From: a virus | Lineage: Duplodnaviria > Caudoviricetes | IMG/VR virus record: IMGVR_UViG_3300020474_001671 | Coordinates: 1-61,945 of that record | Reading direction: 5' to 3' (one strand) | Length of the DNA stretch: 61,945 bases | Shown: positions 1-61,945 of the stretch, one piece after another | How the letters are laid out: each line of letters begins with the position of its first letter | How positions within the stretch are numbered: the first letter of the stretch is position 1 | The notes under the pieces: model-generated | Seen by the model: the letters and a program-made list of their open reading frames with translations, nothing else | Told to the model about the DNA's origin: nothing | Databases searched by the model: none | Position numbers and translations under genes: made by a program

Positions 1-246
1 AAAAACCTTAAAGAGAAGAATTTTCCCGAAGTACGTAAATGGGTTGTCAATAACCTGGACAATGATACTACTGTCCTGTTGCGTCGTATTTACGATGCTT
101 GTTATGATTCCTTGGTTCCGAATAGTATTCCTGCTGCTGTGCTTGTCCTTGCTAAGTATCAGTATCAAATGGCATTTGTGGCGGACCAGGAAATAAACTT
201 ACTTGCCTGTCTTACTGAAATTATGGTGGAGTGTGAATTCAAGTGA
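1..246 (+). CDS. gp44: Clamp loader large subunit, C-terminal part (5' truncated by window)
   Basis: Frame 1 reads KNLKEKNFPEVRKWVVNNLDND...LAKYQYQMAFVADQEINLLACLTEIMVECEFK*, the T4-like gp44 C-terminus; gp62 and regA lie downstream. Confidence 0.93.
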   Translation, partial: KNLKEKNFPEVRKWVVNNLDNDTTVLLRRIYDACYDSLVPNSIPAAVLVLAKYQYQMAFVADQEINLLACLTEIMVECEFK

Positions 247-567
247 ACTACATGATTGTTTTTGAGGATTACACTGGTTTTCAACATAGTAAATCATCTA
301 ACTCTAGTGATTTGCATCAAGACCTTATAAATCTATTCAGTGATGAATACAATGTGATTGAAGTCTATGGGGATGATGATGGTGTATATTCTACTGTCGG
401 TAATTATCCTACTATACCTAATGTCATGGAGTGTGAGTTTCAATGACAAGAATTCCAACTAAAATCGGTATGGCCCTTATTATGGTCTATTGGTTGTCTA
501 TGGCTGGTATGGTTGCCAATGCATATTTTCATTATAACTATAACGTATGGAGTGTGAATTTCAATGA
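227..567 (+). repeat. Three ~20-nt direct repeats TGGAGTGTGA(A/G)TT..A(G/A)TGA at gene junctions (227-246, 427-446, 548-567)
   Basis: tggagtgtgaattcaagtga / tggagtgtgagtttcaatga / tggagtgtgaatttcaatga; each has GGAG and an overlapping (A/G)TGA start-stop. Confidence 0.85.
243..446 (+). CDS. Hypothetical protein, ends in gp44-like VMECEFQ
   Basis: GTG overlaps gp44 stop, GGAG upstream, 67 aa. Confidence 0.65.
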   Translation: MNYMIVFEDYTGFQHSKSSNSSDLHQDLINLFSDEYNVIEVYGDDDGVYSTVGNYPTIPNVMECEFQ

Positions 568-601
568 GAATTGGAGTCATGTGTTCTGGAAACGGAACTA
601 A
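443..601 (+). CDS. Small membrane protein (52 aa, not in ORF track)
   Basis: ATGA coupling to upstream ORF; MTRIPTKIGMALIMVYWLSMAGMVANAYF... hydrophobic helix. Confidence 0.5.
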   Translation: MTRIPTKIGMALIMVYWLSMAGMVANAYFHYNYNVWSVNFNENWSHVFWKRN

Positions 602-1100
602 CTTTGAGAACATTGTTGAGAATTGTCCAGACCATGAAGTTGTAGTTATGATCTACAATGTCAAAGGATGTGGTGCTCAAGAAAGAGCAGAACGATTGGG
701 TATTCCTAACTGTCGTATTAAGAGTATTGACGAACAAAAAATCATTGATAAACTTAATAGACATAAAGTTGATTTAGTAGTTCTTGCAGGTTGGATGAGA
801 ATTGTTACACCGGGATTGATTAATGCTTTTCCGAATAAGATAATTAATATTCATCCATCATTACTTCCAAAGTATAAAGGTCTTAATGCCGTTAAGCAGG
901 CACTAGATAGTGGTGATAAAATCACTGGATGCACAGTTCATTATGTGACTGAAGAGTTAGATTCTGGGGGATGTATTGATTCTTCTTCTGTTCCTATTTG
1001 TGTAGGAGATACAGAAGAGACCTTACATCATAGAGTTCAGAGAGCAGAACATCGTTTACTTCCTATGGTAATCAATAATTTATTAGAGATTGTAAATTAA
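564..1100 (+). CDS. purN: Phosphoribosylglycinamide formyltransferase
   Basis: SGNGTN, VVLAGWMRI, INIHPSLLPKYKG, GCTVHYVTEELDSG motifs. Confidence 0.95.
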   Translation: MRIGVMCSGNGTNFENIVENCPDHEVVVMIYNVKGCGAQERAERLGIPNCRIKSIDEQKIIDKLNRHKVDLVVLAGWMRIVTPGLINAFPNKIINIHPSLLPKYKGLNAVKQALDSGDKITGCTVHYVTEELDSGGCIDSSSVPICVGDTEETLHHRVQRAEHRLLPMVINNLLEIVN

Positions 1101-1101
1101 A

Positions 1102-1272
1102 ATGAGACAAGATAAAATTGATACACAGGGTATGAGTCTTCCTGGTAAATCAAAAAAACCAAGTAGAACTGATCCTATGCCAGTAAAGCATCGTACAATC
1201 TTCACCACAGAAGAACGTGAAGAGTTAAAGCAAATTATTCATGAGGCACTTGATGAGAGGGAACGATTATGA
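1102..1272 (+). CDS. Hypothetical protein (56 aa, not in ORF track)
   Basis: MRQDKIDTQGMSLPG...EALDERERL fills the purN-purS gap; stop overlaps purS ATG. Confidence 0.6.
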   Translation: MRQDKIDTQGMSLPGKSKKPSRTDPMPVKHRTIFTTEEREELKQIIHEALDERERL

Positions 1273-1544
1273 AGTTTAAGGCATTAGTATTCATTCGATT
1301 AAGATCTCAGGTTGATGACTCTCCTGGTAATGCTGTTAGAGATGCCTGTAAGAGATTGTCAGATTTGGATGTTAAAAAGTTGAGGTTAGGTAAGGTCATT
1401 GATATTTGGATTGAGGCACCGGATAAAGAGTATGCTGCCAAAGAAGTGACAAGATTAAGTGATAGATTTCTTGCTAATACTGTAATGGAGGATTGGTATT
1501 ATGAATTAACTGAGATTGAAAGTTTCCCTCCAGGAGTAGAATAA
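1269..1544 (+). CDS. purS: FGAM synthase subunit PurS
   Basis: VFIRLRSQVDDSPGNAV...LRLGKVIDI...FLANTVMED matches PurS pattern and size. Confidence 0.85.
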   Translation: MKFKALVFIRLRSQVDDSPGNAVRDACKRLSDLDVKKLRLGKVIDIWIEAPDKEYAAKEVTRLSDRFLANTVMEDWYYELTEIESFPPGVE

Positions 1545-1729
1545 TGCCACATGAATTTGATTACGTTGAGTCACCTACAAAAGGTGAAGTTGATCAATGG
1601 GGATTTACGATTAAACCTAAAATCAGTGATGCTGAGTGCATCTTAATTTGTTTAAGGAATGCACCTTGTGGAATTGATAAAAAACAAGCAGAACGATTAG
1701 TAAAGGAGTTTGAGAATGAAAGGATTTAA
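1544..1729 (+). CDS. Hypothetical cyanophage protein
   Basis: TAATG coupling, GGAG RBS. Confidence 0.65.
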   Translation: MPHEFDYVESPTKGEVDQWGFTIKPKISDAECILICLRNAPCGIDKKQAERLVKEFENERI

Positions 1730-1904
1730 TGAACCCGGATCAAATAAGAATTGGGTTGATGATGGATTTAAAAGGTATATAACACAATATCAACTAGATA
1801 ATGTAGTTTCACTTTTAAATGGTAAGTTAGAGTATGCCTCTACTTACGATAACACGGGCAAAATCACTAAAAAAATTATTATTACTTACGATGAAACAAA
1901 CTAA
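1716..1904 (+). CDS. Hypothetical protein
   Basis: AAGGAG RBS before ATG 1716. Confidence 0.6.
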   Translation: MKGFNEPGSNKNWVDDGFKRYITQYQLDNVVSLLNGKLEYASTYDNTGKITKKIIITYDETN

Positions 1905-2082
1905 GAAATGTCAAGTTAAGTCCAAGTTCTACTATATCTTTTGGGGAACTGCTACAGCATCAGTTTTGTTAGGGCAAATATATGTCGGAACTGGATATAG
2001 GGTAATGGCAGAAAGCACTTTAAGATTTCAAAATTATCTTGCAGAACTTTTAGACACTGCATCAATTAATAAGGCTATTTGA
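1891..2082 (+). CDS. Hypothetical membrane protein
   Basis: FYYIFWGTATASVLLGQIYV hydrophobic segment; operon packing. Confidence 0.6.
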   Translation: MKQTKKCQVKSKFYYIFWGTATASVLLGQIYVGTGYRVMAESTLRFQNYLAELLDTASINKAI

Positions 2083-2342
2083 TGGGACTACTAAAAATTG
2101 ATAAAAGCAAATTGATAGAGGAGAAAGTTAAAACTACTCCTCAGAATGTTCAAGAGGCAAATGAAGCATTGTTTCATGCTACAATGAACTTACCTACTGC
2201 CGCAAAACATTGTGGTATGACTCAGAAGGAAATGAAATTGACCTTCTGGGAATTTTTGAAATATCATCCCTGTGATTATGAAATCTCTGAAATCTTTGAA
2301 AACACCTCTTCGATATCCAGGAGGGAAGTCGAAAGCAATTAA
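2082..2342 (+). CDS. Hypothetical protein, possible HTH-like segment
   Basis: TGATG coupling; MNLPTAAKHCGMTQKEMK. Confidence 0.6.
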   Translation: MGLLKIDKSKLIEEKVKTTPQNVQEANEALFHATMNLPTAAKHCGMTQKEMKLTFWEFLKYHPCDYEISEIFENTSSISRREVESN

Positions 2343-3162
2343 GACTCTTTCTCAATGGTATCCAAAAGTAATCACTGAGTATCGTGAACCATTCATCGGT
2401 GGTGGATCTATTGCGATTGATGTGACCAAGGCAAATCCAGACATTCCTGTTTGGATCAATGATCTGTATGTGCCCCTTTACAACTTCTGGGTGCAATTGC
2501 GTGATCATGGACAAGACCTCTCTGAGAGTGTTAGAGAGCAAAAAGAGAAGATGCTTGAGAGTGGGACACAGGATGAGAAAGACCAGTTTGCCAAGAACTT
2601 GTTCAATCAATATGCCAATGAAATAGACACTTATGATGACTTTCAGAAAGCAGTTGCTTTCTTTATCATGAATAAGTGTAGTTATTCTGGTCTGACAGAG
2701 AACAGCACTTTTTCACGGACTGCTGCTAATTCTAACTTCTCTCTGGTTGGTGCAGACAAACTTGCACAATTTTCTGAACTAATTAAGAACTGGAAGATTA
2801 CTAATATTGATTACTCTGAGGTAATGAATGCTGAGGGATCTGATAATACTTTTGTGTTTCTTGATCCTCCTTATGATATCAAAGACTTTCTTTATGGTAA
2901 AGATCGTCAAATGCATAAGTCATTCGATCATGATAAGTTTGCTAATGATGTTTATAAGTGTCCTCACAAGTTCATGATCACTTATAATGTGAATGATAGA
3001 TTGCTTGAGTTGTATAAAGATTATCATCTTGAATATTGGAAACTGCGTTACTCCATGGTTCATCGTGGAGATAAGAATACCCAAGACAATGTAAAGACAG
3101 AACTTTTAGTTACTAACTATTCTCTTACACCAAAAACTCCGATTGAAGAACAATGGAACTGA
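2278..3162 (+). CDS. dam: Dam-like DNA adenine methyltransferase
   Basis: PLRYPGGKS, EPFIGGGS (SAM binding), FLDPPY catalytic motif. Confidence 0.92.
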   Translation: MKSLKSLKTPLRYPGGKSKAIKTLSQWYPKVITEYREPFIGGGSIAIDVTKANPDIPVWINDLYVPLYNFWVQLRDHGQDLSESVREQKEKMLESGTQDEKDQFAKNLFNQYANEIDTYDDFQKAVAFFIMNKCSYSGLTENSTFSRTAANSNFSLVGADKLAQFSELIKNWKITNIDYSEVMNAEGSDNTFVFLDPPYDIKDFLYGKDRQMHKSFDHDKFANDVYKCPHKFMITYNVNDRLLELYKDYHLEYWKLRYSMVHRGDKNTQDNVKTELLVTNYSLTPKTPIEEQWN

Positions 3163-3533
3163 AAGACTGGCTTAATTCTATCAATCAAACTAAGAAGCAT
3201 TTGATTGATGAAGATCCTTCACTCGAAAAAGAATATCCTCCTTATATTATCAATCGTTGTTTCTCTGGACATCTTGATACTTTGATGTTTGTCAATGAGA
3301 TGAATAAGTATAATTTCCTTCCTAAAAGGTTACAATACGACTTCCTTATAAATATTGTGAGGAAAAAGAAGAGATTTTCTCCCTGGCTCCGACAAGATAA
3401 GATCAAAGATCTAGATTATGTCAAACGTTATTATGGTTATAGTAATGAAAAGGCAAAACAGGCTTTGAAAATTCTAACAAAAGAACAACTTAATTTTATT
3501 AAATCAAAATTTGATACTGGAGGGAAAGGATGA
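3153..3533 (+). CDS. gp62: Clamp loader small subunit
   Basis: LKDWLNSIN...YPPYIINR...YYGYSNEKAKQAL; directly upstream of regA. Confidence 0.92.
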   Translation: MELKDWLNSINQTKKHLIDEDPSLEKEYPPYIINRCFSGHLDTLMFVNEMNKYNFLPKRLQYDFLINIVRKKKRFSPWLRQDKIKDLDYVKRYYGYSNEKAKQALKILTKEQLNFIKSKFDTGGKG

Positions 3534-3970
3534 GTGTTGTTAGAGAAGCTGAAGTGAGATGGACACCAGAACAAATGGTGGAAGTGGTTCTAGGAGAACC
3601 AGATGATTTTCTAAAAGTTCGTGAGACTTTGACTCGTATCGGAGTTGCGTCTAGAAAAGAAAAGAAAATCTATCAATCCTGTCACATTCTACACAAGCAA
3701 GGAAGATATTACCTTGTGCATTTTAAAGAACTATTTGCCCTTGATGGTAAACATGCAAATCTAACATTGAATGATGTTCAGAGACGTAATCGTATTGCAC
3801 AACTACTTGCCGACTGGGGTTTGATTAGTATTGTAGATGCCGATAAAATTCAAGACATCGCACCACTCAATCAGATTAAGGTTCTTGCATTTAGAGATAA
3901 GCAAGACTGGATCCTTGAGACCAAATACAATATTGGTTCGAAGAAGAAAAGGACAGAGGAAACCGAATAA
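3530..3970 (+). CDS. regA: Translational repressor RegA
   Basis: DDFLKVRETLTRIGVAS...QSCHILHKQGRYYLVHFKELFALDG. Confidence 0.96.
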   Translation: MSVVREAEVRWTPEQMVEVVLGEPDDFLKVRETLTRIGVASRKEKKIYQSCHILHKQGRYYLVHFKELFALDGKHANLTLNDVQRRNRIAQLLADWGLISIVDADKIQDIAPLNQIKVLAFRDKQDWILETKYNIGSKKKRTEETE

Positions 3971-3976
3971 AAATCT

Positions 3977-4001
3977 ACGGGGTTCAACACTCCGTTTTTT
4001 T
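3977..4001 (+). terminator. Intrinsic terminator after regA, overlapping next promoter
   Basis: acggggt-tcaac-actccgt followed by T run. Confidence 0.75.
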
Positions 4002-4002
4002 A

Positions 4003-4018
4003 TGCTATAATATAAATA
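4003..4018 (+). promoter_or_regulatory. Extended -10 (TGCTATAAT) overlapping T4-type late promoter TATAAATA for hsp20
   Basis: tgctataatataaata; TATAAATA at 4011-4018. Confidence 0.75.
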
Positions 4019-4075
4019 ATGGTGGATGCCTTCGGGGTCCACACAATCAAATCTCGCTTTAAAAGGAGAAGCACA

Positions 4076-4501
4076 ATGATCAAGTTTAATGCTGCCAATT
4101 TGGATCAGCTGGTAGATAGCATAAATAAGAATAGCATCCATATGGATGAATATTTCGAAAGGTTGTTTAATCTCCACGAAACAACAAAGAATTATCCACC
4201 ATTTAATCTAGTCACAGTCAGTAAAGTAGAATCAAGACTAGAAATTGCACTTGCAGGATTTAGAAAGGCAGAAGTAAATGTCTACACACAAGACGGAAAA
4301 CTCTTTGTTGAAGGACAAAAAAAGGACACCGAAACAGATACAGAGTATGTCCACAGAGGAATGGCTCAACGATCTTTCACCAGATCTTGGACATTGGCAG
4401 AGGACACGGAAGTTAGATCAGTTGAATTTGAGGATGGGTTGTTGAGTATTGTTATGGGAAGAATTGTGCCCGAACATCATCAAAAGAAGGTATGGTTTTG
4501 A
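4076..4501 (+). CDS. hsp20: Small heat shock protein (Hsp20/IbpA family)
   Basis: NYPPFNL, EIALAGF, YVHRGMAQRSFTRSWTL, FEDGLL; AGGAG RBS supports ATG 4076. Confidence 0.95.
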   Translation: MIKFNAANLDQLVDSINKNSIHMDEYFERLFNLHETTKNYPPFNLVTVSKVESRLEIALAGFRKAEVNVYTQDGKLFVEGQKKDTETDTEYVHRGMAQRSFTRSWTLAEDTEVRSVEFEDGLLSIVMGRIVPEHHQKKVWF

Positions 4502-4527
4502 TATCCTGACTAATTTTTGCTGCGGTT

Positions 4528-4554
4528 GATACAGAAGTGTATCGTAGTGATACA
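4528..4554. promoter_or_regulatory. Overlapping dyads GATAC-N6-GTATC and TGTATC-N5-GATACA, candidate operator
   Basis: gatacagaagtgtatcgtagtgataca directly before TATAAT boxes. Confidence 0.4.
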
Positions 4555-4593
4555 GTATAATCTATATAATTATGTAATCTGATGGAGACTATT

Positions 4594-4677
4594 ATGAACT
4601 TCACCATGACTACCATACTTTTTGGTACAACAGCATCTCTTTTTAGTTGGGGAGTGTTGTACCCTGTTCTGTCCTAA
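4594..4677 (+). CDS. Micro-ORF, 27-aa hydrophobic peptide
   Basis: GGAG RBS at 4584; MNFTMTTILFGTTASLFSWGVLYPVLS. Confidence 0.45.
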   Translation: MNFTMTTILFGTTASLFSWGVLYPVLS

Positions 4678-4690
4678 TACTTCCTGAACC

Positions 4691-4765
4691 ATGGAAATTA
4701 TAGCAATCATCGCAGCAATCTCAGCAACATCATTCGGAGCATATTGGATGACACCAAAACAATGA
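4691..4765 (+). CDS. Micro-ORF, 24-aa hydrophobic peptide
   Basis: MEIIAIIAAISATSFGAYWMTPKQ; followed by terminator. Confidence 0.4.
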   Translation: MEIIAIIAAISATSFGAYWMTPKQ

Positions 4766-4779
4766 TAACTGAATGAAAT

Positions 4780-4815
4780 GGTGGGCTTGACGCCCCCTTT
4801 TTTATGCTTTATAAT
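4780..4815 (+). promoter_or_regulatory. Terminator hairpin fused with sigma70-type early promoter
   Basis: TTGACG (4787) N17 TATAAT (4810); GC stem and T tract. Confidence 0.8.
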
Positions 4816-4868
4816 ATGGGAGTGAACAGCAGTAGTCTGAACACACTGACCTCCATGCCATTAAGAGT

Positions 4869-5945
4869 ATGTACAAAAAGAAAAAAGTCCCTCAAGATCG
4901 AGAGTTTCCACTAGATCTCTTGGGAGTTGAAGGCACGGATGGACCTGAATATCCGTTATATGAATTTAAGGGGTTTGGATCTCGCCCGACCAATGAGATC
5001 AAGGCAACCACTGCAAATTACCCACGAAAAAGTGAGTTGGTTCAGAGTAAGTTAGAGATGCTAATTGCATCTACTGCCAACTTCATGTGGATGGTATTTG
5101 GTTGGCCGCTCAGTATTTTTGTTGATTCTGCTGGAAATGAATTTCAATTTGACCATCGACACCTTCTTCGAGCATTAATTGAGAACAAATGGATTCATGC
5201 TCCAGTCGCATTGTATGAACGTAAATCAACTGGCAATGAAGTTCTTGATCAATTGTCAGACAACAGTGCTATGTCTCTTATGGGACTTCGTGCTAATGCT
5301 ACAGACAATAGTGAGAATGCTGGAACTAAAGATTTTCATATTCTCCGACGATTAATGGAAGATGATGGTATTCCCATCACAAAGAAAAACGTAGATATTC
5401 TTCTTGATGCTGCTGGTATAAATGCTCGATACCCAAAGGGTGGACATAAAAGCACAATTGGTGCTATTCGTAATGCTATTCTTGAGACTAAAGTAAAATC
5501 ACTTCGTGTTTTTAATACTTCTAAGGAAGAAGTAAAAGCATGGATTGCAAATCAACCAAACTTTGCAAAGAACAAAGAAGCTGCTGATGGTGTGCTTTGC
5601 TACCACAAGGTTCTTGATGAAGGATTTTATTATCGATATGCTAACGATATCCTCCGATGGACTTGGAAAGCATTTGCCACAGGATCTAAGGTTCGTGTTT
5701 GTGCTTCCAGTTATGCAATCTGCGAACATCAGATTGAAGCAGAACGTGAAGAAATGGTTGATACTATCAAAGACATTCTTGATAACACTATCAACTGGTA
5801 CATTTCTTGGGTTGAAGAACGGTTTTCTAATGTTGGAATGAAGATTCACCTTCCAAAAGTTGAACTTGCAAAACTACCTTTGGAACTCTTTTGGATTCCT
5901 CAAATTGAAGGTGAGACTGAAGCAATTCGTGTTGATCTTAAGTAA
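4869..5945 (+). CDS. Hypothetical protein, possible ParB/Srx-like N-terminal domain
   Basis: 358-aa ORF with own promoter; PLSIFVD...FQFDHRHLLRAL...APVALY resembles ParB/Srx core (product call weak). Confidence 0.6.
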   Translation: MYKKKKVPQDREFPLDLLGVEGTDGPEYPLYEFKGFGSRPTNEIKATTANYPRKSELVQSKLEMLIASTANFMWMVFGWPLSIFVDSAGNEFQFDHRHLLRALIENKWIHAPVALYERKSTGNEVLDQLSDNSAMSLMGLRANATDNSENAGTKDFHILRRLMEDDGIPITKKNVDILLDAAGINARYPKGGHKSTIGAIRNAILETKVKSLRVFNTSKEEVKAWIANQPNFAKNKEAADGVLCYHKVLDEGFYYRYANDILRWTWKAFATGSKVRVCASSYAICEHQIEAEREEMVDTIKDILDNTINWYISWVEERFSNVGMKIHLPKVELAKLPLELFWIPQIEGETEAIRVDLK

Positions 5946-5969
5946 ACAAGAATCTATCTAAATACAATT

Positions 5970-6031
5970 GAATATCGTCGTCGCAGACGGAGGGGGAACT
6001 GGCCAAATCCAGTTGCAACCCCTCTTTTTTT
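5970..6031 (+). ncRNA. Candidate late small RNA / structured terminator
   Basis: CTAAATA at 5958; hairpins cgtc-gca-gacg and gagggg-aactgg...ccagtt-cccctc plus T7; overlaps TTGCAA(6013) N17 TATAAT(6036). Confidence 0.5.
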
Positions 6032-6062
6032 ATGCTATAATACTCGGAGAGGTAAATTAAAA

Positions 6063-6383
6063 ATGTCAATTAGGATTGCATTATTGAAATCAGGTGAATC
6101 AGTAATTGCCGATATTAAAATTAAAGAACTGATTTCTGATAAAAATAATTATGTATATGTGTTCAAGAATCCTTATATTGTAGATCTAGCATCTAATGAA
6201 GAGGTTCTTCTTTTGGAAGAAGGGGAAACACCATCAGAAGATAGGAATGTAGGAGTTAATTTTACACCGTGGATATGTCTTACAGCAGATACAGAGATGG
6301 ATGTAAGACCTGACTGGATAGTTACTATTGTAACTCCAGTAAAAGAAATCGAAAAACTATACGAGGAAATGATTAATGGATGA
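6063..6383 (+). CDS. Conserved cyanophage protein upstream of gp43 (Sm-like fold suspected)
   Basis: IALLKSGESVIADI...FTPW...DWIVTIVTP pattern. Confidence 0.75.
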   Translation: MSIRIALLKSGESVIADIKIKELISDKNNYVYVFKNPYIVDLASNEEVLLLEEGETPSEDRNVGVNFTPWICLTADTEMDVRPDWIVTIVTPVKEIEKLYEEMING

Positions 6384-6633
6384 TGTAAATTTGATTGTAT
6401 TAATCGATGGGACTATATTAGTTTCTCGAATTGATAGAACTGTTGCTGTGGAAATTGGTGATCCAGATTATCTTTTTATAAGACCTTTTGTATCCGATTC
6501 CAGTGGAAAATTGACTCCATGGTTGGATGATTATACACTAGAAAGTGAACTTAAGATTGGTTCTGATAAAATCATTACAATGACAGTTCCTAAACCAGAC
6601 TTGCTTAAAAATTACTTAGAAAAAATTAACTGA
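6376..6633 (+). CDS. Conserved hypothetical protein upstream of gp43
   Basis: GDPDYLFIRPF...PWL...SDKIITM; TGATG coupling to gp43. Confidence 0.75.
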   Translation: MDDVNLIVLIDGTILVSRIDRTVAVEIGDPDYLFIRPFVSDSSGKLTPWLDDYTLESELKIGSDKIITMTVPKPDLLKNYLEKIN

Positions 6634-9134
6634 TGCGGTTCTACACAAACGTGCAAGTAGTTGGAGATAATGTTCTTGTACGTGGTTATGAGAATGGGCG
6701 GCATTTTGCCACAAGAGAAAAGTTTTATCCAACTCTTTTCGTTCCTTCAAAATCAAATAAAAAAACAGAATACAAAACATTAGAAGGTGATTATGTAGAA
6801 CCTATTCAACCCGGTGGTATTCGTGATAGTAGAGAGTTTATCAAGAAATATGAAGGAGTAGAAGGATTTAAGATTTATGGTAATGAAAGATTTATCTATC
6901 AGTATATTTCAGAAATGTATTCTGGTGATGAAATTTTATTTGACACAAACAAAATTAAAATATCAACAATTGATATTGAGGTTTCATCTGAAAATGGATT
7001 TCCTGATGTAGAGTCTGCTGCTGAGGAAGTCCTCTTGATTACTATTCAAGATTATACTACAAAGCAAATTCGAACTTGGGGTAAAGGTCCATTTAAACAT
7101 ACTCAGAATAATCTCATTTACAAACAGTTTGAAACTGAAAAAGAACTTTTGAATGATTTTATCAATTGGTGGATGATTGAAGAAAATTGTCCCGAAGTTA
7201 TTACTGGATGGAATAGTGAGTTTTATGACATGCCTTATTTGGTTCGTCGTATTGACCGTATTCTTGGTGAAAAGTTGATGAAACGTCTTTCTCCTTGGGG
7301 ACTAGTAACTGAGAAAATGACTATCAGAAATCATCGTGAAACAATACACTATGATGTTGGTGGTGTTACTCAACTTGACTATTTGACTTTGTATCAAAAG
7401 TTCACCTACAAAAAACAAGAGTCTTATCGATTAGATTACATTGCTGATGTAGAACTAGGACAGAAAAAACTTGATCACTCTGAGTTTGAAACATTCAAAG
7501 ATTTTTATACTAAAGGGTGGCAAAAGTTTGTAGAATATAATATCATTGACGTGCAACTTGTTGACCGTATGGAAGACAAGATGAAACTGATTGAACTTGC
7601 AATTACCATGGCATATGATGCCAAAGTAAACTATAATGATGTATTCACTCAAGTTACGATGTGGGATACTATTATCTACAATTACTTGAAAAATAAAAAC
7701 ATTGTGGTTCCACCAAAGAAAGCAAATAAAAAAGATGGAAAGTATGAGGGTGCTTTTGTAAAACCACCTACTCCAGGTACTTATGATTGGATTGTGTCTT
7801 TCGACCTTAATTCACTATATCCACATTTGATTATGCAGTATAATATTTCTCCAGAAACACTCATGGAAAAAAAGCATCCAAGTGTTACTAAAGATAAGAT
7901 TATCAATAAAGAGTTGAATTTTGAGATGTATAAGGACTATGCTGTATGTGCTAATGGTGCTATGTATCGTAAAGACTTCCGTGGGTTCTTACCAGAACTG
8001 ATGGATAAGATTTATAAAGATCGTACCGTCTATAAAAAGAAGATGCTTAAGGCAAAGCAAGATTATGAAAAGACTCCAACTAAAGCACTTGAAAAAGAGA
8101 TTGCCAGATGTAATAATATTCAGATGGCTCGCAAGATTCAACTCAACTCTGCATATGGTGCTATTGGTAATCAATATTTCCGTTACTACAAATTGGACAA
8201 TGCGGAAGCGATTACGCTTTCTGGTGAAGTCTCTATCCGTTGGATTGAGAATAAACTGAATGATCGTTTAAATAGCATTCTTAAATCAAGTGATGTCGAT
8301 TATGTTATTGCCATGGACACTGACTCCATCTATCTCAATCTTGGTCCTCTTGTTGATAAATTATTCGAAGGTAAAGATAAAGATCCTCTAAAGATTGTCT
8401 CTGCACTTGATAAAATTTGCCAATCAGATTTTGAGAAATACATTGAAAATTCTTACCAAGAACTTTCTGATTATGTGAATGCATATAGTCAGATGATGGT
8501 TATGAAACGTGAGAATATTGCTGAACGTGGAGTATGGACAGCAAAGAAAAAATATGCACTTAATGTATGGAATAGTGAAGGTGTTCAATATTCTGAACCA
8601 AAACTAAAGATTATGGGTCTTGAGGCAATTAAGTCTTCTACTCCTGCTCCATGTCGTGATATGATTAAAGATGCAGTTAGAATTATTTTGACCGGAACCA
8701 ATGATGAAATTATTCAATACATTGAGGAGTGTAGGCAAAAATTTAATACTTTACCTGTAGAATATATTTCTTTCCCTCGTGGTGTGAGTGATGTAAATAA
8801 GTATAAATCTTACTCAAATATTTACATTAAAGGAACACCATGTCATACTAAAGGATGTCTTTTATTCAATCATTATATCAAAGAAAAAAAACTAACACAT
8901 AAATATTCACTTATTCAGAATGGGGAGAAAATAAAATATACTTATTTAAAAACTCCCAATATATTTGGAGAAGAAGTTATTGCTTTTATTCAAGATTTTC
9001 CCAAAGAACTTGGAGTTAAAGCTGACTACGATATGCAGTTCGAAAAAGCATTTTTGAAACCTGTAACTAGTATTCTAGACATAATAGGATGGGATGCTGA
9101 GAAGAAAATAACACTTGATTCATTCTTCGTTTAA
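6633..9134 (+). CDS. gp43: Family B DNA polymerase
   Basis: DIE exonuclease I, SFDLNSLYP, KIQLNSAYG, DTDS motifs; 833 aa uninterrupted. Confidence 0.98.
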   Translation: MRFYTNVQVVGDNVLVRGYENGRHFATREKFYPTLFVPSKSNKKTEYKTLEGDYVEPIQPGGIRDSREFIKKYEGVEGFKIYGNERFIYQYISEMYSGDEILFDTNKIKISTIDIEVSSENGFPDVESAAEEVLLITIQDYTTKQIRTWGKGPFKHTQNNLIYKQFETEKELLNDFINWWMIEENCPEVITGWNSEFYDMPYLVRRIDRILGEKLMKRLSPWGLVTEKMTIRNHRETIHYDVGGVTQLDYLTLYQKFTYKKQESYRLDYIADVELGQKKLDHSEFETFKDFYTKGWQKFVEYNIIDVQLVDRMEDKMKLIELAITMAYDAKVNYNDVFTQVTMWDTIIYNYLKNKNIVVPPKKANKKDGKYEGAFVKPPTPGTYDWIVSFDLNSLYPHLIMQYNISPETLMEKKHPSVTKDKIINKELNFEMYKDYAVCANGAMYRKDFRGFLPELMDKIYKDRTVYKKKMLKAKQDYEKTPTKALEKEIARCNNIQMARKIQLNSAYGAIGNQYFRYYKLDNAEAITLSGEVSIRWIENKLNDRLNSILKSSDVDYVIAMDTDSIYLNLGPLVDKLFEGKDKDPLKIVSALDKICQSDFEKYIENSYQELSDYVNAYSQMMVMKRENIAERGVWTAKKKYALNVWNSEGVQYSEPKLKIMGLEAIKSSTPAPCRDMIKDAVRIILTGTNDEIIQYIEECRQKFNTLPVEYISFPRGVSDVNKYKSYSNIYIKGTPCHTKGCLLFNHYIKEKKLTHKYSLIQNGEKIKYTYLKTPNIFGEEVIAFIQDFPKELGVKADYDMQFEKAFLKPVTSILDIIGWDAEKKITLDSFFV

Positions 9135-9164
9135 TGCTAAACTTATACTCTATTATTGATTCAT

Positions 9165-10181
9165 ATGGATTTTTTAAAAGATATTGTAAAGGAAATCGGA
9201 GATGACTTTACCAAACTCGCAAGAGACATTGACGAAACTGAAACATACGTTGACACTGGTTCGTTCATCTTTAATGCTCTTGTATCTGGGTCTATCCGTG
9301 GGGGTGTTTCTGGGAATAAAATCACTGCAATTGCTGGGGAAAGTTCTACTGGAAAGACTTTTTTCTCACTCGCAGTGGTCAAGAACTTCTTGGATACTAA
9401 TCCCGATGCATATTGCCTTTATTTTGATACTGAGGCAGCTATCACTAAGTCACTCTTAGAGAGTCGTGAAATCGACCTTAATCGTCTTGTCGTTGTTAAT
9501 GTAGTGACTATCGAAGAGTTCCGTAGTAAGGCACTCAGGGCAGTTGATATGTATCAGAAAAAACCTGAAGAAGAACGTAAACCTTGTATGTTTGTGTTAG
9601 ACTCTTTAGGTAATCTTTCAACTAATAAGGAGATTGAAGATACTCTGGCAGAAAAAAATACTAGAGATATGACAAAGGCACAATTAATCAAAGGTGCTTT
9701 TAGAATGTTGACTCTTAAAATGGGACAAGCAAAGATACCTTTCATTGTAACTAATCATGTTTACGACTCAATGTCTTTATATGAAGCAAAGAAAATGGGT
9801 GGAGGATCGGGATTATTTTATGCTTCTTCTTCAGTTATTTTTCTTTCGAAGTCAAAAGAAAAAGAGGGAACATCAGTTGTTGGAAACCTTATTAAGGCAA
9901 AAACTATCAAGTCACGTTTGAGTAAGGAAAACAAGGATGTAACTGTTCGTTTATTTTATGATCGTCGGGGACTTGATCGATATTATGGTTTACTTGAGTT
10001 AGGTGAACTTGCAGGAATGTGGAAGAATGTTGCCGGTCGTTATGAGATGACTGTCAATGGTGAGACTAAAAAAGTATATGCAAAGGCAATTCTAAAAGAT
10101 CCTGAAGTATATTTTACCGAAGAAGTAATGCAGCAACTTGATGCTGCCGCGAAGAAAGAATTCTCTTATGGAACGGATTGA
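9165..10181 (+). CDS. uvsX: RecA-like recombinase
   Basis: AGESSTGKT Walker A, VLDSLG, MGGGSG; promoter TTGATT(9115) N17 TAAACT. Confidence 0.96.
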   Translation: MDFLKDIVKEIGDDFTKLARDIDETETYVDTGSFIFNALVSGSIRGGVSGNKITAIAGESSTGKTFFSLAVVKNFLDTNPDAYCLYFDTEAAITKSLLESREIDLNRLVVVNVVTIEEFRSKALRAVDMYQKKPEEERKPCMFVLDSLGNLSTNKEIEDTLAEKNTRDMTKAQLIKGAFRMLTLKMGQAKIPFIVTNHVYDSMSLYEAKKMGGGSGLFYASSSVIFLSKSKEKEGTSVVGNLIKAKTIKSRLSKENKDVTVRLFYDRRGLDRYYGLLELGELAGMWKNVAGRYEMTVNGETKKVYAKAILKDPEVYFTEEVMQQLDAAAKKEFSYGTD

Positions 10182-11544
10182 GACTACAATTCTCAGAAAT
10201 TTATTATGTAACGAAGATTATTCTCGTAAAGTCATTCCTTTTATAGAACCAACATATTTTGAGCAAAGAAGTGAAAAAGTAATCTTTGAAGAGATTACTA
10301 AGTTCATTGTAAATTATGGTTCTGCCATTACATCAGAAGCACTAAATATTGAGGTTGAGAATCGGACAGATCTAAACGAGAGTGAGATTAAAGAAACCAG
10401 AAACATCTGCAATTCGTTTACAGATTTTCCAGTAGATAAACAATGGTTGTTAGACACTACTGAAAATTGGTGTCGTGATCGTGCGATTTATCTTGCACTG
10501 ATGGAATCTATTCATATTGCGGATGGAAACGATGAGAAGAAAAGTAGGGATGCTATTCCTTCTATTCTTTCTGATGCACTGGCAGTTTCTTTTGATAACA
10601 ACATTGGACATGACTACTTAGAAAATTACGAAGAAAGGTATGAGTATTATCACAGGAAGGAAGAAAAAGTTCCATTTGATTTGGAATATTTTGACAAAAT
10701 TTCGGACGGGGGCATATCTAATAAAACTCTTACTATCGCGCTTGCTGGTACTGGTGTCGGCAAGTCTTTATTCATGTGCAATTTTGCTAGCTCCGTGTTG
10801 CTCCAAGGGAAAAACGTTCTCTACATTACAATGGAGATGGCAGAAGAGAAAATTGCTGAACGAATTGATGCGAATTTATTAGATGTTTCCATTAAGAGTA
10901 TTAAAGATCTGCCTAAGTCAACGTTTGAAAATAAAATATCCAAGTTAGCAGCAAAAACACAGGGAACACTTATAATTAAAGAATACCCTACTTCATCTGC
11001 ACATAGTGGACATTTTAAAGCATTGCTTAGTGAACTTGCACTTAAGAAGTCATTTAGACCTGATATTATTTTCGTTGATTACCTTAATATATGTGCTTCC
11101 ACAAAGTATAAGCAGGGTGGTTCTATTAATTCATATTCATATATTAAATCTATTGCAGAGGAGCTTAGAGGGTTGGCTTGCGAAGCCAAGGTCCCTATCG
11201 TATCTGCCACCCAGACCACTCGTTCTGGTTTTGGTAGCTCTGACGTTGACCTTACTGACACTTCTGAGTCCTTTGGTCTCCCTGCTACTGCTGATCTTAT
11301 GTTTGCCCTTATTAGCACTGAGGAACTTGAACAGATTGGACAGATAATGGTGAAGCAATTGAAGAACAGATACAATGATACTGTAGTCAATAAGAGATTT
11401 GTTGTTGGAATTGATCGTGCCAAGATGCGTATCTATGATTGTGAACAGTCGGCACAAGATAATATACTTGACTCTGGACAAGAAGAAGAGTATAATAACG
11501 AGGATAGACCGAAGAAATCATTTGAGGGATTTAAATTTTCATGA
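10168..11544 (+). CDS. gp41: Replicative DnaB-like helicase
   Basis: LAGTGVGKS, ITMEMAE, IFVDYL, SATQTTRSG, SESFGLPATAD, QLKNRY. Confidence 0.97.
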   Translation: MERIETTILRNLLCNEDYSRKVIPFIEPTYFEQRSEKVIFEEITKFIVNYGSAITSEALNIEVENRTDLNESEIKETRNICNSFTDFPVDKQWLLDTTENWCRDRAIYLALMESIHIADGNDEKKSRDAIPSILSDALAVSFDNNIGHDYLENYEERYEYYHRKEEKVPFDLEYFDKISDGGISNKTLTIALAGTGVGKSLFMCNFASSVLLQGKNVLYITMEMAEEKIAERIDANLLDVSIKSIKDLPKSTFENKISKLAAKTQGTLIIKEYPTSSAHSGHFKALLSELALKKSFRPDIIFVDYLNICASTKYKQGGSINSYSYIKSIAEELRGLACEAKVPIVSATQTTRSGFGSSDVDLTDTSESFGLPATADLMFALISTEELEQIGQIMVKQLKNRYNDTVVNKRFVVGIDRAKMRIYDCEQSAQDNILDSGQEEEYNNEDRPKKSFEGFKFS

Positions 11545-12314
11545 GGAAATTCGATTTGTTTAAATTTCGTAATTATAAAGAAACCCCAATTAGTTTTGAA
11601 GTTGACGTATTAGACAAAATTACAGATGGTGGTTTGCATGATAGATCCGTAAACTATCTTTTTTCAAGTACTGGTGCTGGAAAGACTTTGTTCCTGTGTC
11701 ATGTTGCAGCTTCTGCTATGAGACAGAATAAAAATGTTCTTTTCATTACTGATGAATTACCTCAAGAGAAAATTCATGAAAGGATTCAAGCAAATCTTTT
11801 AAATGATACTATTTTAAATTTATATGATAAAGAAACATCTTTTTACGATAGTTTAAATCTACAATCTCTAAACACTCTTGGCAATCTTAGAGTTATTGAC
11901 GACTATTATAATTACTCATCTTTTGCAGAATTTAGGAGTCAATTTGAACATGATATAAAAAATATCTTATTTAAACCTGATATTATCCTTATTGATGTGT
12001 TTAGTAATTCTAATGATTTAGAAAGTGATTATATGTATCATAAAACTTGTATAGATTATAAAATACCTATTTTAGTTTCTGCAGTGACACCGAGGAAAAA
12101 TCCAGTAGAGTCGATCATAAGAACGATGAGTGTTGAGTCTGGTGCGTTAATGAGCTTTGGTATTGAAATTACAGATAAAACTACATCTTCTTATACAGTG
12201 ACACAAGTAAAAAATAGATATACCCGCCCCGATAAAAATCGAAGATTTACAATCGGCGTTGACTATGATAAAATGAAACTATACAATGCAGAACAATCTA
12301 AATTAGAATTATGA
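11541..12314 (+). CDS. Truncated, diverged gp41 paralog (ATPase domain only)
   Basis: LDKITDGG, STGAGKT, NVLFITDEL, ERIQANLL, PDIILID, QVKNRY, FTIGVDYDKMKLY collinear with gp41 C-terminal domain. Confidence 0.85.
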   Translation: MRKFDLFKFRNYKETPISFEVDVLDKITDGGLHDRSVNYLFSSTGAGKTLFLCHVAASAMRQNKNVLFITDELPQEKIHERIQANLLNDTILNLYDKETSFYDSLNLQSLNTLGNLRVIDDYYNYSSFAEFRSQFEHDIKNILFKPDIILIDVFSNSNDLESDYMYHKTCIDYKIPILVSAVTPRKNPVESIIRTMSVESGALMSFGIEITDKTTSSYTVTQVKNRYTRPDKNRRFTIGVDYDKMKLYNAEQSKLEL

Positions 12315-12718
12315 GTAAAGTAAACACTGATGCCTATCTTGAGTTTGTGAATGCCGTCACATCTCAACCCAGTCAAGATGCCGATGCCTTTGAGTATCGT
12401 ATTCAAGAACTTCGTGGAGAAGGATTTGAAACACATCGACTTCTCACTGCCTCTGTTGGTATGTGTGCCGAAGCAGGTGAGTTTACTGAAGTTGTAAAGA
12501 AGATTATCTTTCAGGGTAAACCAGTCACCGAAGAGAACTTGTTTCATCTCAAACGTGAACTTGGAGATATTATGTGGTATGTGGCACAGGCATGTATGGG
12601 ACTCAATATTTCTCTTGATGATATCATTGAGATGAATGTTGATAAACTCAAGTCACGATATCCTGGTGGTGAGTTTGATGTCCATTATTCTGAAAACCGT
12701 GTTGAGGGAGACTTGTAA
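12311..12718 (+). CDS. mazG: MazG-family nucleotide pyrophosphohydrolase
   Basis: AEAGEFTEVVKK...ELGDIMWY...NVDKLKSRYP. Confidence 0.93.
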   Translation: MSKVNTDAYLEFVNAVTSQPSQDADAFEYRIQELRGEGFETHRLLTASVGMCAEAGEFTEVVKKIIFQGKPVTEENLFHLKRELGDIMWYVAQACMGLNISLDDIIEMNVDKLKSRYPGGEFDVHYSENRVEGDL

Positions 12719-12948
12719 TGGATTGGAGTGAATTCTTCGCATCCTTTTCGCGGGGATTTATAATTGGAATTATACTTTATTTTTCATATTCTATAAAAAA
12801 TAAAATTATGTATCTTGAAAAACGTGTTAGTACATTTGAGGAAAGAATAAAAAATCAAAATAATACTGTACATAAACATAGAGATTTTTTTGAGATTGAA
12901 ATCTCAAAAATTTACGATAAATTAGAAAACCACAATGGAGAATTATGA
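12718..12948 (+). CDS. Hypothetical membrane protein
   Basis: TAATG coupling; N-terminal hydrophobic helix. Confidence 0.6.
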   Translation: MDWSEFFASFSRGFIIGIILYFSYSIKNKIMYLEKRVSTFEERIKNQNNTVHKHRDFFEIEISKIYDKLENHNGEL

Positions 12949-13130
12949 CTGAAAATCAAAATGTAACAATAGAACTGTCTAATAGTGATTGTGTAATTAT
13001 CAAGGACTTACTATCTGAAATAGCTCTTCCTGAAGAACTAGAAGAAGGCACTGCGGACGAAGTAATGTTAGAAAGATTACAAGCATTAAAAAATCTAAGA
13101 CTGAAAATAGAAGGAGCAATAGCACAATGA
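12945..13130 (+). CDS. Hypothetical protein, paralog of next ORF
   Basis: GGAG RBS; VTIELS...IEGAI. Confidence 0.65.
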   Translation: MTENQNVTIELSNSDCVIIKDLLSEIALPEELEEGTADEVMLERLQALKNLRLKIEGAIAQ

Positions 13131-13309
13131 GTAAAAAAGTAACATTAGAACTATCTGTCTATCAGGCAGCAGCAGTTCGTCAGTCATTATTTACTGATAC
13201 GAAAGAATATACTTATGATCCCACATGTTGTCCGCAACGTGTGATTGATATTCGTCAGGCAATTACAAGTATTGATGAACAAATCGAAGAGGCACTTAAG
13301 GAAGAATAA
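13127..13309 (+). CDS. Hypothetical cyanophage protein
   Basis: AGGAG RBS; VTLELS...IEEAL. Confidence 0.7.
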   Translation: MSKKVTLELSVYQAAAVRQSLFTDTKEYTYDPTCCPQRVIDIRQAITSIDEQIEEALKEE

Positions 13310-13509
13310 TGTATACAATTCTCAACTATCTCATATCATTCTGGACGGTAGTTGTGATGAATTGTATACAACCTGTGAACTGGAAATATTGTTATCGTGT
13401 TGACCAATGGTTAGTTCCAGATATTCAAGAAGGATGGAAACATTATACCGGTGAGATAGTTCCATATCAAACAGAGAAGGACTATCTTAATCAAGATGGT
13501 CCTTTCTAA
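13309..13509 (+). CDS. Hypothetical protein
   Basis: TAATG coupling; CIQPVNWKYC. Confidence 0.65.
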   Translation: MYTILNYLISFWTVVVMNCIQPVNWKYCYRVDQWLVPDIQEGWKHYTGEIVPYQTEKDYLNQDGPF

Positions 13510-13756
13510 ATATTTTATAAAATATATGATTAACGAAATTTTAAAAGAATTGATATTATCTTTTGAAACTGAATCAAAGTACCCACAAAAAATAAAGTAT
13601 AAACATTTTCTTACTCATGTTTATACAACTTTCGATAAAAAGATAGTATCATCTAAAGTAGATCGGGAAATGAATAAATATAAGAAAATGAGAATAGATG
13701 TGATCAACTATATCGTTGCACATGAAAATCAGATAATAAAACAATTAAGTAAGTAA
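13496..13756 (+). CDS. Hypothetical protein (start uncertain)
   Basis: Open frame; TAATG coupling to next gene. Confidence 0.5.
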   Translation: MVLSKYFIKYMINEILKELILSFETESKYPQKIKYKHFLTHVYTTFDKKIVSSKVDREMNKYKKMRIDVINYIVAHENQIIKQLSK

Positions 13757-14367
13757 TGAAAAATTTCTCTCAATTTATTATCGAAGCACCCGATGCCGCA
13801 ACTCAAGCAAAGGCACTTGGATTTAAAAGTGATGGTCATGGTGGTTGGGGAAGAGTTATTAGAGGTACTTGGGAGTTTATGGGTAAAACCTTTACCAACC
13901 CAAAAACAGGAAGAACATCAATTGAGTATTCAAATAAAGGAACGAAACTAGGAGGACAAGATCGTAGACAAACTCCAAGAGAAAAAAGAATATCAGGAAC
14001 AACATATGCTCCAATAGCAGCATCATATGAATATGGAACTAATGACTACGAAAAAGAATTGAGAGAAAAATACATCAATAAAGAAATTTTTAATATTGAT
14101 GAATGGGTGAAGTGTGATGTTAGTGAAAGTATTGGAAAAATTATCCGAAGAGGAACAAACTATCTAATCTGTGTAACTGAAGATGGTGAGATGTTTAAAC
14201 CTTGGATTAAAGATGTATTAGAATCAGTAACTAATAGTAATGCACCTTCTGGGGTTCCTGCCGATCAGAGACTTGTAGGAACTGATGCTCATAGAAAGTA
14301 TGTGGAGAAAATGGTTCCTGGAAGTGAATGGGGCAAACAATTTATAAATAAATATAAGAAAAAGTAA
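13756..14367 (+). CDS. Late protein resembling the termini of the cyanophage 'cytidyltransferase' gene, without the catalytic domain
   Basis: MKNFSQFIIEA...DGHGGW N-terminus and IIRRGTNYLICVTEDGEMFKPWIKD C-terminus; no HxGH motif. Confidence 0.65.
   Translation: MKNFSQFIIEAPDAATQAKALGFKSDGHGGWGRVIRGTWEFMGKTFTNPKTGRTSIEYSNKGTKLGGQDRRQTPREKRISGTTYAPIAASYEYGTNDYEKELREKYINKEIFNIDEWVKCDVSESIGKIIRRGTNYLICVTEDGEMFKPWIKDVLESVTNSNAPSGVPADQRLVGTDAHRKYVEKMVPGSEWGKQFINKYKKK
14343..14350 (+). promoter_or_regulatory. T4-type late promoter
   Basis: TATAAATA upstream of ORF 14386. Confidence 0.7.
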
Positions 14368-14385
14368 GAATTATTAGATCTTCCG

Positions 14386-16296
14386 ATGAGTAATAAAGTA
14401 TTTGAAGAAGCTCCTCAGGCACCTCAACCCTCTGGTGGTGCAGTAGATAAATTAAGAAAGGCTGCAAGGCAACTTGCTTATGATACTCGTTATAAAGTAA
14501 AAGGTAAGTTTAAGGAAGGTCAGAAAACTGATCCTGCATCACTTCAACGTGCTTATATGCAGCAGTTGGGTGCATCATCTGCACCTGGTCCTGTCAAGTT
14601 GCTTGCTAAAAAGATGTTGATGGGTGAACAGTATGATTTTGCTATGGTCGAATCTTCACTTCCTCGGATTTTCAATAAAGTATTTGTAGAAGGTGTTGGA
14701 GAATATGTATTAAGAGTAAAAGATCCTAATGCAGGTTCGCAGTATACAAGATCTTATGGCACTTATGCTGCTGCAGAAGCAAAGGCAACTGAACTTAGGA
14801 AAAAAGGTTTACGTGTAGAACTTGCTACTGCTAGTAGTAGTGCAAAGAAAGGGACTTATGATAATAAGGGTGAGGGAAAGAAAGATTATGATGGTGATGG
14901 AAAAATTGAAAGTGGTTCTAAAGAACATGCTGGAGCAGTCCATAATGCTATCCAACGTAAGAAGGGTGGAGTTGCTGATGGTAAAGATACCAGAAAAGAA
15001 GAGTATGTTGAAGAAGTCATCTATGAAACAGAAGATGAGCAAGGTAAAAAACTTGATGTAATGAAAGGTAAAAATAAAGTCACAATTAATCCTAATGTTT
15101 TAGAGAATGCAACACAATATTTTTATGATCAGGGATATAAGGAGGAAGATATTGCACTAATCTCTGAAGGAATGGGTTATGATATGTTCCTTGAATTTGT
15201 TAATGAGGTTGGATCTACAATATGTCTTTATGAAGATGTTCAGGGAGAACTATTAACAAAAGCAGGTAAAGCAAGAAAGAATCCAAAGATTACTAAATCT
15301 GCCGGAACAGCAAGTGAAATTTCACCCAACAAACCAAAAGAAAATAAAAAACCTGAAGCAAAGAAGTCTTCTCCTGGACAACTTTCAATTAATTATAATA
15401 AGAAACCATCTCCTCCAGGACAAGAAAGAATTAAGCAGGGAATACAAACTGCAGTAAAAAAAGCAACTTCTCCAGAAGCAAAGAAAAAAGTTGGACGTGA
15501 AGTTAAAGGTGCTGCAGATACTGTTGCAAGAGTTGCACTTTCTGCTTGGAAAGGTCATAAAGCGGCAATGAAGAAGAAAAAAGAAGGTGGATCAATTGCT
15601 CAACAAATTGGTTCTGGTGCAGGTAAAGCAGTTGGATCTTTCTTTAAGAAAGGAAAAAGTCATTTAGAAAATTATGAACCTACTGTTCGTGAGGGAATTA
15701 AAGCAGAACTTGATGCACTGAAGGCACAAAAAGTTGAGGAAGCAATGGCCGCGGCAAAAGCAGCAGGTCCTTCTCCTGAAGAAAAACAGGAACTTGCTAA
15801 TAAGGATAAGATATTGAAGAAAAAAATGATGTTGCAGAAGCAACAAATGGCTTTGCAGAGGTCGGGAAAACTTGCTTTGAATTATAGTGAGGAATCGGAA
15901 GGAACGATTCGTTATTGTCCTGCCTGCGATAAAAATGAAACTAGATATGAGTGTAAGGTAAGTCCACAGTATTGGGATGAAAATTCTCAACCTAAAAAGG
16001 AAGATCAAACAACTGAAGAAGATCCAAGATCTATGAAAACAAAGATTAATCTTGCAAAGAACAAGTTAAGAGCAATGGGTCTCAAGATGTCTTATGATAT
16101 GGAAGGTGATATGGTTGAAGAATTGAGTGTTAAAGATCAGATGAAAGTAAGTCAAGAATACTTTAAAAAACGTAATTCTCGTTCCCCCGAAGAGAAGGAA
16201 GCAGAGAAACGGAAGAATGCTAAGGATCGTGCAAAGAATTATGCGATGCACAAAAAACCAGACCCATACAGATCACGTCCAGGAGAGAGTGATTGA
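14386..16296 (+). CDS. Large Lys/Glu-rich late protein, putatively head-associated
   Basis: 636 aa; late promoter; alternating basic and acidic blocks; DYDGDGKIE motif. Confidence 0.7.
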   Translation: MSNKVFEEAPQAPQPSGGAVDKLRKAARQLAYDTRYKVKGKFKEGQKTDPASLQRAYMQQLGASSAPGPVKLLAKKMLMGEQYDFAMVESSLPRIFNKVFVEGVGEYVLRVKDPNAGSQYTRSYGTYAAAEAKATELRKKGLRVELATASSSAKKGTYDNKGEGKKDYDGDGKIESGSKEHAGAVHNAIQRKKGGVADGKDTRKEEYVEEVIYETEDEQGKKLDVMKGKNKVTINPNVLENATQYFYDQGYKEEDIALISEGMGYDMFLEFVNEVGSTICLYEDVQGELLTKAGKARKNPKITKSAGTASEISPNKPKENKKPEAKKSSPGQLSINYNKKPSPPGQERIKQGIQTAVKKATSPEAKKKVGREVKGAADTVARVALSAWKGHKAAMKKKKEGGSIAQQIGSGAGKAVGSFFKKGKSHLENYEPTVREGIKAELDALKAQKVEEAMAAAKAAGPSPEEKQELANKDKILKKKMMLQKQQMALQRSGKLALNYSEESEGTIRYCPACDKNETRYECKVSPQYWDENSQPKKEDQTTEEDPRSMKTKINLAKNKLRAMGLKMSYDMEGDMVEELSVKDQMKVSQEYFKKRNSRSPEEKEAEKRKNAKDRAKNYAMHKKPDPYRSRPGESD

Positions 16297-16670
16297 TGCC
16301 TGCAGTATCACAAAAACAACAGAAGTTCTTTGGAATAGTTCGTGCCATCCAAAAAGGAGAAATGGCACCTACTACTCCTGAGACTGCAAAGGCAGCTGCT
16401 GATATGAAGAAGAGTGATGTAAAAGATTTTGCATCCACTAAACATAAAGGTCTTCCTGAAAAGAAAAAGGTTGAAGAAAGAATTGATTATGCTGACTCTA
16501 ATCAAATGAAACAATTTGCTGATGAGAAAAAGAAGCATAAAGAACAAGATAATAGAATGAAGTTTGGTAAGTTTTACGATAAGGCTAAAGAGGCAAAAGA
16601 TAGATTGCGTCCTGGTGAAGTTAAGAAGTGGGACAAGGAAAAGAAAAAGTGGGTATCAAATAAAGATTAA
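16296..16670 (+). CDS. Basic protein with DUF3008-like N-terminus
   Basis: MPAVSQKQQKFFG...DVKDFASTKHKGLPEK. Confidence 0.65.
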   Translation: MPAVSQKQQKFFGIVRAIQKGEMAPTTPETAKAAADMKKSDVKDFASTKHKGLPEKKKVEERIDYADSNQMKQFADEKKKHKEQDNRMKFGKFYDKAKEAKDRLRPGEVKKWDKEKKKWVSNKD

Positions 16671-16704
16671 ATTTCCTATATAGATTAGACTTCTGGTTTA
16701 AACC

Positions 16705-16908
16705 ATGTTAGCATTTCTTCTTCCATTAGCATCAAAAATTATTGGTGATGCAGTTTCTAAGATTCCTGAAAATGAGGAACTTGGAGAAAAACTGATTGAT
16801 ATTTGTCTGGTTATTCTAGGTAAGGCAGTTAAACTGACCAAAACTGATATGGATGATCAACTTCTTGAATCCGTTTCTGCCGCAATTCGTGCCAGAGAAG
16901 CAGAGTAA
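16705..16908 (+). CDS. Conserved small hypothetical protein
   Basis: MLAFLLPLASKII...LTKTDMDDQLL. Confidence 0.7.
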   Translation: MLAFLLPLASKIIGDAVSKIPENEELGEKLIDICLVILGKAVKLTKTDMDDQLLESVSAAIRAREAE

Positions 16909-16911
16909 TTT

Positions 16912-16919
16912 TATAAATA
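16912..16919 (+). promoter_or_regulatory. T4-type late promoter
   Basis: TATAAATA. Confidence 0.75.
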
Positions 16920-16950
16920 TCTTTATAAAAGAACTCAAAGGTAAGAGAAA

Positions 16951-18051
16951 ATGTCTCTATGGGGTAAGAATGATAATAAACTTTCGGATGGAACAGTTTC
17001 TGTAAATCATGCTAATAGAACTGTAACCGGAAGTGGAACAACTTTTGGATCTGTTGGTTGTGGTGCCACTGGAGACATTATCAGATTTGGTGAACCATTA
17101 AGTGGACCTGAAGGTTACTTCGGTGAAGCAGTGATTATCGGTATTGCAGGAACACAGTCGATTGTAATTGACTCTACTGCAGGTTTAAGTGCTCAAGAAA
17201 TTACGAATAAAAATTATCAAATAACACAAACTCCAAAGTCTACCGTTACTAATTCAGCTTTTAATAAATTTTCGAGATCAATATCACAAGCTGGTGATGT
17301 AAAAATGACAACTACCGTTGTTGGAGACGTTGCAGTTGGTGGAACATCTATTACTATTGCAGGTAATGCTACAGGATCCAATGTTACTGCAGGTAATATT
17401 GTAATTATAACTCATGGAGATCTTATTCCTAGACTTCAATTTAGTGAAGTTCATTCGGTTGTGAGTGGTGGAAGTACTATTCTATTAAAGAATGGTTTAA
17501 AATCTACACATAATGCATTTAAAACTGATGGTGAGGCATACACAACTGCTGTTTCTGTAGTCAATGTGCAAGAAGCACCTCTTCGTGCTCTTCTTGATGG
17601 AGGATCTGCAGGAGCAAAATTAACTGATATTAAAAAAGGAGATACCTTCACTATTGGTACTAATAGTATTGGTATTGGAACTGTTACACCAGTCTTTTTA
17701 AATGGTGTGGATACAAGAATTCTTACATTAGATGGTAATCTCACACAACCTATTGCAGAAACTCCTGGTGGAGCAACTGTTATTTTGAAGAGGGGAGCAA
17801 TTGATGGTTCTAAACTTGTAGTTCGTGCTATTGAAGATGTATCGGGAGATGAGACACAAACACTTGGTGTTTCTACTGCAGGAGTTGCTGCTGCAAATAA
17901 AACTGCATTTGAAACCGGAGCAGGATGGGTAGGTGTTCAAACTTACACTGATATGCACGGTAATGCGAGAGTTAAGAAAGAAGTTTTTGTTGCGATGTCA
18001 GGAATTCAAACTGGTAATGCACCAATCTATGATGGAAACCCATATGCATAA
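16951..18051 (+). CDS. Virion structural protein (MSLWG family), long form
   Basis: Gly/Thr/Val-rich; MSLWG start and GWVGVQTYTDMHGNARVKKEVFVA end; late promoter. Confidence 0.75.
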   Translation: MSLWGKNDNKLSDGTVSVNHANRTVTGSGTTFGSVGCGATGDIIRFGEPLSGPEGYFGEAVIIGIAGTQSIVIDSTAGLSAQEITNKNYQITQTPKSTVTNSAFNKFSRSISQAGDVKMTTTVVGDVAVGGTSITIAGNATGSNVTAGNIVIITHGDLIPRLQFSEVHSVVSGGSTILLKNGLKSTHNAFKTDGEAYTTAVSVVNVQEAPLRALLDGGSAGAKLTDIKKGDTFTIGTNSIGIGTVTPVFLNGVDTRILTLDGNLTQPIAETPGGATVILKRGAIDGSKLVVRAIEDVSGDETQTLGVSTAGVAAANKTAFETGAGWVGVQTYTDMHGNARVKKEVFVAMSGIQTGNAPIYDGNPYA

Positions 18052-18063
18052 TTCTTTTCTTTT

Positions 18064-18071
18064 TATAAATA
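18064..18071 (+). promoter_or_regulatory. T4-type late promoter
   Basis: TATAAATA. Confidence 0.75.
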
Positions 18072-18101
18072 TTTGTATAAAAAATTGTAAGGTATAATAA
18101 T

Positions 18102-18659
18102 ATGTCTCTTTGGGGCAATAAAGATTTAGTATATAATGCTGGAAATATTCAGGTAAATCTTGGTACTTCAACTGAGCAAATAACTGGTTCAGTTGGAGTG
18201 GTTACATTTACTACTTCTGGTATCAGTACTGGTGACGTTGTGACAGTTGGCACTGGAGCAACTTATGGTTATGCATTTGTAACTGGATTTACATCTACAA
18301 CAATTTCGATTGCAGATACTGCTAATTTTGTTTCTGGATTGACGACAGTTCCTTCAACCACATATTTTGTTTCGCAAGAACCAAATTATACTCTTGGAGA
18401 TTCTACTTACGATCCACCAGAAACAAAGACAGTTGGTTTTTCAACAAGTCCAGTATTTACTGGAGTTTTTGGTGTTGACAGACTTGAAGTTGGTATTGCT
18501 TCTGGAACTAAGTATGAAGTAGCACACCAGGGTTGGGTAGGTCTTACAACTTACATTGATATGCATGGTAACCTTAGAGTTAAATCTGAGGTATTAGTTG
18601 CTGGTGGTATCCTAACTACATCAGATGCTCCAGATGATGGTCCTTTCCCAGATAGTTGA
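18102..18659 (+). CDS. Virion structural protein (MSLWG family), short form
   Basis: MSLWG start and GWVGLTTYIDMHGNLRVKSEVLVA end; paralog of previous ORF. Confidence 0.75.
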   Translation: MSLWGNKDLVYNAGNIQVNLGTSTEQITGSVGVVTFTTSGISTGDVVTVGTGATYGYAFVTGFTSTTISIADTANFVSGLTTVPSTTYFVSQEPNYTLGDSTYDPPETKTVGFSTSPVFTGVFGVDRLEVGIASGTKYEVAHQGWVGLTTYIDMHGNLRVKSEVLVAGGILTTSDAPDDGPFPDS

Positions 18660-18668
18660 TAATGTAGT

Positions 18669-19040
18669 ATGAGATTTGATGAGTTGAATGAGAGTAATTA
18701 TTTACTCTTTGCTATAAAATTTTATAATAATCCTCAGGCAGTCACAAAAGATGACTTTGAAGATGACTTAAAAAGAATTAAGTACATCAAAAGATTATTA
18801 AAAAGATATAAAAATACTGGAGAACTTAAAACGCATTTAATACTCAATCATCTGACTGTGTTATTTAATGTTTTTAATGATGCGACAATTCCTTTATTAT
18901 TTTATAATCTTGAAGATGAACTTTGGCCTTACATAAAAAGTTTTTTCGTATTTTTAAATAGGATACCTGAATATCCTAAAACAAAAATTACTGAATTGAA
19001 AGAAGATGAATATTGTCTCCAACAATTAAAAGAAATCTGA
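18669..19040 (+). CDS. Conserved T4-like cyanophage hypothetical protein
   Basis: LFAIKFYNNPQ...DLKRIKYIKRLLKRY...LILNHL. Confidence 0.8.
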   Translation: MRFDELNESNYLLFAIKFYNNPQAVTKDDFEDDLKRIKYIKRLLKRYKNTGELKTHLILNHLTVLFNVFNDATIPLLFYNLEDELWPYIKSFFVFLNRIPEYPKTKITELKEDEYCLQQLKEI

Positions 19041-19501
19041 TGGATATTGATAGAGTTATCTCCAGAATAAAAATTATAAAAGAAACACCTACTAATAATA
19101 TTGGTGGTGGAGATATTGGAACGTATGATAAATTTTTGTTCCCTCCTTCTGAAGATTTATTATCACAAGATTATCAAACTCCTGGAGAATCTGGTGAGTC
19201 GAAGTGGAGATTTTCTAATGTTTATCCAGTTCAAAAATTATCATTATCAGATATAGATAATATGGTAGATGCATCTAAGGAGTATACAAATATGATAGAT
19301 GATAGAAGAATAAAGAATATAATGAATATGGTTAGATCCATTAAGGAAGAAGCAATTGCTAATTCTGTTGGAGATGGTAGTGGTGTTGCTGGACTAACTG
19401 GAGAACCACCGGTAAATTTGAAAAAGAAAAAGAGACCAACTATTATTGCCAGGGGTCTTATGCCCGGTGCTAGAAAGAGATGGAGTAATGGAAGACAATA
19501 A
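19040..19501 (+). CDS. Hypothetical late protein
   Basis: TGATG coupling; two related KE..(P/A).N..G.G segments. Confidence 0.65.
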   Translation: MDIDRVISRIKIIKETPTNNIGGGDIGTYDKFLFPPSEDLLSQDYQTPGESGESKWRFSNVYPVQKLSLSDIDNMVDASKEYTNMIDDRRIKNIMNMVRSIKEEAIANSVGDGSGVAGLTGEPPVNLKKKKRPTIIARGLMPGARKRWSNGRQ

Positions 19502-19883
19502 TAGTAATAATGTCAATTCAGCAATACTAGAAAGGGTTGAGAGGATTGTAGAGGCACTGCAAGATAACTCTATTAAGATGGGTGAATTGTTAGCAGTTCA
19601 TAATGAGAAGTTAGATAAACAAGATCGTATTGATGCTGTTCTTTTCGAGAAAATAGAATTTCTTTATAAAGAAATGCAAAGATCTACGGAAGAAATAAAG
19701 AAAGGATGTGAAAGAGATATAAGAAAAATTGATGAACGTCTTCGTCTTATGGAAAAGAAGATGTGGAGTATTGCTGGTTCTCTTGTGGTAATATCATTCT
19801 TGGTCAGTATGCCAGGTCAAAAACTACTACAAAGTTTCTTGACTCCAGTCTCACAACCGGTTATAATAGACACAACAAATTAG
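19488..19883 (+). CDS. Coiled-coil protein with C-terminal membrane helix
   Basis: LLAVHNEKL...ERLRLMEKKMWSIAGSLVVISFLV. Confidence 0.7.
   Translation: MEDNNSNNVNSAILERVERIVEALQDNSIKMGELLAVHNEKLDKQDRIDAVLFEKIEFLYKEMQRSTEEIKKGCERDIRKIDERLRLMEKKMWSIAGSLVVISFLVSMPGQKLLQSFLTPVSQPVIIDTTN
19839..19867 (+). promoter_or_regulatory. Sigma70-type promoter for primase/nrd operon
   Basis: TTGACT N17 TATAAT. Confidence 0.75.
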
Positions 19884-19895
19884 TCTTCAAGCATA

Positions 19896-20867
19896 ATGGA
19901 TTTGGTTGATTCCAAGTATATTGGATTAGTATCTTCTCGACTCCAGAAGTTTAAGAGGGTTAAAGACAATCTCTACAACTTTCGTTGTCCCATTTGTGGT
20001 GACTCACAGACGAATAAAAATAAGGCACGGGGATATATCTACCAGGTCAAAAATAATACTAACTTCAAGTGCCACAACTGTGGTGCAAGTATGTCTTTCA
20101 GTAATTTGCTAAAGGAGATTGATGTAAATCTCCACAAGCAATATACTCTTGAGAAGTTTAAGGAAGGTCATACTGGTAAAAACTTTGTTGTGGAATCACC
20201 AAAGTTTGAATTTAAGAAACCAATATTTAAAAAATCTATTGATCTTCCAAAGGCATCTACGAATTCTTTTGCCAATGATTATCTTGTAAATCGTAAGATA
20301 GATGCAGATAAGTTTTATTATGCTGACAAGTTCATGGAGTGGACGAATACGCAAAAACAAACGTTCGACACTATCACTAGGGATGAGAGTCGCATTGTGA
20401 TACCAATGTATGATGAGAACAAAAATCTCATTGGATTTCAGGGTAGAGCACTGGGAAAATCATTCACTAAATATATCACTGTGATGTTGGATGAGGAAGC
20501 ACCAAAGGTTTATGGACTTGAAACTATCAATAAAAAATTATCTATCTACGTGGTCGAAGGACCCTTTGACAGCACTTTCATCACTAATAGTGTTGCTTTG
20601 TGTGGTAGTGATGGTGACTTGGGTTATCTTAAGGGAAGCAACATTATTTTTGTTTACGATAACGAACCCCGCAATAGAGAAATTGTTAGAAGGGTTGAAG
20701 GATGTATCAATAGAAATGAAAAAGTCGTCATCTGGCCAAATAACATAGTCGATAAAGATATTAATGACATGGTTCTTGCTGGACATGATGTTATGTCTGT
20801 GGTAGAATTAAATACCTATTCAGGATTAGAAGCAAAAATTAAATTTAACAACTGGAAAAAAATATGA
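19896..20867 (+). CDS. gp61: DNA primase
   Basis: CPICGDS and CHNC zinc finger; VVEGPFDS, YDNEPRN, KDINDM TOPRIM motifs. Confidence 0.96.
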   Translation: MDLVDSKYIGLVSSRLQKFKRVKDNLYNFRCPICGDSQTNKNKARGYIYQVKNNTNFKCHNCGASMSFSNLLKEIDVNLHKQYTLEKFKEGHTGKNFVVESPKFEFKKPIFKKSIDLPKASTNSFANDYLVNRKIDADKFYYADKFMEWTNTQKQTFDTITRDESRIVIPMYDENKNLIGFQGRALGKSFTKYITVMLDEEAPKVYGLETINKKLSIYVVEGPFDSTFITNSVALCGSDGDLGYLKGSNIIFVYDNEPRNREIVRRVEGCINRNEKVVIWPNNIVDKDINDMVLAGHDVMSVVELNTYSGLEAKIKFNNWKKI

Positions 20868-23161
20868 CCAATGGAACAAAGGTAACTAAAAGAAATGGAA
20901 AAAATGAACCTCTTGATTTAAATAAACTACATGTAATGGTAGAAGAGGCATGTAAACATCTTGCCGGTGTATCTGCAAGTCAGGTTGAGATTCAATCTGG
21001 TATTCAGTTTTATGATGGTATCACAACAGATGAGATTCAAGAGATTTTAATTCGTTCCGCATCAGACTTAGTAAGTTTGGACCATCCAAATTATCAGTTT
21101 GTTGCTGCACGACTTCTTTTGTTTGCTGTTCGTAAGCAACTGTATGGTCGTATGCACGAAACACCAACGGTGAAAGAGCAAGTTGAGAGATGTGTTGCTA
21201 AAGAAGTTTATGATTCAGAAATACTTGACCTGTATTCTGACGAAGAATTTGATAAACTTCAGTCGTTTATTGATCACGATAGAGATTATTTGTTCACTTA
21301 TGCAGGTTTGCGTCAAGTATGTGATAAGTATCTTGTCCAGGACAGGAGTAATGGTAAAGTATATGAGACTCCACAGTTCATGTATTTGTTGATTGCTGCA
21401 ACCATATTCTCTAAATATCCAAAAGAGACAAGACTAGATTACGTTAAAAAATATTACGATGCAATCTCAAGACACAAAATCAACATTCCCACACCTATCA
21501 TGGCGGGAGTGCGGACACCACTTCGACAATATGCTAGTTGTGTTTTGGTTGATGTTGATGACACCCTCCGTAGTATCGAGTCTAGTGATGCTGCAATTTT
21601 TAGGTATGTTGCTCAAAGGGCGGGAATCGGTATCAACGCAGGCAGAATCCGTGGCATCAACAGTAGAATCAGAGGCGGAGAAGTTATTCATACAGGTGTT
21701 GTCCCATTCCTCAAAAAATTTGAGTCAACTGTCAGAAGTTGTACACAAAACGGGATTCGTGGTGGAAGTGCTACTGTCCACTTTCCAATCTGGCACATCG
21801 AAATCGAAGACATCCTAGTTCTTAAGAACAATAAGGGTACAGAAGACAACCGAGTGAGGAAACTTGATTACTCTATCCAAATCTCAAAAATCTTTTATGA
21901 AAGATTTATCAAAAACGAAAAAATCACACTCTTCAGCCCTAACGATGTTCCAGGTCTGTATGATGCTTTTGGCACTCCTGAGTTTGATGACATCTATTTG
22001 GGTTATGAACAAGATGGATCAATTCCTCGCAAGACTATCGGAGGTCAAGAATTATTTTTCGACCTCTTGAAAGAACGTGCCGAAACTGGTAGAATCTACA
22101 TCATGAACATTGACCATTGCAATTCTCACTCATCCTTTATGGATAAGATTGAGATGAGCAATCTGTGTCAAGAGATTACTTTGCCTACCAAACCTTTACA
22201 GCATATTGATGATGAAACTGGGGAAATTGCTCTGTGTATCCTTTCTGCTATTAATGTTGGTAAAATTAGGGATCTTGAGGATCTTGATGTTCTTTGTGAT
22301 CTTGCTGTCAGGAGTCTTGATGAACTCATTGATTTTCAGGGATATCCCGTCAGAGCAGCAGAGATTGCCACAAGAGCACGTCGTTCGTTAGGTATTGGTT
22401 ATATTGGACTGGCACATTACCTTGCCAAGAACGGGCATAGGTATGAGGATCCTGAAGCATGGAAGTCTATTCATGACTTAACCGAAGCATTCCAATACTA
22501 TCTCATACAGGCAACTGTTAATCTTGCGAAAGAAAAAGGTGCATGTGAATACAGTCATCGCACTAAGTATGGTAATGGAATTCTGCCGATTGATACATAT
22601 AAGAATGAGGTAGATGAGATTGTTCCAAATGAGCTTCACTATGATTGGGAGGGTCTTAGGGCACAAGTTAATCAATACGGAGTTAGGAACTCAACGTTGT
22701 CCGCACAGATGCCTTCAGAGAGCAGTTCCGTTGTGTCAAACGCAACAAATGGAATTGAACCACCTAGAGGTTACTTGTCCATTAAGAAGTCCAAAAAAGG
22801 ACCTCTTAAGCAGATTGTTCCACAATACGGAACACTAAAGAACAATTATGATCTTCTATGGGAAATGAAATCCAATAAAGGATACATTAATATTGTTGCC
22901 GTAATGCAAAAATTCTTTGACCAGGCAATTTCTGGTAATTGGAGTTACAATCCAGAACATTATCCCAATAATGAAATTCCAGTGTCTATCATGGCACAGG
23001 ACCTATTAACTACATACAAGTATGGATGGAAGACATCCTACTATCAAAATACATATGACATCAAGACTGACGAAATGGATGATTCCAATGAGTCACTTGA
23101 TAGTTTAATTTCTCAAATAGAAACCGAAGAGGAGGAAGACTGTGAGTCTTGTAAGATTTAA
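20864..23161 (+). CDS. nrdA: Ribonucleotide reductase class Ia alpha subunit
   Basis: ATP cone VTKRNG, ASCVL, SNLCQEI, C-terminal CESCKI. Confidence 0.98.
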   Translation: MTNGTKVTKRNGKNEPLDLNKLHVMVEEACKHLAGVSASQVEIQSGIQFYDGITTDEIQEILIRSASDLVSLDHPNYQFVAARLLLFAVRKQLYGRMHETPTVKEQVERCVAKEVYDSEILDLYSDEEFDKLQSFIDHDRDYLFTYAGLRQVCDKYLVQDRSNGKVYETPQFMYLLIAATIFSKYPKETRLDYVKKYYDAISRHKINIPTPIMAGVRTPLRQYASCVLVDVDDTLRSIESSDAAIFRYVAQRAGIGINAGRIRGINSRIRGGEVIHTGVVPFLKKFESTVRSCTQNGIRGGSATVHFPIWHIEIEDILVLKNNKGTEDNRVRKLDYSIQISKIFYERFIKNEKITLFSPNDVPGLYDAFGTPEFDDIYLGYEQDGSIPRKTIGGQELFFDLLKERAETGRIYIMNIDHCNSHSSFMDKIEMSNLCQEITLPTKPLQHIDDETGEIALCILSAINVGKIRDLEDLDVLCDLAVRSLDELIDFQGYPVRAAEIATRARRSLGIGYIGLAHYLAKNGHRYEDPEAWKSIHDLTEAFQYYLIQATVNLAKEKGACEYSHRTKYGNGILPIDTYKNEVDEIVPNELHYDWEGLRAQVNQYGVRNSTLSAQMPSESSSVVSNATNGIEPPRGYLSIKKSKKGPLKQIVPQYGTLKNNYDLLWEMKSNKGYINIVAVMQKFFDQAISGNWSYNPEHYPNNEIPVSIMAQDLLTTYKYGWKTSYYQNTYDIKTDEMDDSNESLDSLISQIETEEEEDCESCKI

Positions 23162-24326
23162 GACAAATAGAGAGGAAAGCCCTGTGGTCGATTCTATGAC
23201 CGTGTTCAATGCAGAAGAGGTAGACACTAAAAAGCAACCAATGTTCTTTGGAAAACCATTAGGTATTCAGAGATACGATTCTTACAAGTATCCAATTTTT
23301 GATAAGTTAACCACTCAGCAACTAGGATATTTCTGGAGACCCGAAGAGGTATCTCTCCAGAAAGACCGTGCTGATTATCAGACATTACGTCCAGAACAAA
23401 AGCATATCTTTACTTCTAATTTGAAGTATCAGATTATGCTTGATTCGGTTCAGGGTCGTGGTCCTGGGATGGCTTTTATCCCTTACTGTTCATTACCTGA
23501 ATTAGAGGCATGTATGGAGGTCTGGGGGTTCATGGAGATGATTCATAGTCGTTCATATACTCATATCATTAAGAATGTTTATTCAGATCCTTCAGATGTG
23601 TTTGATCATATTCTGAATGATGAACGTATTGTTGAACGTGCGATGAGTGTGACTGAAGCATATAATGATTTTATTAATGCAGCACATCATTATGATAGTA
23701 CTAATGATTGGCAACATGCAATAGAAGGAGTTCCTTATGCACAAGTTTCAAGATATGAACTCAAACGCAAACTCTTCAAAGCAGTTGCAAATGTTAATAT
23801 CCTTGAAGGTATTCGATTTTACGTATCATTTGCTTGCAGTTTTGCTTTTGGTGAACTCAAACTTATGGAAGGAAGTGCAAAAATCATCTCACTGATTGCC
23901 AGAGATGAGAATCAACACCTTGCCATTACTCAGAATATTATGAAGAAGTGGAGAGAAGGTGATGATCCTGATATGGCAAAAATCTTCAAAGAAGAAGAGC
24001 AGTGGTTGATTCAAACTTTTGAGAAAACTGTAAATCAAGAAAAACTTTGGGCAGAGTATCTGTTCAAGGATGGTTCGATGATTGGTCTGAATGATAAACT
24101 GCTTCAGCAGTATGTGGAATGGATTGCCAATCGTAGAATGAAATCAATTGGACTTAAACCGATCTATGACATACCCGCAAAGAATAACCCACTCCCCTGG
24201 ACAGAACATTGGATTTCGTCGAAGGGTCTCCAAGTTGCTCCTCAAGAAACAGAAGTTGAATCCTACATCGTCGGAGGAATCAAACAAGATGTTACCGAAA
24301 ATACGTTTGCAGGGTTCTCCCTGTAA
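23142..24326 (+). CDS. nrdB: Ribonucleotide reductase class Ia beta subunit
   Basis: FWRPEEV, EMIHSRSY, LEGIRFYVSF, RDENQH, APQETEVESY. Confidence 0.98.
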   Translation: MSLVRFKTNREESPVVDSMTVFNAEEVDTKKQPMFFGKPLGIQRYDSYKYPIFDKLTTQQLGYFWRPEEVSLQKDRADYQTLRPEQKHIFTSNLKYQIMLDSVQGRGPGMAFIPYCSLPELEACMEVWGFMEMIHSRSYTHIIKNVYSDPSDVFDHILNDERIVERAMSVTEAYNDFINAAHHYDSTNDWQHAIEGVPYAQVSRYELKRKLFKAVANVNILEGIRFYVSFACSFAFGELKLMEGSAKIISLIARDENQHLAITQNIMKKWREGDDPDMAKIFKEEEQWLIQTFEKTVNQEKLWAEYLFKDGSMIGLNDKLLQQYVEWIANRRMKSIGLKPIYDIPAKNNPLPWTEHWISSKGLQVAPQETEVESYIVGGIKQDVTENTFAGFSL

Positions 24327-24465
24327 AGGAAATTGTAAGTGTAACTGTATAAAAACTGAAGATGCTTTAGAGATGTATAGAGAAGCAGCAAAATCTGATG
24401 CTTTTCTATTTGGTGATTATGATGGGTATAAAGCATTTGAAGATTTAGATCAAGAGGACTCCTAG
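24289..24465 (+). CDS. Small hypothetical protein (start uncertain)
   Basis: GGAGG upstream; ends at terminator. Confidence 0.35.
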   Translation: MLPKIRLQGSPCKGNCKCNCIKTEDALEMYREAAKSDAFLFGDYDGYKAFEDLDQEDS

Positions 24466-24488
24466 GGGGGGTCCTTTTTTTATAAATA
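24453..24488 (+). terminator. Terminator after nrdB followed directly by late promoter
   Basis: agaggactcc-tagg-ggggtccttt plus T run; TATAAATA at 24481-24488. Confidence 0.8.
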
Positions 24489-24517
24489 TTCTTATAAAGA
24501 GTTAATTAAGAATTACG

Positions 24518-25621
24518 ATGAGAGCTTTATCGCAGTCCGAGTACGGAGAAATCAGAAGTTTGTATGAGAGTATCTATGCTCCTCAAGTAGATGAAGAACT
24601 AGAACTTTCTGATGAAGAGTTGACAGAAGCAGTGGAAGATGCTGTTTCTGAACTTATCGAAGAAGGATATGATATTGATGACATCGAAGATGCATTTGAT
24701 GATGAATTAATTGAAGAAATCCTTGATGAAGCAAAGATTACTTATGGTAGTGATACCGAGAGTCCTGAAGACAGACGTACTCGTGCCAAAGCAAAAGTTG
24801 GTGAGAAGAGATCAGCAGCACGTAAGGCAGCAGTCAAAGGTGCTGTAAAGGCAGCAGGAGAGAAGGCAAAAGAAGTAAAGAGTGAAGTTGGTCGTCGTGC
24901 TGGAAACGTTGCTGTAAGAGCAAAAGCAGGTGCTACTAAAACTGCTATGAAGGCAACTGGAGTGTCCCCAATGGATGTTCCTACAAAGGCAGGTAAGCAG
25001 CGTAAGTCGGCAGATACTTTTGTTGCTGGTCGTAAGGCAGATAGAGATTCTGCTAAGGCAGTCATCAAAAAGAAAGTTGGTGATAAGTATAGAGGTGCTA
25101 AAGCAGCAGTAGGAATTGCTGGTTCAATTGCAAAAGACGAAGCAAGAAGAGCAGGACGTAAAGCAAAACTTGCTGGTGGTAAAGCAGTAACGGCAGTCAA
25201 GAATGCTCCTGAAAGAGCAGGATCTGCTGCTAGAAAAGGACTTAAGGGTCTAATCAGAAGAGGTGCCGAGAAGGTTGCTTCAGGGGCATCTAAGGTTGCT
25301 AAGAGGATGTCTGAAGAGGTTGAAACCTATGATGTAGTGGTCGAGTTCCTGTGCGACTACGGCATCGCAGAGAACCTTCAAGAGGCACAAATGGTGATGG
25401 TCAATGAGATTGACTCTGAGGACATTGAGAGCATTCTAGAGGCATATGCTAATGCTAAACTTCCTCTTTCCAGAGAAAAAAAAACTAAAAAAGTAGATGA
25501 CTGGAAAGAAGATCCAAATAGAGACTTTGGTGTGAGAGGAACTGCTGCTAAAAATCTAGCGTCTAGAGCAACTACCGTTGTAGGAACACAACGTCGTCAG
25601 GATAAAGATGCTGGAATGTAA
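24518..25621 (+). CDS. Late protein with acidic ends and Lys/Ala/Arg-rich core, internal head protein-like
   Basis: 367 aa; late promoter; strong charge segregation. Confidence 0.7.
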   Translation: MRALSQSEYGEIRSLYESIYAPQVDEELELSDEELTEAVEDAVSELIEEGYDIDDIEDAFDDELIEEILDEAKITYGSDTESPEDRRTRAKAKVGEKRSAARKAAVKGAVKAAGEKAKEVKSEVGRRAGNVAVRAKAGATKTAMKATGVSPMDVPTKAGKQRKSADTFVAGRKADRDSAKAVIKKKVGDKYRGAKAAVGIAGSIAKDEARRAGRKAKLAGGKAVTAVKNAPERAGSAARKGLKGLIRRGAEKVASGASKVAKRMSEEVETYDVVVEFLCDYGIAENLQEAQMVMVNEIDSEDIESILEAYANAKLPLSREKKTKKVDDWKEDPNRDFGVRGTAAKNLASRATTVVGTQRRQDKDAGM

Positions 25622-25643
25622 TATAAAACTCACATAATCTATC

Positions 25644-25679
25644 AAGGGGGTTGACAACAACCCTCTTTTTTATTAGACT
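25644..25679 (+). promoter_or_regulatory. Terminator fused with sigma70 promoter
   Basis: aagggggttg-acaa-caaccctctt plus T run; TTGACA(25651) N17 TAGACT(25674). Confidence 0.75.
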
Positions 25680-25727
25680 AGGTTTGTCCCCGTTAAAGAT
25701 AAATAATAGCTCATTGAGTTCTATACA

Positions 25728-26177
25728 ATGAGCTATGAGAATTCTTGGATATACAATAATGAACCTTTTGAGTCTGATGCTATTGGGAACCACTTTGGTT
25801 TTGTTTATTGTATTACCAATAAGTCCAACAAACGACAATACATTGGGAGAAAGTATTTTTGGTCGTTCAGAACACCAAAAGGAAAAAAGAGAAAAGTAAA
25901 ACAAGAATCTGATTGGAAGAAGTATTATGGTTCTTGTCCTGAGTTGAAGGAAGATATAAAAAGATACGGCAAAGAGTTCTTCAGTAGAGTAATATTAAGT
26001 CTTCATGAGAAGAAGGGAGATTGTAACTTTGAGGAGACTAAGCAGTTGTTTCTAAATAATGTGCTATCAGAGGCACTTGACAACGGAGCACCGGCATACT
26101 ACAATAGCAACATTCTCGGCCGTTACATGCGGAAAGATTATGGAAACTTTGGAAAAGACCCTGCAGGTGACTCATGA
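25728..26177 (+). CDS. GIY-YIG-like nuclease family protein
   Basis: GFVYCITN...QYIGRK, Y.GS, conserved Glu, YYNSNI. Confidence 0.8.
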   Translation: MSYENSWIYNNEPFESDAIGNHFGFVYCITNKSNKRQYIGRKYFWSFRTPKGKKRKVKQESDWKKYYGSCPELKEDIKRYGKEFFSRVILSLHEKKGDCNFEETKQLFLNNVLSEALDNGAPAYYNSNILGRYMRKDYGNFGKDPAGDS

Positions 26178-26343
26178 GTGGGCAGTTGACAGACTGCACA
26201 TCCTCTGTGATATGAAGACGGATGATGTGCTAAAATCTATTGAAGATGCTCATGCGATCCGGTCAGAGTTTGCCGAATGGTTAGACCCTAATCTCGAAGA
26301 CCATGAAATCTACTCACTCGAATACCTTGGAGACAATGATTAA
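26140..26343 (+). CDS. Hypothetical protein
   Basis: Operon packing; EFAEWLDP...IYSLEYLG. Confidence 0.65.
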   Translation: METLEKTLQVTHEWAVDRLHILCDMKTDDVLKSIEDAHAIRSEFAEWLDPNLEDHEIYSLEYLGDND

Positions 26344-26932
26344 ATCACTTTTTGGAATCGGAGTTCTTGCAAGTTTAATTGCAATTCCTTCTTCATCAGA
26401 ACCTGAACAAATCAAAGTACAACCCGTATCAGAACCAGCAAAAGAAACTACTGTCTTAGAAAAAGAGCAGGAAACTTGGAAGTGTCCTAGTTGTACTCCC
26501 AATGAAAAAGTTGTTCTAGCAGCATTACAAGAGCACACAAAGATCTCTGATCGTAATGCACTTGCAACAATCATGGGAAACATTCAGCAAGAATCTAAAT
26601 TCATCTCTAACATCTGTGAAGGTGGTGCTCGTGTTACTTATGAGAACTGTCTGCGAGGTGGTTATGGATTGATTCAGTGGACTTCTATCAATCGTTATAA
26701 AGGACTTGGAGACTTTGCAGTAAAGTATGATTGCAATCCAAGTGAATTGGAATGCCAAGTTCGTTGGATGATTAATGAACCTATCTTCCAACGTGTACTT
26801 CCACAATTTGAAGGTGGTGGACAAACAGTATCTTATTACATGAGACCTGCATACTACTGGTTAGGATGGGGTATCAAAGGTAATAGGGAAATCTATGCAT
26901 ATGACTACACTAAGAAAATGGTATGGGTATGA
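26336..26932 (+). CDS. Secreted lysozyme-like (phage tail lysozyme-type) cell-wall hydrolase
   Basis: Signal peptide; ALATIMGNIQQES and GGYGLIQWT motifs. Confidence 0.7.
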   Translation: MIKSLFGIGVLASLIAIPSSSEPEQIKVQPVSEPAKETTVLEKEQETWKCPSCTPNEKVVLAALQEHTKISDRNALATIMGNIQQESKFISNICEGGARVTYENCLRGGYGLIQWTSINRYKGLGDFAVKYDCNPSELECQVRWMINEPIFQRVLPQFEGGGQTVSYYMRPAYYWLGWGIKGNREIYAYDYTKKMVWV

Positions 26933-27270
26933 CATTAGAATCAATTGAAAACTTGGAGGCACCATTATTTGAATGTGGTTTTGGTCATTTAACTCAGGGG
27001 TATGGTTCTTTTGTAGGATCTCTTGCTCCTGAGTATTTGGAAGATGATTCCTGGTTTGGTCCTGCAGTTTTATCTGAACGACAAATGACTATTAAAGAAG
27101 CATATGAACATGCAGTATCCGAAAGGCAATTACTGCATGAGGATGATACAGTAGAACCGAAAGATATTCATGAGACTATCTATCGTATTGCTACAAGTAG
27201 TGGTAAAACTACCACACAACTTGATCAATCTAGTGTTGGTGGATGGCAATCTGGATCTGGTTTGGATTAA
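26929..27270 (+). CDS. Hypothetical acidic protein
   Basis: ATGA coupling. Confidence 0.6.
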   Translation: MTLESIENLEAPLFECGFGHLTQGYGSFVGSLAPEYLEDDSWFGPAVLSERQMTIKEAYEHAVSERQLLHEDDTVEPKDIHETIYRIATSSGKTTTQLDQSSVGGWQSGSGLD

Positions 27271-27309
27271 AGTTCTTTCAATAAATAATGTCATTATTAA
27301 ATATTATTC

Positions 27310-27981
27310 ATGAAAAAAATTATTGCATCTCTGGTTGCTGCGGCAGCGGTTGCCCTACCTGCCCTTTCAGACCCCCTAAAAGATAATGAATTCAATACTA
27401 TGCACTCTATGGGTTGTATGTTACTTCGAGAGTGTACAGATGGAATTAATAAAGTCAAAAATATCTCTAATATTTCTGATGAGTATTCCTATAATGATTA
27501 TACTATTGTTGCTGATGAGTTCAACTCAATGCTCATTGCCTTGGAGCAAGTTGGAGTTGGGGTGTTTCTAGCAGAATCAAAGTACTTTCCTGTTGGTAAT
27601 CGTGGTGTTTACCATACTGTTGGTAATAACATCTTTTTGAATAAGGATTACATGGATAGTAATGCTTTCTTGATGCAAGTAATGAGGCATGAAGGATGGC
27701 ACGCTGCACAAGATTGTATGGCAGGAACTATTGAAAATAGTTTAATTGCTATCATCAAACCAGAGGATGAAGTTCCTATAATATGGCGTGTTATGGCAGA
27801 GAGAACTTATCCAAAATCTGTTGTTCCATGGGAAGCAGAAGCAGGTTGGGCAGGTCGTACTGAAAAAATGACTATGGAGGCACTTCAAGCATGTGCTTCC
27901 GATACTCCTATGTGGGAAGTATATGAACCTACTCCTTTAACCCGTGAGTACTTGGTCAAAGAAGGTTACATTACTAAATAA
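27310..27981 (+). CDS. Secreted protein with HExxH zinc-metallopeptidase motif
   Basis: Signal peptide; MRHEGWHAAQD and downstream WEAEA. Confidence 0.7.
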   Translation: MKKIIASLVAAAAVALPALSDPLKDNEFNTMHSMGCMLLRECTDGINKVKNISNISDEYSYNDYTIVADEFNSMLIALEQVGVGVFLAESKYFPVGNRGVYHTVGNNIFLNKDYMDSNAFLMQVMRHEGWHAAQDCMAGTIENSLIAIIKPEDEVPIIWRVMAERTYPKSVVPWEAEAGWAGRTEKMTMEALQACASDTPMWEVYEPTPLTREYLVKEGYITK

Positions 27982-28074
27982 TATCATCCTAAACAGATAA
28001 CCTACCAAGAAGAGTTTTGTGAAACCTCTTGTGTTATAATGGTGAACTCTTTGTTGGATAACAAAAAATCAAGT

Positions 28075-28269
28075 ATGACATCTTTAACTAGAGATATACT
28101 AATCAAGACTATCGTTGCCGAAGAAATGAAACTGTGCGATAGTTCTGATTATAAAGAACAATTACAAAAAACATATCACAAATGGGAACATGAATCCAGT
28201 GATAGATTGTGCCAAAAATTTAACCAAATAGAGAAAACAAGTATCACAGTTGACCTTTTGAAACCATAA
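28075..28269 (+). CDS. Hypothetical protein
   Basis: TGTTATAAT extended -10 upstream. Confidence 0.55.
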   Translation: MTSLTRDILIKTIVAEEMKLCDSSDYKEQLQKTYHKWEHESSDRLCQKFNQIEKTSITVDLLKP

Positions 28270-28293
28270 ATATAAGAACCCTGCTGGTTTTTA

Positions 28294-28752
28294 ATGGAAG
28301 AAGAAGTTAAGAATCAAGAAATAAAAAATAAAAATATTTTTAAAAAACTTAAAGAATCTGTTGATGATAAAGAAGAACAATTAGAGATATTATCAACTTT
28401 TGTTCGACTTGCTATTTTAGTATGGAGTGGTGGAATACTTACACTTGCGTATATTAAGTTACCTGCTGCTTTAGGTATTCCTGAACAGAAACTCGATCCC
28501 ACCTTTATTGCCAGTGTGTTTACTGGGGTTTTGGCAACCTTTGGTGTTCAGGCAGCAAAGAAAGCAGGAGAAAGTGGTGGTAATGGTGGTGGAATTAGTA
28601 AAGAAGATCTTGAAAAATTAATTGATGCTGCCGCACAAACTGCACCTGCTCAAACAATAAGAGTTGAGCAAGGTCCAATTAGAATTGCAAATGGTGAACC
28701 AATAGTTAAACCTGTACCAACAGATCCTCCTCAACCTCCTTATTCTTTATAG
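28294..28752 (+). CDS. Two-helix membrane protein
   Basis: VRLAILVWSGGILTLAY and DPTFIASVFTGVLATFGV; CATAAATA upstream. Confidence 0.75.
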   Translation: MEEEVKNQEIKNKNIFKKLKESVDDKEEQLEILSTFVRLAILVWSGGILTLAYIKLPAALGIPEQKLDPTFIASVFTGVLATFGVQAAKKAGESGGNGGGISKEDLEKLIDAAAQTAPAQTIRVEQGPIRIANGEPIVKPVPTDPPQPPYSL

Positions 28753-28755
28753 TAA

Positions 28756-28965
28756 ATGAATTTATTATTGCGTCCACTTGATAATGTTGCCGATCCTGTG
28801 TGGTCAGTAATTATTCTAGTAATTATTGCTGTTGGATTAGCATTAGGTTATGTTATATACATACTAAATATATCATCTAAGGAGATGAACGATGGGGCAG
28901 ATGACACCACCGAGCAGGAAGAGTTGTTACAACTTCCGAGTGACGGAGATCAATCGTGTCCTTGA
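28756..28965 (+). CDS. Small membrane protein
   Basis: PVWSVIILVIIAVGLALGYVIYIL. Confidence 0.6.
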   Translation: MNLLLRPLDNVADPVWSVIILVIIAVGLALGYVIYILNISSKEMNDGADDTTEQEELLQLPSDGDQSCP

Positions 28966-29353
28966 TGGTGATACTATTGATGTTACTATCGACCTCGGGT
29001 TTGATCTATACAAGAAAGAAAGAGTTAGAGTTGCAGGAGTTGATACACCGGAAAAGAGGACGAAGAACTTAGAGGAGAAGGCACTTGGAATCGACGCAAC
29101 CAACTGGCTTAAAGAAAAGTTGGAGAGTACTATCGCTGGTGATGATGAGTTGTCTGTTAGGACTGAACTTGTTGGTGGGGTCGGTAAATATGGTCGCCTT
29201 CTCGGTTGGTTATATATTGGGGACGACTTGGTGTCCCTCAACGAACAAATGATTACCGAAGGATATGCTCATGCATATGATGGAGGTACTAAAGATATGA
29301 ACCTTGAAGCACTTCGTGAAATTCGTAGAGCACACGGCACATTAGTGGACTAA
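28892..29353 (+). CDS. Thermonuclease (SNase-like) family nuclease
   Basis: RVLDGDTID, RVRVAGVDTPE, GKYGRLLG, NEQMITEGYA. Confidence 0.9.
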   Translation: MGQMTPPSRKSCYNFRVTEINRVLDGDTIDVTIDLGFDLYKKERVRVAGVDTPEKRTKNLEEKALGIDATNWLKEKLESTIAGDDELSVRTELVGGVGKYGRLLGWLYIGDDLVSLNEQMITEGYAHAYDGGTKDMNLEALREIRRAHGTLVD

Positions 29354-29649
29354 TGGAAAACGATAAACATGTATCTGTATCTGATGATTCAAAAGTAGCA
29401 ATACCACTCAGAAACCTTATCAGTATCTTAGGTGCCGTTGCTGTATCTACCTGGGCATACTATGGTGTTATTGAAAGACTTAACTCTTTAGAAAGCACTG
29501 TTAATAGTCATTGGGAAGAGATTGAAGAAAATGATGATTGGATTGATGGGTTTGAACCACCTAAGGCAGTTCAAGATACTGTGGAAAGAGTTAGACAACT
29601 GGAACTCAGACTGGTTAAAATAGAAACTATTATTAATATGGGGAAGTAA
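29353..29649 (+). CDS. Membrane-anchored coiled-coil hypothetical protein
   Basis: IPLRNLISILGAVAVSTWAYY. Confidence 0.65.
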   Translation: MENDKHVSVSDDSKVAIPLRNLISILGAVAVSTWAYYGVIERLNSLESTVNSHWEEIEENDDWIDGFEPPKAVQDTVERVRQLELRLVKIETIINMGK

Positions 29650-29650
29650 A

Positions 29651-29740
29651 ATGATGAGTGGTTTATTTGTATTTGGATTTATTACTTTATTAACTTATAC
29701 ACTACATATTACATGGCCTATAAAAAAAGGTAAAAATTAA
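29651..29740 (+). CDS. Micro-ORF, 29-aa membrane peptide
   Basis: MMSGLFVFGFITLLTYTLHITWPIKKGKN fills gap. Confidence 0.4.
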   Translation: MMSGLFVFGFITLLTYTLHITWPIKKGKN

Positions 29741-29741
29741 A

Positions 29742-30011
29742 ATGCAAAAATTAATTAACGGAATCGCATTACTTTCGGGACTTGTAACACTATCCATTGT
29801 TGGTGCCGGAGCATATCTTTATCTCAATAAGGATGCAATGATTGAGCAAGTAAAGGAACAAGCAACAGAACAAATTACTAAAACAATTACGGAAGCACTT
29901 CCTGGTATGATTAATTCTTCACTACCAGAAATGCCTAGTATGACTGGTAATGTCCTTCCAGAATCTTCTCAATCAGTTCCTCCGATGACTGGTGGAGCAT
30001 TGCCTTTCTGA
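29742..30011 (+). CDS. Membrane-anchored hypothetical protein
   Basis: N-terminal TM helix, Pro-rich tail. Confidence 0.7.
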   Translation: MQKLINGIALLSGLVTLSIVGAGAYLYLNKDAMIEQVKEQATEQITKTITEALPGMINSSLPEMPSMTGNVLPESSQSVPPMTGGALPF

Positions 30012-30058
30012 AAACTTTATGAGAATTGTTAAATATATAATAGTAGATGTGAATTCGT

Positions 30059-30190
30059 ATGACTGTTTCTAATTCGAAAAGAAAAAGATCAACTGTAAAG
30101 AAAAAATCTGATAATGAAAATAGATTTTTTCTTTATGTGATTTTTTATCACTTGTTTACAGGTATTGCTGGAATTTTTAAGAATGATTGA
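30059..30190 (+). CDS. Small hypothetical protein (43 aa)
   Basis: Basic N-terminus then hydrophobic helix; TGATG coupling. Confidence 0.4.
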   Translation: MTVSNSKRKRSTVKKKSDNENRFFLYVIFYHLFTGIAGIFKND

Positions 30191-30897
30191 TGGAGAATAT
30201 TCCTAATATTGATATTGGTATACGTCCGATATTCATAAGACCGATTGGAACTATGGATATTCCTAAGTATGTGATTGCACCATCACAATCAATACCAACT
30301 GCTGTACCTGTAACAGTTCAACTTGGTGTTCCTATTGTCAATCTTCCTGGATGTGTAGAATCTAATAAGGAAAATAATCCAAAGAATACTGCTCTTATTC
30401 AAGATGATCCGAATGGAACATTAACTTTTTGTGATGGATCATTACCATCATATAAACCTATAGATTTTAATGCTGAAGAATATCTTCAACCATCAAAAGC
30501 ACCTGTCCCTCCTTATAAACCTCCGGAGACAGATTTTAAATCACCCCAAATTAAACCACCTATTATACCCAAAACTGAAATACCTGTAATTACGACTGAA
30601 GAAAAAGAAGAACCTGTAATAGAAGAAACTGTTAATATCGTAGATTACTTACCTCCATTAGAAGCAGTTGTATCAACTACTGTTATTGCTGCTGCTGCGG
30701 CAACTAGTGCATTAGTTGCTAGACCATTAGCAAATTTTCTTTTGAAAATTATTAGACCTGTTGTTAAGAAATTAATTAAAACTACTTCTACTAAATTGGG
30801 TAAAGAAGAAGTTATATTAAGTGTCGTTGAACGAAGAGAAGTTCAAAGAGAGAAAAGTGAAGCAGTGAGAGCAATTAGGAAATTAAGGGGACGTTGA
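30190..30897 (+). CDS. Pro-rich hypothetical protein with C-terminal hydrophobic helix
   Basis: PIVNLPGCVE...CDGSLPSY; TTVIAAAAATSAL. Confidence 0.7.
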   Translation: MENIPNIDIGIRPIFIRPIGTMDIPKYVIAPSQSIPTAVPVTVQLGVPIVNLPGCVESNKENNPKNTALIQDDPNGTLTFCDGSLPSYKPIDFNAEEYLQPSKAPVPPYKPPETDFKSPQIKPPIIPKTEIPVITTEEKEEPVIEETVNIVDYLPPLEAVVSTTVIAAAAATSALVARPLANFLLKIIRPVVKKLIKTTSTKLGKEEVILSVVERREVQREKSEAVRAIRKLRGR

Positions 30898-31731
30898 TAT
30901 AGTACCACCAAGATCTTCTGCTTTCTTTGATACTGGTGATGGAATAGAATGTTTATGTTGTGGAATTACTCCGCCTGGATTAGTGACTATAATATCTGCA
31001 CACACTGAGTAATACGGACTTTTGGGGTGGAAATAAATTCCTTGTTTCTTAAGTTCTCCACAATTCTTAAGTCTGGCAATTTCAAAGTCTAATCTTTTAT
31101 TTGCAATCATTTGTTGCTGCATTTCAATTTGAGTTGCAACTGCTTCTTTACATTGATTTTGTAATTTACTATCTAATGGTTTAGACCAAGTAGCAGAAAA
31201 TCCAAGACTCAAACTATAGTTATCTTTCTGTCCTGTTCTTATTGGAACTTGGTATAATATATTTCCAGGATTATCTAAAGAACCATCTTCATTAAGGTCT
31301 CTTAAATCATACACTGGGTCATCATAAAAATCTTCAAATGGTTTCTGTGCTGATACGGCACCTGTTACATAGGGTGTAAAGTTGAGAGTGGGACCTTGAC
31401 ATTGTATACCTCCACCGTAGGTGTTTGTAATGTAAGGTCCCTGAAGGACTTGTATAGCCTGGTTTGTAACGGAACCTGAAGAGTTAGCAACAGGAGCAGC
31501 AGTAGCAGAGACACCACCAACAGTTTCAGCATAAGAAGGAGTTGCAAATAATAATGTAATTACTGGGAGAAGATACTTGTAGTAGTTGTAACGCTGTCTA
31601 ATTCTGTTGTTCTTTGTATGATTGTTTGATTTGAAATTCCAGGACCTTGATAGGTTTCTGTAAATTGAAATGCCTGTCCTGGTTTTGTTACTGACCAGTT
31701 GGGTTTGTTGTTTAGATTTAGATTCGTCCAT
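30883..31731 (-). CDS. Secreted hypothetical protein (true start unresolved)
   Basis: Signal-like KYLLPVITLLFATPSYA near 31580; only upstream ATG is 31731. Confidence 0.7.
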   Translation of the reverse strand: MDESKSKQQTQLVSNKTRTGISIYRNLSRSWNFKSNNHTKNNRIRQRYNYYKYLLPVITLLFATPSYAETVGGVSATAAPVANSSGSVTNQAIQVLQGPYITNTYGGGIQCQGPTLNFTPYVTGAVSAQKPFEDFYDDPVYDLRDLNEDGSLDNPGNILYQVPIRTGQKDNYSLSLGFSATWSKPLDSKLQNQCKEAVATQIEMQQQMIANKRLDFEIARLKNCGELKKQGIYFHPKSPYYSVCADIIVTNPGGVIPQHKHSIPSPVSKKAEDLGGTISTSP

Positions 31732-32003
31732 GATGAAGTCACCCCATCGATGTTATTAGGTGTAGAACTAGTTCCTGGTGTTATACTAGAACCATCCATT
31801 TGGACATTGGTTCCAGTTACACTATATTGGTATCCTGTATTATAATTTATAGAATTTATAGTTTCACTTACTGTAGTTTTTGTTTCTGTTGTGGATGTTT
31901 GGGATCCTTGTGTGAAATTAGGAACAACTGGGACTGCTCCTACTGGTTGAAGCAGTCCATGTATAATACCTAAAATTAAACCCAATCCAATTGATTCTCT
32001 CAT
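31560..32003 (-). CDS. Secreted Thr/Ser-rich protein
   Basis: Signal peptide; AVPVVPNFTQGS. Confidence 0.75.
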   Translation of the reverse strand: MRESIGLGLILGIIHGLLQPVGAVPVVPNFTQGSQTSTTETKTTVSETINSINYNTGYQYSVTGTNVQMDGSSITPGTSSTPNNIDGVTSSWTNLNLNNKPNWSVTKPGQAFQFTETYQGPGISNQTIIQRTTELDSVTTTTSIFSQ

Positions 32004-32506
32004 TATCTTATTGTAATTTCAGATACAAACTGTCCTGTTGCACTTGTTCCTGCACCACCGGCAGTTAGAGTTCCGATAGCACCAGAAGAATCAATAGAAC
32101 CTGCAAGAGTTCCTGCAACACCACCGGCAGTTGTAGTAACTTCTCCATAAGCAGGGAGAGAACCTACAACACCTGAAGTAACATCTGTTCCAGAGTTGAT
32201 TACATTAACGGCATCTCCTTGTGTAAATGCCTCAGTGAAGGTGATTGCTGCACCATCGTTTGTTTGTGTATATGTGCCAGCATTCATTGTTGCAGCATCT
32301 GTTGCACCTGCTGGTGCTGTGAGACCACCAAGAGTTGCTGAAACATTACTACCACTTACGGAGTATGAACTTCCAATTCTTGTTGCTTGTGATGCTGCTG
32401 CATCAACAGTTAATTGAACACTTGAAGATAATCTACTTGTAATATCGGCATGTGCTGAAGGTGCCATCAAAAACATAATACCAAAAAACAGCAGAGATTT
32501 TTTCAT
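32003..32506 (-). CDS. Secreted Gly/Ala/Thr-rich protein
   Basis: MKKSLLFFGIMFLMAPSAHA signal peptide; TAATG coupling to next gene. Confidence 0.75.
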   Translation of the reverse strand: MKKSLLFFGIMFLMAPSAHADITSRLSSSVQLTVDAAASQATRIGSSYSVSGSNVSATLGGLTAPAGATDAATMNAGTYTQTNDGAAITFTEAFTQGDAVNVINSGTDVTSGVVGSLPAYGEVTTTAGGVAGTLAGSIDSSGAIGTLTAGGAGTSATGQFVSEITIR

Positions 32507-32530
32507 TTTTCGATGCAATTGTTTTACAAT

Positions 32531-32546
32531 TATTTAGTTATAAATA
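32531..32546. promoter_or_regulatory. Back-to-back late promoters
   Basis: CTAAATA on minus strand (32531-32537) and TATAAATA on plus strand (32539-32546). Confidence 0.65.
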
Positions 32547-32569
32547 ATGTGAAACAAAAATGATATGAA

Positions 32570-32782
32570 ATGAACGAACAGCAAAATCACCTTTCGCAAT
32601 TATTGGAACAGAGAAATAATCTTGCATCTAAGTTAGAAAATATTAATAGTGAATCTACAAGAACAAGAGAACTGATGTTTAAAACTCAGGGTGCTATTGA
32701 GTATCTGGAGGCAACCGGAGTCAAATTGCCGGAACCTGAACCAGAAGCAGAAGTGTCTGAGACGGAAGTCGTAGAGGGTTGA
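32570..32782 (+). CDS. Coiled-coil hypothetical protein
   Basis: QQNHLSQLLEQR...KTQGAIEYL. Confidence 0.7.
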   Translation: MNEQQNHLSQLLEQRNNLASKLENINSESTRTRELMFKTQGAIEYLEATGVKLPEPEPEAEVSETEVVEG

Positions 32783-32807
32783 CGCACAGACCATAAGGAA
32801 TTATAAT
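32779..32807 (+). promoter_or_regulatory. Sigma70 promoter of tRNA cluster
   Basis: TTGACG N17 TATAAT. Confidence 0.8.
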
Positions 32808-32821
32808 ATGAGGGTACACAT

Positions 32822-32923
32822 ATGTGGAGGGGACACAGACGCTAGAGAAAAGGCATTTTCTCATTACAGTAGTAGTTAGTTCCGTAAAGGAGGGTCGGGA
32901 ATCTGTATACCCCGCCTCCACGT
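32822..32923 (+). ncRNA. Candidate structured ncRNA abutting tRNA-Arg
   Basis: atgtggag-ggg-acacaga pairs with tctgt-ata-cccc-gc-ctccacgt; internal hairpin gagaaaa-ggca-ttttctc. Confidence 0.55.
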
Positions 32924-32997
32924 GGGCAAGTAGCTCAGATGGACAGAGCCACGCACTTCTAATGCGTTGGTCGGGGGTTCGAGTCCCTCCTTGCCTG
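32924..32997 (+). tRNA. trnR: tRNA-Arg(UCU)
   Basis: Acceptor gggcaag/cttgcct, anticodon arm acgca-cttctaa-tgcgt, GTTCGAG T-loop. Confidence 0.93.
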
Positions 32998-33006
32998 TCG
33001 TAGATG

Positions 33007-33014
33007 TATAAATA
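33007..33014 (+). promoter_or_regulatory. Late promoter inside palindrome
   Basis: gtagatgtat-aa-atatatctac containing TATAAATA. Confidence 0.55.
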
Positions 33015-33028
33015 TATCTACTTTACAA

Positions 33029-33102
33029 TCCCCTGTAGCTCAATCAGGCAGAGCACGAAGCTGTTAACTTTGGGGTTACTGGTTCGATTCCAGTCGGGGG
33101 AG
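33029..33102 (+). tRNA. trnN: tRNA-Asn(GUU)
   Basis: tcccctg/cggggga acceptor, cgaag-ctgttaa-ctttg anticodon arm, GTTCGATT. Confidence 0.92.
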
Positions 33103-33104
33103 TT

Positions 33105-33180
33105 GCCAGTGTAGCTCAGTTGGTAGAGCAGGGTACTTGTAATACTCAGGTCGGGCGTTCAAATCGTCTCACTGGCTCCA
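33105..33180 (+). tRNA. trnT: tRNA-Thr(UGU), CCA encoded
   Basis: gccagtg/cactggc acceptor, gggta-cttgtaa-tactc, GTTCAAAT. Confidence 0.94.
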
Positions 33181-33253
33181 GGGGTTTTAGCTCAGTTGGT
33201 AGAGCGCCTGCTTTGCAAGCAGGATGTCATCGGTTCGAGTCCGATATTCTCCA
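33181..33253 (+). tRNA. trnA: tRNA-Ala(UGC)
   Basis: cctgc-tttgcaa-gcagg anticodon arm, G3-U70; acceptor stem has two U-U mismatches. Confidence 0.88.
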
Positions 33254-33254
33254 C

Positions 33255-33283
33255 TTGACAAGATTGAATTCTTGTCATATAAT
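33255..33283 (+). promoter_or_regulatory. Consensus sigma70 promoter with internal 8-bp inverted repeat
   Basis: TTGACA N17 TATAAT; tgacaaga-N6-tcttgtca. Confidence 0.85.
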
Positions 33284-33329
33284 ACTTCTTGTGTGAAGGA
33301 AGTGTGTCGGGAGAGTAATCTCCCACTAT

Positions 33330-33401
33330 GCGGGTGTAGTTCAGTGGTAGAACGTCAGCCTTCCAAGCTGAATGTCGTCGGTTCGAATCCGATCACCCGC
33401 T
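33330..33401 (+). tRNA. trnG: tRNA-Gly(UCC)
   Basis: gcgggtg/cacccgc acceptor, tcagc-cttccaa-gctga, GTTCGAATC. Confidence 0.94.
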
Positions 33402-33435
33402 TTCGGGTTATCCGAATACCCGAAAAAATGATGAG

Positions 33436-33443
33436 TATAAATA
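33436..33443 (+). promoter_or_regulatory. Late promoter inside palindrome GAGTAT-AA-ATACTC
   Basis: TATAAATA upstream of structured OMP leader. Confidence 0.65.
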
Positions 33444-33539
33444 CTCTGAAGTTACTCTGGTAACGAATTACAACAGAACCAGTCGAGGTTCTTAACATCT
33501 GCGGGTAACCATTCCGCAAGTAAAAAACGAGGAAAACAA

Positions 33540-33923
33540 ATGTTTAAAACGACTATCGCTGCAGCTGCCGCTGCAATTGCTCTTGCCCCTGCTGCCGCCC
33601 TAGCCGGACCCTATGTAAATGTAGAAACGAACGCTGGTTGGACCGGTGACGACTACACTGGTGCCGTTACCGATTTTGGAATCGGATATGAAGGTAATAT
33701 TGGTGATGGTGGTTCTGCCTGGTATATCCAGGGAGGCCCTGCACTAGTCTCTCCTGATGGTGAAGAAACTGAAACACGTTTCTCTGGTAAGGTTGGAGTA
33801 TCTGCTGCTCTTTCCAGTTCTGTCGGTGTATACGGAGAACTGAGTGCTTTAACTGCTGACACTGATCTTTCTTTCGATGATCTAAACGTTGGTGGTAAGT
33901 TGGGTCTTAAGTATTCCTTCTGA
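33540..33923 (+). CDS. Small outer-membrane beta-barrel protein
   Basis: Signal peptide, AGPYVNVE, amphipathic strands, terminal KYSF. Confidence 0.8.
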   Translation: MFKTTIAAAAAAIALAPAAALAGPYVNVETNAGWTGDDYTGAVTDFGIGYEGNIGDGGSAWYIQGGPALVSPDGEETETRFSGKVGVSAALSSSVGVYGELSALTADTDLSFDDLNVGGKLGLKYSF

Positions 33924-33954
33924 TCTTCTATATAAAATAAACATCTAGATGTTC

Positions 33955-33982
33955 GGAGATCCTGACGAGGGTCTCCTTTTTT
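33955..33982 (+). terminator. Intrinsic terminator
   Basis: ggagatcct-gacg-agggtctcc plus T6. Confidence 0.8.
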
Positions 33983-33991
33983 ATGCTTTGG

Positions 33992-34070
33992 TTTAGGGGT
34001 GGTTAAAATTAGTATAACCCACTCTATATACTGAGGTTTACTTTAAGTCAACTTAATTTTTACTTAAAGA
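33992..34070 (+). promoter_or_regulatory. Pho-box-like TTAA repeats with 10-11 bp period
   Basis: TTAA at 34043, 34053, 34064 and related half-sites at 33992, 34003, 34014; TATAAT at 34090; upstream of the pstS operon. Confidence 0.6.
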
Positions 34071-34126
34071 CAGATCTGAATGGGTCTGTTATAATAACCA
34101 AGTAATCACAAAACAAGAAAAAACAA

Positions 34127-34483
34127 ATGAAAGCATTCGCAGTTGCCCTGCTCGGTCTGGCGATCTCCGCCCCCGCCATGGCAGGTCCATATGTAGAGTC
34201 CAAGTCCGAGTTCAAAGGAACTGATGAGGAGTTCAGTAAGCAAGTCCACCAAGGACGTATAGGATATGAGTGGAAGACAGGAAACTTTGCTCCATACATC
34301 GAAGGTGGTGCTGGAGTATCTGTTCCTGATGGTGGTGAGCAAGAAGGTTTTACTGCTCTTGAACTTGGTAGTAAAGTAAAGATCACTGATAATTTCAGTG
34401 CTTATGGTAAGTGGGAGAACATTTTCCAAGAAGATTCTACCCGAGATTGGAAAGTAGAAGTCGGCACCAAGTATAAGTTCTGA
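34127..34483 (+). CDS. Second small outer-membrane beta-barrel protein, co-transcribed with pstS
   Basis: Signal peptide, AGPYVE, terminal KYKF. Confidence 0.8.
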   Translation: MKAFAVALLGLAISAPAMAGPYVESKSEFKGTDEEFSKQVHQGRIGYEWKTGNFAPYIEGGAGVSVPDGGEQEGFTALELGSKVKITDNFSAYGKWENIFQEDSTRDWKVEVGTKYKF

Positions 34484-34493
34484 GCATTAGATA

Positions 34494-35453
34494 ATGAAAA
34501 TCAAAGCAATCGCAGCAGCTACAGCAACTATTCCTCTTATGGTTGCCTGTGGTGGATCTAAGGAAACATTTCAACTAAGTGGAGCAGGTGCTACATTCCC
34601 TGCTCCTTTGTATCAAGCATGGTTTCAAACCATGGCAGGTGAAACTGGTAACCAAGTAAACTATCAAGCAGTTGGTAGTGGTTCTGGTGTCCGTCAGTAT
34701 ATGGCTGGCACAGTTGATTTTGGTGCCTCTGATGGTGCTGTAAGTGATGAGAAGCAGAAGATTCCAATGCTCCACATTCCTATGACTGGTGGTGCTATTG
34801 TTCCTGCTTACAATATGCCTGGTTGTGATGTCAAGATGACACAGACACAACTTGTTGATGTATATCTTGGTAAGATTACTAACTGGTCTACCTTTGGATG
34901 TGAAAGTGAAACTATTCTTCCTGTCTTCCGTTCTGATGGTAGTGGCACCACAAAAGGTTTCACTAACTCCCTGTCAGCATTCTCTCCTGAATGGAAAGAA
35001 ACTGTTGGCACTGGTAAGGCAGTGAAGTGGCCCACTGGTGTTGGTGGTAAAGGTAACTCTGGTGTTGCCGCACAGATTAAACAGGTTCGGGGCAGTATCG
35101 GGTATCTGAACTATGGTTATGTGAATGGTGATAAGTTTCAACAAGTATCACTACAAAACAAGGAAGGTAACTATGTCACAGCAAATGCCGAAACATCTGC
35201 TGCTGGTTTGAGTAAGATTGTCTTGGACGATCAACTTCGTGGTGCTGATGCTAATCCTGCTGGTGCCAATGCATACCCTATTGTCTCCCTTACTTGGGTT
35301 CTAGCATATCCTGAGTCTAAGACTGGTGTGAAGGAGACTCTTCGTTATATGTTGAGTGAGAAAGCACAGGCAATGTCTGACGGTCTTGGTTATGTTCCTC
35401 TTCCTGAGGACCTGAGACAGAAAGCACTTGCTGCTGTTGACAGTATCGAATAA
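34494..35453 (+). CDS. pstS: Phosphate-binding lipoprotein PstS
   Basis: Lipobox MVAC, GAGATFPAPLY, YQAVGSGSG, DFGASD, RSDGSGTT. Confidence 0.97.
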   Translation: MKIKAIAAATATIPLMVACGGSKETFQLSGAGATFPAPLYQAWFQTMAGETGNQVNYQAVGSGSGVRQYMAGTVDFGASDGAVSDEKQKIPMLHIPMTGGAIVPAYNMPGCDVKMTQTQLVDVYLGKITNWSTFGCESETILPVFRSDGSGTTKGFTNSLSAFSPEWKETVGTGKAVKWPTGVGGKGNSGVAAQIKQVRGSIGYLNYGYVNGDKFQQVSLQNKEGNYVTANAETSAAGLSKIVLDDQLRGADANPAGANAYPIVSLTWVLAYPESKTGVKETLRYMLSEKAQAMSDGLGYVPLPEDLRQKALAAVDSIE

Positions 35454-35465
35454 TATAAGTATAGT

Positions 35466-35490
35466 GGGGGACAATAGTCCCCCTTTTTTT
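35466..35490 (+). terminator. Intrinsic terminator after pstS
   Basis: gggggac-aata-gtccccc plus T7. Confidence 0.85.
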
Positions 35491-35667
35491 ATGAAAAAGA
35501 AAATGAAAAAGTCGGAACAAAAAACCGCAGATTGTGATAACCTTTATGATATGATTGAGTTATTACATAGTCGTATTGAGGAAATAGAAAATGAACATAC
35601 ACAATTGATTCGTAAGATGGGAGAACTAAATAGTCGAGTAGATAACTTTTCTACAAATGAAAATTAA
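35491..35667 (+). CDS. Small coiled-coil hypothetical protein
   Basis: Open frame overlapping next start. Confidence 0.5.
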   Translation: MKKKMKKSEQKTADCDNLYDMIELLHSRIEEIENEHTQLIRKMGELNSRVDNFSTNEN

Positions 35668-35830
35668 TCTTTGGTACTCTAAGAGTATGAGTCAATGGAG
35701 ATGGACTCTCTGTGAAGAATTTAAAAATGGTGTTACTAAAGTAGAACAACATTCTGGACAACGTGAGGAATTGCGAGATGCAATGAATGATGTTGCTAAT
35801 ACGGTAGAGTATATGTTAGATGATAAATAA
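35657..35830 (+). CDS. Hypothetical cyanophage protein (57 aa, not in ORF track)
   Basis: MKINLWYSKSMSQWRWTL...AMNDVANTVEYMLDDK. Confidence 0.65.
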   Translation: MKINLWYSKSMSQWRWTLCEEFKNGVTKVEQHSGQREELRDAMNDVANTVEYMLDDK

Positions 35831-35862
35831 CTGAAAACTGAAGACGTATAAAGTATTATACA

Positions 35863-36120
35863 ATGGAAAATATAAAGATTAGGTGTCGTTCCTGTGGAAA
35901 GGAATTGGAAGGACACCCGAGTAAGACAGTTTCTTGTGGTTGTCCGAATATGGCAACCATTCGTGGTGATAAGATTTCGGCAGTTGATTTGTCGAATATT
36001 GTTATGTTAAACACCTATCGATCTAAAAATAAAAAGTCATTTCTTTCGCAAGAAGATATTTTGTGGCAGGAACAGAGAAAACAACGCAAAGTTCGTAAAA
36101 TGAATTTTGAGGTTAGGTAA
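35863..36120 (+). CDS. Small zinc-finger-like protein
   Basis: CRSC...CGC motif. Confidence 0.75.
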   Translation: MENIKIRCRSCGKELEGHPSKTVSCGCPNMATIRGDKISAVDLSNIVMLNTYRSKNKKSFLSQEDILWQEQRKQRKVRKMNFEVR

Positions 36121-36196
36121 TATTAGGAAATCAAAATAAGTTGACAAATGCAAATTAGTAACTATTATAGCTAATATGTATTTCAATCAAAAAACC

Positions 36197-36358
36197 ATGG
36201 ACGAGCATACCTATAATAACTGGGTAAAAGTCAAAGAAACATTTGAAGAATCTGGAAATACTGAAAACTTTTTCTATCAAAGAGCATGTGCTATAGTTGG
36301 TGGAGCACCAGATCCTATTGATAAAATTATAAAACAAGACAATGCCGCATCGGATTGA
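36197..36358 (+). CDS. Hypothetical protein
   Basis: NWVKVKETFEESGNTENFFYQRACAI; TTGACA promoter at 36141. Confidence 0.65.
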   Translation: MDEHTYNNWVKVKETFEESGNTENFFYQRACAIVGGAPDPIDKIIKQDNAASD

Positions 36359-36557
36359 TGAAATAAAATCAGAACAATATGTCACTCAAAAAGAGTGCCA
36401 GGAGATGATTGATGATGCTATTCGGAGACACAATAGAAACGCAAGTATTATCAGCATGTGTGTTGGGTGGGTTGTCTTATGTTTATTTGCTGAGGGCCTT
36501 CTCAGATTAATTGGTGTTATTCCACCACTATTACCATGGTTACAAATTAAATTGTAG
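36342..36557 (+). CDS. Small membrane protein
   Basis: IDDAIRRHNRNA followed by TM helix. Confidence 0.7.
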   Translation: MPHRIDEIKSEQYVTQKECQEMIDDAIRRHNRNASIISMCVGWVVLCLFAEGLLRLIGVIPPLLPWLQIKL

Positions 36558-36566
36558 GAGAATTTT

Positions 36567-37046
36567 ATGAAAGTTGGATTGATTGGATTGCATCCTATTT
36601 CGATAGATATGTCCCGTAACATGATTGAAAATGGAATTGAAGTTTGGGGGTATAGTAGTAACTATGATCTTGCCTGTAAAGAATATGAAAACGGTTATAT
36701 TAGTGGATGTGTAACCTCACTAGAGTATCTTGTTCAGTCAGTTAAATCTGATAGTCTTAGGTATACTAGTGCAGGGAAGGTTCCTGGTATCTTTCAAATT
36801 ACACTTCCAGTATCACAGGTAGAAGATACATTTGATGAGTTACTACCTTTACTTGAAGAGGGTGATATTATTATTGATTACAGTAGTAATGACATAGAAA
36901 AATGTCTGGAACTGGAAAAGTATTGTGCTAAGTTAGGTATATCTTATATCTTTGTTGGTATATTTGGATCAAAACATACTATTAATGTTTGTTCTGAAAT
37001 TTTTAAACGTACCATGTACAAATCACCTTTCTGTATCGGAAATTAA
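36567..37046 (+). CDS. Truncated, degenerate 6-phosphogluconate dehydrogenase-like N-terminal domain
   Basis: MKVGLIGL, IEVWGY, LLPLLEEGDIIID match Gnd NAD(P)-binding domain; GLGxMG replaced by GLHPIS; 159 aa. Confidence 0.7.
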   Translation: MKVGLIGLHPISIDMSRNMIENGIEVWGYSSNYDLACKEYENGYISGCVTSLEYLVQSVKSDSLRYTSAGKVPGIFQITLPVSQVEDTFDELLPLLEEGDIIIDYSSNDIEKCLELEKYCAKLGISYIFVGIFGSKHTINVCSEIFKRTMYKSPFCIGN

Positions 37047-37178
37047 ATGACTTTAGCTGATGTCTTACTCTGGGGAACAATACCCTTTCTATGTGCCACC
37101 ATTTATTTCGGGCACAGAAAAGGTGAAAATATCTATTACGAAAGTGACAAATATGACGGAAATGGAACAGCGCATTAA
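37047..37178 (+). CDS. ndhP: NDH-1L small subunit NdhP homolog (43 aa, not in ORF track)
   Basis: Single TM then FGHRKGENIYYESDKYDGNGTAH, matching NdhP C-terminal Y.GNG(S/T)AH signature. Confidence 0.8.
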   Translation: MTLADVLLWGTIPFLCATIYFGHRKGENIYYESDKYDGNGTAH

Positions 37179-37368
37179 GATGAGATATGCGTTTGCCATG
37201 TCTTCATTTGGTAGAATGTTTACCCCAAATAAAATCTCATGTGAGATGAGATTATTATGTGAAGAGTGGTCAAAAAACATTGATGAAATTCCACCCACTA
37301 AAGACTTATATCAAGTTGATCGTTATTTTCTAGAATTTTGGAAAACGAGGGAGATTACTTATGAGTAA
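37153..37368 (+). CDS. Hypothetical protein
   Basis: RYAFAMSSFGRMF...DLYQVDRYFLE. Confidence 0.65.
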   Translation: MTEMEQRIKMRYAFAMSSFGRMFTPNKISCEMRLLCEEWSKNIDEIPPTKDLYQVDRYFLEFWKTREITYE

Positions 37369-37528
37369 CATAGCACTCAAAGCAGCACACTTTGCCTCTG
37401 CAACACTCAATAATCCGTGGGGTGTTGGTAGTTTAAGTTTCATATTGATCTTTGTTCCTATCATAGGAATGTGGGCAGTTCACAAATACAACTGGGAGCA
37501 TTGGGCACCATTTGACAGAGGGCACTAG
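37361..37528 (+). CDS. Small membrane protein (55 aa, not in ORF track)
   Basis: GGAG RBS; LSFILIFVPIIGMWAVHKYNWEHWAPF. Confidence 0.65.
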   Translation: MSNIALKAAHFASATLNNPWGVGSLSFILIFVPIIGMWAVHKYNWEHWAPFDRGH

Positions 37529-37540
37529 AGGTAGTATAAT
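37512..37540 (+). promoter_or_regulatory. Consensus sigma70 promoter with no coding sequence directly downstream
   Basis: TTGACA N17 TATAAT. Confidence 0.8.
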
Positions 37541-37625
37541 GTATAAGATAGGTAAGGAAAGAAAAAGGAGCATGGGAACCGACCGGACGTAATCTGGAAG
37601 GAGATACCGCACCTGCCTTGACAAC

Positions 37626-37654
37626 TTGACTACATAATCACAACACCGTATAAT
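37626..37654 (+). promoter_or_regulatory. Sigma70 promoter
   Basis: TTGACT N17 TATAAT. Confidence 0.8.
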
Positions 37655-37676
37655 ATACAGGTAATCAAAACGGACA

Positions 37677-37898
37677 ATGGCACTGACTGAAAAATTCAAA
37701 ACCAAGGATTTAGATACCCTTCGTAATGCTGCAAAAGGTGAAATTTTCTTAGATGTAAAAAGTCCGAAATTATTTAAGAAGGTTCGTAAATATTATGAAT
37801 CTAATGGAGTAATTTTTTCTGGTGATCCACTTGATGATTATGAAATCATGATGGACTGTTTGTATTCTGATTTAGAAATTTCTGTTGAGGTTGTTTGA
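37677..37898 (+). CDS. Conserved early hypothetical protein
   Basis: LDVKSPKLFKKVRKYYE..GVIFSGDPLDDY. Confidence 0.75.
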   Translation: MALTEKFKTKDLDTLRNAAKGEIFLDVKSPKLFKKVRKYYESNGVIFSGDPLDDYEIMMDCLYSDLEISVEVV

Positions 37899-37923
37899 TT
37901 TTATTCATAGCAAGACCCCCTAT

Positions 37924-37960
37924 AAGGAGAGTTGCATAAACTCTCCTTTTCTAGTATAAT
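37924..37960 (+). promoter_or_regulatory. Terminator fused with promoter at start of glycan island
   Basis: aaggagagtt-gcata-aactctcctt plus T; TTGCAT(37932) N17 TATAAT(37955). Confidence 0.75.
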
Positions 37961-37983
37961 AATTACTATAGTAAAATATTAAA

Positions 37984-39009
37984 ATGAAAAGAGTTTTAGT
38001 AACTGGTGGTGCGGGATTTATTGCACATCATTTAATCTCTCAGATAATCAAGAACACTGATTGGGAGATTATTTGTCTTGATAGATTAGATTTTAGTGGT
38101 AATTTAAATCGTCTACAAGATATCATGCAGGAATTCTCTCAAGAGAATCGTTCTCGTGTAAAAATAGTATTTCATGATTTGAGAGCAGCAATCAATCCAC
38201 TTATTGCATCTGATATTGGTAAGGTTGATTATATTCTACATCTCGCTGCCGGTTCTCATGTTGATCGTAGTATTGAATATCCAATGGAATTTGTTTTGGA
38301 TAATGTTGTAGCCACTGGACACATCCTTGATTATGCTCGTGGTCTAGATCATCTTGAAAGGTTTGTTTATTTTAGCACTGATGAAGTATTCGGACCTGCT
38401 CCATCTGGCATTTTTTATGGTGAGTATGATCGTTATAATGCCACCAATCCTTATAGTGCCACCAAAGCAGGTGGTGAAGAATTAGCAGTAGCATTTGAGA
38501 ACTCTTACTCTCTACCTGTGTATATTACACACACAATGAATGTTTTTGGACAAAGGCAGCATCCAGAAAAATTTATTCCTATGTGTATTAAGAATATTCG
38601 TGATGGTATGGAAATTACTATTCATTGTGATGAGACAAAAACTATCCCTGGATCACGTCATTATGTTCATGCGGAAGATGTTTCTGATGCAATATTGTTT
38701 TTACTGGACCAAGATACATATGTTGAAACTGGAAACTATGGTAATGCTAAGTGTCCTAAGTTCAATATTGTTGGTGGGGAAGAAGTCAATAACCTTGATC
38801 TAGCACAAATGATTGCTGATACTCAGGGTAAAGAATTAAAGTATAATATGGTTGACTTTCATTCTGCTCGACCTGGACATGACCTTCGGTATGCACTCTC
38901 TGGAGAAAAGATGGCAAAGATGGGTTGGAAACCCACTAGATCTTTGAGTGAACGCATTTTTGAGGTTACTAGATGGACCCTTGACAATGAACGTTGGATT
39001 GCACTATAA
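37984..39009 (+). CDS. dTDP-glucose 4,6-dehydratase-like SDR
   Basis: TGGAGFI, HLAAGSHVDRS, STDEVFG, YSATK, RPGHDLRY. Confidence 0.9.
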   Translation: MKRVLVTGGAGFIAHHLISQIIKNTDWEIICLDRLDFSGNLNRLQDIMQEFSQENRSRVKIVFHDLRAAINPLIASDIGKVDYILHLAAGSHVDRSIEYPMEFVLDNVVATGHILDYARGLDHLERFVYFSTDEVFGPAPSGIFYGEYDRYNATNPYSATKAGGEELAVAFENSYSLPVYITHTMNVFGQRQHPEKFIPMCIKNIRDGMEITIHCDETKTIPGSRHYVHAEDVSDAILFLLDQDTYVETGNYGNAKCPKFNIVGGEEVNNLDLAQMIADTQGKELKYNMVDFHSARPGHDLRYALSGEKMAKMGWKPTRSLSERIFEVTRWTLDNERWIAL

Positions 39010-39037
39010 TACATAGTATAGGTTAAATTAATTTTTA

Positions 39038-40078
39038 ATGTCTGATTATAAGAAGACTGCACTTGTGCTTGGTGCAGGTGGATTTATTGGAAGTCACATG
39101 GTTAAACGACTTCGTTCTGAAGGATACTGGGTTCGGGGAGTTGATCTTAAACATCCTGAATATTCAGCATCTCATGCGAATGAATTTATTATTGGTGACC
39201 TGAGAGATGTTAATTTTGTAAAACGATGTGTTCGTTTTACTGGATACCTTGGAAACTTCTACAAAGATATTGTAGATAAGTTTGCAGAACCTTTTGATGA
39301 GATTTATCAGTTTGCTGCTGATATGGGTGGTGCAGGATTTGTATTCACTGGTGAGAATGATGCAGACATCATGCACAATTCTGTATCCATTAATCTGAAT
39401 GTTCTTGAGGAACAACGTAAACTGAATGAAATTACAGAACAAAATAAAACTAAAATCTTTTACTCTGGGTCGGCATGTATGTATCCGGAGCACAATCAAC
39501 TAGACCCTGATAATCCTGACTGCCGTGAAGAATCAGCATACCCTGCTAACCCTGACTCAGAATATGGATGGGAGAAACTATTCTCCGAGAGACTCTACTT
39601 TGCCTACAATCGTAACCATAGTATTCCTGTTCGGATTGCTCGTTACCACAACATCTTTGGTCCTGAAGGAACCTGGGACGGTGGCAGAGAGAAGGCACCA
39701 GCTGCAATATGCCGCAAGGTTGCTTTCCTTCCGGAGTCAGGTGGATCTATCGAGGTGTGGGGAGATGGTTTACAAACTCGTTCCTTCCTGTTCGTTGATG
39801 AATGCATCGAAGCAACTAGAAGACTAATGGAGAGTGACTTTATAGGTCCTGTGAATATTGGTTCTGAAGAGATGGTTAGTATCAATCAGTTGGTAGATAT
39901 TACTGCTAAAGTTGCAGAAAAAGAAGTTTCTAAAAATCATATTGATGGACCTTTAGGTGTTCGTGGTCGTAACTCTAACAATGATTTGATTCGTGAAAAA
40001 CTAGGATGGGATTATTCTCAAACCCTTGAAGAGGGTATTTGTATTACATATAACTGGATTAGTGGACAAATTTCATGA
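39038..40078 (+). CDS. GDP-mannose 3,5-epimerase-like SDR
   Basis: GAGGFIG, AADMGGAGF, SACMYP, YGWEK, REKAPAAICRK, GVRGRNS. Confidence 0.88.
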   Translation: MSDYKKTALVLGAGGFIGSHMVKRLRSEGYWVRGVDLKHPEYSASHANEFIIGDLRDVNFVKRCVRFTGYLGNFYKDIVDKFAEPFDEIYQFAADMGGAGFVFTGENDADIMHNSVSINLNVLEEQRKLNEITEQNKTKIFYSGSACMYPEHNQLDPDNPDCREESAYPANPDSEYGWEKLFSERLYFAYNRNHSIPVRIARYHNIFGPEGTWDGGREKAPAAICRKVAFLPESGGSIEVWGDGLQTRSFLFVDECIEATRRLMESDFIGPVNIGSEEMVSINQLVDITAKVAEKEVSKNHIDGPLGVRGRNSNNDLIREKLGWDYSQTLEEGICITYNWISGQIS

Positions 40079-40773
40079 ATATAAAAGATATTGAAATCAT
40101 AGAATCCTTAGGTCAAGATTTTTATGATAGTTTTAATAAATTTATTCTTAGTTCTGACCTGAAGGTATTTGGAAAACTTCTTGCTAGATTTCAGTTATTT
40201 GAAATGGTCAAGGATGTTCCTGGAGATATTGTTGAGTGTGGTGTCTTCAAAGGAACAGGTCTCTTTACCTTTTTGAAATTAAAAAGATACTATTGTCCTA
40301 ATAGTTTAAAAAAAGTTATTGGGTTTGATTTCTTTGATACAGAAGCACTTGTAGATAGTTTGTCTAATCAAGATAAAGATGCAATGAGCATACTTTTTTC
40401 TGGTAGAGACTTCAAGCACGATGAATCATTTAAAGAGGCACTTGAGTATCAAATTCTTAAGTCTGGATTTCAAGATCATGAATTTGAATTAATTCAAGGT
40501 AACATTAGTAAAACTGTTGTTGATTTCGTTAAAACAAAACCAGGTGCAAAAATATCCTTACTCTATATGGATCTAGATGTAGAAAAACCAACTTATGATG
40601 CTTTGAATTCTTTATGGGATAGAGTTAGTAGTGGTGGTGTTGTTGTATTTGATGAGTATGCATATCATAATTGGTCAGAGTCTGTAGGAGTTGATAAATA
40701 TTTTGAAAATAAAAGTGTAAAAATTAATTCAATGAACTTTATTGCTCCATCGGCATATGTAATTAAACCATGA
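40075..40773 (+). CDS. TylF/MycF-family sugar O-methyltransferase
   Basis: VPGDIVECGVFKG, GFDFF, LYMDLD, GGVVVFDEY. Confidence 0.85.
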   Translation: MNIKDIEIIESLGQDFYDSFNKFILSSDLKVFGKLLARFQLFEMVKDVPGDIVECGVFKGTGLFTFLKLKRYYCPNSLKKVIGFDFFDTEALVDSLSNQDKDAMSILFSGRDFKHDESFKEALEYQILKSGFQDHEFELIQGNISKTVVDFVKTKPGAKISLLYMDLDVEKPTYDALNSLWDRVSSGGVVVFDEYAYHNWSESVGVDKYFENKSVKINSMNFIAPSAYVIKP

Positions 40774-41435
40774 AAAATTTAAATAGACTAGTTCGTAAAT
40801 CTGATCTTAAGTGGATCAGTGATGTGAGAGATGAAAACAATTGGATTGAAAAATATCCACACTCAACTTGTTTGGGTAATCACTGGGTTAGGGATGAAGC
40901 ACTCTACAAGTGGGTCTTTGCTCTGCTCAACTTTGGTATTGGGACAACAGGACAAAAGGTGATTGACCTTGGAGTTCAGAATGGATGTGTTCCTGCTGTT
41001 GTAGCAGACTGGGGTAACGAAACTATCGCTCTGGACATTAAGGAGGCACCTTGGGATCAACCAGAATCTTCTGCTGAGTTGGTCATTGCAGATGCTTTTG
41101 AATGGTTGCCTGAACTTGAGGATGAATCCATCGACACTTTCTTTGACATCTGTGCTGTTCACTGCTTTGAACCATCCTATGATGAGAAATGTGGTAACTA
41201 TGGGTTACTGAGGATCTCAGAACTGGTGTATCAGAAACTGAAACCAGGTGGTAAGTTCATCGTGACCTCTGATGTTGGTGATGCAACAGAGGGATCTTAT
41301 ATCAAAGCAGAGACATTCATTGAAATTGTTGAGAGAACTGGACTTAATCTAACTTCTGAGTTTGATGGTATAATAGATGGGGACACCTTCTACAACGAAA
41401 AACTAAAAGTAGTTTCTTTGGAATTTATAAAATAA
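40770..41435 (+). CDS. Class I SAM-dependent methyltransferase
   Basis: VIDLGVQNG, ALDI, LKPGGKFI. Confidence 0.8.
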   Translation: MKNLNRLVRKSDLKWISDVRDENNWIEKYPHSTCLGNHWVRDEALYKWVFALLNFGIGTTGQKVIDLGVQNGCVPAVVADWGNETIALDIKEAPWDQPESSAELVIADAFEWLPELEDESIDTFFDICAVHCFEPSYDEKCGNYGLLRISELVYQKLKPGGKFIVTSDVGDATEGSYIKAETFIEIVERTGLNLTSEFDGIIDGDTFYNEKLKVVSLEFIK

Positions 41436-41438
41436 CAC

Positions 41439-42806
41439 ATGAACAAACTCGTTATATTTGACCTTGATGGAGTTCTTATTGATAGTAGAGATATGCATTA
41501 TGAAGCACTTAATCATGCTTTGAGTAATGTAGATCGAAAATATGCAATCGGTAGAGAAGAACATCTCAGTATTTACGATGGTCTTCCTACATCTAGAAAA
41601 CTTAATCTTCTCACCGAAAGAAAAGGACTACCCGTCGATCAGCATCAGCAGGTATGGGAAGATAAGCAAGTTGAAACTCTTAATATTTTTGGTAAACTAG
41701 GACAAGATTACCAGTTGATGCATTATTTCAAGCAACTTAAGGATAAGGGATATCAGGTTGCTGTAGCTAGTAATAGTATACGTAATACTGTTAAACTTGT
41801 TCTTCTTAAGTTGGGATTGCTTGAATTTATTGATTACTACATGAGTAATGAGGATGTTCATAGAAACAAACCTTTTCCAGAAATGTATTGGAACTGTATG
41901 ACTGCTTGCAATGCACTTCCTAAAGATACTGTTATCTTGGAGGATAGTCATATTGGTAGGCAGGGTGCTCTTGATAGTGGATCTCATTTAATTGCTATTG
42001 AAAATCGTGATCATTTAAACCAAGATAAAATTGATAAGATAGTCACTATTTTGGATAACAAAAAGTTAACACATATTCCTTGGAAGTCTGAAAAAATGAA
42101 TGTTCTTATTCCCATGGCAGGTCGGGGAAGTAGATTTGCTGATGTTGGTTATACCTTCCCCAAACCTCTCATTGAGGTAAATGGTAAACCAATGATTCAA
42201 GTGGTTCTTGAGAACCTAAACATTGAGGCAAATTATACTTTTGTTGTTCGTAAAGAACATTATGAAAAATATAGTCTTCAGTATCTCCTTACTCTAATTG
42301 CACCTGGTTGTAATATTATTCAGGTAGATGAAATGACAGAGGGATCTGCTTGTACTACTCTTCTGGCAAAAGAGTTTATCAACAACGATGATCCTTTGCT
42401 CCTTGCCAACTCCGATCAGTTTATGGAGTGGAATAGTAATGAGTGCCTTTATGCATTCAATGCTGATGGTATTGATGGTGGTATCTTGACTTTCAAAGCA
42501 ACTCACCCTAAGTGGTCCTATGCTAAGGTCGGGTCTGATGGATTCGTTGCTGAAGTTGCAGAAAAGAAACCAATCAGTCAAGATGCAACAGTTGGTGTAT
42601 ACTTCTGGAAAAAAGGTTCTGATTATGTTAAATATGCAGAGCAGATGATTGACAAAGACATCAGAACTAATGGTGAGTTTTACATTTGTCCTGTATTTAA
42701 TGAGGCAATTAATGATGGTAAGAAGGTGAGAATCAAAGAAATTGAACGTATGTGGGGTATTGGAACTCCTGAAGATCTAAATTATTTCCTAGAGCACTAC
42801 AAATGA
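41439..42806 (+). CDS. HAD phosphatase fused to sugar-phosphate nucleotidyltransferase
   Basis: FDLDGVL, KPFPE, EDS..G; then IPMAGRGSRF...PKPLIEV, EKKP, GIGTPEDL. Confidence 0.88.
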   Translation: MNKLVIFDLDGVLIDSRDMHYEALNHALSNVDRKYAIGREEHLSIYDGLPTSRKLNLLTERKGLPVDQHQQVWEDKQVETLNIFGKLGQDYQLMHYFKQLKDKGYQVAVASNSIRNTVKLVLLKLGLLEFIDYYMSNEDVHRNKPFPEMYWNCMTACNALPKDTVILEDSHIGRQGALDSGSHLIAIENRDHLNQDKIDKIVTILDNKKLTHIPWKSEKMNVLIPMAGRGSRFADVGYTFPKPLIEVNGKPMIQVVLENLNIEANYTFVVRKEHYEKYSLQYLLTLIAPGCNIIQVDEMTEGSACTTLLAKEFINNDDPLLLANSDQFMEWNSNECLYAFNADGIDGGILTFKATHPKWSYAKVGSDGFVAEVAEKKPISQDATVGVYFWKKGSDYVKYAEQMIDKDIRTNGEFYICPVFNEAINDGKKVRIKEIERMWGIGTPEDLNYFLEHYK

Positions 42807-43261
42807 AACTCATAGCACATAGAGGTAATATCAATGGTCCAGATTCTTCTATTGAAAATAGTCCAGATCAAATTGACAAATGTATAGAACAAGGATATGA
42901 TGTTGAGGTTGATGTTAGATATGATCCTAAAACAGAACGTCTGTGGTTGGGGCATGATGACCCTCAATATGCAGTAACTTGGTGGTGGTTGGCGGGTAGA
43001 GCACAACACCTTTGGATTCATTGTAAAGATATTACTACTATGTTTGCTTTTTCTGATGGTACTAGTGGATATAATTACTTTTGGCATCAGGAAGATGACT
43101 TTACTTTAACTAGTAAACAATTTATCTGGAGTTATCCAGGTAAACCATATACGAGTAGAAGTATTATTGTAATGCCTGAGCAATCCAATCTTTCTTGGGA
43201 GTCATTAAAAGTAACTAATTGCCATGGAATCTGTAGTGATTACATTGAAAAACTAAAATGA
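42803..43261 (+). CDS. Short glycerophosphodiester phosphodiesterase-like protein
   Basis: IAHRGN, EN, VEVDV, LGHD, GICSD. Confidence 0.75.
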   Translation: MKLIAHRGNINGPDSSIENSPDQIDKCIEQGYDVEVDVRYDPKTERLWLGHDDPQYAVTWWWLAGRAQHLWIHCKDITTMFAFSDGTSGYNYFWHQEDDFTLTSKQFIWSYPGKPYTSRSIIVMPEQSNLSWESLKVTNCHGICSDYIEKLK

Positions 43262-44307
43262 CAAAAACAATATTCTCTAAAGCACCTTTACGTCTTGGTC
43301 TTGCTGGTGGTGGGACAGACTTAAGTCCATACTGGAATACCTATGGTGGAGTAGTGTTAAGTGGCACTATTGATCAGTATGCTTATTGTAAAATAGAACC
43401 ATACGATTGTAATTGTCGTGATACTCACTGGGTCTTTAAGAGTATTGATTTAGGAATCAGTGAAAGATATGACATGGGGTCTGAAAAATTCACTAACGGA
43501 GAATATGTGGACACTAAGTTAAAACTTATTGTTAACACCTATCAGTATCTCACTGCTAATTTAGAAAGAAAACCTGTCAAAATTACGACTTATGTTGAGG
43601 CACCAGCTGGGAGTGGTTTAGGAAGTTCTAGCGCACTCGTTGTCGCACTTGTATCTGCTATTAGTGAATACTATGGCATTCCTAATGATGAGTATGAGAC
43701 TGCTACCATTGCACTGAAGATTGAAAGAGAGATATGTGATCTTCCTGGTGGTAAACAAGATCAGTATTCTGCAGCATTCGGTGGATTTAATTTTATGGAG
43801 TTCTTACCTGATGGTAGAACCATTATTAATCCATTAAGACTTAATTACAAGACACAGAATATGCTTGAGATGAATACCGTGTTGTATTATGTTGGTTGTC
43901 CTAGGAATGATTCTAGAATTATTGAGTTGACCTCTCAAAATTTAGACAAAGATGAAAAAACTATAGAAGCAACTCATAAAATTAAGGAAACTTGTATAGA
44001 ATTTAAGAGGAGTTTGCTAACTGGGGATGTTGGTAAGATATCTGATTTGATGAATCAATATTGGAATCTTAAACTGAGAACTAGTAGTAAGGTTGGTTCT
44101 CCAGAACTACTTGAAACTTATGAATACGCTTTGCAAAATGGTGCCACTGCTGCTAAAATATCAGGTGCTGGAGGTGGAGGTCACATGATTCTATTCACTA
44201 CGTTTGAGAATAGGCATGATTTAATTTTATCTTTAAAACAAAAAGAGTATGGTAGAATAGTTCCATTCAAATTTGTAAAACATGGTGTTGATGTTTGGAG
44301 GGCATGA
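43258..44307 (+). CDS. hddA: GHMP sugar kinase, HddA (heptose-7-phosphate kinase)-like
   Basis: KAPLRLGLAGGGTD, PAGSGLGSSSA, GGKQDQY, KISGAGGGG. Confidence 0.8.
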   Translation: MTKTIFSKAPLRLGLAGGGTDLSPYWNTYGGVVLSGTIDQYAYCKIEPYDCNCRDTHWVFKSIDLGISERYDMGSEKFTNGEYVDTKLKLIVNTYQYLTANLERKPVKITTYVEAPAGSGLGSSSALVVALVSAISEYYGIPNDEYETATIALKIEREICDLPGGKQDQYSAAFGGFNFMEFLPDGRTIINPLRLNYKTQNMLEMNTVLYYVGCPRNDSRIIELTSQNLDKDEKTIEATHKIKETCIEFKRSLLTGDVGKISDLMNQYWNLKLRTSSKVGSPELLETYEYALQNGATAAKISGAGGGGHMILFTTFENRHDLILSLKQKEYGRIVPFKFVKHGVDVWRA

Positions 44308-44633
44308 TGAATTATGTAATTGATATTGACGATACTATCTGTATTCCTGGTCCAACTAACGAAACAAAGTATACAGATGCTACTCCAATGATGGAGAGAA
44401 TCGCAAAAATAAACAATCTATATATTCAAGGAAATTGTATCATCTATCACACTGCTAGAGGTATGGGTAAACATAAGAACTCTTCAAAACTTGCGCATGA
44501 AGAACATTACGATTTCACCCTAGCGCAGTTAGTGTCTTGGGGATGTATGTTTAATGAACTACGTATGGGAAAACCATCGGGTGATTACTATATTGATGAT
44601 AAGGGAGTAAACACTAATGATTTCTTCAATTAA
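44304..44633 (+). CDS. Small HAD phosphatase, capsule-biosynthesis type
   Basis: DIDDT, HTARG, GKP, YYIDDK. Confidence 0.82.
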   Translation: MMNYVIDIDDTICIPGPTNETKYTDATPMMERIAKINNLYIQGNCIIYHTARGMGKHKNSSKLAHEEHYDFTLAQLVSWGCMFNELRMGKPSGDYYIDDKGVNTNDFFN

Positions 44634-44970
44634 ATATGTCCCTAAGGGATGGGGATATGAAAAATGGATCACCAACAACGAAAGATACTGTGGAAAACTT
44701 TTATTTTTTAACAAAGGAAAGAAGTGTTCCTGGCACTACCATCAAATAAAAGAAGAAACTTTTTATATTCACTCTGGTAAGTTGCATTTGCTCTATGGAT
44801 TTGATGATGATATTAAGAAAGCAGAAGGAATAATATTAAATCCTGGGGATAAGTTTGAAGTTCCTAGAAATCTTAGGCATCAGATGTATGCCATTGAGGA
44901 CACGGATATGTATGAATTTTCCACTACACATTTTGAGGATGATAGTTACAGAGTTATCAAAGGGGATTAA
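44617..44970 (+). CDS. Cupin sugar isomerase/epimerase-like protein
   Basis: VPKGWGYE, SWHYHQIKEETF, RHQM, YEFST. Confidence 0.82.
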   Translation: MISSIKYVPKGWGYEKWITNNERYCGKLLFFNKGKKCSWHYHQIKEETFYIHSGKLHLLYGFDDDIKKAEGIILNPGDKFEVPRNLRHQMYAIEDTDMYEFSTTHFEDDSYRVIKGD

Positions 44971-45580
44971 ACTATATCTGCTTGTTGGTGGTAAAGGAAC
45001 TAGACTTGCTTCTGTTAGTAATGGTATCCCTAAGCCACTGATGGATATTCATGGTAAACCTTTCATTCAAAGAGTAATAGAGAACTTATATGGATTTGAT
45101 ATCACTCTGGTATGTTCTGATCTTAATTATGAATACTTTAGAGACCTAGGAGTTGATGTATTCAATGAGGGAGAACCATCAGGGACTGCTGGATTTCTAC
45201 GCAAGGTAGATTTGCCAGAGTATTTTTATGTGATGAATGGTGATACGTATTACTCTGGTGATTTAAATTTAGATACAGATACCTCAACAGTTTTTGTTAC
45301 TGAAGAACTTGTAGCAAATGATGTAGGATATATTGAAGGTACAGATGGAAAGGTTGAAAGATTTGTGGAGAAAAATCCTGAGGCAAGTGGTAAAAAGATG
45401 GTCAATATGGGGATCTATAAAATATATTCTGATGATATCATAGTGCCTGAAAAGTTGTCATTGAGTATGGAGTATGATATAATGCCTATGATGCCACTAT
45501 CATATAAAGTTTTAGAGTCAGATAGGTTTGACATTGGTACTCCAGAAAGATTAGAGAGATTTAAATTATGGTGTGTTTGA
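44939..45580 (+). CDS. Sugar-1-phosphate nucleotidyltransferase, HddC-like (start uncertain)
   Basis: GGKGTRL, PKPL, GTAG, MNGDT, FVEK, FDIGTPE. Confidence 0.82.
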   Translation: MIVTELSKGIKLYLLVGGKGTRLASVSNGIPKPLMDIHGKPFIQRVIENLYGFDITLVCSDLNYEYFRDLGVDVFNEGEPSGTAGFLRKVDLPEYFYVMNGDTYYSGDLNLDTDTSTVFVTEELVANDVGYIEGTDGKVERFVEKNPEASGKKMVNMGIYKIYSDDIIVPEKLSLSMEYDIMPMMPLSYKVLESDRFDIGTPERLERFKLWCV

Positions 45581-46470
45581 TTACTGGTGCTGCTGGTATG
45601 ATGGGGTCTCATTTGTATGAAACTCTTTTAAATCATGGTCAAGAAGTGATTCCAACGTATCACAAACCGACAATTGATTCTAGAGATGAGATACTAGATA
45701 ATATTACAGTTATTCTTGATGTATTAAACAAGAGTGACATTATTCGTGTCTTGTCGAAATATCAACCGTCAGTAATTTATCATTTGGCAGCACAGAGTAG
45801 ACCTGATGTTTCTTTTGAAGATCCAATTCATACTATAACTACAAACGTAATTGGCACAGCAAATCTTCTTGATTGTTGTGCCAAGTTAAATCTAAACCCT
45901 CTATTCATCAACGCATCTTCATCAGCTGTGTATGGTGATATTGATTGGTCTAACCCACCAGATGAGGATAGATATTGCAATCCACTCTCTCCATATGGGA
46001 CATCTAAATTGTCTCAGGAGCACATTGTGAGAAATTATCACCAGATGTTTGGTATTGACTATGTGAATGTCAGAATTTTCAATTGCACTGGTCCAAGAAA
46101 GACTAATGACTTTGTTTCTGATATGTGTAAACGTGTCGTTAATGAAGAGTTTCCTATAAAGGTTGGAAATTTGAATGGGGTTAGATCAATCATAGATGTA
46201 AGAGACTTGACAGAGGCACTATACCGTTGTCAAAATATCAAGAACGAAACAATTAATCTTGGTTCTAGTGTCTCCTTACGTATCTCAGATGTCTTTAAAA
46301 AAATAGTCGGTGATCAAGATTATTATATTGATGATGGTCTATTGAGACCCACTGATGAACCCATTATCATTGGAAATATAGACAAGGCACAGAAACTATT
46401 ACAATGGAGACCTGTAATTAGATTAGAAAAAACAATTAGTGACACACTCGATTATTGGAAAAACTTATGA
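45568..46470 (+). CDS. GDP-sugar dehydratase/reductase-type SDR
   Basis: TGAAGMMG, HLAAQS..VSF, SSSAVYG, YGTSK, VGNL, LRPTD. Confidence 0.85.
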   Translation: MVCLITGAAGMMGSHLYETLLNHGQEVIPTYHKPTIDSRDEILDNITVILDVLNKSDIIRVLSKYQPSVIYHLAAQSRPDVSFEDPIHTITTNVIGTANLLDCCAKLNLNPLFINASSSAVYGDIDWSNPPDEDRYCNPLSPYGTSKLSQEHIVRNYHQMFGIDYVNVRIFNCTGPRKTNDFVSDMCKRVVNEEFPIKVGNLNGVRSIIDVRDLTEALYRCQNIKNETINLGSSVSLRISDVFKKIVGDQDYYIDDGLLRPTDEPIIIGNIDKAQKLLQWRPVIRLEKTISDTLDYWKNL

Positions 46471-47240
46471 AAGTAGCATTATGTTTATCAGGTCAACCTA
46501 GACTCATTCCAGAGTGTGCCCCATACATTCTAGAGAACATGTGTGTGGGATATGATGTGGATGTATTTTTTCATTTCTGGTTTGATGAAAAATTACAAAC
46601 ACAACCATACAAATACGGTGGTGATGGTGGATGGGAAAAACAGAGGATCTCTCCTTCAGCAATTGAAGATGCTTTGAGTATATACAAACCAAAACTCTAC
46701 AAGACAGAGGAGAGTAAAACTTTTAGAGATAACACTCTACATACTGATTATGCATATTATCCAGACACAGCAAGAATAGTCCCTTGGTCTGTTCATTGGC
46801 AAGAATCAGAAGAACCTGATTACATTAGTAGGATGGTTAACAACTGGATGTCTTATCACTATAGTGTTAATCAAGTCAATCTTTTAAGGAAAGAGTATGA
46901 GTATGCAAACGATTTCAAGTATGATTGGGTTGTAAAATTGAGAAGTGATTGTGAACCTAGACAAAAAATTCAGTATGAACAATACGATAAATCTGTGGTA
47001 AACTATTCTGGATGGTTGAATCAACCTGATGGAATGATCAATGATTGGCTAGACTTTGGTGGGTCTAGAGCAATGGATGTTTTTATGAGCACATTTAACT
47101 ATATGGAAATATTAATGGAACGATGTAAAAAAGAGTTTGGAGGTGCTTGGTCCAATGAGATGCTACATAGAAAAGCACTTGATGTATTTGGAATTGATCA
47201 TCAACCACATCCATTCATTGTAACTGTACCAAGATTTTAA
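46467..47240 (+). CDS. Putative glycosyltransferase (xALCLSGQPR family)
   Basis: KVALCLSGQPR...YDWVVKLRSD; island context. Confidence 0.6.
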   Translation: MKVALCLSGQPRLIPECAPYILENMCVGYDVDVFFHFWFDEKLQTQPYKYGGDGGWEKQRISPSAIEDALSIYKPKLYKTEESKTFRDNTLHTDYAYYPDTARIVPWSVHWQESEEPDYISRMVNNWMSYHYSVNQVNLLRKEYEYANDFKYDWVVKLRSDCEPRQKIQYEQYDKSVVNYSGWLNQPDGMINDWLDFGGSRAMDVFMSTFNYMEILMERCKKEFGGAWSNEMLHRKALDVFGIDHQPHPFIVTVPRF

Positions 47241-47242
47241 TT

Positions 47243-48280
47243 ATGTCAAACACAAAGGTAATTATCTGGGGTTTCCCCCTGGATACTCATACACATTCAT
47301 ATACTCACTCCGCTCTGTATAATGCATTCAAGCATCTTGGATATGATGCTTATTGGTTTCATCATCAGAATTATCCAGACCCTGCCATATTTGATTATTC
47401 AAACTCTCTTTTCATCACAGAGGGATTTGCGGACATGGATATTCCAATTTTAGATTCCTCTACTTACTTTGTTCACAATGCAGTAAATCCTGGTAAGTAT
47501 CTGGAAAAAGATGCTAGACTCGTTGATATTAGATTCAACGTTAGGGAGATAAACGATTACAACTATAATATGGTTGTGGATAAAAAGGAACTTACAGAGA
47601 TTGATCCAGTAAGTTTCTATAATCCTAAGGCAGATGATAGTGTTCTTGGTGACAGGTATAAGAAAGGACTGAGTGGATATGAAGCACTTCATACTATTTG
47701 GGCAACTAACCTTCTTCCTCATGAAATTAATTTTGAGGATAGATTTTTTCCGAGAGAAGACAATTTTTATTTCATTGGCACTCTTGGTGGAAGTCCTGCT
47801 CTTGAGATGCAGAAGGTAGCACAGACTTTAGATAGACTTGGTATTCCATTCGTCCATAGAAATCCTTGGAGTGACCCCTGCACTTTTGAAGAAAACAAAG
47901 TTTATATGCAGAAGTCTATAATTTCTCTAGATGTTCGTGGTAGTGACGCATATCACGGTAACTCTGATGGGAATATTGAATTGCATGGTAAACCAGTTAC
48001 TGGAGGAAACCATAAGAAGATTGGATTTATACCATGTCGAACTATCAAGCAGATTAGTTTTGGTAGACTTCCTGGTACGAATTCTTCATCAGTCAAAGAA
48101 GTGTTTGGTGATTATGTTATTTACAATGATGATGAATCTCAACTACCAATTGATTGTTTAGAGTTTGAGAAGAATCCAGATCATGATCTCATGTATGAAG
48201 CAATGAGATTTGTTAAAGAGAATCACACGTTTATCAATCGTGCTGAAGCAATTTTAAAAGTATTTAATAAGGAGGTTTGA
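47243..48280 (+). CDS. Putative GT-B glycosyltransferase
   Basis: HTHSYTH, IPCR, C-terminal FVKENHTFINR. Confidence 0.6.
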   Translation: MSNTKVIIWGFPLDTHTHSYTHSALYNAFKHLGYDAYWFHHQNYPDPAIFDYSNSLFITEGFADMDIPILDSSTYFVHNAVNPGKYLEKDARLVDIRFNVREINDYNYNMVVDKKELTEIDPVSFYNPKADDSVLGDRYKKGLSGYEALHTIWATNLLPHEINFEDRFFPREDNFYFIGTLGGSPALEMQKVAQTLDRLGIPFVHRNPWSDPCTFEENKVYMQKSIISLDVRGSDAYHGNSDGNIELHGKPVTGGNHKKIGFIPCRTIKQISFGRLPGTNSSSVKEVFGDYVIYNDDESQLPIDCLEFEKNPDHDLMYEAMRFVKENHTFINRAEAILKVFNKEV

Positions 48281-48282
48281 AA

Positions 48283-49098
48283 ATGTCTGTAACTTTAGTA
48301 ACTGCTCTCTATGATATTGATAGGGGAACAAAGGGAGATGGTAGATCCTTTGATGAATATCTTGATTGGTTTGCAAAAACCCTTAAGACTAAATCACCAA
48401 TGGTTGTCTTTGTTGATGAATCTTTAAAAGAATTTGTGGAGAAGAATAGAAAGGGTTTACCAACAAAGGTAATTACTCAATCATTGGAAGAGATTCCTTA
48501 TTATGAATTGAATAATGATATTCAAAAAGTTTTAGATGATGAGGATTTTAAAGGGAAAGTCTCTTGCCCATCTAGAGTTGAGTGTAAGATGAGTCTCTAT
48601 AATGTTGTCATTTTCTCTAAGTTCCCTTGGGTAAAGAGAGTCATTGAAGAGAACCCTTTTGATACTGAATACTTTATGTGGATGGATGCAGGTCTTTCTA
48701 GATTTTTTGGTCCTCATGATGTGAATATCAATATGCCTTATCCTTCAGAGGCAGCACAAGAGGTGCTCTTATCTTGTAAGGATACTGTATTGATTCAAGC
48801 TACAATGAATTTTTATACTGATTTAGTTGAATCTGAAGTGTGTGATGAATCATACTTCCTTGACGCTAGATCTTGGGTTATGGCAGGACTATGGGGTGGT
48901 GGAGCAAAAGCACTCAGTAAGTTCTGTGATATGGTTGATGATGTTCTTCGGAATAAAATGATTAAGAATAATGTTATCAATAATGAGCAGATTGTGATGG
49001 CATATCTTTATAAAAATAATGATGAACTGTTCAGTGTCTTTGAAAATTATACTCATCTTCATAGACAATATGAAATTATTGCGGAGTTGCAAGCATGA
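48283..49098 (+). CDS. HtrL/YibB-like glycosyltransferase
   Basis: LVTALYDI, ENPFDTEYFMWMDAG, GLWGG, NNEQ. Confidence 0.75.
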   Translation: MSVTLVTALYDIDRGTKGDGRSFDEYLDWFAKTLKTKSPMVVFVDESLKEFVEKNRKGLPTKVITQSLEEIPYYELNNDIQKVLDDEDFKGKVSCPSRVECKMSLYNVVIFSKFPWVKRVIEENPFDTEYFMWMDAGLSRFFGPHDVNINMPYPSEAAQEVLLSCKDTVLIQATMNFYTDLVESEVCDESYFLDARSWVMAGLWGGGAKALSKFCDMVDDVLRNKMIKNNVINNEQIVMAYLYKNNDELFSVFENYTHLHRQYEIIAELQA

Positions 49099-49754
49099 AG
49101 ATTCTCATTGAACTCAGGGCAGCTGTAGATGTTAGTGATTACAAGTATGGAAATGACTATGTTCAGTCCAGGATAGATGATTACTCTAGGGGTCTAAAGA
49201 TTTTCTTTGATAAGGTAGATACCTCTAAGTGTGATGTTGTTTTTGTTGAAAATACTCATGAAAGTGAAGATGATCTTCCACAAGAAGTCAAAGATGCAAT
49301 TCCTGCAGGAACTTTTATGTTTGTTAAGCACAAGAATGATTATGGAAAGTATAATAATGGAGGTGGTGACATTGAAATGTGGAAGGAATACCAAGAGCAA
49401 ATCAGTGAATATGATTATTTCTTCCACTATGAACCTAGAATGATTCTTGATGATGCCTCAATGATTGAGTCATTTTTAAACAATCCTAGAAACCTTTTCT
49501 GTGTCGAGGATAATACTGTCTTCCCTTGCGTCAAAACTGGATACTTTGGTGTCAAAGTAGTAGACTTCATAGAGTATCTTGATGGCATTAATCTAGATGA
49601 GTTTGCTCCACCACCACCAAAAGATGGAGTCAACATCGAGAATAGTATGAGAGATTTTTGGGAAACCAAAGACACAGATTTTCAACCAGATATTAAATAC
49701 TGCACCCGGAGATGGTATAATGAAAGTTATGGAAGTGGACACTCAAAATATTAA
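49095..49754 (+). CDS. Hypothetical protein, possible glycosyltransferase
   Basis: ATGA coupling within island. Confidence 0.55.
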   Translation: MKILIELRAAVDVSDYKYGNDYVQSRIDDYSRGLKIFFDKVDTSKCDVVFVENTHESEDDLPQEVKDAIPAGTFMFVKHKNDYGKYNNGGGDIEMWKEYQEQISEYDYFFHYEPRMILDDASMIESFLNNPRNLFCVEDNTVFPCVKTGYFGVKVVDFIEYLDGINLDEFAPPPPKDGVNIENSMRDFWETKDTDFQPDIKYCTRRWYNESYGSGHSKY

Positions 49755-50280
49755 ATCTTCTTATAAAGAAAACAACTACGATAAAGTATTTCAATCAATT
49801 TGTTTTGTTTCAAAACCAAAGAATATAGTTGAGTTTGGTATCTTAGAGGGATATTCTCTAGATTCTTTTATCAAGTATGGTGGAAACGCAATTATTGAAG
49901 CAAATGATTTGTTTGATGAATTTCCACACAATGCAGCAGACTATGAGTTTGTAACTAACAAGTATAAAGACAACTCAAATGTCTTTATTAATAAGAAAAA
50001 TTTTTATGATTCTGTTGGGGATTATAAAGATAATTCGATAGACATTTTACACATTGATATTGCAAATAATGGAGATGTCTTTGACTTTGCAATACAAAAT
50101 TATCTACCTAAAGTACGTGGAGTCATGATGCTTGAAGGTGGTTCTGTGGAAAGAGATAATGTTGAGTGGATGTTGAGGTATAATAAACCCACAATTCAAC
50201 CTGTGTTGCAAAAGTATGCAGACAGTGTTAGAATAGAAGTTCTAGACGATTACCCATCAATAACTCTAATTTCAAAATGA
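49720..50280 (+). CDS. Class I SAM-dependent methyltransferase
   Basis: IVEFGILEGYS, DLF, IDILHID. Confidence 0.75.
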   Translation: MKVMEVDTQNIKSSYKENNYDKVFQSICFVSKPKNIVEFGILEGYSLDSFIKYGGNAIIEANDLFDEFPHNAADYEFVTNKYKDNSNVFINKKNFYDSVGDYKDNSIDILHIDIANNGDVFDFAIQNYLPKVRGVMMLEGGSVERDNVEWMLRYNKPTIQPVLQKYADSVRIEVLDDYPSITLISK

Positions 50281-51470
50281 AAGTAAAAGAAAGTATCATA
50301 CCTCTATTTAAGGTATTCATGGCAAATGAAACTCCTGAAAAAGTATCAAAAGTATTGATGTCTGGTTTTATTGGTCAGGGTCCAAAGGTAGAAGAGTTTG
50401 AATTGAAATTAAAGACGTTTTTCAATAATGAAAAAGTTGTTAGTGTGAATGCTGCAACATCAGCAGAACACCTTGCTCTTCATATGCTGAAGAGACCTGC
50501 TGATAACATCAAATCATACTTTGGTGTTGCCTTTGCAAACTCTCATTGGGATGGTATGGAACCTGGTGATGAAGTTTTGACTACGCCACTGACTTGTACT
50601 GCTACTAACTGGCCTATTGTTGCTAATGGATTTAAAGTAAAGTGGGTTGATGTTGATCTTAACACTTGCAATATTGACCTAAATGACCTTGAGAAGAAGA
50701 TCACATCAAAAACTAAAGTAATCATGGTGGTTCACTGGGGTGGGTATCCAGTGGACCTTGATCGGTTGAAGGAGATCCAAGACAATGCAGAGGAGAAGTA
50801 TGGGTTCAGACCTGTCGTGATTGAGGATTGTGCTCATGCCTTTGGATCAACATACAAGGGATCAAAGATTGGTAATCATGGTAATATCTGTACATTCAGT
50901 TTTCAAGCAATCAAGCACCTGACCACTGGTGATGGTGGTTGTGCAATATTCCCTAATGAAAATCAGGTGAAGAGGGCAAAACTTCTTCGTTGGTATGGTA
51001 TTGATAGGGAAAACAATCGTAAGGACTTTCGGTGTGAGAGTGACATCTCAGAGTATGGATTTAAGTTTCATATGAATGATATTAATGCCACTATTGGTAT
51101 TAACAATTTACCTGGAGTGGAAGAGAATATTGCCAAGACTATTGACAATGCTAATTTTTACAATCAAGAGTTGGTAAATGTACCTGGAGTGACTCTTCTT
51201 GAGAATAATTCTGATCGTCAATCATCATATTGGATCTACACCTTGAAGGTTGAAAGGCAGCAGGACTTTATGAGTAAGATGAAAGAATGTAACATCATGG
51301 TTAGTAGAGTACATGAAAGAAATGATATTCATTCATGTATGTCTGAGTTTAGAACTGATCTTCCTAACCTAGATAAACTTGTAAAAGAAATGATTTGTAT
51401 TCCTGTTGGTTGGTGGGTCACACCAGAAGATCTACAGTATATTGTTGACTGCATTAAGGAGGGTTGGTAA
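50277..51470 (+). CDS. DegT/DnrJ/EryC1/StrS sugar aminotransferase
   Basis: PGDEV, VHWGG, IEDCAHAFG, FSFQAIKHLTTGDGG. Confidence 0.92.
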   Translation: MKVKESIIPLFKVFMANETPEKVSKVLMSGFIGQGPKVEEFELKLKTFFNNEKVVSVNAATSAEHLALHMLKRPADNIKSYFGVAFANSHWDGMEPGDEVLTTPLTCTATNWPIVANGFKVKWVDVDLNTCNIDLNDLEKKITSKTKVIMVVHWGGYPVDLDRLKEIQDNAEEKYGFRPVVIEDCAHAFGSTYKGSKIGNHGNICTFSFQAIKHLTTGDGGCAIFPNENQVKRAKLLRWYGIDRENNRKDFRCESDISEYGFKFHMNDINATIGINNLPGVEENIAKTIDNANFYNQELVNVPGVTLLENNSDRQSSYWIYTLKVERQQDFMSKMKECNIMVSRVHERNDIHSCMSEFRTDLPNLDKLVKEMICIPVGWWVTPEDLQYIVDCIKEGW

Positions 51471-52126
51471 TGCTTGGTACAAAGTTCTCTTTTGATAAAG
51501 AGAAGTATAAGTTTAGGAACGAAATAGAAAAAATATTTCAAAATAATAACTTAGAATATATTCATGAGTGGGAAGATTGTAATTTTGGAAAACTTACATT
51601 TTCTACAGATCAAAGTACAAAAATACATAAAAAATATTACGAGCAAGTAAAGGAAACCAATTTTTTGAATATCTACAATAAATTTGTAAAGGAAATTATT
51701 TTTCCTCATTTTAAAAAAGATATCCTATACCAAAGATTTCCCACTTTTAGAGTTCAAGTTCCCAACAATATTTCTGTGGCAGAATTTCATAAAGATAAAA
51801 CTTATAGTCATAGTCCTCATGAAGTAAATATATTTTTACCAATTACAGAAGCAAAAGATACCTCTACTATTTGGGTAGAGTCTGTAGAAAATAAGGGTGA
51901 TTATAAACCAATGAATGCCGATTATGGGGAGTATTATGTATGGAATGGATCAAATCTAACACATGGTAATAAAATCAATATAACTAGTATGACTAGATTT
52001 AGTGTTGATTTTAGGATTCTTCCTTATGAAAAATATAATGAGTGTGATATTAAAGAAACCGTCACTAAAAAAATGGAATTAAAATTGGGTAAGTATTTTG
52101 AATTATTGAGGTATAGTAATGACTGA
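51470..52126 (+). CDS. Fe(II)/2-oxoglutarate dioxygenase-like protein (StrG/PhyH-like)
   Basis: HKD, distal HGNKIN, TRFSVDFR. Confidence 0.72.
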   Translation: MLGTKFSFDKEKYKFRNEIEKIFQNNNLEYIHEWEDCNFGKLTFSTDQSTKIHKKYYEQVKETNFLNIYNKFVKEIIFPHFKKDILYQRFPTFRVQVPNNISVAEFHKDKTYSHSPHEVNIFLPITEAKDTSTIWVESVENKGDYKPMNADYGEYYVWNGSNLTHGNKINITSMTRFSVDFRILPYEKYNECDIKETVTKKMELKLGKYFELLRYSND

Positions 52127-53009
52127 TGTTAAGTATCCTGCAAAGTTTTTAGAACAATATAAGATTAATGGGTGTGTCAATATTGATACAGAACCTTATT
52201 TTGAAAGAACAGAATGTTATCCTTTTTTCCAAGAGCACTTAGTTGATTATAAAAATCTTCTGGTGGATCTTGTAGAGAAAGGAAAGAGTAAGACATTCTA
52301 TAAGTTTGGTGATGGTGATTACTGGTTCTTAAGAGGTATTCCTTCCGGTAGTGCTAGACCTGGAGCAAGAGCTCTTGCCAAACCATATTCTGAAATAAAT
52401 CACCAACAATTTATTGAAGGATCTAAATTATGTGATTATTATACATGTGAAATCTATACTCATAATAGAGAATTTTTTAGAGAAGTAATTCCTCATCAGA
52501 AGATTCATTTTCCTGCGGAGTATGGATATGCTTTGATTGCAAATAAGTGGTTGTTTAAAACTTTTGCAGGTAAGATTGGTCTCATTGGAGCAAGCACAAA
52601 AATGAATTTAGTGAGTGAATTAATGGGAGCAGATCAGTATCAAGAGTATCTTGGTATTGAAAAGTTTGAGGATTATATTTCTCTACCTCAAAAGTTTGCT
52701 TGTGATGATTTGGATGCAACTGAACAGATGGTTGGAGAACAACTAAGGAAATCAACTTCTAAGATCTTCCTGATGGGTATGGGACACGTTAAGTCTGGTC
52801 TTATACATAGACTGAAGAAGTATACAGATGCTGTATTTCTAGATGTTGGTGCTGGTATTGATGCAATTGCTGGTATCATCGATGTAGGAAGACCATACTT
52901 TGGGGATTGGACTAACTATCAAATTGACGAAGAAAATCTGTATGAAGATGTAGATTATCTTGGGTATGAATCTTTAGGAAAGCATATTATTTTGGAAAGA
53001 ATTCAATGA
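52119..53009 (+). CDS. Hypothetical protein, possible GT-D-fold glycosyltransferase
   Basis: KFGDGD and LDVG motifs resemble DUF1792/GT-D. Confidence 0.55.
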   Translation: MTDVKYPAKFLEQYKINGCVNIDTEPYFERTECYPFFQEHLVDYKNLLVDLVEKGKSKTFYKFGDGDYWFLRGIPSGSARPGARALAKPYSEINHQQFIEGSKLCDYYTCEIYTHNREFFREVIPHQKIHFPAEYGYALIANKWLFKTFAGKIGLIGASTKMNLVSELMGADQYQEYLGIEKFEDYISLPQKFACDDLDATEQMVGEQLRKSTSKIFLMGMGHVKSGLIHRLKKYTDAVFLDVGAGIDAIAGIIDVGRPYFGDWTNYQIDEENLYEDVDYLGYESLGKHIILERIQ

Positions 53010-53905
53010 AACATCCCGGTAAACACTCTATTGAAGTAACAACAAAGATAGGTTGCTCTAATGTATGTGAGTATTGTCCTCAATCTACCTTGATTAGTAG
53101 GTATCGTGAAAGGATTGGAAAAGAAAAAGACACGATGATGTCCCTAGAGACATACAAGAAGTGTATTAGCACCATGCATAATGATGAAGTCACTCTAAAC
53201 TTCACAGGATATGTTGAACCTTTTCTGAATCCTGAGTGTGCTGATATGGTCATTCATACGAACGAGATGGGTTTTGAATTACTTGTTAACACCACTCTGA
53301 TGGGACTCACTAAAGAGCAGTGGGACAAGATGAGTGACATTCCTTATGATTGTAATATTCATTTGCCATCTGGATCATACTTTGAAATGATCGGGGTCAA
53401 AATTCCGATTCAGTATTATGAAGAGGGTAGTCAGAAGTATCCAGAGTTGAGTGATGAATATTATGAGATGCTCAATTATGTGATTCAAAATCCTAATAAG
53501 TGGACAATCAACTTTCATTGCCATGGTGATCTACACCCCTTGCTCAATGACTTGACTAGGTATTATAATGTGGGAGTAAGAGATATCAACAGCAGAGCAA
53601 TGAATATGTTGTTAGAAAAAAAAGAAAAGGTGCCACCTGAACAGAACATTAGAGGCAAGTGCCCAAGGGTATATCAGAATGTTCTCTTACCAGATGGTTC
53701 TCTTTCTATCTGCTGTCAGGACTATGGTCTTGATGAGATTATGGGTAACCTCATGGAGAATACTTGGGAAGAGTATATTAACTCCGAACGTGTACAAGAT
53801 GTAAGATCACACGGGTCAGATCTGTGTGATTATTGCGAAGAGGAGATTGATTATAGGGGTAAAGAAAAGTGGGCTGAATGGAGGAGACCTCAACAAATTA
53901 GATAA
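53006..53905 (+). CDS. Radical SAM protein with SPASM/twitch domain
   Basis: CSNVCEYC; C-terminal C...DGSLSICCQD...MGNL...CDYC. Confidence 0.88.
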   Translation: MKHPGKHSIEVTTKIGCSNVCEYCPQSTLISRYRERIGKEKDTMMSLETYKKCISTMHNDEVTLNFTGYVEPFLNPECADMVIHTNEMGFELLVNTTLMGLTKEQWDKMSDIPYDCNIHLPSGSYFEMIGVKIPIQYYEEGSQKYPELSDEYYEMLNYVIQNPNKWTINFHCHGDLHPLLNDLTRYYNVGVRDINSRAMNMLLEKKEKVPPEQNIRGKCPRVYQNVLLPDGSLSICCQDYGLDEIMGNLMENTWEEYINSERVQDVRSHGSDLCDYCEEEIDYRGKEKWAEWRRPQQIR

Positions 53906-53906
53906 T

Positions 53907-55577
53907 ATGAAAATAGCAATCGTTGGTCCGGGCATTATGCCAATTCCACCTACAGGGTGGGGTGCAGTTGAGATTCTTATTTGGGATCAAAAACTAGCTC
54001 TTGAAAAATTAGGTCATGAAGTATCAATTGTAAACACTCCTAAACCAATTGAGATACTGCAGCAATTGCATGAAATTAATCCTGATTTTGTTCATGTTCA
54101 GTATGATGATTTTGTTGAATTAGTTCCTTACATCAGATATCCGTATGCAATTACAAGTCATTTTGGATATCTAGAGCAACCAAACAAATGGGATTACTAT
54201 GGTCCTAGGGTAGCAGAGAAATTTGCACAGATAAAACCAAACGTATTTTGTTTGTCTGAAGGCATCAAGAATGTCTATCAAAACATAATGAAGTTTGATG
54301 AATCTAAATTATCTGTTACTCCAAATGGGGTAAATGTTGATCTTTTTAGAAGAACTGATACTCCGAAGTATCCAGATAGATCTTTGTGTCTTGCAAAGGT
54401 TGATTACAGGAAGAGGCAATGTTTCTTTCAGGGCATTAGTAGTCTTTACTATGCTGGTAATGTTGTAGATGAAAGATTTGATCAATCCAAAAACTATCTT
54501 GGTGAGTGGGAAAAGCAATATCTTTATGATAATCTCACTGACTATGGTAACCTTGTGCTTCTTTCTGATGGAGAGGCACATCCATTAGTATGTACAGAAG
54601 CACTAACTGCAGGTTTGGGTGTGGTTGTAAGTCAGTATGCAACTGCAAATCTTGATCTAAGTAGGGAATTTATCACTGTTATTCCGGAGGACAAAATTGG
54701 TGATCTTGAGTATGTTGAAAAATGTATTATAGAAAATAGAGAGTACTCTGTTAAGAATAGAGATGAGATAATCGAATACTCAAAACAATTTGATTGGGTC
54801 GAGGTTGTCAAGAATCACTATGTTCCAAATATGGAAAAGATTATCAGGAATACATGTAATAAAGTTGCTATTTGTTTTATTGGAACAGGTAAGTATATTA
54901 ATTTTCTTCCGAATTATTATCAACATATTGAAGAGCATTTTCTACCTAACTCCGAAAAAACATTCTTAGTGTTTACGGATGGGGAATTAGAAGGAGTTCC
55001 AGATAACGTGATTCAATATCATCAGAATCATTTAGATTGGCCATTTATTACTCTCAAAAGATTTGAGATTCTAAATCAAGCAAGACAAGATATCATGAAA
55101 AATGATTGGTTCGTTTTTATTGATGCTGATGCTTTAGTGAAAAGTGATATCACTGAAGATGAATTTTTTGATTATGATAAATCTTTCTTTGGAGTGCATC
55201 ATCCATGTCATTTTCTTGGTATGAAACCACATGATGAGTATCCTGGTGCGTTTGAGACAAACCCAAAATGCCGAGCTTCTATTTCAAAGGGTGATGATAC
55301 TTCAACTTATTGGCAAGGATGTTTGTGGGGTGGAAAAGTTCCTGATGTTTTACAGTTAATTGATGAATTGCAAACAAGAACTGAAAATGATTTAAAAGAT
55401 GATATAATTGCAGTATGGCATGACGAGAGTCATTTAAATAAATTTTTTATTGAAAATAAAGAGAGGGTAAATACCCTTTCACCCTCATATGCATATCCCG
55501 AAGATTTTTCTTCACAGTGTAAATTTGATTCAAAAATAGTGCATTTATCAAAAAATAATTCAAAGTATCATGTATAA
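53907..55577 (+). CDS. Fused GT4-like and GT6 (ABO-type) glycosyltransferase
   Basis: PIPPTGWGAVE, PNGV; then IGTGKY, FTD, FIDAD, GCLWGG, WHDESHLNK. Confidence 0.87.
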   Translation: MKIAIVGPGIMPIPPTGWGAVEILIWDQKLALEKLGHEVSIVNTPKPIEILQQLHEINPDFVHVQYDDFVELVPYIRYPYAITSHFGYLEQPNKWDYYGPRVAEKFAQIKPNVFCLSEGIKNVYQNIMKFDESKLSVTPNGVNVDLFRRTDTPKYPDRSLCLAKVDYRKRQCFFQGISSLYYAGNVVDERFDQSKNYLGEWEKQYLYDNLTDYGNLVLLSDGEAHPLVCTEALTAGLGVVVSQYATANLDLSREFITVIPEDKIGDLEYVEKCIIENREYSVKNRDEIIEYSKQFDWVEVVKNHYVPNMEKIIRNTCNKVAICFIGTGKYINFLPNYYQHIEEHFLPNSEKTFLVFTDGELEGVPDNVIQYHQNHLDWPFITLKRFEILNQARQDIMKNDWFVFIDADALVKSDITEDEFFDYDKSFFGVHHPCHFLGMKPHDEYPGAFETNPKCRASISKGDDTSTYWQGCLWGGKVPDVLQLIDELQTRTENDLKDDIIAVWHDESHLNKFFIENKERVNTLSPSYAYPEDFSSQCKFDSKIVHLSKNNSKYHV

Positions 55578-55824
55578 AATATTTTTTAATGTAAGATGTT
55601 TTTTATGGTCTATTGCTGCAGAAATAGAATATAAACTTTATCCATGGAAATCTAAAGAACCTCCTTCTTGGGCAATATCAAGATATAATGTCGATCATGG
55701 TATAATTGATGAGTATGAAAATAATATGTATTTTGGTTGGATAAAATCTTTAGAAGAGAAGATGAGTGGAATTGATGATAGATTAGAACATCTAAAAAAT
55801 GAAGTTGATGAGATTAAAAAATGA
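55570..55824 (+). CDS. Hypothetical protein
   Basis: Overlapping starts and stops on both sides. Confidence 0.55.
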   Translation: MYKIFFNVRCFLWSIAAEIEYKLYPWKSKEPPSWAISRYNVDHGIIDEYENNMYFGWIKSLEEKMSGIDDRLEHLKNEVDEIKK

Positions 55825-56669
55825 AAATCGCAATCTTGGGATCTGCTGGACAGATCGGTGCTTATCTAGAAGAATATTTAAAAGAGAAGGGGCATGATGT
55901 AATTGGTGTTGATATAGTTGAAGGTCCGCAGAATGATCTTCGTGTAACACCAAACATTTATGTTGAAGGCATTATAAAGAATGCTGACTTTGTATTCTTC
56001 CTTGCTTTTGATGTTGGTGGATCTCATTACCTCAAAAAGTATCAGCATACTTTCCAGTTCATCAACAATAATACACGTATGATGGCAAATACTTTTGCCT
56101 TACTTGAGAAGTATAACAAGAGATTCGTTTTTGCATCATCTCAAATGAGTAATATGAGTTACTCTCCTTATGGAGTGATGAAGAGAGTTGGTGAACTTCA
56201 TACTACAGCATTGAAAGGACTTATAGTGAAGTTCTGGAATGTGTATGGTATCGAAAAAGATATGGAGAAGGCTCATGTGATCACTGACTTCATCCGTAGG
56301 GGATTTGAGGAGGGTGAATTTGAGATGATGACTGACGGCACTGAAGAACGTCAGTTTCTTTATGCTGAGGACTGTTGTGAGGCATTAGAGACTGTGATGG
56401 AGAACTTTACCGACTTCAAACCAGAAGATCCTCTTCATGTTACTTCCTTCAGTTCTACTTCAATTAAAGATATTGCCTCAATCATTCAGGGGCAATTTAA
56501 TTTGATTGGTAAGACCGTAAATATTAAACCTGGTCTTGCAAAAGATAGTGTTCAGATGGATAAACGAAACGAAGCAGATACTTATATTACTGGATGGTGG
56601 ATGCCTAAAACTACTATAGATAGAGGGATTGCAAAAGTTTTTGAGGATATGAAAGGTGATTGGATTTAA
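55821..56669 (+). CDS. NAD-dependent epimerase/dehydratase
   Basis: GSAGQIG, FASS, YGVMK, NVYG, RQFLY. Confidence 0.87.
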   Translation: MKIAILGSAGQIGAYLEEYLKEKGHDVIGVDIVEGPQNDLRVTPNIYVEGIIKNADFVFFLAFDVGGSHYLKKYQHTFQFINNNTRMMANTFALLEKYNKRFVFASSQMSNMSYSPYGVMKRVGELHTTALKGLIVKFWNVYGIEKDMEKAHVITDFIRRGFEEGEFEMMTDGTEERQFLYAEDCCEALETVMENFTDFKPEDPLHVTSFSSTSIKDIASIIQGQFNLIGKTVNIKPGLAKDSVQMDKRNEADTYITGWWMPKTTIDRGIAKVFEDMKGDWI

Positions 56670-57507
56670 TCATATAGGAACTATTGGAAGGTTTGGTAAT
56701 CAGATGTTTCAGTATGCGGCACTCAAAGGTATTGCCGCAAATCGAAAGTTTGAATATACCATTCCTCCAGAGAACTCACAAGTTCAAATTGATAATTATG
56801 GATTAATAGAAGCATTTGAACTTACCCACAATAAAAATATTGGATGGATTGAAACTGAAAATATAATTCAGGAAAATCATTTTCATTTTGATGAGGATAT
56901 ATTTAATAAGTGTCCTGACAAAGTAAGTGTTTATGGATTTTTTCAAACAGAAAAATATTTCAAACATATTGAAGACGAAGTTCGTAAAGATTTTACTTTC
57001 AAAAGTAATTGGTTAGATCCTTGTAAAGAGTTTCGTAGTCAGATGGGAGAAGAAGTTATCTTCCTTCATGTTCGTCGTGGTGATCCTGGTCTTACTGATA
57101 AGAGAGGATTTAAGTGGGCATATGTAAACCTTGCACATCAACATCCTGTGCAACCTCTTGAGTATTATGAGAAGGCACTTGCAGAGTTTGATGAAAGTAT
57201 TCCTGTAGTTGTGTTTTCAGATTCGATTGAGTGGTGTAAGGAGCAAGAGTTCTTTCAGAATGATCGATTCATGTTCTCTGAACCAGAAGATACTCATTCA
57301 GATGGTGCATTAGTTCCTTATCTTGATATGTGCTTGATGTCTTTATGTGATCATGCTATTATTGCTAATAGTTCTATGAGTTGGTGGGGTGCATGGTTGA
57401 TTCAAAATCCAAACAAAAAAGTAATTGCACCAAGCATATGGTTTGGTTCTGATTATGCCGACAAAGATACAAAAGATTTATATTGTGAGAATTGGAAGGT
57501 TATCTAA
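56656..57507 (+). CDS. GT11 alpha-1,2-fucosyltransferase-like protein
   Basis: GRFGNQMFQYA, GFFQTEKYF, HVRRGD, FSD, NSSMSWWGAWL. Confidence 0.92.
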   Translation: MIGFNHIGTIGRFGNQMFQYAALKGIAANRKFEYTIPPENSQVQIDNYGLIEAFELTHNKNIGWIETENIIQENHFHFDEDIFNKCPDKVSVYGFFQTEKYFKHIEDEVRKDFTFKSNWLDPCKEFRSQMGEEVIFLHVRRGDPGLTDKRGFKWAYVNLAHQHPVQPLEYYEKALAEFDESIPVVVFSDSIEWCKEQEFFQNDRFMFSEPEDTHSDGALVPYLDMCLMSLCDHAIIANSSMSWWGAWLIQNPNKKVIAPSIWFGSDYADKDTKDLYCENWKVI

Positions 57508-58298
57508 TGGATAGAAATAAGGCACTTTATAAACTTAAAAGACTTCCTCCCATATATTATCTAAATCTGGATGAGCAACCAGAAAGAAAAGAATATATGG
57601 AAGAGCAATTTAAGTATTGGGAGATTGAGAATTATACTCGTATCTCTGCATACGATGGTAGGGACGGTAGAGACCTCGGAGACATTCTCAAAGGAAGATA
57701 TCCTGATAGTATGACTTCTGGTGAAGTAGGATGCACTACGTCCCATCTGAAAGCAATGGTAGAGTTTCTTAAAACAGATGCTCCATGTGCATTGATGATG
57801 GAAGATGATTGTGATATTTCTACTGTATCTTATTGGCCTTTTGAATGGAAAAATTTCTATGCAAAAGTTCCTTATGACTATGATGTAATTCAACTTGCAG
57901 TTATTAATACGGCATCAGTTCATTTACAAATGCATAAAAGATTTGTAAATGATTTTTCAACAGCATGTTATATGATTACCCGTCGTCATGCACAAAAACT
58001 AATTGACCTTCATATAAGAGGAGATAAGTATAAGATTGATAATGGAGTTAAACCAAGAGCAGTTGCTGATGATCTGATTTATAATTCTGGAAATACTTTT
58101 ACTATTCCTTTGTTCTTATACAAACTTGAACTTGGTTCTTCAATTCATGATGAGCATATTGAAGTTTTTCATAAGTCAAGTTATGAAGGTCTTTGGAATT
58201 TTTGGAAAACACAAGCAAACCAAATTGAAGATTGGGATGCACTATTTGACTATGACCCATACTTTAATCGGTTGCCTCCTGGGTTTGAAGGGAAATAA
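57507..58298 (+). CDS. GT25 family glycosyltransferase
   Basis: YLNLD..PER, RISAYDG, GEVGC..SH, MEDD. Confidence 0.85.
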   Translation: MDRNKALYKLKRLPPIYYLNLDEQPERKEYMEEQFKYWEIENYTRISAYDGRDGRDLGDILKGRYPDSMTSGEVGCTTSHLKAMVEFLKTDAPCALMMEDDCDISTVSYWPFEWKNFYAKVPYDYDVIQLAVINTASVHLQMHKRFVNDFSTACYMITRRHAQKLIDLHIRGDKYKIDNGVKPRAVADDLIYNSGNTFTIPLFLYKLELGSSIHDEHIEVFHKSSYEGLWNFWKTQANQIEDWDALFDYDPYFNRLPPGFEGK

Positions 58299-58301
58299 CA
58301 C

Positions 58302-58340
58302 AGAGAGGGGCTTGACCCCTCTTTATTTTTGCTATATAAT
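58302..58340 (+). promoter_or_regulatory. Terminator fused with promoter at end of glycan island
   Basis: agagagggg-cttga-cccctcttt; TTGACC(58312) N17 TATAAT(58335). Confidence 0.8.
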
Positions 58341-58367
58341 ACTGTAATGTTTCTTCACAAAACTCAA

Positions 58368-58586
58368 ATGACTGTAACAACAGAAGACGGTGGACGCACA
58401 AACATGTGGGCCACTGAACCTCGCATGTATGTTGATCCATCTTATACTGAGGCATATGGTCTTGAGACATATGCAGAACGTGCAGAGAAACTCAATGGTC
58501 GCACAGCAATGATTGGATTTGCTTTTGCACTAGTTTCTTATGCCACGACTGGTAGTGTGTTCTTTTTCGGACTTTTTGGTTTTTGA
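58368..58586 (+). CDS. hli: High-light inducible protein
   Basis: AEKLNGRTAMIGF chlorophyll-binding motif, ATTG. Confidence 0.93.
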   Translation: MTVTTEDGGRTNMWATEPRMYVDPSYTEAYGLETYAERAEKLNGRTAMIGFAFALVSYATTGSVFFFGLFGF

Positions 58587-58596
58587 GCACTTGACA

Positions 58597-58683
58597 ATGT
58601 ATCAAATTTTGTTTACAATAACTAGTATTGCCTTCCTTGTGTTGTTGGCATACTCTGTAGAAAACCTTTCCGAAACTTACTAA
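58597..58683 (+). CDS. Micro-ORF, 28-aa membrane peptide
   Basis: [28 protein letters not shown]; TAATG coupling to petF; overlaps TTGACA N17 TACAAT promoter. Confidence 0.5.
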
Positions 58684-58976
58684 TGGATTTTAATGTTACC
58701 TTCCGCACTCCTGATGGAGATGAAACCACAGTTAAATGTGCGGATGACCAATACCTTCTTGATGCTGCCGAGGATGGTGGTGTTGATATGAACTACTCTT
58801 GCCGTGCCGGTGCTTGTTCATCTTGTGCAGGTAAGATTGTATCTGGTACAGTAGACCAAAGTGATCAATCATTCTTGGATGACGATCAAATGGAAGAAGG
58901 ATATGTGCTCACTTGTGTTGCATATCCAACTTCTGATGTTATAATTGAAACTGAACAAGAAGAAAATCTTTACTGA
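58683..58976 (+). CDS. petF: Plant-type [2Fe-2S] ferredoxin
   Basis: [13 protein letters not shown]...LTCVAYP. Confidence 0.97.
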
Positions 58977-59299
58977 TGCACGGAAGTCTTGAACCAGAAG
59001 ATCGAGTAATGGATACTCCATCTGTTTATGAACAAGTTTCTTCTCTTGCCCAAAAATATGGGTGGGAAGAAGGTGATAACATTGTAGTTGAAATGGCAGG
59101 AACTCAAGTTTCTGGTATTGATGTAGGTGAAGTCTATAATAAGAAATGGCAATCACCTATCGGAACACGTAAGTATAACAAAGAGGCATTCATTGTTATC
59201 AAAAATCTCTCAAGAGATTCCTTTGAGTCTTCTAAACCTATGGATAGAGAACACAAACCTCAACATCCATATGAACCAGTTAGTAAAACAAATGCCTGA
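58976..59299 (+). CDS. Hypothetical cyanophage protein
   Basis: TGATG coupling to petF. Confidence 0.7.
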   Translation: MHGSLEPEDRVMDTPSVYEQVSSLAQKYGWEEGDNIVVEMAGTQVSGIDVGEVYNKKWQSPIGTRKYNKEAFIVIKNLSRDSFESSKPMDREHKPQHPYEPVSKTNA

Positions 59300-59462
59300 T
59301 CCAAATCAACTCTATGATGATATGGAGAGACTAAATGCCCTATACGAAGAACTCTGCTGGGCACATGATGATGAATTAGTATTCACTCATGAAAATGGTA
59401 GAGTCATTATTTACAACAAAACACAAGAGGAAAAAAATGAACGAAAGATCAGAACGTATTAA
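59292..59462 (+). CDS. Hypothetical protein
   Basis: MPDPNQLYDDMERLNALYEELCW. Confidence 0.6.
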   Translation: MPDPNQLYDDMERLNALYEELCWAHDDELVFTHENGRVIIYNKTQEEKNERKIRTY

Positions 59463-59544
59463 TGGATGGGCAGCAATGATTGGCGTCATTGCCGCAATGG
59501 GATCATATGCAACAACAGGTCAACTGATTCCTGGAGTATGGTAA
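59437..59544 (+). CDS. hli: High-light inducible protein (35 aa, not in ORF track)
   Basis: SERINGWAAMIG...TTGQLIPGVW. Confidence 0.93.
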   Translation: MNERSERINGWAAMIGVIAAMGSYATTGQLIPGVW

Positions 59545-59545
59545 A

Positions 59546-59671
59546 ATGATATTATTAGCAACCTTCATGTTGGGTGCTTTTATAATTCATTCCGTATTCT
59601 CTGAAGATATTGATGATGACGATGATAAGGGTGGTGGTATGTTGATACCAGCACAAATCCCAATTCAATAG
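59546..59671 (+). CDS. Small membrane peptide with acidic tract
   Basis: TM helix then DIDDDDDKGGGMLIP. Confidence 0.55.
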   Translation: MILLATFMLGAFIIHSVFSEDIDDDDDKGGGMLIPAQIPIQ

Positions 59672-59677
59672 AAGACA

Positions 59678-59715
59678 AAAAAGACTTTACTCTATATACT
59701 GAGTAGAGTCTTTTT
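59678..59715. terminator. Inverted repeat, possible bidirectional terminator
   Basis: aaaaagactttactc-tatatact-gagtagagtcttttt. Confidence 0.65.
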
Positions 59716-59721
59716 AATATA

Positions 59722-59883
59722 ATGCCAAGTAATCAATTGAATAAGGATGAAATGATATGTCATGTTCTTAAACTCAAGCATGAGGTTGATGGAGAATCAA
59801 AAAATGTATGGCAAGGAGAAAAGGATTTAGTTCATAAATATCTCAATAAAGTACTGGATAAAATTCAAGAATATCGATATTGA
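59722..59883 (+). CDS. Small hypothetical protein (53 aa)
   Basis: ...KDLVHKYLNKVLDKIQEYRY. Confidence 0.55.
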   Translation: MPSNQLNKDEMICHVLKLKHEVDGESKNVWQGEKDLVHKYLNKVLDKIQEYRY

Positions 59884-59887
59884 TTAT

Positions 59888-59921
59888 TTGACAATTTGTC
59901 TTTCTGGGAATATAATAAATA
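59888..59921 (+). promoter_or_regulatory. Sigma70 promoter overlapping late-type AATAAATA
   Basis: TTGACA N17 TATAAT(59911) followed by AAATA. Confidence 0.7.
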
Positions 59922-59947
59922 TCTATACATAAGGATTTGTAATAATA

Positions 59948-61945
59948 GTGTCAATCAGGAAACCATCAGAATACTTTGATAGAGAAAAAGCATCTGTTGA
60001 AAATGTAATTCAGGGTAGTATTGAAAATCCTGAATTGAATACTTTTTCTGATGCTTATGATGCATTCAAAAGAAATTTAAGTAAGGTTGATGTCCTAACT
60101 GATTTTTCTGAAACATTAGGGAACTATCAATCTAATATAGAAAAGGTAAATCATCTCTCTGAAAAGATTGAAGAGTTAGATGGTGATATTAAAAATCTTC
60201 TTACGAAAGAAGATTTGGACAAGGCACTAGTATCTCAACTTTTGTTTCTTGAGGAATGTATTCGTGATGTTCAAGATAAAGTTAAAGGTATAAATCAAAA
60301 AAATCTGATTCAAATTAGATTAGATGTTTCTGATTTATCTGAAACAGTTAATACTTTTGTTGATGATGAACTTCCAAGATATGAAAAATTAGTTTCTGAT
60401 TCTGAAATTAGACTTACTAATAGATGTGAAGTATTAGAAGAAGAACTGAAAGAAACTTTAGATAATATAAAAGATGTTGTTGATGAAAAATATGTTGAGG
60501 ATTTTAATTCTCTCAATGAAGAACTTGGTAGGATAAAGAATAATGATATACCAAAATATAAAAATTTAATTGTTGATTCTGAAATAAAAACAGATTCAAA
60601 GATCAAAGAGTTTGCAGAATTTTTAGATAATACTGTAAATGATGTTGTATCTAAAATTGAACTTGTAAAGGAAGATAATACTGAAATTTTTGATACTTTA
60701 AATTCTAAAGTCGGTGAAGTTAATCAGATTCATGATCTGATGCTTGAGGATATTGAAAAGAGTGAAACTACTAGAGATGAACTAGATAAAAAAGTTGTAG
60801 ATTTGAAAATTGAGATATTGAGAAATGAATCTCATATCGAAAATCAAAATAAAAGTATTGAAACCATTCATGAAGATGTTAAATCTGCGATTGATAAGTT
60901 AAGTATTGAAGAAATACAAAAGAACAATTCAAGACTTGCAAGTAAAGTAAAATATATTGAAGAAGTATTTGAAAAATTTAATGAGAAAGAACTTTTAAGT
61001 GAAAATATTATCACTGAACCTAGTTCTTCAGATAATAGTGATCCATTAACACCATTAGATCAGAAATTTGTAACTTTGGACCAACTCCAGAGTCACTATA
61101 GATTATTTGTAAATCGTATTCAACAACAACTCTCATCATTAGGTGGTGGTGGAGAGGTTCGTCTTGAGTTCCTTGATGATGTTGATAGAGATAGTGCAAG
61201 GGTTAATAATAAGTTTTTAAAATATAATTCTGCCTTAGGTAAATGGGTAGGTGCTAATGCTTCTGGAGGAGCAGGTTCTCAAACACTGGATGAAACTTTA
61301 GAATTAGGAGATACTTCTGCCAGGGGAATGAGTGTTGGTGTTGTTACTTCTACCAAATTTCATGTAGACCCTGTTGGTTCTGGCGTTATTTATAGTGAGA
61401 ATTTAGTTGTTGTTGGTGATGCAAGAGTTACTGGAATTTTAAGTATAGGTACATCTTCAATTGTATTAGATCCTAATGCTAAGAAAATTACAGGTATTGA
61501 AGAAGTAGAACTTGGAACAACTACTTTAAAGCATGATGCTGCGGGGAATATAACTTTTGTTAATACAACTAATCCCACACAAATAATTAATGTTGGTATT
61601 GGAACTTCTGCTTCAGTTAATACAACTGGAATTATTACTGCATCATCATTCACTGGATCTGGTGCTAACCTAACAAATATCCCAAATACTTCATTAGATA
61701 ATACTAGTGTTTCTTTTGGTGGTGTAACACTTAACTTAGGTGGTAGTGATGCAACACCAGCATTTGATTTATCAGATGCTACTAATTATCCAACTAGTAG
61801 TCTTAGTGGAACCATTACTAATGCTCAGTTGGCAGGTTCTATTGCGAATGCTAAGTTAGCAAACGACAGTGTTTCCTTTGGTGGAGTATCATTAGACCTT
61901 GGACAAACAGATGCAACACCAGCATTTGACCTTTCTGATGCTACT
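59948..61945 (+). CDS. Large virion fibre-like protein (3' truncated by window)
   Basis: GTG start; long coiled coil, DPLTPLDQKFVT...RIQQQLSSLGGGGEV motif, then Gly/Ser/Thr-rich fibre-type sequence. Confidence 0.8.
   Translation, partial: MSIRKPSEYFDREKASVENVIQGSIENPELNTFSDAYDAFKRNLSKVDVLTDFSETLGNYQSNIEKVNHLSEKIEELDGDIKNLLTKEDLDKALVSQLLFLEECIRDVQDKVKGINQKNLIQIRLDVSDLSETVNTFVDDELPRYEKLVSDSEIRLTNRCEVLEEELKETLDNIKDVVDEKYVEDFNSLNEELGRIKNNDIPKYKNLIVDSEIKTDSKIKEFAEFLDNTVNDVVSKIELVKEDNTEIFDTLNSKVGEVNQIHDLMLEDIEKSETTRDELDKKVVDLKIEILRNESHIENQNKSIETIHEDVKSAIDKLSIEEIQKNNSRLASKVKYIEEVFEKFNEKELLSENIITEPSSSDNSDPLTPLDQKFVTLDQLQSHYRLFVNRIQQQLSSLGGGGEVRLEFLDDVDRDSARVNNKFLKYNSALGKWVGANASGGAGSQTLDETLELGDTSARGMSVGVVTSTKFHVDPVGSGVIYSENLVVVGDARVTGILSIGTSSIVLDPNAKKITGIEEVELGTTTLKHDAAGNITFVNTTNPTQIINVGIGTSASVNTTGIITASSFTGSGANLTNIPNTSLDNTSVSFGGVTLNLGGSDATPAFDLSDATNYPTSSLSGTITNAQLAGSIANAKLANDSVSFGGVSLDLGQTDATPAFDLSDAT
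61706..61945 (+). repeat. In-frame 162-nt (54-aa) tandem repeat
   Basis: SVSFGGV.L.LG..DATPAFDLSDAT starts at 61706 and 61868. Confidence 0.85.

Follow-up and report, generated by a model that had tools for sequence, protein, structure and literature searches.

The question raised by this locus was what kind of RNA lies between the promoter and the first gene of a phage tRNA operon. The operon was found in a 61,945-nucleotide sequence of a caudoviral phage (IMG/VR record IMGVR_UViG_3300020474_001671; the whole of this stretch is referred to as the window), and the original prediction had described the leader as a structured, noncoding RNA that was co-transcribed with tRNA-Arg and abutted it. 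As shown in Table 1, the predicted promoter was present, and it was also conserved in S-SKS1 (the closest cultured phage) and in related loci. Rfam placed the first base of tRNA-Arg directly after the last leader base, as predicted, and ARAGORN placed it at 32923. Based on the promoter spacing, transcription would start at approximately 32814, and based on the general role of RNase P, cleavage would be expected after 32923.

Table 1. Positions of the promoter, leader RNA features, and tRNA genes in the window
Feature	Position	Strand	Remarks
σ70-type promoter, TTGACG-N17-TATAAT	32779-32807	+	11 of 12 consensus positions
Leader RNA cassette, 112 nt	32812-32923	+	Conserved block common to all copies (alignment A2, 7 distinct copies)
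Small 5' hairpin, CAC-AUAU-GUG; also the DNA palindrome CACATATGTG	32817-32826	+	Weakly supported; 3 pairs with a single C-G to U-G change
Outer helix, 5' strand AUGUGGAGG with 3' strand CCUCCACGU	32822-32830 with 32915-32923	+	92% of cells pairable
Long hairpin domain, basal helix GGGAC (32830-32834)/GUUCC (32879-32883), encloses the 7-bp hairpin	32830-32883	+	All 5 pairs 100% paired; one-sided wobble changes in 2
ACAGA paired with UCUGU	32835-32839 with 32902-32906		
Perfect 7-bp hairpin, GAGAAAA-GGCA-UUUUCUC	32845-32862	+	Pair 32851-32856 has a double change
tcc paired with gga	32881-32883 with 32889-32891		
3' hairpin, GGAGG (32889-32893)/CCUCC (32915-32919) and GGG (32897-32899)/CCC (32911-32913)	32889-32919	+	8 pairs, 100% paired in 7 sequences
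Tail ACGU, 4 nt, between the 3' hairpin and tRNA-Arg position 1	32920-32923	+	Sequence and tRNA boundaries
tRNA-Arg, anticodon UCU, first gene of the operon	32924-32997	+	Rfam, 64.7 bits; ARAGORN, 32923-32999
tRNA-Asn(GUU), tRNA-Thr(UGU), and tRNA-Ala(UGC), downstream in the same operon	33029-33254	+	Rfam and ARAGORN

The RNA-library data were consistent with the predicted co-transcription. In three of the four runs (X1, X2, and X15), contigs bridged the cassette and the tRNAs, extending from the element into the tRNA-Asn, tRNA-Thr, and tRNA-Ala genes; these were assembled contigs, which carry no information on ends, strand, or level and in which DNA could be included. The fourth run, X19, was an oligo-dT library that had no contig over the element and was uninformative either way.

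The Infernal search proposed with the original prediction was run against all families of Rfam 15, including self-cleaving ribozymes, riboswitches, and cyanobacterial Yfr RNAs, with the gathering threshold as the criterion. Neither the window version of the element nor the version in L074, another copy, had a match at the gathering score or at an E value of ≤10, and the version in a third copy, L079, had only three subthreshold matches (7 to 12 bits; thresholds, 55 to 175). The 224 motifs of one published set are expected to be in Rfam 15 (PMC5737381). A match to DUF2815 RNA (21.9 bits; threshold, 41.2) fell on the promoter (32775 to 32810), outside the element. In a search of the article texts of open-access papers and bioRxiv, no description of the element was found.

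The element was also predicted to lack a T-loop and to be neither a tRNA nor a tmRNA, and the searches agreed. ARAGORN found no tRNA on the plus strand of the element with default or relaxed, intron-permitting settings, the RF00005 tRNA model had no match in 32812 to 32923 at an E value of ≤10, and no tmRNA was detected in the element by ARAGORN with the default setting or a 70% threshold. The matches returned by the mitochondrial mode of ARAGORN were on the opposite strand, overlapped one another, and were treated as noise. These results bear on the idea that the element is a decayed or aberrant tRNA-like gene, in which the acceptor stem would correspond to GUGGAGG/CCUCCAC, the anticodon arm to the 7-bp hairpin, and a degenerate T arm to a segment starting with GGGUCGGGAAUC. 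There is indeed a 7-bp terminal helix, and the single base that separates it from the next tRNA reproduces the local inter-tRNA spacing; GGGUCGGGAAUC is faintly T-arm-like by our own reading. However, in addition to the negative searches, the hairpin loop is 4 nt long, there is no D arm, and the compensatory changes described below favor the 3' hairpin, which is incompatible with the acceptor stem. We regard a tRNA-like origin as very unlikely and largely refuted.

Two open reading frames cross the element, yet the substitutions among copies were mostly nonsynonymous, the start codon varied (GTG, ACG, ATG, or TCG), a 28-nt deletion in L079 shifts the frame, and tblastn of both frames yielded no match. 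A protein-coding gene or gene remnant was rejected on these grounds, and the segment was upheld as noncoding. A mini-ORF, AUG UGG AGG GGA CAC AGA CGC UAG (32822 to 32845), could still function as a leader peptide: the AGG and AGA codons would be read by tRNA-Arg(UCU) or its relatives, and stalling would report the supply of Arg-tRNA and refold the leader. The AUG, AGG, AGA, and UAG codons were retained in six of the seven distinct copies, and part of the mini-ORF coincides with the outer helix on its 5' side. Against this, the sole Shine-Dalgarno-like sequence (GAGG, 32811 to 32814) is located at or before the probable transcript start, neither the element nor the sequence immediately downstream contains a terminator-like site, no U run follows the 3' hairpin, L079 has lost AGA and has an altered peptide, and seven codons could easily occur by chance in a purine-rich stretch. 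A leader-peptide sensor is the most improbable of the explanations considered here.

Exact-pattern scans identified the element on 10 further viral or metagenome contigs (6 from IMG/VR and 4 from JGI metagenomes), and the 11 copies yielded a comparative set of seven distinct sequences, including that of the window (alignment A2). All 11 copies were located between a promoter and tRNA-Arg(UCU). Model R1 scored 87 to 145 bits on every copy and found nothing else related in 264 kb of loci. The first pattern, which was 25 nt long, had no match; three other exact or degenerate patterns recovered only the same six IMG/VR contigs and no further homologues, and the 16 extra matches of a two-block gapped pattern were unrelated and attributed to chance. 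BLAST found no second copy in the window; a weak R1 match on the minus strand (58300 to 58379; 18.6 bits) coincided with a terminator-like hairpin that follows a plus-strand ORF, and we took it as chance. Among cultured phages (50,697 phage records), blastn with the element as the query yielded no match at an E value of ≤10, and an exact 20-nt core was absent from 185,579 prokaryote species (one genome each), which were searched for a host origin.

The carriers were S-SKS1-like contigs and contigs with T4-like cyanophages as best matches. S-SKS1 itself has no cassette; it has a 14-nt leader at this site, as do 24 related loci, and the cassette was present in the window and in only 2 of 65 related IMG/VR loci. 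The cassette is thus accessory, since close relatives do not carry it. When the window was compared with L072, a contig with a T4-like cyanophage as best match, the cassettes were identical at 109 of 112 positions (97%), whereas the upstream 60 nt were 51% identical, tRNA-Arg was 65% identical, and other shared genes were 66 to 77% identical. The window cassette was also closer to that of L072 (97%) than to that of its own sibling, L071 (93%). The contrast between the cassette and its flanks points to lateral transfer, and the segment appears to be a discrete RNA cassette that is laterally exchanged and inserted in the leader of a cyanophage tRNA operon.

Folded as a single sequence, the element had a minimum free energy (MFE) of -32.3 kcal/mol, which was only weakly unusual (z = -1.75); of 200 shuffles, 7 folded equally well. 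The comparative set was more informative. In a two-hairpin fold, which consists of the long hairpin domain followed by the 3' hairpin, 23 pairs were 100% paired in the seven sequences, compared with 49 to 62% in slid controls, and three of the pairs had compensatory double changes, which the original prediction had proposed as a test of the element. One of them is the closing pair of the 7-bp hairpin, which was A-U in three and G-C in three of the six sequences that hold the hairpin; the other two are in the 3' hairpin, where both sides changed (GGAGG/CCUCC versus GAGGG/CCUUC or CCCUC). All stem substitutions in the alignment were either compensated or G-U wobbles. The X15 contig showed the same double change in the 7-bp hairpin; it also had substitutions at 32892 (G to A) and 32899 (G to T) that disrupt two pairs of the 3' hairpin and count against that hairpin. 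In L079, the deletion removed the distal 28 nt of the long hairpin domain and left the basal helix, so the 7-bp hairpin is dispensable there. The pairing and the compensatory changes argue for selection on the structure of the plus-strand RNA.

By our own count in alignment A2, 11 of 66 loop columns and 10 of 46 stem columns were variable, meaning that loops were not less variable than stems. The 3' hairpin has an 11-nt loop, AAUCUGUAUAC. With just seven distinct sequences, none falling below 87% identity, the invariance of the loops may be due to recent spread instead of selection.

The predicted 7-bp hairpin and the complementary ACAGA and UCUGU strands were present, and other parts of the predicted fold fared less well. 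The small tcc/gga stem can form in the window; it was broken in two of the seven sequences and is not conserved. The strands of the long end-to-end outer helix were present and pairable, but this helix had no double change: its 5' strand was invariant in the seven sequences, and it was retained solely through wobble changes. The outer helix and the 3' hairpin are mutually exclusive, since both need the CCUCC strand, and two hairpin domains are more likely to be the conserved fold than one end-to-end helix. The GGAGG/CCUCC 3' hairpin had not been part of the original prediction.

These data also bear on whether the element has any function for the phage. It could be a neutral or selfish passenger, namely, a recombination or homing-endonuclease scar or filler that hitchhikes at a hot spot. 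Leaders at this hypervariable site fall into at least seven length classes across 67 loci, and the cassette is rare. Nine leaders of the 141-nt class hold fragments of an HNH endonuclease gene (L004 and L022 have the same sequence, and the L013 fragment matches Pfam HNH_2 with 22.4 bits at a cutoff of 21), and according to the T4 annotation, the homing endonuclease gene segB lies beside the T4 tRNA-Arg gene. However, stem substitutions that are all compensated or wobble, with covariation in the closing pair of the 7-bp hairpin and in two pairs of the 3' hairpin, are not expected of drifting filler, and we consider a functionless passenger unlikely.

Our leading interpretation, which we hold tentatively, is that RNase P releases the element as a passenger small RNA. 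The host RNA polymerase would start at the consensus promoter, and the first ~110 nt would fold co-transcriptionally into the small 5' hairpin, the long hairpin domain, and the 3' hairpin, a fold supported by covariation, with the 4-nt tail left single stranded before tRNA-Arg. In forming the 5' end of the tRNA, RNase P would release an RNA of ~110 nt that has a triphosphate at its 5' end and a defined 3' terminus. This RNA would be the product, the strong promoter and tRNA processing would serve as its expression platform, and it may act in trans on a host or phage partner. The two longest conserved unpaired stretches, which were searched for antisense targets, had only self matches in the window. 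The original prediction had suggested a protein decoy or an anti-defense RNA as examples, and this analysis found no evidence that points specifically to defense.

One specific partner that we considered was the cyanobacterial RNA Yfr1. The purine-rich sequence GUGGAGGGG, or GGAGGG, could pair with the Yfr1 motif ACUCCUCACAC (confirmed in PMC2190773), and the element would then be a sponge that mimics host Yfr2, which titrates Yfr1 and Yfr10 via a complementary motif according to PMC6778093. Duplex energies with the 11-nt motif ranged from -9.5 to -12.2 kcal/mol across the seven copies, with the best value at 32823 to 32833 in three copies. Duplexes at least this stable were, however, obtained with a fraction of 0.03 to 0.05 (three copies) or 0.13 to 0.32 (four copies) of 500 mononucleotide shuffles, which is not clearly distinguishable from chance. 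In addition, any Shine-Dalgarno-like GGAGG pairs with UCCUC, and the bases concerned are partly paired in the preferred fold. A Yfr1 sponge is, in our view, a very unlikely explanation.

An alternative that is nearly as likely as a released passenger RNA, and that we treat as a real possibility, is that the element is a cis-acting leader module, which would shield the tRNA precursor at its 5' end against 5'-end-dependent RNases or would gate RNase P. In the gating form, leader positions -1 to -9 would be sequestered in the outer helix (the 5' strand paired with CCUCCACGU), the 3' hairpin would leave the 4-nt tail free, and switching between the two folds would tune the maturation of tRNA-Arg(UCU). 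Both of the exclusive helices on the CCUCC strand were pairable in all seven copies, and by our own reading of alignment A2, a 1-nt insertion in L079 makes up for the change from CCUCC to CCCUC, with the outer helix re-formed in a shifted register. In the three copies in which the outer helix was part of the MFE fold (the window, L072, and L078), the two folds were within 1 to 3.4 kcal/mol of each other. The element is also invariably located beside the first tRNA, and relatives carry other leader hairpins of 44 to 96 nt at the same site; such simple hairpins are equally compatible with a generic cis role and in this respect count against a passenger RNA. Several findings oppose a cis-acting module. 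Leaders of 8 to 14 nt suffice in most relatives, which indicates that the element is not needed for expression. The outer helix was absent from the MFE fold of the other four copies, and in those it was 3 to 8 kcal/mol worse than the hairpin fold, which argues against a conserved switch. This helix also had no compensatory change. Finally, a multidomain RNA of 112 nt that is 97% identical across differing tRNA-Arg backgrounds exceeds the needs of a 5' cap.

The leader site in relatives also holds a cassette with an H-type pseudoknot, an uncatalogued motif in which 5 of 13 pairs were compensated. The other leader cassettes are unrelated to the element, as R1 gave no match on them. By our own reading, the 5' and 3' ends of the element faintly resemble those of a 67- to 69-nt cassette (GUUGAGAGGC...GCCUCUUGAC). 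The presence of other structured, unrelated cassettes fits a plug-in site. A broader and distinctly speculative reading is that the tRNA-Arg(UCU) leader of marine cyanophages is such a site, in which at least two unrelated cassettes (the 112-nt two-hairpin element and the H-type pseudoknot) would be swapped between lineages, expressed at the strength of the tRNA promoter, and sized by RNase P. The leader would then be a natural platform on which tRNA processing yields phage small RNAs directed at the host. In a bolder variant, the switch between the outer helix and the 3' hairpin would gate RNase P, and an RNA sensor would regulate the maturation of a rare-codon tRNA.

Among the closest parallels are rnaC (species 1) and rnaD (species 2) of phage T4. 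Like the element, they are small noncoding RNAs that abut tRNA-Arg in a phage tRNA cluster; they are ~120 to 140 nt long, are separated from T4 tRNA-Arg by a 1-nt gap in the annotation, and are presumably released by tRNA processing. Two papers describe them as stable RNAs whose function is still unknown (PMC3014915, PMC9697503). The T4 RNAs lie 3' of tRNA-Arg, however, whereas the element is on the 5' side and forms the leader of the transcript. R1 detected no similarity in sequence or structure when it was run over the T4 tRNA region (filters off; best score, 6.5 bits, at a position outside rnaC and rnaD), and neither T4 RNA had an Rfam family at an E value of ≤1.

Among the motifs catalogued for cyanophages and cyanobacteria, one source lists CfrI, PhotoRC-II, wcaG, manA, the glnA/glutamine riboswitch, abiF, Yfr1, and Yfr2 (PMC9964418). 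The cyanophage motifs are likewise structured noncoding RNAs of marine cyanophages, but none of them matched the element in Rfam 15. GOLLD and ROOL, as described in PMC5737381, are uncharacterized structured RNAs that are often found near tRNAs and in prophages. They are 580 to 800 nt long with many junctions, whereas the element is 112 nt long with two hairpin domains and no Rfam match.

Functional RNAs are also produced from cellular tRNA operons. Escherichia coli 3'ETS-leuZ is cut from a tRNA operon transcript by tRNA-processing enzymes and hence has no promoter or terminator of its own; tRNA-precursor spacer RNAs of this type are 3' or internal pieces of cellular operons and act as Hfq-dependent sponges. 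The element differs from them in that it is a phage 5' leader, is much more structured, and is exchanged between phages as a cassette. The put RNA of phage HK022 consists of two stem-loops directly downstream of a promoter and acts in cis on RNA polymerase, which then reads through terminators. No consistent terminator follows the element, which sets it apart from put as put is generally described.

Phage tRNA clusters are usually seen as codon-usage helpers or as spares against anticodon nucleases, and the small RNAs embedded in them have been unexplained since T4 rnaC and rnaD were discovered. The element and the other cassettes suggest that, in abundant marine viruses, structured RNAs recurrently occupy the operon leader as an exchangeable slot. 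A gating effect on RNase P, if the element has one, would represent a new mode of tRNA regulation. Should the RNA, once released, act on the host, it would represent a new class of cyanophage effector and a natural counterpart of engineered tRNA-guide-RNA arrays. If it does neither, RNA catalogues would still gain one candidate family, with the pseudoknot as a second.

The window, an IMG/VR contig of 61,945 bp, has Synechococcus phage S-SKS1 as its nearest cultured relative in the cassette region (90.5% identity). The 112-nt cassette lies behind a consensus promoter and ends against position 1 of tRNA-Arg(UCU), which was placed at 32924 by Rfam and at 32923 by ARAGORN. Both programs found five tRNA genes 3' of the promoter: Arg(UCU), Asn, Thr, Ala, and Gly. 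S-SKS1 was collinear with the window across the upstream ORF, the promoter, and tRNA-Arg, and it had only 14 nt from the -10 box to the tRNA, compared to about 115 nt in the window. The leader site is polymorphic, with the cassette inserted in some loci and missing from others as a unit.

Positions of features in the window and in related contigs (strand in parentheses where recorded)
Sequence	Feature	Position	Remark
Window	70-codon ORF	32570-32782	Stop codon overlapped by promoter
Window	Promoter TTGACG-N17-TATAAT	32779-32807	11 of 12 consensus positions
Window	Small 5' hairpin	32817-32826	RNAalifold
Window	Long hairpin domain	32830-32834 with 32879-32883	RNAalifold; GGGAC with GUUCC; carries 7-bp hairpin
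Window	7-bp hairpin	32845-32862	RNAalifold
Window	3' hairpin	32889-32893 with 32915-32919	RNAalifold; GGAGG with CCUCC, plus GGG/CCC; 11-nt loop
Window	4-nt tail		RNAalifold; between 3' hairpin and tRNA
Window	Hairpin, tRNA-Arg/tRNA-Asn gap	32999-33028	AT-rich
Window	tRNA-Gly promoter region	33255-33329	TTGACA-N17-TATAAT; 12 of 12 consensus positions
Window	127-aa protein	33540-33923	Signal peptide
Window	118-aa protein	34127-34483	Signal peptide
Window	PstS-like gene	34494-35453
Window	Chance model match	58300-58379 (-)	18.6 bits
L013	HNH remnant	1760-1885	Pfam HNH_2
L072	81-nt tRNA	4737-4817 (-)	Gly(UCC)
L078	81-nt tRNA	about 980-1060	Of oriented context; four-base anticodon (tcat)
Viral contigs	Pseudoknot leader	L117:107-159 (-); L129:7157-7209 (-); L134:4995-5046; L139:4169-4221 (-); L144:2370-2422; L157:7057-7109; L176:11903-11955 (-); L009:1794-1850	Before tRNA-Arg(UCU)

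We took 68 IMG/VR loci encoding relatives of the upstream ORF, and leader classes were based on the 67 loci with a tRNA-Arg downstream, S-SKS1 and the window included. The classes were 11 to 14 nt, short and lacking an insert (26 loci); 44 to 46 nt (8 loci) and 67 to 69 nt (14 loci), each with a hairpin; 89 nt (3 loci); 96 nt, with a hairpin and a pseudoknot (2 loci); 115 to 116 nt, the cassette (the window, L011, and L027); and 141 nt, with a remnant of an HNH endonuclease gene (9 loci). The distance from the -10 box to tRNA-Arg was hypervariable across loci L003 to L070. In the 141-nt class, a C-terminal HNH fragment occurred together with a different tRNA-Arg allele; the remnant sequence was also present in L004 and L022, and its HNH assignment comes from the L013 copy (22.4 bits; cut-off, 21). 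The HNH fragment and the length variability suggest homing-endonuclease traffic at the leader site. Neutral filler at a hot spot for homing endonucleases would fit the variable site and its HNH remnant, but we consider it an improbable account of the cassette.

Several other features of the tRNA region were observed. The gap between tRNA-Arg and tRNA-Asn holds a hairpin, GUAGAU-GUAUAAAUAU-AUCUAC, followed by UUU, which may act as a weak terminator or mark a processing site; it was found in the window and L073, took another form in L079, and was absent from L071. The tRNA-Gly gene has its own perfect promoter, the -35 box and spacer of which form an inverted repeat, and a leader of 46 nt that also includes a hairpin; this leader formed a -12.4 kcal/mol duplex with the Yfr1 motif, matched by 3 of 500 shuffles. 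Two small secreted proteins with a C-terminal ...KY(S/K)F, which may be outer-membrane beta-barrel proteins, are encoded between the tRNA cluster and a PstS-like gene, close to the 3' end of the cluster.

The original prediction described the cassette as non-coding and as matching no tRNA, tmRNA, or familiar cyanophage motif, and both claims held. At gathering score, Rfam 15 matched the five tRNAs alone and no cassette family; at E ≤ 10 it gave zero matches inside the cassette, and two further cassette versions gave nothing usable against Rfam. ARAGORN, with relaxed thresholds or introns allowed, found no tRNA or tmRNA in the cassette. These searches, together with covariation that favors the two-hairpin fold described below, make a decayed tRNA very unlikely. 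Two reading frames stay open through the cassette. A coding role was rejected because the copies differ mostly non-synonymously, do not keep the putative start codon, and include L079, which is out of frame after the natural loss of 28 nt. When both frames were searched with tblastn against 50,697 phage records, no match was obtained. An Arg-codon leader peptide is also very unlikely, as the SD-like GAGG lies at or before the inferred transcript start and there is no terminator. Elsewhere in the window, a weak match to R1, our covariance model of the cassette, was taken as chance; it sits on a GC-rich hairpin and T-run 3' of an ORF at 57492-58298, a + strand terminator.

Three exact-pattern scans, each using another part of the cassette, gave the same 6 IMG/VR contigs, and a metagenome scan gave 5 contigs, one identical to an IMG/VR contig already found. 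These scans placed 10 copies in contigs beyond the window, for a total of 11 copies and 7 distinct sequences. Four of the 11 (the window, L071, L073, and L079) have an S-SKS1-like background. The other seven are in contigs that best match T4-like cyanomyoviruses such as S-RSM4, S-CAM9, and S-BM3. These seven differ from the first four in their promoter (TTGACA-N17-TATTCT) and in their tRNA-Arg(UCU), which is AT-rich. In cultured S-RSM4, 8 nt separate the -10 box from tRNA-Arg, and the uncultured L121 and L131 have a plain 8-nt leader before an AT-rich tRNA-Arg nearly the same as that of cassette-bearing L074.

Between the window and L072 (T4-like background), identity was 109/112 (97%) in the cassette, 51% in the upstream 60 nt, and 65% in tRNA-Arg; for the sibling L071, the corresponding values were 93%, 98%, and 99%. 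Cassette identity to the window was 95.8% in L074 to L077 and L080, and coding stretches common to the window and the T4-like-background contigs were 66 to 77% identical. The cassette resembles its copies in the other lineage more closely than those in its own, and its flanks are unrelated; recent lateral exchange best explains these comparisons. The exact 20-nt cassette core was absent from 185,579 prokaryote species (one genome each), which makes a near-identical cellular source unlikely. ARAGORN also reported an 81-nt tRNA in L072 and its counterpart in the sibling L078, where the four-base anticodon could reflect an intron or an anticodon loop of 8 nt, or could be artifactual.

Each pairing listed in the original prediction was found in the sequence. 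The MFE fold of 32812-32922 includes the 7-bp hairpin and the outer helix joining the two ends (32822-32830 with 32915-32923), and it was mildly better than shuffles (z = -1.75; 7 of 200 as good). RNAalifold with the 7 distinct sequences did not return the outer helix; it gave the two-hairpin fold, with the elements listed in the table. Its 23 pairs were standard in 154 of 154 cells, with both-sided changes in 3 pairs, and 0 of 500 column shuffles equaled the observed pairing or covariation score; slid controls gave 49 to 62% pairing. The fold drawn in the original prediction gave 95.4% pairing over the 7 sequences. Its 7-bp hairpin covaries, but its outer helix shows no double change, the 5' strand being invariant, and its small tcc/gga stem is broken in 2 of the 7. 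The original observation holds, and the drawn fold needs revision.

Evolution has preserved structure on the + strand. At the pair next to the loop of the 7-bp hairpin, three sequences have A-U and three have G-C. In the 3' hairpin, GGAGG/CCUCC is replaced by GAGGG/CCUUC in L071 and L073 and by GAGGG/CCCUC, a perfect complement, in L079. The set is small, at least 87% identical, and partly of shared descent, and the compensations probably reflect three or four changes rather than seven. L079 lacks 28 nt holding the 7-bp hairpin and keeps the basal helix and 3' hairpin, which indicates that the distal hairpin is dispensable. Counter-evidence came from a contig of marine RNA-library run X15, in which 32892 G>A and 32899 G>T break the 3' hairpin; the same contig also has the compensated pair of the 7-bp hairpin. 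The outer helix and 3' hairpin compete for one CCUCC strand. In constrained folding, the outer helix was best in three copies (the window, L072, and L078) by 1 to 3.4 kcal/mol, and the hairpin fold was best in the other four by 3 to 8 kcal/mol. ACAGA/UCUGU can pair in every copy and would be a loop-to-loop contact within the two-hairpin fold.

A second uncatalogued leader motif before phage tRNA-Arg(UCU) consists of an H-type pseudoknot (about 53 nt) behind a variable hairpin and is better supported than the cassette. It occurs in AT-rich tRNA-Arg contigs and in S-SKS1-like contigs (L009 and also L010). Stem 1 is UGACCC/GGGUUA and stem 2 is GGUAGUU/AACUACC; over 8 distinct sequences, its 13 pairs were 99% paired, with both-sided changes in 5, and it had no Rfam match at gathering score. 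A further coupled change was CUGCGG with AGCGGCG versus CUGCUG with AGAGGCG. In L116, L119, L125, and L135, the leader is closed by a 19-bp helix (UUAUUAUAUUGAAGCACA... / ...UGUGCUUCAAUAUAAUAAU) around some 45 nt, and the helix ends 2 nt before a tRNA-Arg-like gene with TCT in the anticodon loop. These two leaders make it more attractive, without proof, to regard the site as a slot for plug-in cassettes.

Contigs from three of four marine RNA-library runs spanned the cassette and ran on into the tRNA genes (32655-33207, 32655-33209, and 32801-33215). They establish only that the cassette and the tRNAs occur in RNA libraries as a single piece; such contigs cannot give ends, strand, or level, and such libraries can hold DNA. 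By analogy with general tRNA maturation, an RNase P cut after 32923 would free an RNA of about 110 nt with a 5' triphosphate. Bacterial RNase P prefers a leader with a few unpaired bases. The 4-nt tail would stay free in the two-hairpin fold, but positions -1 to -9 would be buried if the outer helix formed.

We tentatively favor a trans-acting passenger small RNA that makes use of the promoter and of RNase P, because the cassette is accessory, is kept as a unit beside tRNA-Arg genes with a third of their bases different, and has a more complex structure than protection by a hairpin would require. A role in cis is nearly as likely, whether to protect the 5' end or to gate RNase P through the competing helices. 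A Yfr1 sponge is very unlikely, as four of the seven copies paired with the Yfr1 motif no better than shuffled sequences did.

The nearest precedent for such a tRNA-linked RNA is phage T4, in which the stable RNAs rnaD and rnaC follow tRNA-Arg after a 1-nt gap (T4 annotation). Both RNAs are still described as having no known role (PMC3014915, PMC9697503). R1 scored at best 6.5 bits over the T4 tRNA region, where homology to the cassette was not detectable, and rnaC and rnaD matched no Rfam family at E ≤ 1. The cassette would work like a tRNA-linked small RNA, yet it belongs to no described family; we regard it as a genuine leader RNA that is structured, uncatalogued, and laterally mobile.
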